A DNA stretch of 64,000 nucleotides from Paramecium tetraurelia (lineage: Eukaryota). The stretch covers positions 186,001 to 250,000 of the forward strand of contig CT868026.1 of NCBI GenBank assembly GCA_000165425.1, given 5' to 3'. The notes below the pieces were generated by a model. It ran no database searches, had not been told where the DNA came from, and was given only the letters and a program-made list of their open reading frames with translations. Made by a program: the position numbers and the translations under genes. This document shows positions 1 to 64,000 of this stretch, piece by piece; positions within the stretch are counted from its first letter, which is position 1, and the number at the start of each line of letters is the position of its first letter.

Positions 1-406
1 GATTCAGCTTGATATTCATCCTGTATTTTCATTTGAAATGCATACAAAGCGAACTTCTATTTGATTTCCCTTAGCTATTCGTTGCTTCCAAAATACTCGT
101 AGGAATGGCTTCCAACTTAAAAGGTTATTGATTTTAACATGCTTTTTGAGTATTGCCACGAAATGCGAGTGTCCGTATTGATTACTAACTACCTCTCAGG
201 AATTTGCATCTTGGGAGACTGTTGTCATATAATAATATCCATACTTTTCCAATACAGATGTGATTCTTAAATAAGTAGATATACCTTGGACCCTTACCAA
301 TGAATTTCTTCTTTGTGAGAATACACTAGTATATGCACTCGTTGTAATCGACGCTTTATAATGTATTTTACACTCCCTCGTGGACTGTACGAGATTTCTG
401 TCTCAT
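1..406 (-). CDS. 5' part of a gene running off the window; probably a ciliate protein kinase with an N-terminal PH-like region
   Basis: ATG at 406 (MRQKSRTVHEG...), tiny introns, open frame ...QVGSHSYEYFGSNEQLREIKQKFALYAFQMKIQDEYQAE to the window edge. The kinase call is inferred from resemblance to ciliate kinase N-termini; the catalytic domain is outside the window. Confidence 0.45.
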
Positions 407-557
407 TTGTAAAATAATAATATTTATATACACAATTTTGGAATAATTCAGAAACTAAGGCCTTTTTATAATAATCAAAAGATTTATGACATGAACCAAT
501 TATAATATAAATTTAAAAACGAGAAAATTATTGCGATTAATTTAATATATATATAAT

Positions 558-3500
558 TCAATCAATCTCAATATTATCATCGAAAAGTTCACCCATTAAT
601 TCTTAAATACACAGTAAATCCTCTGGAATTAAATCAGATGCTACTTTATCCAAATAAAGTGCCTTCGTATCTGCATCCAATATCCTATACGAAATCCAAT
701 AGCTTTCTTTCAACTCCTTACCATTCAAAGCCTATATTTTATATACTTGTAATCTTACTTAATCAAGTTTGTAAATTATGCTTTGATAATACTCTCCCTC
801 ATTGGGATCACTCAAATTTATTCTACCCATTAACAACGATTATATGCTTCTCCAATTGTCCTTCAAATCATTCAAATTCTTAATTGGGTCATTGGGATCA
901 ACATTTTTTGAAAATTTCTACCTTATAACACTGATTTCTTACCGAAAACTTCTCTTCCGAAAAAATATTATTCTCCAAAGAGAAAGCAACAAAACGATCC
1001 AAGGACATGGCTTTCTCTCCACTTTCATTTGAAACTGTATCACATCTTTCCATGAATTGTGTTCTGATAAACTTCTTGTTTGAAGTAGTCCCTTGATTAA
1101 TTTCAAAATGCAAATATAATTTTTGAAACTCTTAAAACTCAATCATCCCATCCATATCCATATCAGCCGAATAAAACACCTCTTCAAAGTGTGCTTAATG
1201 TATCAATTTGTGTTGATGATAACCCTTCAGCAATTTGCTTATAAAGAAATCAACATCCACACAGACCTTGCCCTTCCTCTCATAAGTATTCTAACGAATC
1301 TCCCTTATAATCTTATCCTTGATATCTGCTCCCAAACACTAATGCTGGATATCCAATGATGCTATAGCCTTATCCAATTGAACCAACACTCCCTTCTCAT
1401 TTACAATTGATGCCATATGAAGAGCTATTTCATTCTCATCCAGGATCTTCAAAGATTGGATATATATATCTAAATCTTCCAAAGTGAGGGGACTTAATAA
1501 TTACAGAAATCTTTGATCAATTACATATACATTTACCTTCCGAATAAGTTTATCCTGAAATTCTCTCTATAAAAATAGACAGATTAATAGAAGTTGGTTA
1601 ATTTTTATTCAGCCATACTTTTGAATCCATAAGTATTTACAAAGTACTCATAGCACATCTGATGTAGAGGAGTGTTTTTATTAGAGTATTACTTTATCTT
1701 ATCAGAGTAAAATTGCGATATGAATTTTAAAATATTAATTCTCTGCATTTTAGGCATGGCTAACTTTGGGTTTTTAGCAAAACGCTCAGCCAAAAATGTA
1801 ACCAAATATTTAGATCTCTAGAAATTGAGTTGACTTGTGGACTCAGCATTATTTCTGTTTTGAAATTCTTATATGTTCAACAATTAAATTACTTGGGGCT
1901 TGTGTTTATGTGATGTTTCTTCTCTTTTGTTGTCTATCCGACTTTTTTTTGGAGTATGCTTCCAATTTAGATGAAATTGACGATTCAACACTTGAAGCAT
2001 CACTATTATCGAGTTCCTCATTCAGAAACTATCTTAATGTATCTGAAATCATCTTTACACCCTCATTGTTCAAAGTATTGGAAGTACTAATTGGAGTACT
2101 CTTCTTAGCAGATTTCAAACTGGATCTATTATTTCCATTACTTGGGATTAATTACTACATAAACATAATTGACATTACATGATTTCCAGGTGACTTCGCC
2201 TAAACCTAAATCTGAGAAGATCTTCTATTGGATACAAAGCTACGTTACGATAAGACATCCTACACAAATATGATTATATAAATACATCTTAAGCCATTGA
2301 AATGCTTTATTGAAATGAAATTTGAGATTACGAAATTTCACTCTCATTGTCAGATTCCTTCTGTTATTCATCAGTATTTGTAATTTGAATGTTCCACTTC
2401 TTTTTAGGTGCATTACTTTCCTAAACTAACTCCCGTTGTGAAATAGTTCTATTAACTTAACCTTCAGGTTTGGGTTAATTTCTATTTGAGTACCCACTCA
2501 TTTACTATCTTCCAGGAGATGAAACAACAAGGTTATTTTATGGAGAATTGGCTGATAAAAACTACTACGATATATCTACGGATGAAGGCAGTTAACTTTA
2601 GGATTGAGTGGAGGGTTATTTTTTCTGTATGAAAACACTCGATCTCTTCTCTTGTATCTTTTTTTTGATGATATTTGTAAATTTCTGTGTTTTAGTCAAC
2701 GAATTTATTAAATTGGTAGTCTTTTCAACTAGTTATTATTTTTTTTCTTTTATTTTATTGTATTTTCTTTCCAATTTTGAGTTTATCTTAAATAAATAAT
2801 TGATATTTACATTCTCTTGTAATTCTAAATGAGCTTCCAATTCTATAATCTCATTTTTTGCAGATTCTAAATTCTATTAGAGATTTTCATTTGTATTTTT
2901 CTAAATTATGTAAGATTATTATTACTAATGATTATAATTCGGTTGCATTTCTAAGATTTTCATCTTTTTATGCACTATTAACGAGTAATAGACTAGTTCT
3001 ATACTCCCTCTATTTCTAAACTGTTTATTTAATCTTAGATGAAATATCGCCTAGACTGAGAACAAAAGAAGACATTTAGTTTAGATCAGGGCTATCCAAT
3101 TGATCCCCTTCCATGAATTGTTTATAATTTTCCTAAACTTTGATAAATTAATCTTAGAATTGAATTAGTTACTCCTCTTCATTTTTGATTTCCTCTTGTA
3201 TTTCGTTGGGTAATTCAGTTTGTGTTTCCTTTTCCACTGCATTGCTCATACTAGAATCGGTTTGGACAATATTGTGTCTGAAATCTGGTAAGAGGATCGA
3301 TCTAAGATTAAGATTAAGAGAGAAGTATTACTTATACTCAGGGACACAGTTAAATACAAAGGTTTGAATGGATTATTCTTTTTGTAGGTCCAGGATTGTA
3401 ATTAGATCATTTGTGTCTGTGGCTTAGTTTTTGAGGATGTCTTCAATATTAGATATAGAGATATCTGAGTCGTTTTTTAAGTCATCCATCATTTATGCAT

Positions 3501-4767
3501 CATTTTGGTTGTCGAAGGCTTGATGCATGTTGGGTTGTATCACTTTTATTGGTTGTGGAAATTGAAGGGGAGAATGATCACTGTTTTATGGAGATTATGA
3601 TCTGTAATTGGTTTGGAATCGCTATTGAAAATCATGGAGATCTGTTTCATTATCTTGGATTTATTGCTTAAGATTTTCGATTTCACTTAGTAAGTACTTA
3701 TTAGAGGTGGTGTAATCATTGAGTTGGAATTTGAGTTGTCTGACAGTGTTTTGCAGGTTTCTGTTGGTTTTCTTGAGATACTTGGCATTATCCTTTAATT
3801 TGATTAATTTTTCTTAAAGTTTTGATTATTCCTCTTTTTAATTTGAAATTATTAATTGAAAATTATCAATTTCCAATTGATATAATTAATGTGTTTTCAT
3901 GATTTGTTTGAGATTTTATTTTTCAATTTCTTTTTTTTCATTAACAAGTTAATCAATAACAGAGGAGTTGATTTCAACATATTGAGTCCAAATCTTTTCC
4001 AGTAGAACACTAAATAAGTTTACAAATTTACATCACCTCCTTTCAATACAATCAATACTGATTTGGCGTATGAGTTCCTTCAAGCACAAGGTGAGAACGT
4101 TTTGCACTTCCTCATAGAAATCTAGCTGTTTTTGATCATTGTACTTATCTACAATCTATTGAACCATTAGATCAACCCAAACAGCGAGTGATTTAATATC
4201 ATGTCTACATAAATAATAAGGTTACTTTTGAGGAATACCTCGATGGAGTTTGTCTCTTGGGTTATGTTTAGACAGGTTACTGCAGAATTTGCCCAATTGC
4301 AAAGGGGGTTCTTTTAATTCAGTGGGGATATGCACTTCAACAGTGGCTTGGATATAAATGAATTGAAATACGCTCTCTGAGTGTTTTAGGTGAGAGATAC
4401 AGTTCAGATAAACGAGTGGGATATTGATAGGGATCCACGCTTTTCAGTTGTCCATAGAAATCATTCCGAGGCTAGAATTTCATCTTGTCAATAATATCTA
4501 ATTGATTTTGTGCTAGCAAGGGGGATCCGTAAAAAGTCTATGTATTTATCACTCAAATACTCCTTGAGATAAAGCCTTGTGCTTTTGAGAATATCTGTAT
4601 GAGATATTTGAGTACTGTTACTAGTTCTTTAAGTTGGGGAGTGAATCTCTCTGTATTCTGGTGAGTCGTTCATTGGATGAGTCAGATCTTTAAGTTGGAC
4701 ATCCTAGTTGGTTAGGCTGGATTGATTAAGTAGTTTTAAGTATGCGAAATTTGTACTATTCGCTCAT
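558..4767 (-). CDS. Large coiled-coil protein with an axonemal dynein light chain (p28-like) domain and a C-terminal EF-hand
   Basis: Ciliate-code translation gives LCLKELIRQISIDCIERG (p28 family ELIRQV...C.ERG motif) near 4030-4090 and an EF-loop ADMDMDGMIEFQEF near 1130-1170; ends ...FDDNIEID-TGA at 558; several tiny introns. Confidence 0.7.
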
Positions 4768-4800
4768 ATTGAATTTTGGATAAATTAAAAATATAAATTA

Positions 4801-5600
4801 TCATTACACTAGAATTGACGACTTCTTCTTAAGAATGTTGTTTTTCTTCCAAGCGATAAGAACACAAACGAATGCTAGCATACCTGAAGAAAAGAGATAT
4901 ATTGTGAAATTAATAGAGGTTTCTTGTCTATTTAATTCAATCATATATGAAGTGTTGAGCATATTGGCTTGATGCTTTACTAAATCGATATCCCTTCTAA
5001 ACTTTTCAGCCCTATATGAAAGTTACTCATTAAGTAAGATTAATTATTGCAATTCTTCATATTTTATTTTTTCAATATTCTCTGAATGATGATCATCATG
5101 AATATGATTATGTGATTCTTAATTATTATTATTATGCTCATCCACTTCGACATCAGTAACCCATTATACATCTTCATTGACTTTTGGTTGATCAACTTAA
5201 ATGTATATTTCAAACTCCTCCTCAGAATGCTCATGATCTCCAACCAACCATTCAGTAATTGAGTCTGAATTCCATTGCTTATCAAAATAGATCAAAGCCT
5301 TTGCCTCCTTATCGACAAATAACAATTATGGAGTCTGCTCTATACCCAATTCAGCACATAAATCTTCAGCTTACCGACAATCCACCACTCCCATCATGAT
5401 TGAATCTGCATGCTATTGATACAATTGATTCCATAAAGCAACCATCTGGTCATCCTTAATGATCAGGAGTAGCAACTACGTTTACAAAGTCTGCTTACAT
5501 TTTACTCACTATTGAGAAGATTCTCAAACTCTGACTTGCTTACCCGATCTCCAGAAAATGAGGCATAGGATATCGTCAATAATATGTAAAATATTATCAT
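4801..5600 (-). CDS. Signal-peptide, thioredoxin-like (PDI-type) fold, C-terminally anchored membrane protein
   Basis: MIIFYILLTISYA signal peptide; MGVVDCRQAEDLCAELGIEQTPQLLF resembles thioredoxin/PDI folds; His-rich linker; C-terminal TM helix followed by a basic tail. Confidence 0.65.
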
Positions 5601-5621
5601 AATAAAAACAATTATTATTAA

Positions 5622-6984
5622 TCAGAATAGCATTAATAAATCTCTTTCTATTATTCTTGTATCAATTTACAGATATCCTCATAATCCTACAAGATACACT
5701 TGAAATCCTTCATCTTCCTATTGAATAGTTGCTCAGTCAATTCAGCCACTGTTCTCTGATAATTCCTTCTCTTCTAAAAGAACTTCTTCAAATTGGCCAA
5801 GCATTATTTGGCCCTGGCATTTGAAAACGGATTGATGGGGTATTTCATTAAGTAATAGAATTGTTCCCCAATTGCCTAGGTCAGTATCAGCATCTATTGA
5901 GATGCCTCCAATCGAGCAAGTAACACATAGGCGTTGAATTGATTTGATTTCATATAGAACCGCTTTGCTACGGCTGCAATCAACAGCGAAGTAGTAGCAA
6001 AACCAGAGTATTGTGTAAGTGTTAGAACCATTTTACCATAAACAGTATATGGTTCGTACTCCTCATAAGAATATCTTATCAATGCCAACATGGTCTCGTA
6101 AAAGGAGTGCTTCAACAATTGCATTGTATCTGAATTCTCCTCCCTCATATACGGACGTTCCACTATCCACAATGCCAAAGTGAGGAAGCATGCTTGAATA
6201 ATGAAAATGGTCGAAATCACGAGCACTGGTTCCTCGTTTGCCAATGATTTGAAGGTGAAACTCCATTTCACTTTGAATCCAAAATATAGGGACAATCTAT
6301 ACACCTGACTGTTGTACAAATGACTCAATCGCAGGAGCATGAACATCAAGGTTATGCCTCTCAAACAGGTCCACAAAAATAGCAGGTCATTCAAAGTAAA
6401 GTAAAACACTCCTTCAACTCGATACAGGGTGAATTCAATCTGAATATCTAATTTAATACTCAACTTACTTTTTGAAAATACATTAGGAATCGGTAGATAT
6501 ATCAACAATTCTAATAAAAAGGGATTAAAGAAATCGCTTTTATGAAAGCCAAGGTTGAGCGGAATCAACTAAGTGGCTTTCAAGTAATTAAATTTCATGT
6601 TGTATGTCAAATATGTCAGCAGCAACAAAAAGCAATTCAAAGCCAACACCAACCACAAAAACGTATCATCCTCCCAATCCTATATGAAATATTAATCATC
6701 AAACTATATAATAATTCTCATACATCGATGATCAGTATCACAGTTATCACCAATATCAATTGCAATCTCACTTGTTCAATCAAACGATGAGTCTCAAATA
6801 ATAGTTTTGTGACTCTAGCGTCCTCAAATCCAATATGATCCTCCTTCTTTAAGCTAGCATACTCCCCTCCTTCTGATTCAGACGAGAAGCTTCTCTCGTA
6901 CCCAAGTCCATGAATCCCCTCTGATATTTGATTGGTTAAATGTAGTGGAATTGCATTGCTCTCATGAAATCGTTTTTAATTCAT
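5622..6984 (-). CDS. Small-conductance Ca2+-activated K+ channel (SK-like) subunit with a divergent filter
   Basis: Multiple TM segments, S4-like LMFMLLRLSHLY, ALWIVERPY, pore-region P.T..GK, and S6 GFATTSLLIAAV followed by an SK-like C-terminal helix. Confidence 0.75.
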
Positions 6985-7642
6985 TTATAATTCATGTATA
7001 AATATATAATGTAGTCAAACACGATATCTCCATTCCAAGTAAATTAGATCTCTCCTTCTAAACAATCAAAATACATCCTTTATAAAATACATTAATAGAA
7101 ATGTTAACGTTTTGTTTCTAACTGCAATTAGCAATTAATTCATAAACTAAAACCGATTGACATATCATTGCTAAATTTCTAAATATTAAAAGAACTTGTT
7201 CATTGTTAGTTTTCTGATCATTTTTATTTTCATCTCTAATTTTGTATATTTTATTGTATTAGTATTAAATATTCTACTTCTACTTATATTTCAATCAAGT
7301 AATGCCTTAAATTCATAAGCCTGATAACAATTCCAAATTTAGAAATGAGAATTCAGGAAAACCTGATCACCATTAGATAAATTTCTGAATACTATATTGA
7401 TTTCACAGTTTAATTCAATTCTTTAGAGTGTTGATCTGTGTCAGCTATATTTAAACCATAAACAAAAGAGGACTTGGTCAGAATTAACTAATTATTTCTA
7501 CATCAGCTGAATCACCCTTAATTGGAGCAATCCATTATGTATAAATTTAAGTCTTAGTAAATATACTCTTGTCTCTATCTGTAATTAGTGTTTCAGTTTT
7601 GTTTTGACTAAACTCAAAACATTATTTTTATTATTATAATCC

Positions 7643-9789
7643 ATGAAAAAAGTTACTTAGACTACAGCATCCACCTTCCAACCAAAACGTAGTCTTGCCA
7701 AGGCAAAAAGTCAAAATTAATTTGAAGAAACAGATCCTGCTTAAAGAGGTTATGTATTTATACTATGAAGACAGGAAAATAATCAGGATGAGAAATGTTG
7801 TTGATTTGGGAGATGCTTAGGAGGATAACAAAAAAAATTAAAGAAAGAATGGTAATTCTCAAATTGTAATAAATAGAGGATCAAATCGACCCTTTACTTG
7901 AGCAACTCGATCAATGGCATGAAAATATAATGTCGAAGAAAAAGACTTATGCATTTGAATAGGTCAAGCAAAACGACAACCATAACAAGTTGATTGAAAA
8001 TGAATTCACATTAGAACATGGACCTCAGATTAATTCAAACATCATCAATCAGATCATGAAACCAATTGAAATACCCAACTTCAAAACTGAAGAGAACAAT
8101 GAAGACGTATAAGTCTAATTCCAAATGCTTAGAGCCAACAAAGAATCTGGAAATGTGCTTAAAACACTCGATCAAGTAAGAATTGAAATGAACAAATAAA
8201 TCTTAAATACACTTCTGCTTCAGAAAGTTACCAAAAGGCTTGATGAAATGCATATCAATAGAAAACATAAGACTAATTGGAATATACAACGCATGGATGA
8301 AGAAATAACCCAAGTATTTCGAGATTAGACACACACCTTGAAACAAAGAACTTTGAACAATTTCAAAGGTTTAACCGAATACTTTAGTAATCCTGCATAA
8401 TACATTGATTATGACATGGTTTTATCAAAAGCTAAATACCATTCTAATAGACCACCAACATCATTCCCTACAACTTAAATTCCACAATAACAACAAAACT
8501 CTACTTCTGCAAAATCCTTGATGGAGAGCTATCAACTTTTTCAAACATAAATCAAAGAACATAAAAATGTGCTGTTTTAAATGAGAATTGAAAACAACAC
8601 CTTAGTTTAGTAAATGAATCATTTTGAGGAAGAAGTTCAAGATATAAGACGAAAGTTTTTTGCCAAAGAAGAGAAAGCAAGGCAAGGATGGATTCCTGAA
8701 TAGTAAATTGATGGGTTACCCAACAAAAAAAGGAATCTCATGGATATCATTGAAAAAATCAGAAATTAAAGGGATTAGGAGGTGAAGACAAGGACAAAGG
8801 AAATAATGTCCTTAAGAAAACAAATGTAATAGAATAATGAGAAATAATAATAAATACAAAAGGAACTCGATGAGATGAGATAAAAGAAGAGAAGATGCAA
8901 AATGCTACTCAAAGATATCTTTCTTAAGCAATTCTAAGATTCAAACAACTCTCTTGTTCCAGAAGGCCTCGTTAGTATTATCAAGAACATGAGAAAGATC
9001 AATGAAAGTGCTAAGCCAGAATATTTCCCTAAATTTCTAGATGAAATTTCTAAGAATTACTTGTTGTTAGCAGCTTAACTAGAAATCGATATTGAAGAGA
9101 CTAGAATACTGTCTCAAAAATACAATCATTAACAATTATTGTAGCGTGCCACTAGTGCGAGATAGCATATTTCTACTCAAAGATAATAGATGAATGTTTC
9201 TGAAATTAAAAATTAAGTGAAAATAATGCTAAAGAAAAGTAAGGTGTCAATCAAGAAACCAGTGTTTGTTCAAGGCATCGATCCAATTAATCCAACTTAG
9301 TTTGCTCATGTGATTAAATGGGAACATCAAGATTTGGAACATTAATAAATAACTGAACCTATTGAAAGCAATTTTAAAAATTAAAACGTCTCTTCTGAGC
9401 GAAATCACATTATGAAAGACTACAATTAGAAGCTAGTTTAATTATAATAGTAGTTAGAATTGATTACGAATGAAGAATGCCAACGTATTTTAAAATCATA
9501 TTCCAATAAAAAGTTATTATCTGATATTCAAGAACTGAAAATGGTTATGTATGCACTCTTTGGTTAAACATTGGGAGATTAATAGTGGATCCAATTTGTT
9601 GTCGATTGGACTGAATAGAAGCAATTAAATCCCTTATTTGTTTTAAAACAAGAAGAACAAACGAAATAAAGTGATACACGTAAAGATCAACATTCAATTC
9701 CAGACAAGATGAAAGCTAAAGTATCATAAACACTAAAAAAATTAACAGAAGTTACTAATGTTGATTATAACTTTGAATTAATCTATTGA
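7643..9789 (+). CDS. Hypothetical coiled-coil protein
   Basis: Long open frame in the ciliate code after two 5' tiny introns; Q/E/K-rich; TGA at 9787-9789. Confidence 0.7.
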
Positions 9790-9996
9790 TTTAATATCTA
9801 TATGTAAAATAATAATTATTTGTTAATAACTAAAAATGGAATTATTAATAAAATATATATTAAGGAGAGCCATTTTTAAATCATGAAAGTTATGCTAATA
9901 TAAATATTAATTCTTGTTCAATTTTGTTACATTATAATCTCTAATTTTTCAATTTATATAATTTATTTTGATTATTCTATAATAAAATTTAAAATT

Positions 9997-10650
9997 ATGG
10001 AGGAATATTATTGTAATGCCATCATAGAGTTGGTGTTAGAGAGTGAAGGGGGAAAAGTCAATGATCCAAACGACCCAGGAGGTAAAACAAACCGAGGGAT
10101 AACCTAAAAAACCTACAACGATCAACGAAAAGAGATCATGGGGTAAGCAAATAAGTAAATGGCAAAGAAAGAAAAGAATCCATTGAAAATACCAGAAGAC
10201 AAAGATGTTTTTGATCTTACAGATGATGAGATCAAAGATTTTTACAAATATTAATTCAAAAGATTTTTAGCTCATGAAATTAAAGATCCATATACCTGTT
10301 ATGTGTATTTTGATACTTGTGTTTTGTTTGGCCCTAATAAAGCAATCAAAATACTATAGCTAGCATGCGATATTGAATCAGATGGGAAACTCGGTCCAAA
10401 TACAAGAGCTAAAGTAGAATAAACTATTGATTAAAGAGGATTACAATTAACTATGCTCTTCTTCAGAGAGATGGAACATGAAATGTCGAAAAATTATGGA
10501 ATATACGGAAAAGGATGGTCTAATAGAATAAAGAAGATCACTCAACAAATAGAGGAGGGAGTAATACCAAAATGGCCAAATGATAATGCTAATAAAATAG
10601 TACAATTATAATAACAACAAAAAGTCATAAACTAACCTAAGAAGAAATGA
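9997..10650 (+). CDS. Glycoside hydrolase family 108 (bacterial/phage-type lysozyme) with a C-terminal peptidoglycan-binding-like segment, 217 aa
   Basis: Intronless ORF with ESEGGKVNDPNDPGGKTNRGIT, FDTCVLFGPNKAIKILQ, DGKLGPNT and YGKGWSNRI, matching the GH108 motifs EGGY.NDP.DPGG.T..GIT, FD.AVN.G...A...LQ, DG..GP.T and GW.NR. Confidence 0.9.
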
Positions 10651-10859
10651 ATACTTTAGTAGAATATTATGCAAAATATATTGAAATTATTATTTTCTCT
10701 TCTTAATAGAATTATCTTTAACAATTACTTTATGAGACTAAAGTTAGTTTGAATTACTTAATGATTCGCCATTATGTTTGATATATGAAAACAGAATGGA
10801 AATCAATTTAACTCTATAAGTTATAAAACGATAGACTTATTTGATATAATTTATTATTA

Positions 10860-11328
10860 TCATTCTGGCTTTACTTTAGTTGGTTTCTTTGATGAACTAC
10901 TAGATGAGCTCCACAACAATAAGCCTCCAACCAAGGCAAAAAGTTTTAAAAATTCAATGGAAGTGGTTGAATCAGTATTCATTAAAGGGTTGGCTGTGAT
11001 AACTATTTATAATGACAACCCAAGCAGTGGTAAGTAAACAAAGCTTAGCAAATTAATTAATTATATTACCATCTGCATATGAACATCAATACCGAACTGC
11101 TGATAAGTCCTGCGATTATTAATTTTGATAATTCAGGTGGCAATAATTTGATGGTATCTGCAGGTATATACTTGAGTTTAATTCGAGAATTACTTTTGTG
11201 ACTAATTTATGTTTTAGTAACTCATTGTATTTAGTGTCAAATTGTTTTCCCAAGGATGAATAGGAGATGAGAAGGGCACTGTATCCAACAAGAGCTGTGA
11301 GCAATAGTACTTTACCGAAAAATGACAT
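10860..11328 (-). CDS. Small multi-pass membrane protein (HR-lesion-inducing/DoxX-like)
   Basis: MSFFGKVLLLTALVGY...NPFMNTDSTTSIEFLKLFALVGGLLLW...KVKPE-TGA, with tiny introns; the family call rests on motif resemblance. Confidence 0.55.
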
Positions 11329-11440
11329 AATATATATTTTTATTTTATTTAGACACAAGGATAATTAGTGTTTCTAGGAAAGCAAATCCTCCAATACCCA
11401 ATAGTATGATGAATAATAAATAATAATGTAATGTAATAAT

Positions 11441-12154
11441 TCATTTGGTGTTTTTTTTCTCTCTAAATTATACTCTGAGTGAATATATTTTTTTATCTTT
11501 ATCCCAAACTGGTTGAAATTTGCCTTCCTAATATAAATAAAATAAAAAAAGTACTTATGTTTCTATCTCTTGATTAGGTATTTTAAAGCTAATGTTTTCA
11601 TATGGTTCACCAGCGAATATCAAGTACTAGTAATTCTTGTCTGGCTACTCAATCTTTTGTTCAAAGGCTGACATAACTCTGTGTTTGGGGATGAATCCGG
11701 GTTGAATGTCTTCATAATAAAGCTCAAAATATAGAACTTTAGAAGTGTTCTCGACAGTGCGTGTGACCTTGTACCCTGGACGACCTATCTTAATAGTTTT
11801 ATGTTTCTAGGGTTTGGGTTGGTTTTATTTGGCCATGTGCATCATCGCATTGAGATCCTTGCCTTCTCTGGCTTTTCTGCGCAACAGATTCTATTGATGT
11901 TTCTTTCCTTGAGTGTGTGCCAAATATGATCCCTCATTGGTATGGAGAGTCAAACATAATCTATAATTTGAATTATATGTATACTTGCATTCATAGGTAC
12001 CAAGATGATTGATCATAAAGTAAGGGTCCTTTTGGAGGTCGATGATCTCCATGGCCAGTTGCTTAAGACGTTCTCTTCTCTCGACATTGGCATCTGCAGC
12101 TGATGCCATAGGACCCGAGCCGGTCCTACCTCCTGGTCGATTTTACATGTCCAT
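11441..12154 (-). CDS. SF3A2: Splicing factor 3A subunit 2 (SAP62/Prp11)
   Basis: MDMQNRPGGRTGSG...RRERLKQLAMEIIDLQKDPYFMINHLGTYECK/LCLTLHTNEGSYLAHTQGKKHQ (matrin-type zinc finger), KIGRPGYKVT, AGEPYENISFKIP; two tiny introns. Confidence 0.95.
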
Positions 12155-12222
12155 TAATTTAATTAATGCTATCAAACCCTCACTTAAGCAACTATATAAG
12201 GTTTTTCTAGATTATCTCAGAT

Positions 12223-15200
12223 ATGGAACAGGAATGTCTGATTACATAGAAAGAGAAGCACCAATTAAAGGTGAATCTAACTCTCAAGGACATGCAATTG
12301 GTTAACATGATTGCACTCAATACAGGTAGTGAAGGATTACAATTATTCATAAGATGCCGATGACGAAGAGTTCAAATACAGCATAATCAACTATTTGAGG
12401 AAGCAAAACTAGTCTCCTCGTCAGAGACAGGGGTAGAAGATAAGATGCAAGTCAACAGGGATCGAAATGAGTCCAATACGTTTGATGAGACGCAATTCTG
12501 TGAGCAAGGAATCCAAGATCACAGAGGAACAGTTGATGCAACAAATTGATGATTTGAATGACTCGCTTGTAATGATTCTATCGAATGAGAACAAATGTGT
12601 ATATTTCGTCCTTTTAATGGTTTTGACTAGATTCTCACGCACCCGGTAACTGAGAAATTGAAGAGCATCCTCGAGGTAATACAAAAGACGACCATTTCAT
12701 CACCATCTACGACAAACACTAAAACACTGTAAGTTGATGAAACAGAGAATTGCAAAATAGTAGACAAATTTACTCAGCTCTATTCAGACATGAAAGTATT
12801 CGTCATTCTCATCCAAATAGAAACATTACACCGATTATTTGAACTGCCATCTCCTATTAATGGACAACAACCTATCCTACGAGACTCTGGTTCAAAGTGT
12901 CAGAGTTTTTGTCAAACGATTAATCGATTCCGATTAGATAACTTATTTGCACATCCGAGAGGATCAATCACAACAGACATATTACTCAGTTGAAGACTAA
13001 TACATCATCACAAATGATAAGTAAATCTACAACGAAACTTAACTGATTCAACCCAACAAAGTTTTGCTCCTAGATGAATGTAATTTCTATCCTGCCTTGA
13101 GTGAATAATTCAAGATTAAGTTGTACAAAAGGAATTATTTGATCAAATTGAATAATCAGGATGTTTTCGTCTGTTTTCATCTGAGTGATCAAACATCCAT
13201 CATCAGTGAATTTCTAGCCTTGGCAGATGAATTCGATATCTTCGAAGATCTCAATTAACTGTGCACCTTCTTGATTGAGACCATCAAACAGGCCAAAATC
13301 CAGATATTTACTCCACTCCAACTCTCACACATGATCCAAGGTATTGGCATTGCCTTCATTCGAAGTTCCAAGTACTTGTTCATTAAGAAGTGCATCCATA
13401 TCTTGCAATCAAAGTACCAAGTTGATATGTATGTATTATATATCCATCTATTTAGTCACATCAATACTGGAGATGCAATGTCTATAATTAGTAGTCCAAG
13501 TTTCTTCTATGGCACTTAGAAATAAGTGGATTTCGAATTCAAAGATGAACTCAATGTATCCATCACCATCAATGGCATGGATCTGAATAGGAAGGCAGAT
13601 CTAATGGTCTACAAATAACTGACTCAAAGTTTCAACAAGTATCTCAAATTCATCAGACAATGTTATGACCGAACCACCTTCTACAAGTTCTTTGTGAAAT
13701 CGCAAGACACACTCATTTTTGAATTTGACAAGTTGGGCAGACTAATCTTCCTGTCTCGACCTATCCCTTTAGAAATCAAGAAGGAATTCAATATAGATTT
13801 TGATCCCAAAAAAACCAAAATGACCTATCAACAACTATTCCAAAATGAGGAACTGCTCAAATATATCGAGAATTTCCTCCAAGAATAAAACATACTCAGA
13901 GACAGTGACCAACAATACCAGGTATTTATGAAAATGGAAGAACGCAGTTTCAAAGGATTTTTCATTATTTTTTAACAAGGCTGGTTTAAATATGATCAGA
14001 AGAAGTTTGATCTCAACGACCCTTCCCTCTAAAAGGAATTGCAGAAATAAATCATTCAACAAGAAACCATAAGATTTATTGACAAGCTCGAATAAAATAA
14101 TCCTCAAATTTTGAATTCTGTTGTCTAGATGTTCAAACCAAGATCCACTTAAAGACAAACTGTTCATTACAGGAATTCCATTCTGCAATTTGAACCTGCA
14201 AAACTTGGAGTCCAACACAAATGTTCATTACGATTGGAAGACTTAAGTACTTAATGCACAGTTCCCAATATCAATAATTTTAATTTCAATATCCTGTCAG
14301 TGGATGAAATGGTTTAAAAATAATTGGTGGTGGTTGAAATCTTAAAACATCACAACTTGATCAAAGAGTATGATGTACCCTTGGATACTCTTTGTTCATT
14401 CCTTAGTGAAATCGAGTATAAGTACAATAAGAAGAAGAATGTGTTTCATAATTATGATCACGGTGTCTCTGTTATGCAGAATATTCATGCCATTCTATTT
14501 TAATTGCATTAAACTAATAATGCTTCTATTTTATCAACCTTCAATCAATTTGCGTTATTATTGTCTGGATTATGTCATGATGTCTCTCACACTGGGAGAA
14601 CCAATACTTTTGAGATCAATAGCTTATCAAATTTAGCCATAAGATATCACGACAGGAGCGTTTTGGAGTAGCATCATGCAGCCAAATCTCTTAAGTTGCT
14701 TTGTGTACCTCATACAAATATTCTGTAAAGTTTGAAAGGAGAAGAGTTTCGAAAATTCAGGAGGATGTTCATTTCCAATATTCTATTCACCGACATCACA
14801 GAACATTTCAATTTGATTAAGAATTTTGAGACCAAAGTATTAGAATAGAATTTTGGATCGTAAGATGAGGACATCAAATTATTAAGTGGCATGATCATTC
14901 ATACTTCAGATTTCACAGGAGGAGCTAAGCAATTCGAGTTGTCCAAGCAATGGTCATTTAAGGTGAATAAAGAGTTTGAATAGCAATATGAATTAGAAGG
15001 TTAATTGGGATATCCCCAATTACCATATATGAAGGACTTGCAGAAGGTATCCTCAATTGTAATTAATTAGTTACCTGTGATGGCAAAACAAGAGGCTGGG
15101 TTCTTTAAGTTTATTGTTCGACCATTGTGGCAATCGATGTCCAAATACTTAGATAATAGGTTATAAGAATAAGTTGATTATCTTGATGAAACAATATAAA

Positions 15201-15229
15201 AGTGGGAAGAAATTGCTAATTCTGAATGA
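12223..15229 (+). CDS. Class I 3',5'-cyclic nucleotide phosphodiesterase
   Basis: HNYDHG, LCHDVSHTGRTNTF, RYHDRSVLEQHH and HTSDF motifs in the C-terminal part; multiple tiny introns; TGA at 15227-15229. Confidence 0.92.
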
Positions 15230-17096
15230 TATTAATAATTAATGATTACATTTACATAATCAAAGAGTCTATTTTCTCCTTACTATTAAGAAGAGATTCA
15301 GAATATTTAAAAAATCGTACTTCAACAAAATATTTCCAACCATGATAGGCTGTGAAATAAGATATCACATATTAGAAAGAAGAAAATTGTAAATTTATGT
15401 TGGGTAATTACTATCCTATTAAGAAGAAATAAAACTTCTAATTCAGAATCTATTCAATAAATAAACAAAAACTTCTTTCCAATTAAATGCATTGTTGAAA
15501 TTGACACTCAAGGGCCTAATAGTAATTGGGTTATGTTAAATGGATAAGAGAATATCCTTGATTTAAAATTAAAACTTAGGTTCATAAAATCAATTGGGAG
15601 TTTGAATTGCTATGTAATATTAGAAATAAGGTGTTGGAGAAGGTCTTCAAATTTGGTTAAGAGAAATTAAAAATATAAATGGATTTAATATTTAAACATA
15701 TAAGAGAGTGGATGATGTCGAATTACGTTATTTATTTTAAAGTGGAAAGAAATAATTTTTGGCTAAATAGTTATGTTGTATAATGTAATAATTAGAAAAT
15801 TTCTTTTCAATAGTGGAAATCTATTGAAAGTTCATATAGTCGATAAAATATATCTTGCTATCATATGGAGAGTATAAATTCAGACTAAAACTAATGATGA
15901 AAAGATTCAACATCTATGTTTAAATAGGCTTATTTCATCTTAGGAATATTTCATAAAATCAAAGAAGATAATAGTTTTAATAATGACATCACTTAATATA
16001 TTGACTTTCCTTCAATTATTGTTGATTATAAATCCTCAGAATTATGTTAATAAAGAGATCTCAGACGCTTTATGACTATTGACAAATCTTTGATTCCATT
16101 ATGGATATATTCCATCTCAAAATTCTTAATTTCTTAATGATAAGATAAAGAATGAATAAATAATAAAGTGAAATGTGTAAATTAGATAACCTAGATTGAT
16201 TCAAAGGATATTTATAATATTATGAATAACTAAACGCTTCTGAATTTTAAAGGGGTGTACGCCGTATCCCTCATTTAACGTTGATGTTAGATGTTAGAAA
16301 GAATAAAATATTAGTTAAAAACTTGAGAGTAATGATGAATGATTTTGATGGTTAGAATATTTTAGAAATAAACATTTTGGCAAGAAATTAAATCATGGCT
16401 TTAATATCAAATTAGGTAGAGTAAACTAATCATCTCATAAATATACAATAAAGATGACTTTTATTTTTTTAGGAATTTGAAAGTTGAGATTCATAAATAA
16501 ATTTGTGTTTGTAATTTCAATCATAGAAGCAAGTTTAATTTGTATTAAGATTCAATAATACCGTCAGTTCTTTAAGATCTTGATAAGAGAGAATGATACA
16601 GTAATAAAGGGTATATAAAAATATCTAATAATATACCTCATTATGTGAGAAATAGTAAGTTATTATTATTAACAAAAATTTACTACTCACATGCGACATT
16701 TAGATTTAAGATAACGTAAATAATGATATTGTAATATATGTAAGATATAAATATGATGAAATCTTAACTTGTAGTGTATAACTATGTATTTCAATTAAAT
16801 ATCGCAGAAAAATTTTTATATTGCAATATCTACGATGTTATCGGAGATTAAATTAGACTTACTAATATTTGATTGTTAAATATGATTAGCAGGATACCTA
16901 GATGTAGTAAAATGATAAAGCTACATGTTGGATGGTAATGTTAATATTTTATAATATTGATATATTATATATACATATAATATATAGTGTTATAAAACTG
17001 ATGATCATAACACTTTATTCTCAACCTGTATGATAATTTAAATCAGCATATAATAAATTATGATTGTTATTTGAATATATGTATATACTAATGCAA

Positions 17097-17306
17097 TCAT
17101 TTATAAGCGTCTTAGACTTTCCTGAAAGAGTCGATTAGGTGGTTTGTGCATTTTTCTATTGATAGAGTATAAGAATTACCAAGACATTAATGATTTTCTT
17201 TTGTCAAGACATCATCTTTGGAAGACAATACTCCACATCTAACTTGACAGATACTTGTAAATCTCAAAAATAGACCTAGTGTCTCTCTTTATTAAATATT
17301 GTCCAT
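17097..17306 (-). CDS. Small Tim (Tim8/9/10/13 family) mitochondrial intermembrane-space chaperone, 61 aa
   Basis: After removing a 24-nt intron: MDNIQQRETLGLFLRFTSICQVRCGVLSSKDDVLTKENHQCLEKCTNHLIDSFRKVQDAYK, containing a twin CX3C motif. Confidence 0.8.
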
Positions 17307-17380
17307 AATAATATAATTCACACTTACGAGCGAAGTAAAATTAAAATAACAAAGAGTTCAATTTCCTTTTAATAAATTGA

Positions 17381-18850
17381 ATGCCTGGTAAGACGAAGAT
17401 CTTTGATTAATATAAGACCCAAAATCGCAATTATACCAGATGTGGCTGAGCCAGAGACATGGGTACAGAATTGGAGTTTATTCTAGACACTGTTCAAATA
17501 AAGAACATTATGAACACCTATAGCAACTCTATTATATTTGAAATGTTCTTCGATTCCTTTGCAGGAATATGAAAAGCATCTGCAGGGGATCCCTTTTATT
17601 GATTAAGAATGATATTGCATTCAAACGAGAAACATAGGTGGAATTCGGTATGTCTCTAATGGTGACTGCCTCAATGATCATACAATTGTTTGCAGCAGCA
17701 AAGTTGACTGATGTAGATTAGAATCGAAGGAGGATAAGCAACTTCCTCAGAAGCATAGATGTTATTGAAAATATTATAACATTAGGTGAAGCATTCGTAT
17801 ATGTTCCATCTAGAGATGTATGGAGATTTGGACAAATTGGGAATATTTAATGCTATTTAGATAATAATCTGTCCTCTGGTGATCATTATTGTTAAGTTGC
17901 TATCTAAGGGTTATGGAATATATATTTCTGGAACTTCCCTCGTCATAACAATCAATATCTGCGAAAACATCATGTGGAAGGAATTCTCACTATATTACTC
18001 ACAGAATTAGAACTGGAATATGAATAAGCCATACTTGGTTTCTTCTATGGCATATTAATCCGAGAGGATAATATCACTGCCTTTCAATCAAACCTTATTA
18101 GAGACTCTTTATGAAACCTTACTAATTTGCTGTCCTCCGTTTTGGTGTTCATGATTGTAAACTATTTCCAGTGATTTGAAATAAACATTCCAATCAAAAA
18201 CAACAAATTGAGAGGAGGCCTAACTTTTTATCCTGTCAAAGTGTTCTACACTTTCAAGATACCAATAACTCTTTAAACAGCATTAGTTTCAAATCCTTAC
18301 TTCCTTTCACAAATTCTTTACAGAAATTTTATTGGCAATTTCATCATCAGATTACTGGGTCATTGGTAATAATTGGAAAATGGATATACTGCTCCCATAG
18401 AGTGATTAGTCTACTATGTTTCACCACCCAGATCCATTTCCGAAGCTATTTTAGATCCAATTAACAAAGTCCTTTATACTGCATTTATTCATGGTATTTG
18501 TGCTGTCCTCTCCAAAACTTGGATTGATGTTTCTGGATCATCACCAAATGAAGTTTGCATCACAATAGGTTGCCAAATAACTCAAAGAACAAGACATGAA
18601 AATTGTTGGTTACAGAGACTCCTCCATGAAAGATGTCTTATACGATATATTCCAATCGCTGCTTCCTTCGGTGGAATGTGCATTGGAGTTTCACTATCTT
18701 AGCTGATTTCTAAGAGCCATAGGTTCAGGTAATTGATGAATTTTATATATACTCTTAGGAACCAACATACTTTTATAAGTTACTATCATTTATGGTTATA
18801 TCGAAACACTTAAAAAAAGAAAAGGAACAAGGTACACTTGAGTTGTTTTA
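17381..18850 (+). pseudogene. SEC61A: Sec61 alpha subunit pseudogene
   Basis: Recognisable blocks IIPDVAEPE, DPFY*LRMIL, YFQ*FEINIPI, YPVKVFYT, LVYYVSPP, SKTWIDVSGSSP, VAKQLKEQ and RYIPIAASFGGMCIG, with in-frame TGA at 17600, 18172 and 18403 plus frameshifts. Confidence 0.9.
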
Positions 18851-18890
18851 AGGTTGTTCAATATATTATGATGAAGTATTATATATATAA

Positions 18891-19382
18891 TCATGATTAT
18901 TATTATGGACTCTAAACCACAATATTGTAGAGACGTCTTACAGACACTAACTTATTATTCACAGACGATTATAACACAAAGTGACGGGGATACTGCTTCA
19001 ATTTGCTCACTCCCGCTAATCGAACATTGTACACTGCTGATTCTGTTTCACTTTAAGTGCTTAAGGCCTTCCTCTTATATTCATTTAATGATATCTTGGC
19101 CTCATGGTAACCAACTTATAGTTGTTTTGCCGCGTCCTTCAATTAAACTCCCTGATTGGTCAGGCCAATCAACTCTTTTTTTTATTCCAAATTTAAAGGT
19201 TTCTTAACTACTGATGGTGATGTTTTCTTTATTTTTTTCATCTCAACTTCCACTTGTTTCTTTATTTCTTCTAGTATATTCATCTTAATTTAATTCTGCA
19301 TTTTTAAACCACGATTTCTCTAAACTATGCTCATACTATCAAATCGAATAGTGCGAACGCACTTATTTATGATGTAAATCAT
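18891..19382 (-). CDS. Small protein with a putative helix-turn-helix, 163 aa
   Basis: Intronless 492-nt ORF; LEQKKELIGLTNQGVQLKDAAKQLQVGYHEAK resembles an HTH motif. Confidence 0.6.
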
Positions 19383-20055
19383 TATAAAATGAAGAATTCC
19401 ATACTACGTCATACATAAATATATGAAATTAAATCAAATCATTCATATAATCATAGTATGCAGTATTAACTGTTTTTCATACTTTTATTTAATTTACAAT
19501 ATGTTTTATTTATGTCTTACTGCATCAGAAATTTTTAATTAATTAAATATCCATTTCTAAACATCTAAGAATATTAATAATTGTATTAACATTTCTAAAA
19601 ATAGTATATTATTTTTATGACTTTAAACTTTTTCATTTTTTTATTAATAATTATAAATTATAATTGCAAATTAATTATAATTATTACTCTAATGTTAATA
19701 TTGACTAACCAAAGGATTATAAATCATAACATATTATGAATTATTTCAATAACTCTTCTTTGAATTTCAGGTATTTTCCTTGCATTCTGTATATTTGAAT
19801 AATCTTTCAGAGATTTCAAACTAATTGTAGAATATAAGAGGATTGACTATTTACCTAATGATTCTTTCAAAAATTGGATCTGGGATAGATTCTCATGTTA
19901 AATCATGTCGTGATTAAAAACAAGAAAATTTAAATGAAAATTAAATTAAAATGGTTTTTATAAAATTTTGGAGACTAGAGAATTAAATAATAAAATATAA
20001 AATCATGATTTATAATTTTAATTGATTATTAAGATTGATAATTAATATTTCTAAA

Positions 20056-21294
20056 ATGATCCTCAATTCATTTTTAGGCTGTTCAGAACCTGAAATAGAT
20101 GAAGAATTTTATTTGTATTATAAGAAGTAGGAAGAGATTCAAGTTAAAAAGGATGAGGAGCAAGAAAAAAAGGAATAAGACTAAGGCATGAATGAAAATA
20201 CTCATCATGAAACCTAATTGATCAATCACATGGAATAATAGACAGAAGTGTAAAATTAAGAATTTGAGGAAAACAATTCAAATATATTATAGTCAAATTC
20301 CAAATCACAAGAAAAAATTTAGACATCAGAAAATACTAACCAATCTAATAATATTGAACATTAAAATTTAAAAAAATATATTTTAGTCGAACAGGAAGGC
20401 TTGGAATCGGTAAGAAGGATTTTTCCAAAAATTATGAATTTGATTAATATAAATGATTTTAGAACCTTTTTTCATTCGATAACACCAGCCTCAATTAAAT
20501 CAGCTTATCCAAAATATTTCTTTATTTTGAGTAAACTATGGATTAGAGAGCCTTGGATAAATAAAATGCTTGACTATAAATTTGACAATAAGGATAAAAA
20601 TTGGGTTGATAATTGCGACTTTCATCAACCAATAAAAAATTAAAAATATGGAATTTACTCACATGAGAATTTAATGAAGGTAAATGGATTAGATCAATGC
20701 ACAAAAGACGACGTACTTCAATCTAAATTAGGTGAGTTTCACATTCTCTGTAAAAAATACAAAATAGTTGATCAAATAGATAGATTCATGACTTTTCAAA
20801 AATTTAGGAGTGCTATTGATTAAATTAAATAGTAATGTAAGGAAGAGGGAATAGCTGATTCTGATTTCTTAACTCATATAAAAGCCTTATAAGAATTCGC
20901 TATTATAATTGAATAATTAAAATAGAATACTGTTCGATAGACGAAACAATAACCAAAAATGAAAAAAACTATCGACATTCTCGTATAGGATATCTAAGAA
21001 CTATTTTAAATTCCTGAAATACATCTTTAATAATATATCATCCAGGCTCATATCAAAGATGTCATAAATGAGGATAATATAAGGCAAGATGATAAGAATA
21101 AATGGACTGACTTCTAAAAACTTGTCGATACCATATTCTAAAAAGATTCAAAGAGGGAAACCAAAAAATAATAGAAATAAGTTAAGTCAGATTAGAAATT
21201 TAGTTAGGCCGATTCTTATTTAAATGAATAATTTGTCAATGCTTGTTTGGATGGAAATTCTGTCTCACATTCTATCAATTCAATAGATTATTGA
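20056..21294 (+). CDS. Hypothetical protein
   Basis: 1239-nt ATG-to-TGA span open in the ciliate code; acidic Q/N-rich N-terminus. Confidence 0.65.
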
Positions 21295-21512
21295 TAAATT
21301 AATAATATTTATATTTATAGCTCATTATAATAAATTTATTTTCAAATATATACTATTTTATTATGAATGAATTTTTACCCCCTATTTGTGATTAAAATAT
21401 TTATTGTTTGATTTTGCAAACTTGAATCTATTAATGAATGTATTGATGTGATTAGAATTATGAAAATTATTAATAAAATTTATATAATTGTATTAAGAAT
21501 TATAAAACTCAT

Positions 21513-23295
21513 ATGGATGAATTATTAAGTGCTGTAGTGTAAAGAAAATCAAAGATAAATGAAGTCTTGGAAACGATTTTAAAACTGAAGGTTAAAAGTA
21601 TTTGTTTGATTAAAATATCGTAGATGTCATAAGTCAATCTGAAAGATCAACAATATATGCGATCATAAGGAAACTGAAAGAGGAGGAGAAAAATAGAACA
21701 GAAAAAGAGAATTGGATTGTCAGCATAATGAGAAACACAAAATAATACAACGAGGAGCAGATGAAGTATGAATGTATATGTAAAGATAGTCATATATTTG
21801 TTAAAACCAATGATATCATGAAATTGATTAATGAATCTTTTATTGAACTTCCCTATTAACCGCCCAATAGTCTGGTTCAATTTTTGGAATAATACTACAA
21901 TTTACACCAAGGGTTCTTTTAGCAAATGAATTAAGAGTACCAATTAAAAATATAATACAAACAAGCTATCAAATAAGGAAATGTAAATGAACATTAATAT
22001 CTAAAAATAGATCAATTTGATAACTGATTTAATCAAAGCATTGTTAGCATCTTCACGAAAAATCCTAAAAGATAATATCGATGATTTGGCATACTAAGTT
22101 AACAAGGATCTATCGCCTGAAAAGCAAAAGATTATGAAAAAATTAATACCAGATCCATTGGTCGAGCATTTAAGAACTAGATCATCCACTTAGAATGGAA
22201 AAAAAGATGGAACAGTTATCAGTATGACAAACAGTGTAATTCAAAATGAAGAGCCGATTAGATACAACGACAAGAGGGAGTATCAATAAATCAAAGAAAA
22301 GTTGAAATAGCAATAACGAAGATTTATTTTATAACCAAAAATCCCAAATCAGGAAATTATGTTCTTGGATTCACCAGTGTATTAATTAAAGTTGAAATAC
22401 TAATAATACAACAATAGCAATATTGAAAAGAATCAATTTGCTTCTCTATTCAATAACATCAATCTTGATGATTTGGATGATCAAAACATATGTGTTCTAG
22501 ATTATCAAACTATCAAAAGATAATAATAAAATTTTGAAGAATTTAAACTTAACTTTGATAGTCTATACGATAAGATTAAGATGAGGAACAGCTATATACA
22601 ACAATCAGTAATGGATTACAATTAGTATATTTCAAAGAAGTATGCATTTATATCATATTCAAAGATGTACCAATTCTACTATGATGCTGAGTAGTCAATG
22701 CAATAACAATTTAGAAAATGAGTTTTTTAATGTTATCAAAGATAAGTATGAAGAGTTAACAAGTTTGAATGCAGAATTCTAATAAAATATGTGTCATTAT
22801 CATTTTTGTAGGATCTATCTAAAACCACATATTAATTCAATTTGTGCCTGCTATAACACCAACAGTAGTAAATATGAATTAAACTCAAATCCAATTAAAA
22901 ATAAGATTGTCATCAGAAAATCCGTGTAGAGTATTAAAAAATCAACACCCATTTAATAAAATTAAAATACATTTACTTCAAAAAATCTTATCGAATAATT
23001 GAAGAAAGAGAGAACTTTCAACTAATCAATCATATTAGAAGATTCCAGTTATCAAGATATTTATAAATACAATAATAGCAGTGGCATAAGTCCCTTAAAC
23101 AACTCGATACTCTAAATACGGAAATTGGATTAATCATAAAATTTAAATGGAAGTACTTAATATAAATTATATTCTCATAAATTATCAAGCGATATATAAT
23201 CATTCAAATAAACTTCGTTGCATCATAGAGCTTAATCGGCTAATGGAGATTAATTAATTATTCCTCCTCTCAACTTGAGGAATTGTGCAGAGTGA
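21513..23295 (+). CDS. Hypothetical protein
   Basis: ATG at 21513, long Q-rich frames with a few tiny introns, ends IIPPLNLRNCAE-TGA. Confidence 0.6.
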
Positions 23296-23935
23296 TATCA
23301 AAGGATAGATTAAATGATACAATTTAAATATTATTTTCAACTCTCATATGTATTCTGATGTCTTTTATTGTTAATTTGAGATTTTACTAATGACTCTATT
23401 AAATTATAAATTCTATAATATTTTTATTATTATTCAAATACTTTTTCTGTTTTAACACTCAATTATTACATATTATATGCAATCTGAAATACTAGATTAG
23501 GTTAAACAGATTGATATATATTCATGAATAATAATTCAATTATGTATCTTGCATTTTGAGTTAGATGAGAGTCAACTTAACAATTATAAACATATTATTC
23601 AAATAAATGGTGCACTTATAAGTTGATTAAGTGAATTGCTATTTTCTTAAACTATGAAACAACTAAAATGGATTTGAATTCTAAATAATTAATGTCATTC
23701 CTATATTTATTAAGATAATATTTCATTGAATGTCAAAGTAGGAATTTTATAAAATTATAAACTAAAAATATATAATTTGTATATATTATTATAAATATTT
23801 ATCGCTGATTATAATAATTACAATTTATATTGCGAATTATGATAATTATTTTAATTTGTTACACACTAAAAACTAGTAAATTTCATAATTCAAAAGAATT
23901 TAGTAAATTTAATTTTGTATTTAAAATTAATCGTC

Positions 23936-24734
23936 ATGGAAAGCACTCCTCAAAATTAGACTTAGATTGAACCATAGCAAATTATATGTAACTCTATCAA
24001 TTTAACCTTAAGGCATAAATCAAGCAGAAAAAAAAACCCATTCGGAATCGCAATTCAGCTCAAATAAAGATTTCCTTTCAGTCACAATAATTGAAAGTAA
24101 AGAGATTCCAAAAGAAATACCAATAGGGAAACCTACATACTTTGAATCCTAAAGCTAGAAAGAACTTAAAAGGTTTTTTGTTTAATATATTTTTAGCTTA
24201 AAGCTTTGTTATGCTATTTTTAGTTTATTTATTGTAGGCTTCATCTTAGCAAGAATCTTACCTTAATTTTTATTTAATGGCTGTAGAGTTTCTGCTGGTG
24301 TCTGGATAGTTAGGTACTTAATTAATAATATCCATAGTATCATCTTATACGTCTCGAATATCATCTATTTCAATTTATAAATCAGTAACAGAATGTTATG
24401 TACAATAACGGTTTGGATGATTATTAATTGCTTAACATTCTTAGCAGATCTCATCGCAACCTTGCTCGCATTTTAGGCTCCATTATATTATAATGAATGC
24501 AAGACCTAAGATTCTATTGAATCTTCCAATGATTGCTAATAAAAGAGCGAATTAAAAAATGCATTGTAAAGATATTCATTTAGCCATAGTTCCATAATGA
24601 ATGTAATCTTTTTACTGATAATTGGCGTAACTAACGGGTGTTATTGCTATAAAGGGTTTTTGATACGGAAATTAATAATCTCTCAGCAAAGGTTAGCGAA
24701 TAAAGCTCCAATTCCTTTGTAAATTGAATTTTGA
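23936..24734 (+). CDS. Hypothetical membrane protein with about four TM segments
   Basis: Three tiny GT..AG introns join one continuous frame with hydrophobic segments and a Cys-containing loop. Confidence 0.65.
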
Positions 24735-25670
24735 ATAAATTTTTTGTTTATTATTTTTTTTGTTGTCCTTAATTACTTAATATCAATATTTTTTTCCATT
24801 TTTGTATTTTATATATAATAAGATTGAAATTAAAATAATAACATTTTGAGAATAAAAATGAAAGTTATCATAGAAATAAATGCTTAACTTTCTAATATCC
24901 TTAAGAATGTATTTCATTTTAGATTTCATTCCCATAATTTAATTTATTTTGAAATGGATCGTAAAATCAAATTAAGTATTAGAAAAAGAAAAGCAGAACT
25001 TAATTCCATAATCTGAAGTTAATAAAAATTTGATACACTCTTAATAATCATCATCAATTTATCCAAGCCCGATACAAATTTCAACAATAAGTTTGAGGTG
25101 TGCAAAATCAAATTACATTAATATACTTTTCTTTCATCAAATCCTTAAATATATAGGCTTAACCTAGTGAAATATTGATATCCATATTATATTAAACCAT
25201 ATTGTTCCAATTCTCAATTACTCAATCGAATTAAATTCAATAATATAAGTCGATTGGAAATATCCATATTTAAGTCGTAATGCATCACATTATATATGAA
25301 TAAATCATTTTTGTTTTTAAGTAAGAAAGAATTTGTTATTTTTAGTCATCATTACTAATCAGATGATGTGAAATGAATAACTCAATTTTAATTGGGCAAG
25401 GAATATATAAATGATTTGACAATTTTTTAATTCTGAGGCAAAGATTTCTAGTGCAAATGAGATTTTAATTTGATATATTTAATTAATATTTTTTGGTACA
25501 GAATAAATATTGGAAACATAGAGGGGTTAATCAATTAATTTTAATCAGTAAAAATGTAAGTAATTTTTTTATTACAAAAATTACAATAGCGGATTACTAG
25601 TTGACTCATAAATATTAATAATATTAGTTTAATAAATAAATTAATAAAAATAATCACTTAAATCATACAG

Positions 25671-27019
25671 ATGGATAATATATACAAATTCAAGGCGAGC
25701 TCTTCAGTGGGACATCTGAAGAATCTAAATAACGATAAACAGTTTTATTCAGAGGAGGAAACCAGCAAAAAGGAGGAGGAGGAGAAGCAGTTGAAAAAAG
25801 TGAGCAAACCACCTAGTAAGATGTCTCAATTCAGTAAAAATGCTACAGGGTACTAAACTGATGACTCTGATAAAGAGACGCCTCGAAACAATAAAGTAGG
25901 GCCATCAAGTAAAATAATCTTGAAAAATGTTAGATCAGAAAGTCTCTAAATTTCGTAATCTGGTGAATGCGAAAAAAATTGAGGGAGACAACGACGATCC
26001 AAATTATGACGATGATGATGACAAGCCAACAACCATCTAATAGCAAATACAACATGTACAATAGCATCATGAGGATCAATATGATATAGAGTAGCAAGCG
26101 AAGCAGGATGCAGTAAAAATATGCAAAGGCAGATAAACCTAAGGAATCTAAAATGAAGTACATAATGTTTATGAGATTTCATATAGACACTCTAACACAC
26201 AGTAACCAATGGATGTGAATTCTGATGTTGAATAGATGAAAAACAAATAACATCAGGAAGGTAAATTGAAGAATCACCCATTTCGACATTTGATATACGG
26301 TCCAACCATTGGTGAGAATTCGTTTAATAAATTTTTATAACTCACTTAAAGAGGTTTAGTATATGCTAAGAAATGCCTAAAGGGTCCTTCTGATAAATTT
26401 ATCAAGTCAAAGATGGTTTAATTGCCAGAATGTGTGATTGTGAAGCCAAAAACCCTATTGTTGGATTTGGATGAAACCTTGATCCACAGTTGTTCTCTAA
26501 GAGAAAATCCACAAGTCACAGTCACCGCATTTGGAGATTATGGCGAAGAAGCCAAAGTAATACCCACTCATTATTTAGATCCACTTCAATATTAGACCAT
26601 TTTGTGCGTGGTTCTTGCAATAAATGAGTCAATTGTACACAATTTATGTCTTTACTGCCTCTTCATCTGCCTATGCTAATGCTATAGTGAATTATTTGGA
26701 TCCAAAGAGACAATGGATTTTGGGAATTCTATCTCGTGGGAACTGCATGGAGACGAAGAATGGTTTCTTTATTAAGGATTTGAGAATTGTTGGGAACAAA
26801 TAATTGAAGGACATGGTGATTGTTGACAATTTGGCTCATTCTTTTGGATTCCAAATTGAAAATGGTATTCCCATCTTAGAATGGCATAACGATTAGAATG
26901 ATTAAGAACTTAAATACTTGGCGACTTATTTGATGGAAGCAGCTGATTAGGAAGACATCAGAGTATTTAATACATAGAGATTAAAATTGGATCAACTTAT
27001 AGAATATAGTTTAGAATGA
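25671..27019 (+). CDS. CTD small phosphatase-like protein (NIF/FCP1 HAD family)
   Basis: LLLDLDETLIHS, RPF, VFTASSSAYANAI, FIKDL, IVDN and ENGIPI motifs. Confidence 0.93.
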
Positions 27020-27069
27020 TCTTATTATCATTAATAAATAAATTCAATATAAATAATTAATCATCATAA

Positions 27070-27634
27070 ATGGGGTCATGTTGTTCAACTAACAAGGTAG
27101 TTAAGGAAACCTATGATTACCCAGATGGAGGAGTTTATGTAGGTGATTTGGAGAACAATTTGCCAGTATCTATTTTAATATTGTGGTAAGCATGGAAGAG
27201 GCACAATCAAGTGGGACAATGGTTCATTATTTGAGGGCGAATTTATAGAAGGAAGAAAGAATGGAAAAGGATTATACAGATGGAATGATGGATAATATTA
27301 TGATGGCAATTTCAAAGATGAAAAATTTGATGGCTATGGCGAATATTTTTGGACTGATGGAAAAGTTTATAAAGGCAACTGGACTGATGGTGAAATGAAT
27401 GGATAAGGGGAAATGAGTTATCCAGATGGAAGAGTATATTCAGGTTCCAAATTTATTTAATCTTAAGGCAGTTTCAAAGCAGACAAAAAGGATGGCGATG
27501 GTGAAATGACTTGGCCTAATGGAAATAAATATATTGGAGCTTGGAAAAAAGGTAAACAACATGGAAAGGGTGTTATGGTAGATCGATAAGGGAATAAATC
27601 TGAAGGCACTTGGAATAAAGGAAAAAAATAATGA
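27070..27634 (+). CDS. MORN-repeat protein with an N-terminal MGSCC dual-acylation motif
   Basis: Repeated Y.G.W/F..G...G.G units (e.g. YIGAWKKGKQHGKG); two tiny introns. Confidence 0.9.
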
Positions 27635-28121
27635 AAATTATATTTAAGCATTGTCAATCTGTGTTAATTATTAATTTTAATCCGTTTATCATTAAATATC
27701 CAAATTGTATTTACTTATTGTATACAAATTCTAAAATTAATAATGTCTTTCAATATTGAATCGATAATCCATCAGCAATTCTATCAACATTGTTAATTTA
27801 TAAATAATTTTAGGAACGGACTCTTTAATTTTCATCTGTAGCTATTTAAGTAATTGGATGAAATAAACCAAAAAGAAAGTATGTAACTTGAATGTAAAGC
27901 AATTTATCAGACTAAAATACTTATTACTTGAAGTATTTTCAGATTATATCTTTCATAAGTTTTATTTTTAGAATATATGATAAAATATTACTTAATAAGT
28001 TCAAATAGTCAATTTGTTTAAACTATCACTTTTTATCAAAGTTATAAGTTATACAAATAAAATAATAATCACATATGCATTTAATGTTTATTTTAATAAT
28101 AATATGTATTTTAATTCATTT

Positions 28122-31011
28122 TCAAGGTTAATTTAATTCCTGTTTCTTTTATTTATAATCTATCCCATTCTAAAGTAAATATTAGACTCCTTTGGAGAAT
28201 ATTAATTACCATGATTTTTTAAATTGGCTACAAAACTTTTCTAAATAGAGTAATATTAAAAGAGTATTCCATACATCATCTATAAGACCTTGTGAATTGC
28301 TTAAATTTAAATAATTGACCTTTAACTGGATGTCATTATTAATCTAAAATCTTCCATCTGCCTAGGCAAAATTCATCAAATTTTCATATGTAAGATTATT
28401 AATTTCGGGCTACTTAGAGATTGCAAAAGATGTCGAACATATGTCTTCATTTTTGCATTATTATGCCATTGAAAATGTATCTTCCACAGAACATTTTTAT
28501 GCCATCTATTGTACTATTGGTTGTTTTGGTGATAGTGGCGTTTGCATTTGCATTGGTTTTGGAAATTACATATTGCAAGGTGGTGGTGGTGGTGTTGCTT
28601 TTGATTGCATTGGTAGTGGAAATTACATATTGCAAAATGGTGGTGGTGGTGGTAGTGGTGCTGTTGATTGCATGCCATACATTTGTGGTGTTGTTGATTG
28701 CATGCCAAACATTTGTGGTGCCGTTGATTGCATGCCGCCAAACATTGGTGGTGTTGCATTTGATTGCATGCCAAACATTTGTGGTGCTGTTGATTGCATG
28801 CTGCCACACATTGGTAGTATTTGTGCTTTCATGCCGCAAGACATTGTTAGTGATGGTGGTGATGCATTCATGCACTTTAATTGTTATGAAGGGTATTTTC
28901 CTGATGTCATGCTGCAACCTTAACTTAGAAATTAGCAAGAAGACAGACCAAATTGATTTGGAAATGTTTTTTTAGTATGTGTTATCTTGATTTTAGATCT
29001 GGCCTACTATTTTAATTGATCTTCTAATTCGCATACTTCACAAACAAATGCTGTTTTATTACTCAATATTTAATTTTCTATAGATAGATTCACAATATCC
29101 TTATCTTCAATATTTTATTTATTTAATTTAATAAAATTAACTTGTTATTCACCATATTTTATTGCGTTATCGTAATATGTGATAAACTTATGAGTGGCTA
29201 ATTTATGAAAATATTCATTATCTTAAGATTAATTTAAATTCAAATTGACAGAATATTTTATAGGCTATTTATCTTATGGATTATAGCAATGGATACTAAA
29301 TTCAATGTTTTCTAATTCTTATTCATTGGAAAATAGAATTTAAATAGTGAGTTCTTAATTTTTTTTTAGACTAACTATTGATTCAGGATTTGGAATGATT
29401 GAAGAGATTTTATCTACATTAGTTTCTAATTTAAAATCTTCTAGATATGGAGTCAATGAATCCTCCAATAAGTCAATTACCTTTTCATTAATATCCTCAT
29501 TATCTCCTACTATGTGAAACTTTCCATTTCCTACCTCAGCAACTCTTTTTATTAAATAAAAACTGCAACGTTCTCCAATTCCTAATGTATATATCCTAGT
29601 TTCTGCCCGATTATTATTTTTAACAAGTTCAATGATTGGATCTGCATTATCTTCTCCATCTGTTAGTAAGAATACATTTAAAGTTGTGTCCTTTGAACAT
29701 CCATAACTACTATTATATATCTTATTTTTTAAAGGATTGTAAATATTAGTTCCTCCCATGTCTGCCTGCATATCTTTTACATGTTAAATGGCTTCTTATA
29801 AATTATCTTAAGTATATTGTCTTGATTCTTCCCATAGGGAAACGTATTATGTACCAAATGATATAATATTGAATAAAGAGGTTTAAGGCAAACTTTTAAG
29901 AAATAGAATTAATGATTGTTTTGCCTTTTATATTCTAGATCCATCCATGGATCCACTTCTATCAATAATGAATAAATAATTCCCTCTATTAATGTTTTAT
30001 TTCTCTGGCAAATTTATGCTATCCAGATATTAAGAATAAGCATCATCTAATGACATCTAATTAAATTGCGGAAATGAAAGTTAATGTGGCACAATATTTC
30101 TAAACCTATAAAGCATCATTATTTGTATGACTCAGTATTGCTCTCGGTAAATTGATATCATTGGATGAAAACAATAGAGTAAATTTCTTTAAGGGTTTAA
30201 AGCTTTCAGGATTATCATCATCTAATTTAAGAACTAATCTTTTGCCATTCTCTTGTTTTATACCTTCAATATCTTTGGCATTTGTAGAATGCAATTAATG
30301 TGTTGGAGATTTCCAAAAAGTGATAGGTGATCCAGTGTCAAACTCGATCTCAATGTCTTATTGGTACTCAAAAGTAAAGTCTTTCAATTAAAACATACCA
30401 TTTAAATATCTTACAATTTTATTAAACCCTATTTGAGTATCAGATTGATTTTTTTAATAATTTTCATCTATTATTGGAGATATATCAATTTTCCAAAATT
30501 TGTTCAAATACACCTCCAAGGGTTGTATATATTCAAAAATCACTCTTAATTATTTATTTGGAGCAAGTTATCCTATTTTGAGTCTTTTTATCTATGGGAA
30601 TTATTCATCTTCTTCGCTATAAGCCATAGTTTTTCCTTGTTTAATTCCTTCTTCAAATTCTTACTTTGCTTCTTCTTTTTCCTTCACTATTCCATAAACT
30701 ATTTACTCTCCTAATTCAACTTTCATTTTAGTGACAGCTGCATTCTCGTTGATAGAAAAAACATATTCTAGGTCTAATGGCTAATTAAAGGCTTCTGTTA
30801 AAAATATTTATTCTATTTGCACGATTTAAAGACCATTATATATTTTTAGGTGATATTTAACACTTCGCAATGGTATTACCTTCTTTTAATTTTATTCAAA
30901 ACAGACAAACAATTATAATGGGTTAACCATTTACCTTTCTCTTTCTTTTCTCATTTCATATTTTTGATTGGCTTATTAAATTTTAGGACAAGATATTTAT
31001 ACTTAACTCAT
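28122..31011 (-). CDS. VIT plus von Willebrand factor A domain protein (VWA5A/ITIH-like) with an apparent 1-nt frameshift near 30072
   Basis: VIT-like N-terminus (KEKEEAKQEFEEGIKQGK), MIDAS motif IIDRSGSM, ADMGGT, FLLTDGE, Pro/Met/Gln repeat region; the 2890-nt span is 3n+1. Confidence 0.85.
28543..28812 (-). repeat. Imperfect coding tandem repeat (about 27-33 nt units) encoding MQST(A/T)PQMFG plus polyproline tracts
   Basis: Repeated ttgattgcatgcc...atttgtggtg units and ggt runs on the + strand, in frame with the vWA gene. Confidence 0.85.
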
Positions 31012-32038
31012 TTAAATTTTTTAATTATTTATTTTTCCAATTAGTTTTGGTTATGAATACTCCTTTTTTGGCAATTTCTGATTACAAATTCTACCAAGGA
31101 TAATAGACTATCATAATAGAATTTTTACTTATAGATTATATTGATCAACTAATTAGAAAGTACTTTTTAAATTTTGAATTGCAATTAGACTGAAAGCATT
31201 CAATGTTAATTGAAAAATAAAAGATCATAACTAGATGAATTAGAATAATAATAGATATTGTAGATAATCAATACTAGGAATTCAGATGGCAGGGGCATAT
31301 GAAATTTTTATCTAAAGGATAATAGTTTCGATTATTTAAAAATTTGATATTCTAATTCACTTATGAGATTTGGATATGTGTAAATTTGTTGTAGAATTAA
31401 TTATATTTTATTAAATTTAAAGGAGGAACTTTCAGGATATATTTTTTTTTATTTATACGTTTAAATTTTCTACAATTATTTTCATGGAAAATAAAAAGAA
31501 GGTCAATTTGAATAAAATCAAAAATCCATATATTATTTTATCGCTAGAAACGATAGATTTGATGGAAATTTAAGATAGCAATAGGTGGTCAATGGAAAAT
31601 TTTAATGATCAAATCTTTTAAAGACGTACACTAAATCAAGAGCTTTGAAATAAATGATTATTTAGAGATAATTATTATTTAAGAATTTAGCAGAAAGATG
31701 AATTAGAGAGAATTGAAAAATTGTAGAATTTAGAGATAAATTGCATTGAAATAACTCATAGAATTAACTTAAATATTAATTGAAATTTTGGCTTTTGAGC
31801 GAAAAATATTCTATTAAAAATTTAATTTAATAATCTTTTTCGAGTTTATTTTAAAGTATAATGAACAAAACCCAGATAATTATCAATAAAAATATAGCAT
31901 TAGCTTTTAAGAAAGGTGATTAGAAATTCTTGAAGTTCAATTAATCTATCTTAATATCCGATTAAATATCTACAAAAACCAGAGAAAGAAGTAAATCAGG
32001 TTTAATATTGTTGTGTAAATAGTTAAAATTAAAAAGTA

Positions 32039-32120
32039 TGACAATAGCCAGATTTCAAACTGATGCGGGAAAACCCCACAGATTTTAAATCTGCGCCTTA
32101 GCCCACTCGGCCACCATGTC
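32039..32120 (-). pseudogene. Degenerate tRNA-Ser-like gene whose anticodon now reads UAA
   Basis: GACATGGTGGCCGAGTGGGCTAAGGCGCAGATTTAAAATCTGTGGGGTTTTCCCGCATCAGTTTGAAATCTGGCTATTGTCA: intact A-box/D-arm and Ser-type variable arm GGG..CCC, but a mutated T-loop (GTTTGAAATC) and mismatched acceptor stem. Confidence 0.75.
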
Positions 32121-32822
32121 TATGATGAGAATTCATATTGAGAATCAACGATTTTGAAAGATTTACTAAATTTTAGATATAAACCATCATAATAGAATAT
32201 TTTTGTAGAACTAAAAATTATTATTATTTAATAAAAACTGTCCATCAATTTATCCTTTTTAATCAATTTCAAATAAACTTCACTATTATTATTAACAAAC
32301 ATTTTTCTACTTTGGTTGCAATCTATTTAAAAAATCCTACTTTTAATACCATTAAACAATTATTCCTTGTAAAGATAGTAAATTCTATAGATTTATATTT
32401 GATCTAAGTGTTCCAAAAGTTCCCTTTTATTTAAAGGAGAGTAGAGCATTCTCGATATATTCCATCAATTTTATATGTTCGCTCCTTATCATAATTAGTC
32501 TTTACCAATATTGTATTTTCAAAGGACATTCAATATACAACATTCTAATTAAGAGTAATTATCTTTTTAGCTCTTTTGACGTAATCTTATTTCATCAGAA
32601 AAAGTCAAAATAATAAATTATCAAGTTCATAAAGGGGTTTTTAATTACTTAAATAGAATAAAGGTTGATTAAATAGATTTATGTAGGAAATTAGGATGGT
32701 AATACAGGGAAAGTAGGATGATAGAGCAGCTGACATGATTATTAAAATAGTGATTGTTGTTGTGTATTAGAAAATGTGAATTTGAAAAATTTTTCCTTAA
32801 AAAATAATTAGTATATAAATAA

Positions 32823-33545
32823 ATGTAAAGAAAATCAAATACATTAAAATACTTATGCAAGTTACTTTATTCTACAACCCCATTTTGTTAGCACAAGAAT
32901 TCTTGTGTTGTGAATATGTCAAGAGGACTGGTTGAGGCATTCACTAAGGCATTTTTGGCAAAGCTTTGTTTAAATGCCATAATGTTGGTTATGAGTTCTA
33001 AGAAGATTATCAAATCATCTAATAAAATCAAATTGGTTTTTCAAATTTTGATTAATAGGTATTGTATAAAATGTAATTATGTATAGAACTAATTTTCATT
33101 TGGGGTTATTTATGGGCACATAGACATTTTTAATTAAATGCATTTAATGTCTTTTGAGAGCAATAAGAAATAAGGAGGATGGTTGGAATGCTGCAATTTC
33201 TGGTTTTATCGCAGGAGGGTTGAGTTTTATAACTTAGAAGCCGCATGTTCAAAATATCCTTAGAGTTTATTTGTTTGCAAGAGCGACAGAGTGCTTATAT
33301 CAGATTGGTATTTAGAGGTAAAATATTTAAAAATGAAAAGAAAGTATTACAACCATCAAAAGGCGAACACTGCAATTGCATTCGTAGCAATGACTGCAGT
33401 AATTGCATACGGGTTCTTTTTTGAGCCAGACATATTGCCAATGGACACATTCAAGATGTACGAGAACTTTTCATAATAAACCCTGGTGGATTAGATTTGG
33501 CATATGTGCAATGTATAATAGTATAGAAATAGATGCAATGTTTGA
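32823..33545 (+). CDS. TMEM135/Tim17-like membrane protein
   Basis: C.H..SC N-terminal motif, CLLRAIRNKEDGWNAAISGFIAGG, YLFARA, YGFFFEPDILP; tiny introns. Confidence 0.75.
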
Positions 33546-33580
33546 TAGGATATGAACAATACTTATAAGTTATAAAATGA

Positions 33581-36500
33581 TCATAAAATTTTCTTTAACT
33601 TTCTTAATTTTCTCTGGGAAGTAATTTCATTGAAGCAAAAGTACAGAATCAAAATGGGAGTGCAAGGTAGGCCAATGACACCAATGAAATTCACATCTCT
33701 GTCTGGAAAATAATAAATCATGTAGGGTATGTACATGAGTAACACTAAAAATAGTGAAATTAAATAGGAATAGACCAACTTCTACAAAATTGATAAATGT
33801 AATAATTTACTTTGTTTAATTTCTAATATCTGAATGATAGGATTCTTGTTCTGCCCAGGAAAACGTGTAGCCATCCCCACATGATGAATCCATAGATGAA
33901 CCCTAATTGAGCAATATCCAAAGACAGGTATGAGTAACAGAGTTCTGAGTCATTTAATTTGCAAATATCAGAGTTGCTGGTGACAAAATTGGTAATCCAA
34001 GAGTGATCGGTTTCATTCAATTTGACAATAACATTTCTGAAGTCAAATTCAGATTCCTTATTGAAATGTTTATAAAATTAGAAAGTGATAAAAGGATTTT
34101 GTGATAATGGTTGGGGATTGATTAAGTTCAGATTGCCCAAATATTGGTCTGAAGTATTAAAATTGTAAAAATCAGTAGAATTGAATATTTGACTTGAATA
34201 TCCAGTTTTGTAGATGATTCCAGGTAAGGATTTGCTTTGAAATCCAAAATAATGCATAGTAACCAAATAACTCATCATTCCTGATGATGCAGCCAAGACT
34301 CCATGAGTGAGGATCCATCTTAAGAAATGTTGGAGTTTAATAAATATCTTCACATTACTTGGTTCTCTGATTATGATGTCGACTTCCTCATTTTCATTCA
34401 ATACTCCCAAGACCAGAATTTCCAGCACAAATGTTATATACAATATTCCAAAACTAGTGAGTGGCAATGGAATCCCAAAAAACAACATTAAGAGAATGGG
34501 GATGAATTGACCGAATTTATTACTCAAACACAATTTAATCTGTTTAATTAGGTTATCAGTAAATCGTCTGCCATGATAAATGCATTTCAGTATCTACTCC
34601 AATTCCTGTTGTTCATTGCTCATCAAAATAACTTTAGAGGATTATTTAGCTAATTCATCAGATCTATTCAATGCAAAACTTACATCACACTTCCTTAAGG
34701 CAGGTGAATCAATCGTATCAAAACCAATCATTCCAACTTTATATCCTTGTTTTTAAAAAGCAGATATAACCATTAATTTTTATGCTGGATTTATTCTTGC
34801 ATATATTGTATTTAATTATGTACATAGTTTTGTATTGATTGATTCTTCATCTGCCTACTCTTTTTATTATTAATTCTCATCTAATTATTCGTGATCTTCT
34901 AAATCATTACCTGTAACTATTTTAGGATTACAAACTAATTGAGATTCTTAAGCAATATATTCTGCAGTTTCAGGAAAGTCACCAGTCCTTTTTATATGTA
35001 AATAGATTACATTAACACAACTCTAATTCCAGACAAGTTCAATTTCTGCAATACTGTCCTAATGATGGGAGTGATGCTCAATTTCAAGGCAATCGTCCCT
35101 AAATTGGTTGCATGATTCAAATTAAAATTAAATTCGTTCGTGTTGGCTATATCGAATCTGTAGTTCTCATCTAGGATTAAGAGTTTCTCAGCAAATGAGA
35201 TGAGCGAGTACCCCTTCTTTGCCAAATTTCTGTGAGTATTCAAATATTCAATCTCCTCTTGACTTCCAGATCTGAATAGCTTTTATGAAATGACTTCAGG
35301 AGAACCCATTAAATACACGATATACTAAGACTTGAATTCCATATTCTGCACTATGGTCAAACAATATCGTTCTATTGCTGTGAACTGTCTCTATTGAACA
35401 ATTCTGTAATCGTCAATCCTATAATCCCTAATGAATTGTCTCATTATTTGTTAAATGTCTTATTTGTTGTAAGACTCCTCCAAGGAATAATTCTCCTGAT
35501 AGATGCAATAATGGATGCAATTAAGTAAGTCTATCAAATCTAAGATTTAAATACTTTGATAGTTCTTGATCTTGTTAATGTGATATATTTGATTGTCCAG
35601 GATTATCTTCTTAGGTTGTTATCCCTAGACCAGGACAGCTTCCTTATTGATCAACAGCAAACTCATTTAAGTTAGACTCTCAATCACGTCAACATCCTTC
35701 AAAAATACACTCTGATCTTGCATGATTGAGACAATCTTCCTCTTTGAGTAGGAGATCAACAACATCAAAGTGAAGGGAAGACTAGGTTAAATTATTTGAT
35801 ACTTAGATAGTATGATTATGATGATTGTGTTAATTAGGAATGTGAAGTCGTAGTGTCCATTCTGGTACTCCTCGAATATCCATCCAATGATTGTTATGAT
35901 GATGAATGAAAATATTATCAGAGTAGTAATCTATATAATTCTTAATAATTTAAATCAAATACTTCTTGACTTAGTAATCGATGTGTGAAATGGACATGGG
36001 AACATCAATCTTCTTGGCTAGTTTCCCCAGAATAGTCTAATTGCCAGTGTTTATGACTATGGCTCTTCCTTCCCCAAAAACACAACCGACTCCTAAGAAG
36101 GCTACGTTCCTTGCTTCAAATATGGATTTGTGATTGCTTTCTTCTGATTCCAATAATATTGGCTGACAATCCCCTGTGAATATAAAATTGTCCACACTCA
36201 ATTGTTGGGATAGTATGATTCTACAATCGGCTGGCACCTTGTAATTGGAATTCAATTCAATCAGATCTCCCTTCACCAATTATTCCGAGGAGATTTTTTA
36301 CTTTTAGCCATTTCTTATTACTATCACTTCGTCATTGGTGATTATTTGATTGAATTACTAAAAGAGTTTCTTCTTCTTTTGATACGACGTGAATGTAATT
36401 ATGTGGGTGAATACTAGAATTGCCAATAAACTAATGATTTCAATCAGAAATGAAATGTGCTCCTTCTCATCATACAAATATCCAACTATCGACAACACTA

Positions 36501-37061
36501 TAACTATAACTAATGCTAATGTAAAGAGGTTGAACACTTCTCGCAATTGCACATTTGCATGTTTGCTCGTAATTTTGTTTAAACCGAATTTTGCAATCTT
36601 CTCCTAGACCTATTGATCATTCAATCCATCCGTGATGTTCGTCTTCAAAATCTTTTATATCTATTCAACAGAGTATGTATGTTCGATCATCTCTATTTGG
36701 TCTTAATCAATCTATATAGAATTTTCGGACATATAGGAAGGATATACGTGACTCATTCGCTGACTTGGCTTCTGCTTGCTAAACAAAATATTCTCATTAT
36801 CATGCATTTTAGACGAGTAGTCCGCCCCTCTCTCCAAAAACCGAGGAGCCTCCTCAACTATTGAACTGTTAATCAATTCCCCCGGTTAGATTGGATGCTC
36901 CTTTATTTTGAATTCGAGCATCGCCTATATAATCGAATATTGCACTAGACTTTTATTTGGAGAAGAGTCTAAATCACCTAAATAAACATACTTTCAGCGA
37001 ACGATTTCGTATTATGATTACTTTGCTCTAATAAATATTGAGATTATTCTCCTTTATTCAT
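33581..37061 (-). CDS. P-type ATPase-like protein (type IIC Na/K-ATPase-like architecture), predicted catalytically inactive
   Basis: VKGDLIEL..VPADCRI, EARNVAF.G, TGDFPETA, YARINPAQKL and DSPALRKCD are present, but DKTGT reads NKEAV, TGES reads TGDC and PEGL reads PFTL. Confidence 0.85.
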
Positions 37062-37199
37062 ATAATTATAAATTGAATTATAAGTAATTCTTTAACATTA
37101 ACTTATTTAATATTATCACTATATGTCACTACTTTTACATTATGATCGAATATATATATATATAGAAATTTTTATAAAAATATTAATAAAGCAGATTTT

Positions 37200-37495
37200 T
37201 CAATCTAATTCCACAAAATATCCTCCTCCCTCGGATCTCCTCCCCGCACTTCGAATCTATTAGATTCTTGATTCAGAAGCCCCACATCCTCAATCCCCAC
37301 CAATAAATTATAGAACTCTTAGGAAGAACTCCACCACTCTTCATATATTTTTCAATATCCACATTCCCAATTGACCTGACCTCTATTCTTTTTTTGTGCC
37401 TCTCTCTCAAATAGGAATTGATTTGAAGATCAAGCCGTGTTACAGAATTGACTTATAAGAATTTGATTATAACAACCAAAATAAATTTGAATCAT
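37200..37495 (-). CDS. Small hypothetical protein of about 89 aa
   Basis: One 25-nt intron gives MIQIYFVNSVTRLDLQINSYLRERH...GGGYFVELD-TGA. Confidence 0.5.
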
Positions 37496-37579
37496 TATAC
37501 ATCTAAAAATAGATTCAATTAGTATTATAGTTTATACAATGTACATATTGTGATATTGAAAGAAATATATGAATATGTA

Positions 37580-37771
37580 TCAAATTGGGTTCAATTTTTG
37601 TAGTTGCTCAGCTTCCTTAACAAGCTATTGCTGCATTACTTCTAGTATTCTAACATTTTTATCCAAACTTTCAACTTGCTCCAATATCACATTATGCCAA
37701 GGGTAAAGCACAAAGGCCTAAAAGCTTAATGCGCAGATTCCAACAAACATGTTCACTTTCGGGAGAACCAT
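37580..37771 (-). CDS. 63-aa single-TM microprotein with a VLYPWH motif and coiled coil
   Basis: MVLPKVNMFVGICALSFQAFVLYPWHNVILEQVESLDKNVRILEVMQQQLVKEAEQLQKLNPI; paralogue at 38041-38259. Confidence 0.75.
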
Positions 37772-37813
37772 TATAATTGCTAAGTTTATCTTAATTTATT
37801 AATTAATTTCTCT

Positions 37814-37996
37814 TCAAACTATTTTTATGCTTTGAAGGAAGATATTTTCCATTTATTTCTAGAAATCATCAGGTTGCTTCTATTTTTAGATCAAACTCTT
37901 CCTTTCACTTCCCCATGCTCCCTTAATGAGCTAAGGTCTCTCTAAAATTGTCTTATTAGATTATTTATATTATTGCTACTATTTTTAGGATAACAT
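37814..37996 (-). CDS. 60-aa hypothetical microprotein
   Basis: MLSQKQQQQYKQSNKTILERPQLIKGAWGSERKSLIQKQKQPDDFQKQMENIFLQSIKIV; clean ATG to TGA, AT-rich flanks. Confidence 0.5.
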
Positions 37997-38040
37997 TATT
38001 TATATTTAATATACAAAAAACACAAATGTAGAAAATCACA

Positions 38041-38259
38041 TCAGGCACTTTTTCCATTCCCAATTATTTTTTGCTTGATCAACTGCTGATTCCTCTCCAT
38101 ATGAGTTTTCAATTCCACTTCCATCTATTCCAATCTCACAATGTTTTTCTCCAATTTGTCGACTTATTGTGATATCGTCTCATGACAAGGATAAAGGACC
38201 AATGCCTAAAAGCACAAAGCAGTGAAGCCTATCGCAAAATTCATTTTGATTATTCCCAT
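38041..38259 (-). CDS. 72-aa single-TM microprotein (VLYPCH variant), paralogue of 37580-37771
   Basis: MGIIKMNFAIGFTALCFQALVLYPCHETISQQVDKLEKNIVRLEQMEVELKTHMERNQQLIKQKIIGNGKSA. Confidence 0.75.
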
Positions 38260-38961
38260 CGATCTGAAATTGATTTATTTTAATAATTGTGTATAAAAAC
38301 TTACGAATTTTGATTTTATATTCCAAAATTTATAATATTATGTTATATTTATATAACTATCATTTATAGTTATTCTGTTGATTATTAACTTAAATTACTC
38401 CGTTAAACTTTAAAAAACTCAAATTCTTCTTATTCACAGTACAACCTCCTACTTTGAAATGAAGAACTCTCCTCCCTCTACTGCAATGCGTTTATCATTT
38501 AAAACGGAATCTGATACGCAGTACATTCTCAAATAGGCATGTCAAATATGTCAAATAAAATTATATAATGATATATAAGATTATGGGGAATAATTACATG
38601 GGAGAGATTATAATATGATGAAAGAAAGATAAGAGTGTGTTTGTTAATAGATCTAGATTTATTTTTGATTCAAATCTAAAATATGAGTATTATTATTCCT
38701 CCTTCTTCAATTTAATTTAATGGCATTTTAGATAATTAATGAGTACATCATACTTTTAATCATGATTTTCAAAGTCAAAAGATTAATTTTATTTGACATA
38801 ATTCTTAAAGGAATTATAATTATTATTGATTACTTGGATCTTTAAAAATATATTTTGATAAAATGAAATAGTGATTAGAATGTAAGTTTGAAGGAAATCT
38901 CGTAAAATTTCAGCATTTTTTGGAATTAACAAAGAATTTTTATAATAAATATATATATATC

Positions 38962-41092
38962 TCATAATATTGATTTGTAATAATCAGCTTCTACTTTAGA
39001 TTGTGTCTTAACTCGTTTTTTATGTTTATTTTAGTCATCTTTGCTTTATATACTATGTAAGGGATGGTATGTATTAATAGAATCTGTCAACATAAATCCT
39101 TGCACTTGATTTTCTGACAATCTGTCTAATCTAGAACTCATTGATTTAGATTTCATAAATGATTAATAATTTGACTTTATGATATCTACTTTAGATGAAA
39201 TATTCGGATTCACAACTCTTATATGTTATTTAGCTACTTTTATTTAAGGTAATTATTAAGAATCTTCTTCATATGATTGCCTAATAGAAAACTAATCTCT
39301 ATTTGTTGCAAAGGAAGGGAACTATTTAAGACGAACTGACTGCAAGAGATCTTTGACACTGCTGTTTTATTTACTAAAATACGGTGTCTTGGCTCTACAT
39401 ATTGCAAGAATAGATACTTAGGTTTGGCAGGTTAAAACTATTCAAATTACTTTTCAACTCTTATCAAAAGACACTTTTAGAAATTGTCTCCAGCCAATTT
39501 GAGCATGTTAAATTCCTCTTATTTCTCCCCAAATTGTTCATCTAATTTAGTGTGTTAATCAATGATGGATTTATTTTATTCAACCATTTGCTGTTTAGAG
39601 AGTTTTGATTAAAACGTAGAGCGTAGAATAGGTTATGACAGAAATGGCTTAGCTTCTTCTTTGCCAAACTCATTTGCGTATCTCCTTTCAACAGCCAGAG
39701 CTTCTTCCTTTTTTGTAAGATAGAAGTTACAACTCTTAGTTTTCACAATGTCCTCTATTCTCCTTCTGAAAAGTTAGCTGTTTCTTTATTGGAGGGAATT
39801 CAAAGCCTAGAAAAACTCTGGAAATGTCTTCCTGACAATATGATAATTCTCAAAATAATGAAAATGATATTTTACTTCTAGAGAAAGACAAAAACAATTG
39901 CAAATAGTTAATGTTTTTACTGAATAATCTCTTCTCTCCTTTTTTTAGACCACTTCTGTTTCACCAACAAAGCAGCCTCCTGTCAGATTGGCCAAGATGA
40001 TGGTTTCCTTGATATCCTTGATTTCTGGTTTAGAACTTTGGAATATAGACATCAATGTAAAATCTACGTTGTTCTGAGTGGGTGGTTTTGGATATTCAAC
40101 ATTTTGCAATAGTTACATTTCTCCATCTTTCAAGAGTAGGAATCCATCTGTTTCATCTCCTTATTTCCAAATGAAAAAGTTAGCTGGAAATTTGGCAGAT
40201 GTAAAATACAAAATGAGTTTGGACATTTTATGTTTCGTCATGTGAGGAAACATTTTTAAAAAGTAGTCTATTTTCTATTGGAGTGCTTTCATTCCCTTTT
40301 CTCCAACTTACTATAGTTATGGATTGGAATTACCTTGAAATTAGCCTTGGATAAGGATAGCAATTTTAGATCAGTTAAGCCAAATATACTGGCAGTTCTG
40401 GGCTTATCGTTAGTTAATGCCATTTCTCCGAAGATTGTTCCTGATTGCTTTTAGGCCACCAACATAAATTTGCAGATTCCTTGGTTGGTGAAATATTTTT
40501 CAAAGTTTCCCGATCGAAATAATATTAGTTCAGAATCGATGACTTTTTGTGGTTTGGCCTACTTTTTAATTACTTAACCATAGAATTTCATTAAATCGTC
40601 TCCTTACAATTGAGAGACAGATTCCAAATGCAGCTTTTCGAGCATCTTTAATATTCTTGGTTAAGCAGCTGCTTCATCGGCTTCAATCGATGCTGGTTGT
40701 CTTCTAATATAGATTCCTGCCCTGCCACTCAGAACAATATAGAATTTGTCACCAACATCATCTACATATGATGCCAATATCTACCAATGTGAAACACAGG
40801 GGAATCTTTTGGGATGAATTCGTAAATGAGGTTTTGGCAGCATAATTTTGTAAACTCCATTAAGGTTTGAGTGTCAGGACAATTCTCCTTAAAAAAATCA
40901 ATAACCTGAAGTATTTTGGCGATAATGTCGATTTATTCCTCAGATAAATATTGGTAATCTTGATAAATTTAGACAACGGGCTTTTTATTATTGTGATTTC
41001 ATGCATACTTAAAATAATTCTTCCTTTGCCAATGCCTGATCTTCCTGTTCCTTCTCAAAATCTTTGGTTAATCCTCTTTTAAGTTTCGACAT
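38962..41092 (-). CDS. Tandem cyclic nucleotide-binding domain protein
   Basis: VGDKFYIVLSGRAGIY, FGEMALTNDKPRTASI and a second domain GDETDGFLLLKDGEM...GCFVGETE. Confidence 0.85.
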
Positions 41093-41161
41093 TTATTTAT
41101 ATACTATATAATGACTGATTATATTATTATTTAATCTGAAATAAAATTATATATGTGTATT

Positions 41162-43989
41162 TCATTCAATCTTAGTCTATAATACTTTAATTTTGTCTCC
41201 CAAATTAATAACGATTTCCCTGACCTTGCTTCTGATCCTCACAAATCCTTGTAATTTATCATTTACCACCTCAGCACTCACATTAAGTACGAAATCGTCA
41301 TCTAAACATTAAATCCTAAATGCTTACCAAATTTCGTCTACGCATACATGTTAACACAAATAATATTGCCTTTGGGATGGTTCTCTTCAATAGGTCTCAC
41401 CTTCAATTGCTTTTCCAGGAATTGCACATACTTAAAGGGATCACTACATTATCTATGATATATCAATACTTTTGATTGGTGTTGATCACGATCCTATTTT
41501 CCCATTCGTACTTAGCCCAGAACTTTCTGAATTGCTCGATCGAAACAGTGGCAGGTATGATGAAATCAATCAAATCTACATTGATCTCCTTAGTCACCAA
41601 ATAGGCCTATTCGATTCCTGCATTGTTCTCATAATGAATAGCCCCATACACCACTCCGATATCTTGTGACGAGAACTTGATGGTCGTTCTAACTCTGGCC
41701 GATTAATTAGGCTGTAAGATGACACCCTAGGCCTTCTCTATGACCTTGCTTTCTCCCTGAGTCCTAAACTCCACCTAGACATTTTGAACCATCTTCGACC
41801 ATCTATTGACCATGAGGACTTCGAATTGTATGTCGTATTTATGCACATTAACAAATGCCTCAGCATAGATGGGATCACAATAGCCAGTCAATTAGACTAT
41901 GTGTCCTAATCTGGAGACATAAGTATTCTCCTCCTATTTGGTAGCAACGGATGTTTCATCATCGGCCAAATCAATTTCATTGAACTCAGAAACTCCCTTT
42001 AGTTATCTAATGATGATGGGATCATCGGGTTGTTTGAGAATCTTGTCATAATTTTGATGAGCTCCGAAATGGGCATTCTACTCAGGAATGACCTCAGACT
42101 TTTTGTATTGTTCTAACAATTTATCTTATGGATTCTTGCCAGTTAGGATTCTGATGCTGGATGTGATGGTCTCTAAAGTATCCTGATCAATTTTGGCAGT
42201 GTTCTTTTGATAGTAACGCAAGAGTGAGCAGAAGATCAAGAGCATCTAACTGGAGTACTTGTTGAATTCTTGAATCTTAGATAAGAGTTTCATGAAGGCT
42301 CTACTCAAGGAGGAAGCAAGGAAAGAGTTTTGCATCAACAATTCTCTTAATTTGGATACATGTTCTTCAGTGTCTTGCTTCTCAATCACTTGAGTGCCAT
42401 AAGTACCATCAGGGAGGATCACAGTTTTGACTACCTATTTGCTTTCATCTTCCTATTTGACCACAGCCTTATCATGTTCAAGAGGGAGATTTCCTATGGC
42501 CTTTTTGATTTGATTGAATGATCGAATAGGATTGACACTGTAATCCCCGAGAACTGTGAATGTGGCCTTGTATAATTCCATGTGGTGGATATCCAAGAAT
42601 CGATTAGAAAGTGCAGTTACGATTTTATGTTGAATTGGCTAATCAGATAATTAAACTAATTTGACTAGTGTCTGTCCAGCTAATTGAGCACATTGATCAT
42701 CCATTTTATTGTTGCAAATGATGGAATCAATGAAGGTTTGGGCTACAACTTCATGGACCTGAGGGAATTTATGAATCATTGGGTTGATCAATTATAACAT
42801 CAATATCTTGTATTCAGATTAATCATTTAAATTCTAGCATTTTTGGAATTCCTTCTGCAATGATTGAGCCAACAAGACAACATTTTCGTGTTTCAATTAA
42901 AAGAGTTTTAACACTTTTCTCCTAATATCGATACTCTATTAATTAAGCAAATAGGAGAGGTCTTAGGTCCTATCCTCAAGGACTCTAGGATTCAATTGAT
43001 TGACAGCCTCTAATCTGTCCAAAATGACCAATTTGATATTGTTGTCAGTCTGAGAGTTGATCAAAGACATGTAGATTTGCACAGCAATTTTTAATGATGC
43101 TAAACTGGGTGACACAGCAAAGAGAGTGTTGGCACATTCATATTAGACAGATGCTGATTTGGACTTTGAAAATTGATAAATGGACTTCAATAACTTAGGT
43201 TTTTGTAGTGGATCCTTTTTGCACACTTTTCTAAACAATTCCAAGATGGATAATTGGAGTATGTCTCCAAATTAATTGCTGTCATCTGAATAGTTGATGT
43301 TTAAGTAGTCGAGTGCCTTTTGTTGATTGGCATGGAAGAGCAATAAGAAGGCATTCCTTTTAGTGGATAAATCTGTTTCATTCAATAACAATTTCTCCAT
43401 CAGTTCATCCAAGTCTGAGATTAAATCATCTCCAAAGTTCAGGAATATTTCATAGAGACACACCACGGCATTCCTTCTCACATACACATGTTTGTGAGTA
43501 ACATTCTCTACGATTGCTGTTTGCAATGGCTCCAGGATTCCCTATTTTATTAATTGTGATTCAATACACGCAATTGAATTCTGCTCAAGAGTTTGAGTGT
43601 TCTCCCTCTGATGTACTCGTTTGGATGCAACAAGTCCTTCCTTAAACTATTGCATACGAGGATCATTTCCTCCTTCAATGAACCATTTGGATGAGTTTTC
43701 TCAATTACTTCCCAATAGAAGAGGAGAATCTTTTTCAATGAATGTGTCTCATCTGACAATGGCACCAGTGAGTTGATAACGTTCATCACCATACGAGGCA
43801 TTTATTCATCATGGATTATCTGAATAACGAGCGATTTCAATGCCTAATCAATAGATTGTGGAATCCTACTTTCAATTTATCATCGAACTTCCCTGTGTCG
43901 AATGCCTTTGCTATCTCCTGTGAACTCATCGGAGCATCCTCGGGAATTACATATACGCTGCACATTCTATCCACTTTCACTTAAGTCAT
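41162..43989 (-). CDS. COPB1: Coatomer subunit beta (beta-COP)
   Basis: LKKILLFYWEVIEK, MILVCNSLRKDLLHPNEYIRGRTL, HVYVRRNAV, ILPDGTYGTQ, QLTGYCDPIYAEA, C-terminal RIRSKVREIVINLGDKI. Confidence 0.96.
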
Positions 43990-44050
43990 TATTAATCAAA
44001 TAATATATTATATACGTGGCAATTTTACTTATTACAAGCACATTTAATAT

Positions 44051-44968
44051 TCACAATTATTCCAACCACTATTTATTTTCAGCATCGATAGTTTCATAAC
44101 TATCCATTCCAGAAAAGTCCTTGATTTTTGGATCAGCTCCATTTTTTAACAACAATTCCAAAATCTCCTGATTCCCAGAAAGACAAGCATAATGCAAGGC
44201 AGTCATCCCAGACACACTCTCCTATACGTTCATCAAATTGTGTTATTTGTAATAAGGAATCAACAATTTCAGAGCTTCAACATTTTCAATGTCCACCACA
44301 GCATGAATCAATTTAATTTTTTGTTGATTCTCACTCTGCAAATATTTCACATCATTGTGAGTCTACAGCAATTCCCCCAATTTGTCAGTATTTTCAAGTG
44401 AATCCAAAATCTCCTAAAATATTTGTTGTTCCTTCTCATTCAATTAAAACTCCTATTCTATTGTCTACCCAGTCTTATTAATCTTCTCTATGAATGCCTC
44501 ATTAGTGTCATGTTCCGCATTCTTCATCGTACTCACCTTCATTCCGAATTGCGAATTCTGAGCACTCCCTGTATCGCACTCAACCCCACTCTCTAAATAT
44601 TATTGTATTTATTTTATGTATAACTTCTCGGCATCTCCCTTCTTTACCCCTTTACACTTCGACCACGCAGTCCATTTGGCATGATCCTAGAGATGCAAAC
44701 GCATAGGCTCTGGAATATTGCAATCCCCCACAGTCGCCTACTTGTATAAACTATAGAGCCACAATTGATCCGGCTAACTCAAACCGACCAAAGTTCTCCC
44801 CTTTCGTGCAGCCTCCTTAAACTCCTCAGAGAATTCAGACAAATCAGTCTCCTAATTCAGTTTTGGCTGTCTCTTCCAAAATAACAAACTTCCCCCTATT
44901 GCAGCTATTGTTATCCCAACCATCCATGTCAACTTTTAATTCAATTTCCCCAACATTTTAAAAATCAT
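44051..44968 (-). CDS. Acyl-CoA-binding domain plus ankyrin-repeat protein with an N-terminal TM anchor
   Basis: LYSLYKQATVGDCNIPEP...AKWTAW (ACBP) and GMTALHYACLSGNQEILELLLKNGADP (ankyrin); alternative start at 44956. Confidence 0.9.
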
Positions 44969-44988
44969 ATAATAATAATAATTATCAT

Positions 44989-47589
44989 TCATAACAATTA
45001 CACATCAGCTATAAAAAACTCTTAATTATTCATTTCCACATCCTCGAACCTACTCTGCAAATCAATAAATTGCTGCGAAATAATCAGAGTCTTGATACTC
45101 GTGTTCTTGTCCAAACTTTCCAAGATCACTTAAATGTCGTTGATCCTATTGCAATTCACATCCAGTAATTCAAGAGAGATCGAATCCTTTAAACAAGCCG
45201 TAAACTGCAATAACTCATCCAATTCAAGATGACTTAAGTGGACACTCCTAAAACAATCGTGCTTAATTATCAATTCCCCCAATTATTCAATATTCTGAAT
45301 CGAGTTCTCAGATATGTCCAATTATATCTTTATTATTTCTATTATCGGATCCATTGAGTTCTCATAAAAGTCTTTCAGCAACTACAAGTTGTACCTATTG
45401 TACTGCCCCGTCTTATTCTTCAATTTCTTGATCATCTTAGACAATGTCTTTTACTTATTGTAGAACAACTCATTCTCCAATGCTGGAATCTCCAAAGCCT
45501 TACAGAACATCACATCAATCGCATTGAACAAATCATTGAAATTCGTTGCCCCAATATTCTTGAAGTTCATCAAAGTCAGCAATTCTAACTCCATCGAATC
45601 CGACTTCCTTGAAATCTGATGTCTTCGATAACCAGGACTAATGCTCTCCAAATTATTAGTACTGTTATCCCAAAATTGTAAGTATCGTTGCTGAATGCAA
45701 TTGGCAATTATCTCTATGCCTTCATTTCCGATCCCTTGATTGTCATTCAAATAGATGTGATTCAAAGCAAAAGAGTTTTGATTCATCAAAAAGCTTCCGA
45801 ATTCCTTTATCACCAAAGTTGTCAATTGACAATTGCTCAAATCGATTAACTTCAATCTATTCTTATTCTTCTTAAAATATTATAGTAATTAGATAGTTGC
45901 AATTGGACCTAATTGACTGTTTGATAATATCAATTAATAAATCTTATGGTTCATTAAACTATCGAATATAATCTGGGTGTATTTTGTTATGTAACATAAA
46001 GGTAGCGCATTTTAAATACCTTCTATTTGCAAAGCATTATTAGAGATGTTGAAAGTAGTAAGGTTTTCATTGAAAAAATAATCAACCATACTAATGGAAG
46101 GTGATTTGTCAAACAATCTACAAATCATCCACAAGTTATTTAAATATGCTTTATAGGCTATTTAATTGGAAATGGATCTTCTCCAAATTTATCCCACATA
46201 GGGCTTCTCCAATTTAATTGTTAAAGATCTATCTAATAATTTAACTATATATGTAGATCCTTCCTCTTTGATTAATGCGTCATCCAGTTATCCTATTCCT
46301 CTTGCTACCTTATCAGTTTTCAAATGATACCAAACCAAATGAAATCCTCTTTGTTCCAACCAACAAATGTGAAATTCCTGTGATTTTCCCTTCTATTTTA
46401 AAAAGTACTCTCCTTTTTGCAATTTGTCAATACCTCCTTTTCCCATCTTTGATCCTGCTTACAAGTTGACATTTGTAGTCTCCTTCAAATGATCCTTTAT
46501 AGCCCTTTGAGCCTAATACCCTTAATTGTGGGGAATCATTTACACATTATAATCTTTCAATTGTTCAGTGGTTATAAATTGGAGATGTTCCAACTTTTTG
46601 GATCTCTCTTGTTTTTTTGCTTAAGCCTTGACTTTCTTCTCAATTTTTTTGATTTTGTTTTCTGAACTTTATTCTGTGAATTCTGATTCATTGGAAATGG
46701 GTTGAATTTTATAGGCTTGAGAGGGGAGATTATGAACGATGATTTAATCTTGGATGATGTTGATGGACTTGATGTAGTTGTAATCTAGGGCATCTAGAAT
46801 TAACTCTCGAAGAATCAAGTAAATATTATATTGGCGAGTCAATGCAGAGGGTATGTTCTGATTGTGCATGAGATTGAATTGTTGGATTCGATTAAGGAAT
46901 GAAAATTTGAAATGCTGATCAATTTTGACTTGCTATTCAACAAACTATTGTTCATTCTGTTCTTCTTCGATTTGATTTTCTACTAGCAGGACTTCATAAA
47001 TATTTTTGTCTTCTCTGTAAATTTGTCTATTGATTTGATATGGTATGATGTTGATATTCAATTCCATTTCATTTTTAAATATGAAATGAATTTGCTCTTT
47101 GGTGTTAAATATTTTATAGATTTGCTATTGATTCTCATCCAATAATTGTCCATTAATTTTAGTCACTTGCAATTGAGAGGGTTTTTTGGAAAATCTTCTG
47201 TAGAAGTTAATTTTATTGCTGACTGAGAGTGCAACCTTTGTTTGGTTAATTTGATCATATTTAATGTTGAGTTTTTGCATCATTGAGTTGATCAAATGGA
47301 ATTCCACAAAACCAGTGTCATTGGCAGATTGCATGATGGCTTGCAATTGCTATTACTTTTAATTGAAACTCTGTTGTCTTTCCTTGAGTTATTGTTGTAC
47401 AATGATTTTTGAATCAATGAATTTCTGGTCCTTGTGGAGTTAGACTTTGTGCTTGGATTGATTAAGAATGGCTTGAGTTTACTTGAGCATCTCCTCAGGA
47501 GCAAGTTTTGGTTGTTCCTTTGTTTCACTTACAAACAAACATTTCTTTATTGTCTGTAGGTTTTATTCAGTTTATTTAATTTTATTCAT
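44989..47589 (-). CDS. PH-domain plus RNI-like leucine-rich-repeat protein
   Basis: GEYFLKQKGKSQEFHICWLEQRGFHLVWY...IWRRSI (PH-like); LKLIDLSNCQL, LNHIYLNDNQGIGNEG and LKLLDVNCNRI (LRR). Confidence 0.7.
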
Positions 47590-47673
47590 ATATGTCAACT
47601 GATGTTGATTACTATACTAAATAGCGAAGCATATCATAATTGCCTTAACGCAGACATCAACACTTAGATTGTT

Positions 47674-48029
47674 ATGACATCATTACATAAGACCAACATT
47701 ATTAAGATTTGGTGAATTTAGCTGCAAAGTTCAGGTATAACAGATTGGATCGCTTTAAAATGTTCGTCCTTAATGGGATGCTCTAGCGAAACCAGGCGCT
47801 TTAATGCTAAATAGAGAGGTGTTTTCGTCGTGGAACTAGACTCCAGACAGAAGAAAGAGTCTTGCAACCAATTAAGCAAGGAATACGTCGAACCTCATTG
47901 ATTGATTACCCGCATTTGGGACGAAAAACTGTAGAGAGATTGAAGATTTAGTAAGAGAAAAACAAAAAATTAATGAAAGCAATTCATCGCAATAACGAAA
48001 ATGAAATTTCCACACTCACCACGGAGTGA
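47674..48029 (+). CDS. Small basic hypothetical protein of about 110 aa
   Basis: Removing a 23-nt GT..AG intron gives a 333-nt frame MTSLHKTNIIKIWYNRLDRF...ISTLTTE-TGA. Confidence 0.5.
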
Positions 48030-48471
48030 GAGTCATTTGATCACAATATTATTACTTAGATTTACATTTAGGTACTAATATCGGTTTTTGGTTTGACATC
48101 TTAACTTTACTATTCATATTTTATTTCTTCTATATCAAACAAGGCAAAGGTTGAATGTGAGTAACAATTGGTTCTTATTTTTAATCCAATGATTTGTTCT
48201 CACAAACACTGTTTGCTCTTTTAGTTCGCGATCCATCATTTGAAGTGCTTCTTAACGACCTCTTGGGCTTGTACATCTCCTTCCGAGGAGACCATCTCTT
48301 CAACTATTTTAAATATATCGGGATTGTCGGTTCTAATTGTAACAAAGTTGTGTAATCCATCTTCGTATGTTCAACTAAGTTCTGAAAAAGATGTTTATTC
48401 AGTGTTGGCTATTGTGATTGTAAGTATGTTCTCTGCACGCTTAATAAACTTAATCCTAATTGAGCATTCAT
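48016..48471 (-). CDS. Hypothetical protein, 151 aa
   Basis: Intronless 456-nt ORF MNAQLGLSLL...QMTLTPW-TGA. Confidence 0.6.
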
Positions 48472-48833
48472 TTATATATTATTTTATATTATAAATTATT
48501 TAACTCCTCAATACTTGTATGCACGCATTTCATTCAATGTTGTGTGGCACATTTACATTTAATTTCGATCAGGAATCTCAAAGGAAATAGGATAAAAATA
48601 ATACTGTACACTATATATGAAAAATTACTAAAATTAATATTCTTGAGATCGTTATCAAATCTAACCTCAGAAAAGAGAACCTCTGTAGGTACTCATAGAA
48701 CTTTCTTATGTTTTTAATATTTAAATAATCTCAATCTACAAGTTCTTATTCTATCAAATTAATGCTGTATTCTACATTACACTATATGGCAGTATTAGTT
48801 CTGATATTAAATAATCAATATTATAATATTAGA

Positions 48834-50779
48834 ATGAGTTTAATTTATCAAGGCTAAAAGACATTCGTTAAAAAGGTAGAGATTTGCAAAATAAATAATT
48901 TGGAAATTGTATTAGGAAGTGGAGGGCAGGCTACTGTTTATAAGGCTATGATGACTATTCAATAATCGGATCAAACTGAGAGATAAATAGATATTGCTTT
49001 AAAAAGAATTTTACTACCTAAATCCAACAATTTCAGACAAAGAATGTCTGAATTAATCAAAAGAGAACAATCTGTTTATAGATCTATAAAATCTCCTTAT
49101 ATTATTAAATTATATGGAACAAATTTAAACTACTAAAAAAAAAGGCTAGAGGATCTAGAATATTTGGATTTTTATTTTGAACTATGTGATGGCTGTCTGG
49201 CCGAGCTAATCAGGGATAGAGACAAGGGAATAGATGTACCCCTCACAGAGGAAAGTGCATTGGAAATCTTTGAATCGGTTGTAGAGGTCGAATTGTTATT
49301 GGAAAAATCATCCTTTATGAGATCAACTACAGTTTATTAGGGCTTGTTTCATAGAGATATTAATGTTAAAAATATCCTTTTTAAAAAGAAAAAGCATAAA
49401 ATCGAGGTCAAAGTTTGTGATTTTGGTGTTGCCAACTATGAGTATGATCAATTAAATCCTAATAATCGGATTGATTTAACTTAAAAAGTCGGAACCCTTG
49501 TAATATTTTTAGTTATTTCTAGTCTTTCACAAGTCCAGAAAATATACTCTAGTAAATATATAATTCACAGAAAAACGAAGCCTGGTCGTTGGGTGTACTT
49601 CTGTTTTGTTTGCTAACAGGATTATCATATTATAAAAATGTGTTACATCTTTTCAACAATAATAATGATCATCATAAATTAATTGAAAAGATGTAAATCT
49701 AAAGGTACACAAAAGAACTATTAATCAATCTATTACAAATTGATCCGGAAAAAAGATGGGCATACGATGAAATTGTTTCATCCAAATGGTATACTCTATT
49801 TGGTTAAAAGAAATGTAAGATTTTGGAGAGAATAGAGCCTACCCTAAAATTTAGACAAAAGTGTTTTAATGAGCTGTCCCTCAAATTGATAGAATATAAC
49901 TAATTTATTGATTAAAACAAACAGTAATCATTAGAATTTTAAATCCCATAAGATCTGCTACTGATAACAATAAAGAATTATGAATTGTGGTCTTGGAAAT
50001 AATTAGAAAAGTATAGTGGAAGTTATTGTTATGAATTCCAAAGTTAAGAAGAAATTGCAGAGTAAACAGCTTGTAAGGATGAGATTAAAAGCTATGAAAA
50101 AAACTTAATTAGAATTACGCAAGAACTCAGGGATTTTTTCTTATAGATTACATCTAATTAGAACTAAAAACATGAGAACTAAGAAAAAACGAAATATGAA
50201 GTTAGGAAAGAGGAGGCTATGAAAATTCAATAATTTTGGAGTAAAATTATATGTAATTCAACAACTACCTCTCATTATAAACCAGATGCTCTGTATTATT
50301 ATATGCATTTATTTGAAGAAATGGAACAGAAATTATTAAGTCGTTTGTCAATATTTTTAATTTAGAATCACTATAACCCAATAAATTTCAAACCTAGTAG
50401 TCTAAACAAAATTCCAGTCTAAATTTCGAAGTTATAAAATATATCTGAAGCCTTCTCGTAAACTTTGGTTCAGAAGGAAATATTAATAAAATAAAATTTG
50501 GAATAATTAGTAGCTTAAAATTCAAAAGATAATTAGGATAAGGTTACGATAGAAAAAAAGCTTAGCTAATTAAAAGAGGAAGTTGATGAACTAAAAATTT
50601 AAGTTGATGAATGCACAGCCACAATAAAATAAAAATAAAAAATACTTTAAATCCTAGAATAACAAAAATAACTTCAAACGATATTGAAGATGTTAAAAGA
50701 AATAAAATAGAAATTTAATCGCTATTATTATTGGAAAAAAGAGGTAGAATATTTGTAAATCTTTCAAAACGATAATTGA
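48834..50779 (+). CDS. Ser/Thr protein kinase with a C-terminal coiled coil
   Basis: LGSGGQATVY, IALK, HRDINVKN, DFG, GT..FTSPE, EAWSLG and DPEKR; at least one tiny intron. Confidence 0.9.
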
Positions 50780-51500
50780 TCTAAATTCAAATTTCATATT
50801 TAGATATATAATTCTTATTTTCGTAATTTTTTATTGTTGTTTAATAATTGCAAATTCATTATGACTTTCTTAGAAGATTACATTTTAATAAACTTGATTC
50901 TTACGATAATTAAGTTTTTTAAACATTCCATTTTTTGTTAGGAAAATGATTATAATAGACATAATTACAACTAAATTAATATCTAAATTAAACAAAATAT
51001 TGAATAAAGTAAATATTACTTATTAATGTTTTAGTAATATATAATTCTTAATAAATACAAGTTCTTTATTATTGTAAATTGAAAAATTAAAAATTATAAA
51101 AAAGAAAAACAAAGTTTAACAATTCATTTGAAATTCATCTATATATATTAATAAAATTAATTAATTGATTAAAATGAAATCATATATTATTAATCAAATA
51201 TTAATTTAATTTTAATTCATCAAACTTTAATTTAAATGATTTCTTCTATTTAAATTTAACGTATTCCAAGGATCTTGATCATAATGAAATTAAATAGTCG
51301 AAGTATTTGGAGATATAAGAAAATATTAGTTTTTATTATAATATATACAGGGTTTTTTATTTCACTAATGTGTAACAATTCTTAAACTAAAAATGTTTTG
51401 CTCTTTTCAAATAGTTTTTTTTTAAGTAATAGCCTAACAACATGCCTTTTTTATTATTATAAAATGATAAATAATTTACATACACAAATGAAATATAAAA

Positions 51501-52932
51501 TCAAGTTTATCCAGAAACCACCATTAATTCGATTTAGATGGTGGAATCTGTTTCATTGGATTAAGAATGAGTAGAATTTCTCTGTTTTGATTTATTTGTA
51601 AAATACAAATAGATCAGAGAAATAAAGCCAATAATTGATAATAAAAGTAGCAAAGAGTTCACCTTTTGATAATTTTCGTAACTCTCCACGCTTAAAATAT
51701 TGGCAACAATATATGAAAAACAAGTCAATTCTAAAATAATGAAAATTAATACCTAAATTAATACAGCTATATATTAATCCGAATCCAGTGGCTACCATAT
51801 GTGATGGCACAATATTGGGAATGTATGGCCACATAACTGCAAAATAAACTCCAAAAAAGAGTCCATTAAGAATACTTCCAATCAAAGGAAATATTAAACA
51901 TGGAGACTCGAACTCTGGCAAAATTTAGTACATTATCAAGGTGAGTAATTGACAACTACAAGCAATTATTAAAATTTCAATGTCTCTTCCTATTCTTTAT
52001 AAATAATAGCCGACAATTGGACTTAGTAAAGCTGAGAGATAATAAGGAATACTAAACAAAATATTCGCCGTATTCTGATCTAATTTAAAGCTATGATATA
52101 ATTATATAAACAATACTTCTCTTTAAACATTTCTACAGAATTGTAGCTGAAGATAAAAAAAACTGAATAGCATGTTGCACAACTTATTAATGTTATATAA
52201 AATTCTAAACTAAAATTTTTGATTTATCTCAGATCAATGCTTTCCAGTTTTTGATCCTCGACTTTATCTCTCATATCGCTAAATCTGTCTATTTAAGTCA
52301 GAATTATAATTGTAATAAAACTAAAAATTGCGATTTTAAAGCACATAAGCAGGCATTTTGATAAGTCACTGTCAGATGCTGAATATAAGAATGGGTATAA
52401 TATTGAAGCAGTTATTGATCCGATTCTGCAGAGAGCAGTATCGATACTATATTTATTTATAAATAATTACCCATATGCAAGTGAATTTTCTTTATCTTTG
52501 AACCACTTATTAATGTAATAACTCTCTGCTACACATCCACTTGACTCAAATATCCCAAATACAAATCTTCCGATGATCATTAATTTAAAACTGTGCAAAA
52601 ATACCGAAAATAAGCACAAAACTAAATGTGGTTATAATTATTATCATACATTAGCCAAGGATTACTACCAATGCAAAAAGCACATATGATCTTCTAACGC
52701 CAAAGGCATCAATTATTAAACCTCCTACTAAAGTCATGACCATGTTTGGAAGTGATTCAAATAAAAGTAAATAATTGACATCTTCTTGTGTGACCTAAAA
52801 ATAGTCCTTAATTTATTCTCCCAATAACGCAGGAAATTCAGCTATTAGGAATTGTGCTAATGGATAAACACCAATTAGACATAATACAAACCATCTTAGA
52901 TTGGTTTCATGCCAAGAGAGTGCTTTGACCAT
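51501..52932 (-). CDS. Major facilitator superfamily transporter (MFSD1-like)
   Basis: SWHETNLRWFVLCL, GGLIIDAFGVRR (MFS motif A-like), IIGRFVFGIF, KWFKDKE, WPYIPNIVP...TGFG. Confidence 0.85.
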
Positions 52933-53302
52933 TATTTAATAGTATTTAAAAACTTAAATTTAAAATTAAATGATCTTATTAAATTAAATTATTTAAAAAT
53001 CGCTTTATGATCATTAATTGGAAATTTCCTAAGTAGGATAAAAGTGTATAATTTACAACAAAAAAAGAGCAAAATTAAACAAGATCAGTACTTTTTTCAT
53101 TTAAAAATAAAGTATATGAATTTAATTTTCTCTTACCTGAATTTTATTGGCAAAATACAATATTTTGTTATTCAACAAAAATAAATCAAATAACTTAATT
53201 TAAACCCTAATTATATGGTAAATCTATATTAGATATATAAAGAATATTTTAGATTTGAAAGTAAAAAGATACTGTAAAATAGATAATTCATAAAAATTAA
53301 TT

Positions 53303-56300
53303 TCAATTTGCTTCTAATCTAATTATCTTTTAAACATTTTAATCTAGACCTAATAGTGTTTGTCTAGACGTCGACTAAGAATTTAATAAATTCAAGAGGG
53401 ATCTTATTTTTAATAAAATATATACTTTTATGATTCTAATTAAAATTTAGATATCTGTATTAAATGAATTCTTAATTTTATTAAGTTAGTTTTTAATTTT
53501 TTTTCTCTTTACTTCATTTAAATTAATTTTCTGTTTACGTAAAGAGTGAGGTTTTAATTGCAATTTAATAATTGTAAAGCTTTGTGTAAATTACTTATAA
53601 ACGGTATTTTGTATTTCTTATAATAGACTCTTAATAAATCAATAACAAATGGATAAGTTAACTTCAAACAAAGTATAATCAATAACATTTCAATCATAAC
53701 AGAAGCAATTTTGTTTTCTTATTATTCACTTATATATTTAATTGAAGCTAAGAAGATTGCAATGGAACATATTTATCCTGTTGATACATCTAGCTAGTTT
53801 AAGTTTTTGATAATATAAGGTTTTTATTTAACTGCATACAATTGATAAAGTAGTAAACATAATCCAAGCAATGAAGCCTTCACAAATATGTTTGTTTCAA
53901 AATATGTCATAATAAGAATAATGACTGTTTTCTTCCACAATTTGATCCATTCCCAAAAGTAAGTTTCATTGTTATATTCATTGAATAGATAACAAATATG
54001 TTTTCGAAAATTGATTTTGTCAAGCTTTTCTCGTTAAATGTACAGAAGCAGAAATAGAGCAGAGGGGATGAGACATCCAATCAATCCTAATCCGGGCAAA
54101 GCAAAACCAAACATCCAATTTTTATGGTTGGTTGAATTAAATAATAAAGATACATCTCCTGATATATATTCTATATTGGAGATAACCCTCTTTGCCAACA
54201 AGGAAAAGAACCTAAAAAATTATCATATTCATTTACTGTTTTATCAAGGCAGCATAGTTTTAAACATATAAATACAAGAGTGCTGTCGATATTAAGCTGC
54301 TATTAAACTTTCTCTTTTTGATGGTTGAATACAACTTAAACCCCATGTATATAATTAATAGTTAGGCGATCATCAATACAATCATGGTTATCATTCTACT
54401 ATAAATTAGATGGATATTATAGATCTCGGATAAGTAGCAATCCAAATTATTAGCCATAAAGAATGATGTGTTGTTTGTCTAATTAATGAAAGTGAATGAA
54501 AAGGAAAATTCACATATTAAAAGTAAATATTACTGAAAATATCCATACATAATTGAGAAACAATTTAAGTAGGATGCTCTCATGATCTAATTATCATAGG
54601 AAAAATACCTTGATTAAGTTTGAATATAATTTTCACATACTTTTGTCTCACTTTCAATGAGGAAAATAATTTATTCGATGTATCGATGCTTCGTAAAGTT
54701 AAAAGAGTGGAAATAAGGGCCCTATTATATCATCTTAATATGTAATACCATATTGTTGTGGCAATAAAAGGTAAAACACTATTAACGGCATCTGTACAAT
54801 CTTGGCAAGTCATATTTATCAAATTTTTAAAATAATTTCCATGACCTCTGATATCATAAATATCACATTCTTCACACAAACCTCCAATGTGACCTACAAC
54901 ACATAAGTGATCTGACACTACCCATCCTCCTTCGCAAAAATTCACAAACTTAAAACAATACTCAATATAATCAGATTAATAATCAGGTCTCCAATACCCC
55001 TGCTTAAGTTCAATCTAATTTGATGTTACGGATTTAAATTTATTTTAATCAAAAATTGAACATTTTGTAGTGTTGTACGTTACTGAGTAATATCCTTAAC
55101 TTGGTTAACATATTTAACAACCAGATTAAACATAAAACTCCCCTAATTAACACTTAAAGCCTTTGATTTCTATATTATATAACAAATCATCAGTTTAATC
55201 ATTCAGATGACAAGAGATTTAAATTTAATTGGTGTAATTATTTAATTGGTACGGATCAGCAGTAATTGATAAAAAGCTTAAATCAAAGCTTTTAAATTCT
55301 GAGTTGTATTCTACAGTTGTAATATTGGTTGAATCAATGAGAACATTGTTCTATAAGGTTTACCTAGAGATCTTGCATGAGGCATTAGAAAAATTAGGTA
55401 ATATTTCGTTTAGACTATTCTTGTATGCTATTGAGAATTCATCTATATACTAATCAAATTTAAGTAAAGATGGATTGTATATATTATAACGAATAATTTC
55501 TTAATTGCTGGGAATCATTAATATTCTAGTTTATTATACTCTTCCTTGTTCCATTACTCGATAGGGCTGCAAATATAAACTATTTACAATAATATTGTTG
55601 ATCTTTTTCTCTATGGTATTCATTTCAAAGTTATTGATTGACAAAGTTAAATGAGTGGGCTTTTCTTAAAGATTATTTGGAATTTGAGATGCAGAATTCA
55701 ATTTCATCCAGGAATTAATAAAATTCTCAGAATTTAAATTACTATTGCCATGTAAGTAAATTCCTCCTCCTTATGAAGCTTAGTTATTGTAAATTATAGT
55801 TTGAGCTATTTTGAATTCGTTGTTATTCAATGATAGATAGAGAGCGCCTCCTTATTAAGTAGCAATATTTTTTAAAAATTTCGAATTGACAAGAGTAATC
55901 CTTACATTTTCAGTTGCAATTGCAGAACCAATAGTGCCATTATTCATCATAAAGAGTGAATTCTTTATCACTAATTTTGTTTCTTATTAAGTTGAAGATT
56001 TAGCAAATATACATCCATAGTTCCTTATATTATTCTTCAGGCAATATGCTTCTACAATTTTAATTGAATAATATTATGTCAAATCAAATTAGATTATTCC
56101 ATTCCAACATTATAAGCATTGATTGTTTGATATTAATAGCTAAGCTAATTTAATTTTATTTTGAGAATGTGTACTTTAAATATGAATCAAAGCACCTGTT
56201 TCACTTGATTAGTGTAAAATTTGTTCAAATATCCACGCAACTTGAGTAGGAGCAGTAAAAACTTGATTCAATAATTGAAGATTGATATTGCAATTATTGT

Positions 56301-59300
56301 AATCTAGAGATATTTTTGAATATTCAATTATATTAGTATTTAATTTACTGAAATCAAATGAAGCCATATTAAGAATTTTAATATCTTGTAAAACAACTTA
56401 GTAAGAAATGGATATTGTTTGCCCAATATGAACCATATTAATTGGGTAAAAGGATTTAGCATTCAAAACTAGGAGATTTGACACATGTAGAGTTTATGAA
56501 TCCAACACTTTTAGTAGTGAAGACAATAAAATTCCTGAAAATTTTAAAGATTAAATATTTAAACTGCATCCTTATATATTAATAATAGCATTATCATTTG
56601 ATATTTTCTAAATGTCATAGATGCTTAGAGATTCCATTTTTTAGAAATATTAAACCAATTAGTTTTCATCTTGAAATATTGAAATGTTCTTCAAAGTAAC
56701 AATATTCGTTTTAAGAGTTAATAGTTAAAACTCTATCTTCATGAATTAGTTTATTAAAGAGAAGCAATTTTAAATAGCTATGTTTTGAAATGTTATTAAA
56801 TTAGACTTGAGGGATGGAATCAATGAAAGTATGGATGAGGCCAATCTATTTTGTATATCTTTAAAGTTCACATTTTTGAATTCTAGTTCTAAAAGACTAT
56901 TTTTTGAATAAATTGATATAGCTCCGTCATTGTCCCCAATTTAGGAGAATATATTTTATGATGATTCTATCTAACAGTTTGTTATAGTCACCTTGCCTAG
57001 TCCCTGAGTGACAACATCAAGTATAGAACTACTTTGAGCCAATATTTCCTTAAAAACACAATTGTTAATTATAAATTATTCTGTTACAATAACCAGAGCT
57101 CCTCCTTTATTTTAGATTGTAAATGCTTTATTAATCAAGTGGTTGATGATATCTTAGTTAAATTTTTCCTTCAAATCTAGGTTGTAATTCTTATTCCAAA
57201 ACGATGAGTTTAATTAGTTATGATTATTAATACCAATATTATTTATTTTGATGGAGTTCGTATTGATGTAAATAAAGGGATTAGTAGAATTAGTTAATGC
57301 ATTGTTTTATGAGGTTAAATGATTTATGTATAAAGAGCTAGATTAAGAATTAATCAGTAGTAGACTTGAAGTAGTTTGGGAAGGATCATCAAAAAGTTGA
57401 TTGAAGCTATTATCCTAAAATTAAATATTCTCCATTTCTATTATCTAAATCTTCTCGGAATATATAGTTAATTATGATAATACTAGACCTAAATTCCTTT
57501 TTACTAAAATATTTCCTATAAATTTTAAGCCTTTAAGTTTAATGTTCTCTCTCTAATTTGTCACTGATGAATTGGATAAAATTTAGATAAAAGATTAATC
57601 CACACTGTACTGATTGATAATTTCAATATTTGTTAAGGATAGAGATGAGTATCCTGAAATGTAAAATAGTTATGAATTTTTCAATGTAACTTATAAACAT
57701 TCAATAGATGCAGGCACTTGATATCTCTGTATTTTATTAGCATATGATAAATCTTCAACGCTAATCTAAGTAACACTTTATAGAATAAAGTATTAAAGAT
57801 GAAAGGAATTTATTATTTCAAATTTCTTTATCTCTAAACTAAAACAATTAATATGAAATAGATAAGCAGATGAATTTTATGCATTTGAAATACCATTTTC
57901 TAAGAAATTAATATTGTATAATTTAACTTCTCCTTAATTGAGTGTTGTTTATTACGTTGTGAAAATAAGAGAAGTGTTAACAAGAACATTGTTTTGAATG
58001 TCAAATTGATCGATTAATAAAGTTGCAGTTGATATTAACTTATAAAACAAAAACGTCTAATTTAAATTACAATCCTCCAACTTCAATTACTTAATAATTA
58101 GACTATTTTAAAAAACTAAAAACTTTGAATTTTCAAATTTATTTGAAATAAATGTAACTTCTGCTAAATCAATATAATAAGTGTCTGTCCCATTAATTAG
58201 TTATGAGTTTTATATAAGAGAGTTTCTAATTTTAAAATCATTAATGTTAATAATCGATTAGGTGTTACTGTCTTATTTAAAATCAAAAATTGTGGAGTTA
58301 ATAAACTAACAATTTTCGATTGTAAGATTTTAAATAAAGCTGTTTTTAGGAAGTGAGTAAAACTAAAAAATGATTGTTTGAGAAAAATTACAGTTTCGAA
58401 TTGTTAGATCTTGTATTTTAATAAAACTAACTTCATCCTGAAATCTAATCTAAAAAGCTATGGAATTTAATATGTTCAAATCGCTTAATGTGATATTCCT
58501 GATCTCAAAATGTTAACACTTTTCTGTCTAAACTGTCATATATATTGAATCTTGGTTGCTCGCAAAAAACGTAGAATCAGTCAGTTTTATATTAGTAGGA
58601 TAATAAGTATTATGAATATATATCTCCAATGATTCCATGACAAAATATAACAGGTGGTTGAGATTTATGGAGTCAAAGTCTTAGAATAAAATTCCTGATG
58701 GAAAAGTAGTTGGTAAATCATCCCCTTATAAAATCATCTCTGTCCATTATAAGGAAATAACTCTTGCTTATAATTAATTAAGTATCTTTAATAGATACGT
58801 AAATCTTATGGGACATAAATCTTGAATAAGAATGATTAAGTTAAATCTTTGGGCACCGATTTGATTGAAGTATTCAAAATTGAATTACTCTAAAAATCTC
58901 TCTAATTCATCAAATATTTCTAAACAATTATATTTGATCTAATTACTTATCTATATATACTTAATAGGAGATGATATTGTCACAAATACCATCAAAACAA
59001 TATTTCGCAACTTATTAATAAGGATCAATCATTATATTTTTTTCTTTCGTTTATTGGACACATTTATATGTATATTTTTTATTTGAGTCATTTATTACAA
59101 AGGCGGGATTAAGGTTCTAAAATTGGGATATATATTATACCTTGATCTCTTCTATTGTCCTTTCTTAACAAACCTAACATAGCAAAGAGCAAGTAATGCA
59201 TAGTCCTTTTTCTATAGTCCTTAAAGGTTCCATGTAATAACTCTAGGTACATTTTCCACAAGTAAATCCATCGGCGGCATTTGTTTCCTTTTGACAAGTA

Positions 59301-61986
59301 GCACAATTTGAATCGCAATATTTTCTACAGAAATTTTGGTTTAATGAATATTGATCTATACATTTGATTGCAATAGGACTAATGTATAATATATCAGTAG
59401 ACTAAGGATACAGATATTTATTTGGTAGAAATTACATCAAAAAGCTTTGTATTAATTGCATCCATGCATCTAAATTAGTATAATCTCCTTCTATACACAA
59501 TTTAGAATATTGTAATTCACAAATTGTACAAAATCCAGTAGTAAGAGAACTTGAATACCCGTCTTCACAAACAATGCATTTTACAATTGATTAGGGTGTT
59601 TAAATACATTATTTACACTTAGATATATATTTTTAACAGTTTATTATCTCAGGAGCAACCTTAAAGTCTTATATCGCTGATAGAGTACATAGTTCTTGTC
59701 CTGATTAATTTATAAACGATCTCAAACAATTGGTCAAGGTTGGTTCTTTATAAATACACTTACTTTATGTGAAATCAAATATAAATCCATCCAGACATAA
59801 TGCACACCCTATTTTATGAAACTCATCTATTTTAAAAGCTTAAAAATCATTATAGAGTGTGCATTTTGTTAGATCGTTACTTTCATATTCAAAACAAAAC
59901 TGACAATTCTCTATTTAACATAAATTACAACCCTTTTCAGATGTTATGTAATAAGGAGCATTGCAATCATTTATTTATCTTATTCCTCGAGGGGTTATCA
60001 CACAAACTCCATCTTTTAATTTTGCTACTCTTGAACATTTTATACAAATTTATTTGGTTAATAACATTTAACAAATCAAACAGTTTTGAAGAGTACAAGG
60101 ATAAAAGTCTAAATCTGAGCTGTAGTATGAGTAAAGAATAAGAAAATTCTTATTAGTTATTTCAAAATCTTAGTATATTCTTTCAATTTGATCTTAATCC
60201 TCAATAAAATCCTTTTATGATGGCTTAATCTCCATTCCATCAAATATATAATAAGTCTTAAATTTATCAACTTTATATTGTGCTGGGCTTCCAAGATCAT
60301 CAATGTAGAGATTGGTTTAACAATACGGATCATTATGCCACCCTTTAGGATTTTAAATACATTCTAAACATGTCATCAAGCTATCCTTTATCAAAGAAGG
60401 GCTAAGTTTAATTACAATATTAAATACCATTTTAAGCAAAATTAATCTTAATTAAAATATCCTTAGCGACAGTTTGATGTTGAGTCTTATTCAAATCCTG
60501 AATTTAGAAATAAATTATAGCTCTCCATACCCTTACATTCTTATTCATCAATATAATTATTTGGGCATACGCATACTTTATATTATTCAAGATAAACTCT
60601 TTTTGATTCTTCTGAACAAGACAAACAATCTTTATATGTAGGGCCTTCACATTCTTAGCAACTATAATGACATCCTGTGATAATATTATCATCAGATGCA
60701 GCATTACTAAATCTCAAATTTTTTAGAGCACCAGTCAAGTAATTAGTCGCTGATTATAAAAGATTTCCATATTATAATTTAAATTAAACTTCATGGAAAT
60801 GATTAACTTAAAATTAAGTCTCATGCAGAGTTTATTCCAAGCCTTAAAAAAATGTTATTGAGACTTTTAGAATATTTTAGTCTAAAGACACATATAAGAA
60901 ATGCCATAATTTTATATTATTAATGCTCCAGTCTTTTGATAATAAAAAACCTGACTTCTCAAAATCGTAATCAACAAGCGGTAATGTATAGCTATAAGTA
61001 GTTACAAGTAGTTTGATTTATGAATTTGAGAATTCATAAAATAATTAAAAAGCTGATAAATTTTCATTTTTCGCATAGTTATTTTCAAAGTTTGCTGATA
61101 TTTTAATCAATTAATAAATAAATTATTAATCTTCTTGTCGGAAATCTGATATTCGGATCCAAGCTTCCAAAGAAAATCCATCACAATTTCTATTTTCTGA
61201 AGCGAATACTTCCTGGTTTAATTTGAAAATATCAAAATCTTGTAAACTTTATTCTGAGTTATCTACTTGTGTGCATTCCGGGTGATAATCATTTGAAAAA
61301 CTTAAGAAAGTTTCAAATCCTATTTCATTTACTAATTAATTTCCTACATTTGGATGAAGTATTGATAATTTCCCAGGAAAATAAGAAAGCGTTGATATAT
61401 CTTGGTTCCAGAGCTACTAGGATTCTTCTACAACTAATCCTCCTCCAATAACAAACTTTAGATCGGAATCCTTGAAAATACCTTTTATAACATGTTGCTA
61501 AATTGCTATTGTAGTTTCCCTTTGAAATATATAAACATCAATAATTCCTTCTGATGGTATCAGATTTAGACAAAAAAAATACCAATAATTTTCATATATC
61601 AAAGGATCGATTTCAAATTTATAAGTGTATATTTAATTATCACTGCCCAAGAACTAAACCTTCTTATAAACAGTATTTGTTGATTGATCAACGCAATCAT
61701 AGTAGAGTAAGTTTATTTACAAATTTGTGTATTCTGAAATAGAGCTTAACAAATAGCAGTGACTATCAAACATTCCTATCAATCCAACTTAGGAAATTAT
61801 ACTTAAAGGAAGGTATTTGCTCCAAATCCCATAATTAAAGTAATCAAGCTTAGCAAAGTCTACTCCACCAGTATTGATTGTAAATGCATAATATTATTAT
61901 TACTCATTTAAGGCTTCGAAGTAAAACGAAAGCACAAAGTTTTTATGATATAGGCCTAATAAGAAAGTTACTAAGAAATTATGCAT
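53303..61986 (-). CDS. Giant Cys-rich surface/membrane protein (furin-like repeats, beta-helix-like region, C-terminal multi-TM domain)
   Basis: N-terminal hydrophobic leader, YGIWSKY, CXXC repeats at about 59200-60700, Asn/Ile-rich repeats with GGA/GGG motifs, GYWRP, GHIGGLCEECD and several C-terminal TMs. Integrity was not verified codon by codon; the 3' end is approximate. Confidence 0.75.
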
Positions 61987-63412
61987 AAAGAATTAAAGTT
62001 TTGAATTTAATTCAAATAACTATTATTCAAGAGTTTAAATATGTCTAAAGAAAGGGTAATGGCTGCATAATTTTACTAAAAATCACCTAGTTTAAAAAGA
62101 GATTAGGAATTTATTAATATCAATGATTGCTTGTTATTTCAATTAACTTGATTTCTTATTTCACTATTCTCAAAAATTAAATTATGAATTTAAGCACAAT
62201 CGGACAATCAAATACTTTAAAGTTTTGTATTAGAAAATAAAATATATATGTAAGGAAATCAATTATTTATTAAAAAGTAAGTAAGGAGTAATTTCTTAAC
62301 GAATATTAACAGTTTAAACCTGTTGAATAATCAGATAAATTTTTATAAAAAAAAATATATATTTCAATCAATTATTACACTTTTATTTTTTTGATATTTA
62401 ATTATAATTCGTTTTAATTATCAATGCTCCATATAAGTTGTTGATAATTAATTTCGATAGTAATTGATTTAATTCCTTTTAGTTATTAGATGTTAAATTT
62501 TCGACAACTCATCTCTTAATACTGTGTAAATTAAAAGAAGTTTTAGATTAATGAAAATATTTTTTGAATCTTTTGATTGCTTAAATATTCTTTATGGTCT
62601 ATTGTTCAATCCATTTAACTATCAAATATAATTTAGAAATTGCTGACTTTGATTGGGAGAAAACAGAGCAGATAAGAAAATATTCCATAAAATAAAATAG
62701 GATGTTATTTGATGTTAAAGATCGTCACTACCATAGAAAACATTCTTTTAATATTTTTCATTATAAAGAGCATTTTCTTAGGATCAAGTTGTAATATTCA
62801 TAACTGTCTGGCTTGAATCATTTTCTATGACAGAGAATAAAGATTTATATCAATTTTAAACTAATTTTATATTTCATCGATATGATCTTAAGATTAAGGC
62901 TTAAATATCTTATTTACTATAAATATAAGCTAAGTTAGAGAAATCTAAAGAATAAAATAAGAAACTAATTACAGAGGAATATATTGATAAAACAACAATA
63001 GAATTAATGTTAATGCTGAAATCCTTGATGAACGGATTTAATACTAAGTGGCTTTCTTCAAAATTTAATGATTTAGTTGTTATTCTGTTTTCTATCAATT
63101 TTCCATGTATAATCAATATCAAGGTTAATTCCTAATCAATACTTCTTTGCCAAAGATTCTTGATAAAAAGTTAATTTGTTTTTTTTCCTAAAAGTTGTTT
63201 TTTATGCTAAAACTTGAGGGTTTCTTAAGAAAAAGACCTGATTAATAATAAGAATAAAAGTTTTCCATACTAACTTCACTTAAAGGTTATTGCTTACATT
63301 TTCTTATTATTTAATTAATTTGTTTATATAAAAATAGTTTTATTACAATAAAGTGATTACCCTAAATGGAGAAAATTTGAAAAAATTAATTTTTCATCCT
63401 TAAAAATAACAT

Positions 63413-64000
63413 TCAATTCTTTATTGTATATTTTCTTACTTGAATGTTCTTTGATACACCATCCAAAAATAATCAAATACTCTCCATCTTCACTGACTGT
63501 TCCGAATATCCAAGGATTGTAAGCTTCATTAAAAACGATAACTTATGTTAATTAAAATTGCTATTCTGATTTTTTGTATTGCTCTTCTGTTTGGAATTCA
63601 AAATGTTTTAAGATATTTAAGGTGTTTCCGCATTTACTGAATAATATTTTCTTTTAAGTATTATATATCTAGGGGAAATAATACATGCAATCTTCAAGGT
63701 TAAGTTAAATTTAAAATTCTTTATCTTTAATAAATGATTCATTTACAAGGATATAGTAATGAATTTAAGATTCTCCATAAGGTTAAAAAGTAAAAGAATC
63801 ATTATTAATAAAGCAAATTCGATATCCATGTTTTTAAACCTAGATTTTTTATTTAACTATCCAAATGAACTCTGATGAGGAAATTGGTTCCATAACTAAT
63901 ATTATTCCATCCTTTCCTGCTGATATTACTTTTGAACCATCGTTGTTAATTGATAATCCAACAACACATTTGATATGCTCAGAAATAACCTGTAAAAATG
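63413..64000 (-). CDS. 3' end of a WD40-repeat protein (gene begins beyond the window)
   Basis: EHIKCVVGLSINNDGSKVISAGKDG and IFGTVSEDGEYLII; possible frameshift near 63467. Confidence 0.65.

Follow-up and report, generated by a model that had tools for sequence, protein, structure and literature searches.

Why does a ciliate genome carry a gene for a cell-wall hydrolase of the kind found in bacteria and phages, and where in the cell could its product act? The question is raised by a reading frame at positions 9997..10650 (+ strand) of a 64,000-nucleotide stretch of the Paramecium tetraurelia genome, hereafter the window. We show that this frame is a resident, expressed and intronless gene for a two-domain protein of 25 kDa belonging to glycoside hydrolase family 108 (GH108). 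The capture of bacterial or phage lysozymes by eukaryotes is already known, so that the transfer alone is not news. In the accessible parts of the two reports, eukaryotes acquired GH25 lysozyme genes (eLife 2014, PMC4241558) and bivalves carry phage lysozymes (PMC5303276). In both cases, as here, a bacterial or phage wall hydrolase has become a host gene, although the glycoside hydrolase families and the hosts differ from those of the window gene.

Reading frame and transcript of the GH108 gene

The coding sequence starts at ATG 9997, ends at the TGA codon 10648-10650, and encodes a protein of 217 aa (25.3 kDa, pI 8.5). Translation with table 6 reads ten in-frame stop codons (nine TAA and one TAG) as glutamine. 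The protein contains the motifs SEGGKVNDPNDPGGKTNRGIT (residues 16-36), DGKLGPNT (residues 129-136) and GWSNR (residues 173-177), and ends in QPKKK. Because TGA alone terminates translation, an open frame is in itself little evidence here, and the window holds many overlapping spurious frames, including two non-gene frames on the GH108 stretch. The status of 9997-10650 as a gene rests on its HMM match and on its transcription.

RNA evidence over 9650-10850 came from two stranded oligo-dT runs (X23 and X24) and two contig sets. The locus was covered by 186 reads from X23 and 120 from X24, exclusively in sense orientation and spanning approximately 9978-10674; every read pair had its first mate on the minus strand, which in a usual stranded library corresponds to RNA of the plus strand. 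Depth over the gene began in the bin 9978-10018 and stopped in the bin 10634-10674, with a peak binned mean of 37.0 (X23) and 30.3 (X24), while it did not exceed 1.56 across the last bins of the gene lying upstream. The assembled RNA contig X17 covers 9994-10696, which defines an unspliced transcript (9994..10696, + strand) with a 5′ UTR of about 3 nt and a 3′ UTR of about 46 nt. No splice joint, indel or base difference was found in the RNA over the locus, either in X23 and X24 or in the contigs, and the gene is therefore intronless. The table 6 reading and the unspliced RNA confirm the intronless 217-aa frame with ten TAA/TAG glutamine codons described in the original prediction, and every motif listed there (the signature of the catalytic glutamate, DG.LGP.T, GW.NR and QPKKK) was recovered.

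Genomic setting and adaptation to the host

The frames near the GH108 gene encode SF3A2, a cyclic-nucleotide phosphodiesterase, coatomer beta and a thioredoxin-like protein, all rich in TAA/TAG; the other neighbouring frames are one of 664 aa, located upstream, one of 374 aa and two short ones. A 24-nt GTA..TAG intron, of the type characteristic of Paramecium, lies within the SF3A2 frame, which stays open across it. TAA and TAG account for 10 of the 17 glutamine codons of the GH108 gene, compared with 36-72% in six neighbouring frames, and the codon frequencies of the gene and its neighbours are correlated with r=0.83 (controls, 0.75-0.92). Twenty sequencing run records, drawn from 11 studies, contained the locus; three of these, all belonging to one study, may be its source. 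Neither a holin, a spanin nor any other phage gene was found among the named neighbours, and no secretion-system or toxin-islet context was found around the gene.

Contamination by bacterial or phage DNA, or a chimeric assembly, which the overwhelmingly bacterial and phage membership of the GH108 family might suggest, is refuted by these data and can be considered excluded, with a residual likelihood close to nil. Under the bacterial code the frame would be broken up by its ten TAA/TAG codons, and the gene is flanked on the same stretch by eukaryotic genes, one of which carries a tiny intron. It shares its GC content and codon use with the host, it is covered by poly(A)-selected stranded reads, and it recurs in the runs of 11 studies. 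The eukaryotic neighbours, the codon use and the runs of several studies thus bear out the earlier view of a resident, recoded gene.

Start codon and absence of an N-terminal leader

The GH108 frame remains open upstream as far as an ATG at 9802, and a hydrophobic peptide (MKVMLIQILILVQF...) can be read in it from an ATG at 9885. However, RNA depth upstream of the gene was 0 over 9814-9936 and 0.02 over 9937-9977 (X23 only), and the GC content was 13.0% over 9790-9996 and 12.5% in the hydrophobic stretch, versus 32.1% in the GH108 gene. An upstream start or a signal exon was consequently rejected on the lack of RNA cover, the lack of joints and the 12.5% GC. The region 9790..9993 is an AT-rich untranscribed spacer, and the in-frame hydrophobic extension that it appears to encode is not real. 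Since the 5′ end of the RNA lies at about 9994 and the spacer upstream is untranscribed, ATG 9997 is the start codon. We note that a gene caller selecting the longest ORF could misread the hydrophobic stretch from ATG 9885 as a signal peptide.

Hydropathy analysis (Kyte-Doolittle) of the protein gave a 19-residue maximum of 1.06 at residue 108, and the N-terminal 11-residue windows did not exceed 1.4. The RNA-defined 5′ end and the hydropathy profile together establish that the protein has no N-terminal signal peptide or hydrophobic segment, in agreement with the leaderless state that had been proposed. The first GH108 helix also begins within approximately 10-15 residues in the annotated P. 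sonneborni proteins P0007 and P0013 and in the long forms described below. As the mRNA begins 3 nt before the ATG and no leader is present, the protein is made in the cytosol.

Family assignment and catalytic residues

The protein matched the Pfam family PF05838 (Glyco_hydro_108) over residues 11-112 with 69.4 bits (cut-off 21.2) and E=4e-19, which delimits the GH108 catalytic domain (10027..10332, + strand). Its best profile match was PHROG 315, annotated 'endolysin' (E=9.3e-30), and its sequence matches in the PDB were Neisseria NMB1012, Brucella SagA, Salmonella Sen1395 and TtsA. HMM alignments to 2ikb and 7dnp extended to residue ~180.

An alignment of 118 sequences was built from the window protein and 117 of the 150 best listed relatives; seven long proteins with several domains and the 26 entries at the end of the list were set aside. 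Eight columns are invariant in this alignment (E17, D26, G28, T31, G34, G112, Q121 and R177), and the window protein keeps all eight. In the accessible text of the SagA report, the catalytic residues of SagA are Glu17, Asp26 and Thr31, which correspond to Glu11, Asp20 and Thr26 in T4 lysozyme (PMC8334348). In the profile alignment, E17, D26 and T31 of the window protein correspond to the SagA residues of identical numbers. The triad is thus encoded, on the + strand, by the codons 10045-10047 (Glu17), 10072-10074 (Asp26) and 10087-10089 (Thr31), as placed by both the 118-sequence and the SagA alignments.

Structural model and comparison with known GH108 proteins

An AlphaFold (AF2) model of the protein was obtained with high confidence (pLDDT 93.1, pTM 0.85). 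According to VIA, it superposes on Brucella abortus SagA (7dnp) with a Z score of 19.4 and an rmsd of 2.7 Å, 171 of 174 residues being aligned (model range 2-194), on NMB1012 (2ikb) with a Z score of 15.8 and on Salmonella Typhi TtsA (6v40) with a Z score of 12.3. Foldseek returned E=9.2e-8 for the model against SagA, and a search of the ESM Atlas gave no usable match. SagA and TtsA, both GH108 muramidases carrying a PG_binding_3 domain, share the two-domain fold of the window protein, and the Glu/Asp/Thr triad of SagA lies at matching alignment positions. As read from the alignment, the SagA substrate-contact residues Ile35, Thr39, Tyr65 (Tyr83 here) and Trp155 (Trp174 here) are identical, and two others are conservatively changed, Tyr69 to Phe87 and Phe151 to Tyr170. 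Two observations count against our preferred explanation: the SagA substrate-contact residue His92 is replaced by Leu110, and the near-invariant tryptophan of the Y..YW motif in the 118-sequence alignment is missing from the window protein.

Downstream of the catalytic domain, a helical peptidoglycan-binding domain of the PG_binding_3 type was delimited at approximately residues 113-187 (10333..10557, + strand) by comparing the model with SagA; it includes DGKLGPNT and GKGWSNR. Its Pfam score (PF09374) was 14.2 bits, below the cut-off of 24.6 and restricted to residues 116-142, whereas P0007 just exceeded the cut-off with 25.5 bits and 104 of 118 relatives had a match at E<=0.001. The low score of the window protein also weighs against our preferred explanation. 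Since the structural alignment with SagA spans this region, the domain is nevertheless present at the level of the fold. Of the two Pfam families named for checking in the original prediction, Glyco_hydro_108 was therefore obtained above its cut-off and PG_binding_3 was not. The assignment to GH108 with a catalytic glutamate was upheld by the Pfam match, the invariance of the triad, the SagA alignment and the overlay of the model.

The window protein differs from SagA and TtsA in several respects. Identity is just 22-23%, the gene is eukaryotic, uses the ciliate code and has no secretion-system or toxin-islet context, and the protein adds a Lys-rich insertion and a tail of 30 residues. The insertion, at approximately residues 41-69 (10117..10203, + strand), faces gaps in SagA; it separates helix 2 from the conserved KDV.DLT motif and is modelled as a helix (residues 37-56) followed by a loop. 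It exceeds the insertion of bacterial and phage relatives and is partly common to P. sonneborni P0007. Phage endolysins and virion-associated lysins of GH108 (PHROG 315) offer a further comparison: the window protein is leaderless, as endolysins are, but its gene has eukaryotic neighbours and no holin or lysis cassette.

Relatives and origin

An HMMER search against 1.84 billion representative sequences returned 5558 relatives at E<=1e-3, 488 at E<=1e-10 and a single one at E<=1e-30. The latter, P0007 from P. sonneborni, is 54% identical to the window protein and is named 'TtsA-like Glycoside hydrolase family 108 domain-containing protein' in UniRef. The nearest relative from outside Paramecium is the metagenome protein P0008, with 40% identity by HMMER and 36-38% in other comparisons. 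Two metagenome scans yielded nothing on the origin of P0008. As it was called under the bacterial code, we infer that its glutamine codons must all be CAA or CAG. P0008 also shares the start of the extension found in the long forms, through the motif FSLDP..P.Q....KVC.PD.

Among phage records, 260 matched the window protein, all below 60% identity, the 15 listed being at ~31-33%. In IMG/VR, 116 relatives were found; identity on the best segment is 28-37% for the best 80 of the 116, with 30-34% for the top full-length loci, and these contigs often carry an EGGKV variant of the motif. Named bacterial genomes contributed nine loci, seven of them longer matches with 24-31% identity and the remaining two 25-residue matches over the catalytic motif with 64% identity. 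An organism was named for two of the 27 representatives looked up (of 150 listed), in both cases P. sonneborni. No donor could be named from these loci and look-ups.

A careful, unrooted tree was calculated from 66 rows and 179 columns comprising the four focal proteins, P0009-P0055, 13 viral loci and three of the six named bacterial loci. It placed the Paramecium sequences as (L080 viral,(P0013,(P0008,(window,P0007)100/93)99/78)99/77)98/86, with a bootstrap that had not converged (correlation 0.908) and with P0008 and L080 on long branches. The same neighbours, less well supported, appeared in a quick tree of 137 rows. L080, the sister of the Paramecium clade in the careful tree, is a GH108 domain within an ORF of 976 aa on a 28.5-kb viral contig, and this ORF has a weak tape-measure match (E=2.6e-7). 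Since the Paramecium sequences are placed in the midst of sequences from phages and metagenomes, the gene very probably derives from a prokaryote or a phage, and the horizontal acquisition advanced earlier gains support from the tree. An ancestral phage or bacterial gene would have been acquired before the split of the window species from P. sonneborni, and the gene is now written in host codons, including TAA and TAG for glutamine.

A related case has been described in P. bursaria, where, in the accessible part of a preprint, a TtsA-like lysozyme (TTSA) is one of nine glycoside hydrolases derived from horizontal gene transfer (bioRxiv 10.1101/2024.09.14.613017). According to that text, the transferred genes all have introns and TTSA was gained in the stem lineage of P. 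bursaria. TTSA and the window gene belong to the same enzyme family and the same genus, and, so far as the preprint text goes, the arguments for transfer run in parallel (the presence of UAA/UAG codons, evidence of transcription and a position within prokaryotes in the tree); the window gene differs in being intronless and in having a relative in P. sonneborni. The two may go back to one transfer or to two.

A Paramecium family with long forms

The window gene had been regarded as a lone domesticated gene, a view that did not hold, since it belongs to a Paramecium family whose other members include long forms. P0013, the second GH108 protein of P. sonneborni, has 616 aa, and searching with its C-terminal part retrieved long forms of 608-687 aa in P. 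pentaurelia, P. octaurelia, P. primaurelia, P. tetraurelia and P. sonneborni, together with two fragments. Each begins with a GH108-like module, accompanied in some by PG_binding_3, and continues for approximately 450 residues, the last part of which is Cys-rich. With lenient Pfam thresholds, GH108 was detected in 11 of 13 aligned family members. Among the 13 scanned, zf-RING_Vps41 was matched weakly in four (best E=0.0076), and DUF1598, also weak and unexplained, in seven (best E=0.025); DUF1598 did not co-occur with GH108 in any of the 118 relatives at E<=0.001. The model of the C-terminal region was poor (pLDDT 64.5), and its structure search was filled by matches to the N-terminal domain. 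As annotated, the long forms have no hydrophobic leader. The long forms P0227 (P. pentaurelia), P0228 (P. octaurelia) and P0013 share their clade, the GH108 module and the leaderless state with the window protein, which lacks their ~450 extra residues and Cys-rich end.

A six-frame search of the window with table 6 found the GH108 gene alone and no second family member. The upstream 664-aa frame, considered as a possible split-off C-terminal domain of a long form, was rejected, as it showed no likeness to that domain (best E=7.5).

The alignment indicates that three of the eight full-length long forms (P0227, P0228 and P0013) keep the Glu/Asp/Thr triad, while the other five have lost residues of it: Glu in P0235 and P0233, Asp and Thr in P0230-P0232. 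The family thus tolerates catalytic loss, which, with the low PG_binding_3 score, gives some footing to the idea that the window protein too has lost its hydrolase function and persists as a peptidoglycan-binding or sensing protein or as a slowly decaying relic. We consider this quite improbable: the window protein and P0007 keep every invariant column across a sequence divergence of 46-47%, the frame is intact and transcribed, and the structural model is confident. Judged by its sequence, the window gene is the short, apparently catalytically intact member of the Paramecium GH108 family.

The C-terminal tail and nuclear targeting

The last 30 residues (188-217, ...NKIVQLQQQQKVINQPKKK; 10558..10647, + strand) form a species-specific tail, with a helix predicted at 196-211. 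P0007 stops 30 residues earlier, at residue 179, and has no PKKK tail. The possibility that the tail is a remnant of a long-form linker was rejected: local alignments of residues 186-217 with nine relatives gave no likeness to these linkers above chance, and even in the most favourable comparison the score was reached by 81 of 500 shuffles.

The original prediction called the end of the tail similar to a nuclear localization signal (NLS) and proposed that the protein could be a cytosolic or nuclear antibacterial effector against intracellular bacteria such as Holospora or Caedibacter. In the nuclear version, PKKK would target the protein to the nucleus, where it would kill bacteria of the Holospora type. 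A leaderless, small and basic protein (pI 8.5) with a Lys-rich tail and a Lys-rich insertion would suit such a role. The classical monopartite NLS follows the four-position pattern K-K/R-X-K/R, of which the terminal PKKK fills three positions; KKEK at residues 57-60, within the insertion, fits it. However, the tail has no counterpart in the closest relative and resembles no part of the long forms above chance. A protein of 25.3 kDa would moreover not need an NLS, as it can enter nuclei passively, and for the same reason its presence in a nucleus would not show targeting. The reading of the tail as NLS-like is thus unsupported, PKKK being short of the full pattern and absent from P0007, and nuclear targeting through it strikes us as very unlikely.

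Predicted activity and site of action

The gene and its transcript, the fold, the conserved triad, the adaptation to the host and the absence of a leader are established by the data above. By analogy with characterized family members, the window protein is likely to be an N-acetylmuramidase, of the type represented by the GH108 phage endolysins, SagA and TtsA. As in other GH108 proteins, the C-terminal helical domain would hold the muropeptide, and a flap bearing Glu17, Asp26 and Thr31 would cut the MurNAc-GlcNAc backbone in the manner of T4 lysozyme.

Our best guess is that the protein would act in the cytosol on peptidoglycan arriving there, whether from bacteria escaping food vacuoles, from cytoplasmic symbionts or as wall fragments. 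This site of action is a candidate that we hold tentatively, at slightly less than an even chance; it agrees with the lack of a leader throughout the family and with the Cys-rich, weakly RING/PHD-like ends of the long forms, such zinc-binding domains being typical of cytosolic or nuclear proteins. A difficulty for this explanation is that, in Gram-negative bacteria, the outer membrane normally keeps muramidases that come from outside away from the wall. We also observe that leaderlessness is ancestral in phage endolysins and may be inherited baggage and not a sign of cytosolic function. We regard the complete chain, from captured gene through muramidase to cytosolic action, as evenly poised, and a cytosolic defence role for the protein as plausible.

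Paramecium feeds on bacteria, and a lysozyme that reaches food vacuoles without an N-terminal signal and degrades the walls of eaten bacteria would be in keeping with this diet, with the good expression of the gene in ordinary poly(A) libraries and with a leaderless state that is simply endolysin-like. The accessible text of the preprint likewise links the transferred lysozymes of P. bursaria to bacterial food and algal walls (bioRxiv 10.1101/2024.09.14.613017). Such a digestive role is nevertheless rather unlikely for the window protein: with the 5′ end set by RNA, it has neither a signal peptide nor a hydrophobic segment, and the family members examined, as annotated, likewise all lack a leader. 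Nor is any unconventional route known to us for ciliate lysosomal enzymes.

Cytosolic action could also be part of a wider surveillance of peptidoglycan that Paramecium would have built from a captured phage muramidase, in which the short protein would attack exposed bacteria while the long forms would bind peptidoglycan and mark the invader or signal its presence. This extension appears improbable at present, about as much so as a loss of hydrolase function. Its targets might be, for example, Holospora in transit or Caedibacter-type residents, and several of the long forms would be catalytically dead and end in a RING-like zinc finger.

Significance

In the literature on GH108 and lysozymes in ciliates, eukaryotes and Paramecium, we found no published description of the long-form family, nor any treatment of GH108 or TtsA-like genes in ciliates beyond the P. 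bursaria preprint; UniRef already labels P. sonneborni and P. octaurelia proteins as GH108. Because species of the aurelia complex carry GH108 genes, the origin of TTSA in the P. bursaria stem, as given in the accessible part of that preprint, may need revisiting.

Within the family of the window gene, some GH108 modules are intact and others degenerate, and the long forms add a large Cys-rich extension. Now that RNA has shown the protein to be leaderless, the question of the compartment is a real one for a bacterivore that hosts both cytoplasmic and nuclear bacteria. Since RNAi by feeding and GFP microinjection are established in Paramecium, localization and function are directly testable. 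If the reading as peptidoglycan surveillance were true, the family would offer a protist parallel to the cell-autonomous immunity of animals.

Gene model and transcription

The GH108 gene is preceded by an in-frame open stretch (window 9802-9996, forward strand) with a hydrophobic reading from the ATG at 9885. Extension of the gene to the longest ORF yields a 282-aa model with a signal- or transmembrane-like N-terminus, but this feature is false, since RNA reads revealed that 9802-9996 is untranscribed and the model was thus rejected.

Within the gene itself, RNA depth at 10183-10305 (forward strand) decreased to 3-8, compared with 16-37 in the flanks, in both stranded oligo-dT raw-read runs. 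The assembled RNA contigs of set X20 are interrupted at the same dip (10162-10280), and a contig of set X17 is continuous across it. Mapping of RNA reads and contigs reported no splice joint at this position. This dip may reflect a library bias.

Other genes of the window

The gene for SF3A2 (Prp11), located at 11441-12247 on the reverse strand, carries a 24-nt GTA..TAG intron, which identifies the genome as Paramecium-like. This intron stays in frame when read through, giving YTYNSNYR. Further along, a 1420-aa frame (54730-58992, reverse strand) uses 87 TAA/TAG codons and contains many N, I, S, and Q repeats, with a weak match to the Chlam_PMP repeat (E=1.9e-4) and a Cys-rich end. The product is probably a large ciliate repeat protein, located at the surface or secreted.

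Long forms and relatives of the GH108 protein

Paramecium species other than that of the window encode a family of longer GH108 proteins (P0013 and P0227-P0235; 608-687 aa), in which the GH108 module, with or without PG_binding_3, is followed by about 450 residues with a Cys-rich end, weakly RING/PHD-like. The catalytic triad is intact in three of the eight full-length long forms and lost in the other five. One long form, P0233, is encoded on a contig of P. sonneborni whose length, 229,755, equals that of the contig bearing the short form P0007.

In the tree, the sister of the Paramecium GH108 clade is L080, a locus on a 28.5-kb IMG/VR contig, whose 976-aa ORF (2455-5385, forward strand) contains the GH108 domain and shows a weak tape-measure match. 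The L080 protein is a virion-associated lysin, not a free endolysin.

The closest relative outside Paramecium, the metagenome protein P0008 (293 aa, N/K-rich), was placed within the Paramecium clade. Its frame is callable under the bacterial code, and it also possesses the start of the long-form extension. The source of P0008 may be another protist or the donor lineage.

Follow-up and report, generated by a model that had tools for sequence, protein, structure and literature searches.

DEAD1, a stand-alone P2C-type ATPase of Paramecium without the phospho-acceptor aspartate, is expressed and conserved

The 64,000-nucleotide window analyzed here (Paramecium tetraurelia contig CT868026.1, positions 186,001 to 250,000) carries on its minus strand, at 33581..37061, a gene that we named DEAD1 and that encodes a full-length P2C-type (Na/K-type) ATPase devoid of the catalytic aspartate. 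P-type pumps are defined by this one residue, the Asp of DKTGT; without it there is no phosphoenzyme and hence no pumping cycle. DEAD1 thus has the hallmarks of a pseudoenzyme: its catalytic residues are lost, and the gene is expressed and conserved. Judging from sequence comparisons, the function of the protein in the membrane is probably something other than pumping. We favor, as rather likely, a pseudo-pump of low abundance that would act through its surfaces, either as a scaffold in the membrane or as a regulatory subunit.

Read with genetic code 6 from the ATG at 37061 to the TGA at 33581, DEAD1 encodes 1112 amino acids. A transcript contig of 3354 nt (X7) spans 33574-37069 and has all six introns (21-29 nt) removed, so that the single frame of about 3.5 kb proposed from the sequence alone is in fact made of seven exons. 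Exon 1 (36992..37061) is separated by intron 1 (36969..36991, 23 nt, GT..AG) from exon 2 (35963..36968), which encodes the N-terminal tail, M1-M2 and the actuator domain (Pfam PF00690 and PF00122). Beyond intron 2 (35941..35962, 22 nt), exon 3 (35803..35940) encodes M3 and the start of M4, and exon 4 (35555..35781) the LPFTL portion of M4 and the phosphorylation segment. Exon 5 (35011..35530) corresponds to a shortened N domain and is followed, directly ahead of the TGD motif, by intron 5 (34988..35010, 23 nt). Exon 6 (33811..34987) encodes the remaining P domain and M5-M8 and, after intron 6 (33782..33810, 29 nt), exon 7 (33581..33781) contributes M9-M10 and the stop. Introns 3 (35782..35802, 21 nt, inside M4) and 4 (35531..35554, 24 nt) are both in-frame and stop-free, and they are wrongly kept in the public four-intron model of the gene, GSPATT00033380001. 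We rejected this model since both introns are missing from the RNA, and intron 3 also from the orthologue proteins; loose ends of three reads apiece in both X21 and X23 likewise match the joined form of intron 4. Excising the two introns makes M4 read ILSNLPFTL (compare VANVPEGL), yields the 1112-residue protein and corrects the public model.

The spliced frame, searched for hidden stops and frameshifts, contains neither over its 1112 codons. RNA from the gene's own strand was present in all three raw RNA runs (mean depth, 4.1, 1.7, and 3.9), which together with the spliced transcript answers the call for proof of splicing and expression made in the sequence-only reading. The expression level is low. 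We found no description of DEAD1 in the literature searched, and a search by gene identifier returned no expression or proteome data in the full texts and supplements that it covered.

The phospho-acceptor position is occupied by Asn450 (codon AAT, 35646..35648, inside ESLTQMSLLLINKEAVLVQG), giving INKEAVL for SDKTGTL as first read, and Asn is found there in 4/4 orthologue proteins, including that of P. bursaria. No splice form restoring DKTGT was detected, either in the transcript contig or among 161 possible GT/GC..AG excisions near the Asn450 codon, none of which yields D-K-T/S or DxTG. Similarly, DKT, DxTG, PEGL, and TGE are absent from the three minus-strand frames of DEAD1. Alignment to human Na,K-ATPase alpha1 placed TGDC, PFTL, and GFDTID opposite TGES, PEGL, and GDGVND, exactly as proposed. 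However, the actuator TGE phosphatase Glu is lost only in the aurelia species (DEAD1 and three orthologues), whereas the P. bursaria orthologue has TGES intact. In the N domain, the ATP-binding Lys of KGAPE is replaced by Met555 (MGSPE), the GERV Arg by Tyr588 (GYSL), and DPP by LSI. At the Mg site (34708..34725), the first Asp, now Phe743, and the Asn of GDGxND are gone (GFDTID; GYDATD in P. bursaria). The KGAPE Lys, the GERV Arg, DPP, and the first GDGVND Asp are absent in both DEAD1 and its P. bursaria orthologue.

The cation ligands are similarly affected. In M4, PEGL has become PFTL (Glu to Phe408, 35774-35772); in M5, SN..E reads SNKFGQ (for TSNIPE), with Lys811 (34516..34518, common to P. 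bursaria) at the ion-ligand position of the Asn and Gln in place of the Glu; and in M6, D..TD reads ITFVLE, the first Asp being replaced by Thr and only the last acid being kept. The claim that all catalytic and ion-binding motifs are lost nevertheless goes too far. It holds for the phospho-acceptor Asp, the M4 Glu, the KGAPE Lys, DPP, and GDGVND, but DEAD1 retains the TGD hinge (T655-G656-D657 in LMTGDFP, 34978..34986; SGD in P. bursaria), K451, the adenine Phe (F530), G556-x-P558-E559, R718, K724, D747 (the last Asp of GDGVND), and the M4 proline. The 13 active pumps examined have 177 invariant positions in common. Of these, 57 were altered in all three dead proteins compared, and 43 were unchanged in each of the three, roughly half of the unchanged ones being Gly or Pro.

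DEAD1 is a single-copy gene in the P. tetraurelia genome. What is probably its genome-duplication twin, beside the paralogue of a neighboring gene, survives only as colinear scraps, one of which reads L-I-N-K-E. The genome contains a second Asp-less lineage, DEAD2, a paralogue pair with Gly at the Asp position and a dN/dS of 0.059 over 885 codons (dS, 0.88). DEAD1 and DEAD2 have in common a P-domain deletion and a private N-terminal motif, PRFLERGAD (36820..36846 in DEAD1), which is also present in the P. bursaria orthologue. These sequence features suggest that the two belong to an old pseudo-pump subfamily of Paramecium, with its origin among ciliate P2C pumps. By comparison, the nine intact active P2C loci of the genome (L034-L036 and L039-L044) all keep DKTGT, TGE, PEGL, TGD, and GDGVND. 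A search of the ESM Atlas with the N-terminal tail gave a best score of 0.83, a lead at most. The sequence-only reading did not contain the two additional introns, the retained TGD, K, and D residues, the P2C origin, or the sister lineage.

The retained residues could point to a nucleotide- or phosphate-sensing switch, whose P domain would still bind ATP or phosphate and relay its state to a partner. Engineered Asp-to-Asn pump mutants bind ATP while phosphorylation is impossible, and it is Asn, rather than another residue, that the aurelia species and P. bursaria have. K451, G656-D657, R718, K724, D747, and F530 are kept in both DEAD1 and P. bursaria, and no part of the protein is better conserved than the actuator domain (57% identity to P. 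bursaria; 99-100% within aurelia). However, R718, K724, and D747 are invariant in 148/148 aligned P2 sequences, including Gly-bearing DEAD2, and may therefore be structural. Given, in addition, the four elements missing from both species and an N domain only 37% identical to that of P. bursaria, we regard such a switch as unlikely. That DEAD1 has kept ATPase activity, through an acid that has moved or through different chemistry, is far less probable. D744, which adjoins the lost Mg ligand, is common to P. bursaria and the TGD hinge is kept, but the two proteins share no acidic residue near position 450 (E452 of DEAD1 is Gln in P. bursaria) and few parts are as poorly conserved as the phosphorylation segment. 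Furthermore, phosphorylation of the DKTGT Asp is the signature of the P-type family according to PMC10654040.

Several lines of evidence identify DEAD1 as a descendant of P2C pumps. Its best PDB match had an E value of 6e-65 and its best fold match one of 1e-49. TIGR01106 was the best-scoring HMM, although the scores were only 222-236 bits, below the curated cut-off of 946 that active Paramecium paralogues exceed with 973-983. The structure prediction called for was obtained for the pentaurelia orthologue (P0021): this AlphaFold model, which draws on an alignment made up largely of active pumps, shows a whole P2C fold with A, N, and P domains and ten helices (pLDDT, 74; pTM, 0.72). Foldseek aligned it to whole E1-state chains with TM scores of 0.62-0.65 and to E2-state chains with 0.50-0.55; we gave no weight to this difference because the predictor's choice of state is uninformative. 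In mixture-model trees, each dead lineage taken alone nested, on a very long branch, in a clade with active ciliate pumps (SH-aLRT, 100). In the FastTree result, by contrast, the ciliate pumps did not include the dead clade, so that the methods, applied to 61, 26, 23, and 22 hand-picked rows, disagree on the exact place.

DEAD1 thus resembles Na,K-ATPase alpha1 (PDB 7e1z, 8d3u, and 9kcg) and the H,K-ATPases in sequence, HMM, fold, and domain and helix composition. It differs from them by the loss of the phospho-Asp, the M4 Glu, the KGAPE Lys, DPP, and the first GDGVND Asp, by its shorter N and P domains, and by its private N-terminal tail. Active ciliate P2C pumps (the nine loci and the Tetrahymena and Ichthyophthirius "Na,H/K antiporter" proteins) have a similarly long M7-M8 loop, but DEAD1 is only about 24% identical to them. 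The beta subunit profile PF00287 had no match in the P. tetraurelia genome, and none in the control genomes either.

P4-ATPase modules with altered DKTGT Asp and actuator Glu occur in alveolate guanylyl cyclases (P4GC), including those of ciliates, as described in PMC13466520. These natural exceptions, the ones that we found in the literature, are fused to a cyclase, whereas DEAD1 is stand-alone and P2C derived. As noted from the sequence alone, no cyclase domain is present: Pfam reports P-type domains only, and the transcript, confined to 33574-37069, ends after M10. We therefore rejected an identity as P4 flippase or P4GC module, the flippase model TIGR01652 not being among the 18 families matched.

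A membrane domain that converged on a flippase gate, and that would pass or sense lipids independently of ATP, was also considered. Every dead member has a hydrophobic residue in place of the M4 Glu (PFTL in DEAD1, PVGL in DEAD2, PISL in P. bursaria), and PISL is the M4 motif of P4 flippases. Yet replacement by hydrophobic residues is expected anyway for a buried Glu that no longer has its ion. The conserved M5 Lys of DEAD1, which presumably sits one position after the P4 Lys, is missing from DEAD2. A TM5 lysine is indeed noted for P4 ATPases in PMC10654040, but the ancestry of DEAD1 is P2C and not P4, and we consider a lipid handler improbable. The sequence-only reading had listed scaffold, sensor, passive conduit, and regulator as possible roles of a retained non-catalytic protein. 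Our data support such a protein, scaffold or regulator fitting best and the passive cation conduit worst, because the ion ligands turned hydrophobic or basic. A leak through the old pump pathway could draw on the retained ten-helix domain, on E843 of M6, where P. bursaria likewise keeps an acid (Asp), and on the opening of Na,K-ATPase into a channel by a ligand, as the title of PDB entry 9vj0 has it. However, the M4, M5, and M6 substitutions strip cation ligands and add positive charge, making it very unlikely.

Among aurelia species, sequence identity indicates that DEAD1 is as conserved as the active pumps: its orthologues are 95.0% (pentaurelia), 95.3% (primaurelia), and 90.0% (sonneborni) identical, compared to 89.9-96.3% (pentaurelia and primaurelia) and 90.2-95.0% (sonneborni) for those active pumps to which an orthologue could be clearly assigned. 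The P. bursaria orthologue is 42% identical overall. No P. octaurelia orthologue appeared in protein searches, although other paralogues match that species, and the gene may thus be dispensable or misannotated there. Metagenome scans for orthologue DNA gave 590 pattern matches, 0 of them confirmed, and another scan gave 0 matches. Outside Paramecium, the best 150 matches listed to the P. bursaria protein in a 50%-representative set were all at most 33% identical. Only two of these 150, P0096 (Tetrahymena utriculariae) and P0142, are without DKTGT. We rejected both as members of the dead lineage, as they keep an Asp and are without the N-terminal motif; P0096 moreover groups with active Tetrahymena pumps.

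The octaurelia result, the low RNA depth, the single copy, and the very long branches are what an ordinary pseudogene, or a gene on its way out, might show. Nevertheless, the spliced frame is open, orthologue identity equals that of active pumps, P. bursaria has the same Asn, and the twin decayed while DEAD1 did not. In addition, a real P2C pseudogene of the genome (L052) has stops and frame changes, unlike DEAD1. On these sequence grounds, the pseudogene reading is largely refuted and scarcely credible.

The distribution of conservation within the protein favors a scaffold or regulator. The phosphorylation segment is identical to that of P. bursaria at 11/37 positions, compared to 31-33/37 in five active pairs (47-52% overall identity). 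The predicted outer M7-M8 loop (residues 901-1005, 33934..34248) is long and harbors four N-glycosylation sequons and lineage-specific conserved blocks. It is identical at 43/102 positions, versus 19-25 of 96-98 in three active pairs, an enrichment that fails against one of the four controls (31/82; P = 0.65). All controls were paralogue or cross-genus pairs of active pumps, with domain limits set by us. Conservation thus appears to have moved off the phosphorylation domain and to persist in the tail and the outer M7-M8 loop.

We propose that a P2C pump gene was duplicated in the Paramecium ancestor and that phosphorylation, the cation sites, and a large part of the ATP pocket disappeared from one copy; this dead copy was probably duplicated again, giving DEAD1 and DEAD2. 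The protein would still fold as a ten-helix pump, with hydrophobic residues, plus a built-in lysine from M5, occupying its ion site. Its working surfaces may be the conserved motifs of the disordered N-terminal tail, the actuator domain, and the outer M7-M8 loop. At the nearest guess, it would help to place or tune membrane proteins, be they the active P2C pumps of the cell or others.

Pump-independent roles of C. elegans CATP-1 and of other P2C pumps are discussed in PMC11631496 (with reference to Ruaud and Bessereau, 2007), where the role of CATP-1 may outlast the loss of its Asp. CATP-1 is a natural active pump mutated in the laboratory, whereas the Asp of DEAD1 was lost in nature, and this loss is fixed across species. 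The existence of a dead P2C protein that stands alone, has full length, and is both expressed and conserved indicates that a non-pumping use can make the pump fold worth retaining. It bears on the old argument over pump-independent roles of Na,K-ATPase, with nature here separating such roles from pumping, and this in a gene present once in a ciliate amenable to RNAi. A further implication is that automatic tallies of ciliate "cation ATPases" contain dead members. More tentatively, DEAD1, DEAD2, and further Asp-less calcium-pump copies could form an old subfamily of stand-alone pseudo-pumps, in which a dead alpha chain would accompany active pumps, either as an accessory subunit or as a sensor, replacing the animal beta and FXYD subunits, or would work as an ATP-independent lipid or ligand handler. 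If true, this would give P-type pumps, in an RNAi-tractable eukaryote, a regulatory layer comparable to that of pseudokinases.

Read on the minus strand in the ciliate code, from 37061 to 33581, the frames of the window's pseudo-P2C ATPase gene (DEAD1; P2C, Na,K/H,K-type P-type ATPases) are connected through tiny GT..AG introns. A four-intron reading gives 1127 residues and agrees by eye and by length with the public protein (P0019, GSPATT00033380001). This model was rejected, since its two further short blocks were missing both from three aurelia orthologue proteins and from a 3,354-nt contig of run X7 (presumed RNA), which covers 33574-37069 without exactly six stretches (29, 23, 24, 21, 22, and 23 nt). 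The join across the 24-nt intron was also matched by loose read ends in X21 and X23 (3 reads in each). The true product has 1112 residues and a single stop, at its end. The segments at 35782-35802 (21 nt) and 35531-35554 (24 nt) are in-frame, stop-free introns kept in the public model; their retention would add 7 residues to M4 and 8 to the N domain, respectively.

In most stranded libraries, first mates on the plus strand represent RNA of the minus strand. DEAD1 first mates mapped to the plus strand in 3/3 raw oligo-dT runs, and the mean RNA depth was 4.1, 1.7, and 3.9 in three runs, with far higher values (up to 147) for the right-hand neighbour. DEAD1 is therefore expressed, weakly. Its transcript converges with that of a Tim17/Pmp24-family gene (about 32830-33598, plus strand), whose contig ends in an A run at 33598, so that the two overlap by about 25 nt at the 3' end of DEAD1 (33574). 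Just upstream of DEAD1 lie two short, similar tandem open reading frames on the minus strand (37580-37790 and 38041-38255; about 70 aa, well expressed, one hydrophobic stretch); the one that was scanned had no Pfam match. Two further minus-strand genes are ordinary neighbours: one has VIT-VWA domains and a short repeat rich in Pro and Met (28122-31110), the other a cyclic-nucleotide-binding domain (39210-40873).

We compared the motifs of DEAD1 with human Na,K-ATPase alpha1 and with a ciliate alignment. DKTGT reads NKEAV, with Asn450 (codon 35648-35646) at the Asp site, and actuator TGES reads TGDC. M4 PEGL became PFTL, with the M4 proline kept, and in the N domain KGAPE and GERV became MGSPE and GYSL. 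DPP is replaced by LSI, GDGVND by GFDTID, M5 TSNIPE by SNKFGQ, and M6 DLGTD by TFVLE. Unchanged are K451, F530, G556/P558/E559, T655-G656-D657, R718, K724, and D747. The sequence-only reading had all motifs lost; this holds for the Asp, TGES, PEGL, and GDGVND but goes too far for TGD, K451, R718, K724, D747, and F530. The roles of single N-domain and membrane residues rest on general background on P-type pumps. DEAD1 falls outside the active pumps in membership tests, and its descent is P2C. A splice form restoring DKTGT had been raised as an objection, and 0 of 161 possible excisions near the Asn450 codon restore the Asp motif. According to the accessible text of PMC10654040 and PMC7858053, this Asp is the family signature and is phosphorylated in each cycle; by established chemistry, its loss would exclude pumping by DEAD1. 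An unusual active ATPase, working without this Asp, is thus extremely unlikely.

An exon 6 search among longer proteins gave 18 matches, three of them close (Paramecium primaurelia, P. sonneborni, and P. bursaria), and the first cluster adds P. pentaurelia and P0019. The matches listed include no P. octaurelia copy, although other paralogues do appear for this species, and the best 150 of a 50%-representative search include no orthologue beyond Paramecium. Every orthologue found has Asn at the phospho-site. Identity to DEAD1 was 95.0% (pentaurelia), 95.3% (primaurelia), and 90.0% (sonneborni), versus 89.9 to 96.3% (pentaurelia, primaurelia) and 90.2 to 95.0% (sonneborni) for active pumps with an evident orthologue; rows at 62 to 83% were excluded, as their orthologue was missing from the comparison set. 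For the whole-genome duplication common to the aurelia species, published dates lie anywhere between about 20 and 320 million years (PMC11334263). P. bursaria, outside the aurelia complex, retains TGES and reads IIPISL, IGAPE, SGD, and GYDATD. Since it has Asn yet TGES, the Asp was lost earlier and the actuator Glu later. DEAD1 has lost its catalytic and ion ligands and is transcribed, spliced, and conserved, which bears out the earlier proposal of a retained non-catalytic protein; that it is a pseudogene is hardly credible.

The window protein and its P. bursaria orthologue share 426/1007 residues. Within the phosphorylation segment they agree at 11/37 positions, versus 31 to 33 of 37 for five pairs of active pumps at a comparable overall distance (P, 2e-7 to 5e-6 for the four pairs that were tested). 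Across the entire P domain, 85/201 residues are identical, versus 133 to 146 of about 200 in active pairs. Conservation of the actuator domain, M1-M6, and M7-M10 is much the same in DEAD1 and active pairs. The outer M7-M8 loop, which in animal pumps binds the beta subunit, is identical at 43/102 positions versus 19 to 25 of 96 to 98 in three tested pairs (P, 0.0007 to 0.017), but is not enriched against a fourth (31/82; P, 0.65). A search for the beta-subunit family (PF00287) had no match in the Paramecium genome searched and likewise none in the control genomes. The N-terminal tail matches at 29/79 positions. AlphaFold models the pentaurelia orthologue as a full P2C fold in which residues 1-107 are disordered (pLDDT <50); Na,K- and H,K-ATPases account for 49 of the 50 best PDB fold matches of this model. 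A nucleotide or phosphate sensor would be a minor possibility for DEAD1. PISL in P. bursaria suggests an ATP-independent lipid handler, a role that we consider rather unlikely for DEAD1.

Among 46 other P2-type loci fetched from the genome searched (G000; locus counts are lower bounds), DKTGT was kept in 39 and absent from 7. Two of these seven, the minus-strand loci L037 (GSPATT00022945001; contig C673, about 188.3-191.4 kb) and L038 (GSPATT00021041001; C635, about 167.5-170.7 kb), form a second Asp-less P2C lineage, DEAD2. In this paralogue pair, the open frames are long, the phospho-site reads CIGLNEVIT (Asp to Gly), PVGL, TGE, and GEGLTD are present, and the TGES loop is deleted. The pair is conserved in 6/6 further aurelia proteins found (primaurelia, pentaurelia, octaurelia), with a dN/dS of 0.059 between the two loci (dS, 0.88; 885 codons) versus 0.035 to 0.195 in six active-pump pairs with finite dS, two pairs being saturated. 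DEAD1 and DEAD2 are 25% identical. An N-terminal motif, P..(.)E[RK]G.[DN], a pattern composed after the motif was seen, occurs in 12/475 fetched proteins, all dead members. TGD-to-ARxxPxQK spacing is 57 to 62 residues in 13 dead proteins versus at least 74 in 93 active ones, and 23 columns are common to three compared dead proteins and missing from 13 active pumps. A mixture-model tree united both lineages (SH-aLRT, 98; possibly a long-branch artefact); taken singly, each fell inside the Paramecium/Tetrahymena/Ichthyophthirius pump clade (SH-aLRT, 100), and FastTree placed them together outside ciliate pumps. We read them as a putative single old loss followed by duplication; the shared motif and deletion outweigh the tree.

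DEAD1 is single copy in G000. The right-hand neighbour has a paralogue (83% identical) on C671, adjoined by four colinear same-strand scraps matching DEAD1 (L084:7542-8392; C671, about 360.0-360.9 kb), one reading L-I-N-K-E with an AAT (Asn) codon. Their E values are 4e-6, 4e-5, 1e-3, and 0.08 (best of 30 shuffles, 1e-4), so that two of four beat the control alone and the case rests on their order. Most simply, they are probably the decayed duplication twin of DEAD1, while the window's copy remained whole.

Other pumps are also degenerate. The PMCA-like gene L075 (C666:50900-55900, minus strand) has long open frames and is strongly degenerate, with SKSQI for DKTGT, TNE for TGD, and SHSDE for GDGTND; it is likely a further pseudo-pump of calcium-pump descent. 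PMCA-like L062 (C635:318000-323000, plus strand) has CKTGI for DKTGT, keeps TGE, PECL, TGD, and GDGTSD, and aligns with intact L057 at 58% identity across 603 residues with no stop; it may represent a recent loss. L068 (C676:80400-85400, minus strand) keeps the Asp in DQTSI and is degenerate elsewhere, and L064 (C98) is a C-terminal fragment only. L052 (C677:651000-657000, minus strand) is an ordinary pseudogene: this copy of an active P2C pump is broken by stops, by frame changes, and by a large deletion that spans the phosphorylation site. A fast-evolving Tetrahymena utriculariae P2C copy (P0096, KAL4482233.1) keeps the Asp, with QLGF in M4, TND, and GNYVND; it clusters with active Tetrahymena pumps, indicating a degeneration separate from the dead Paramecium lineages. 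The P2C-like Logan proteins P0142/P0177 (834 aa; DQEQT, PQSL, TKS, GEGSND) are another degenerate pump.

In the accessible text of PMC13466520, degenerate P-type modules are parts of alveolate guanylyl cyclases, the only setting in which we found them in the literature. A term search of the available part of a pseudoenzyme review (PMC10211241) returned none of ATPase, P-type, transporter, or pump. The literature searched, which included few subscription journals, held no description of DEAD1 or stand-alone dead ciliate P2C pumps; supplements may list the gene. Unlike DEAD1, the Paramecium alpha subunit of PMC4866997 is, from the portion seen, an active paralogue. Pump-independent roles have been reported for a P2C pump that is otherwise active (PMC11631496).

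In DEAD1, hydrophobic residues together with a built-in lysine (K811, which the P. bursaria orthologue also has) would shut the old ion site; a cation leak is very unlikely. We rather favour, as the probable reading, that DEAD1 is a folded, non-cycling membrane protein with a closed ion site, which would serve as a scaffold or regulator by way of its tail motifs, actuator domain, and outer loop.
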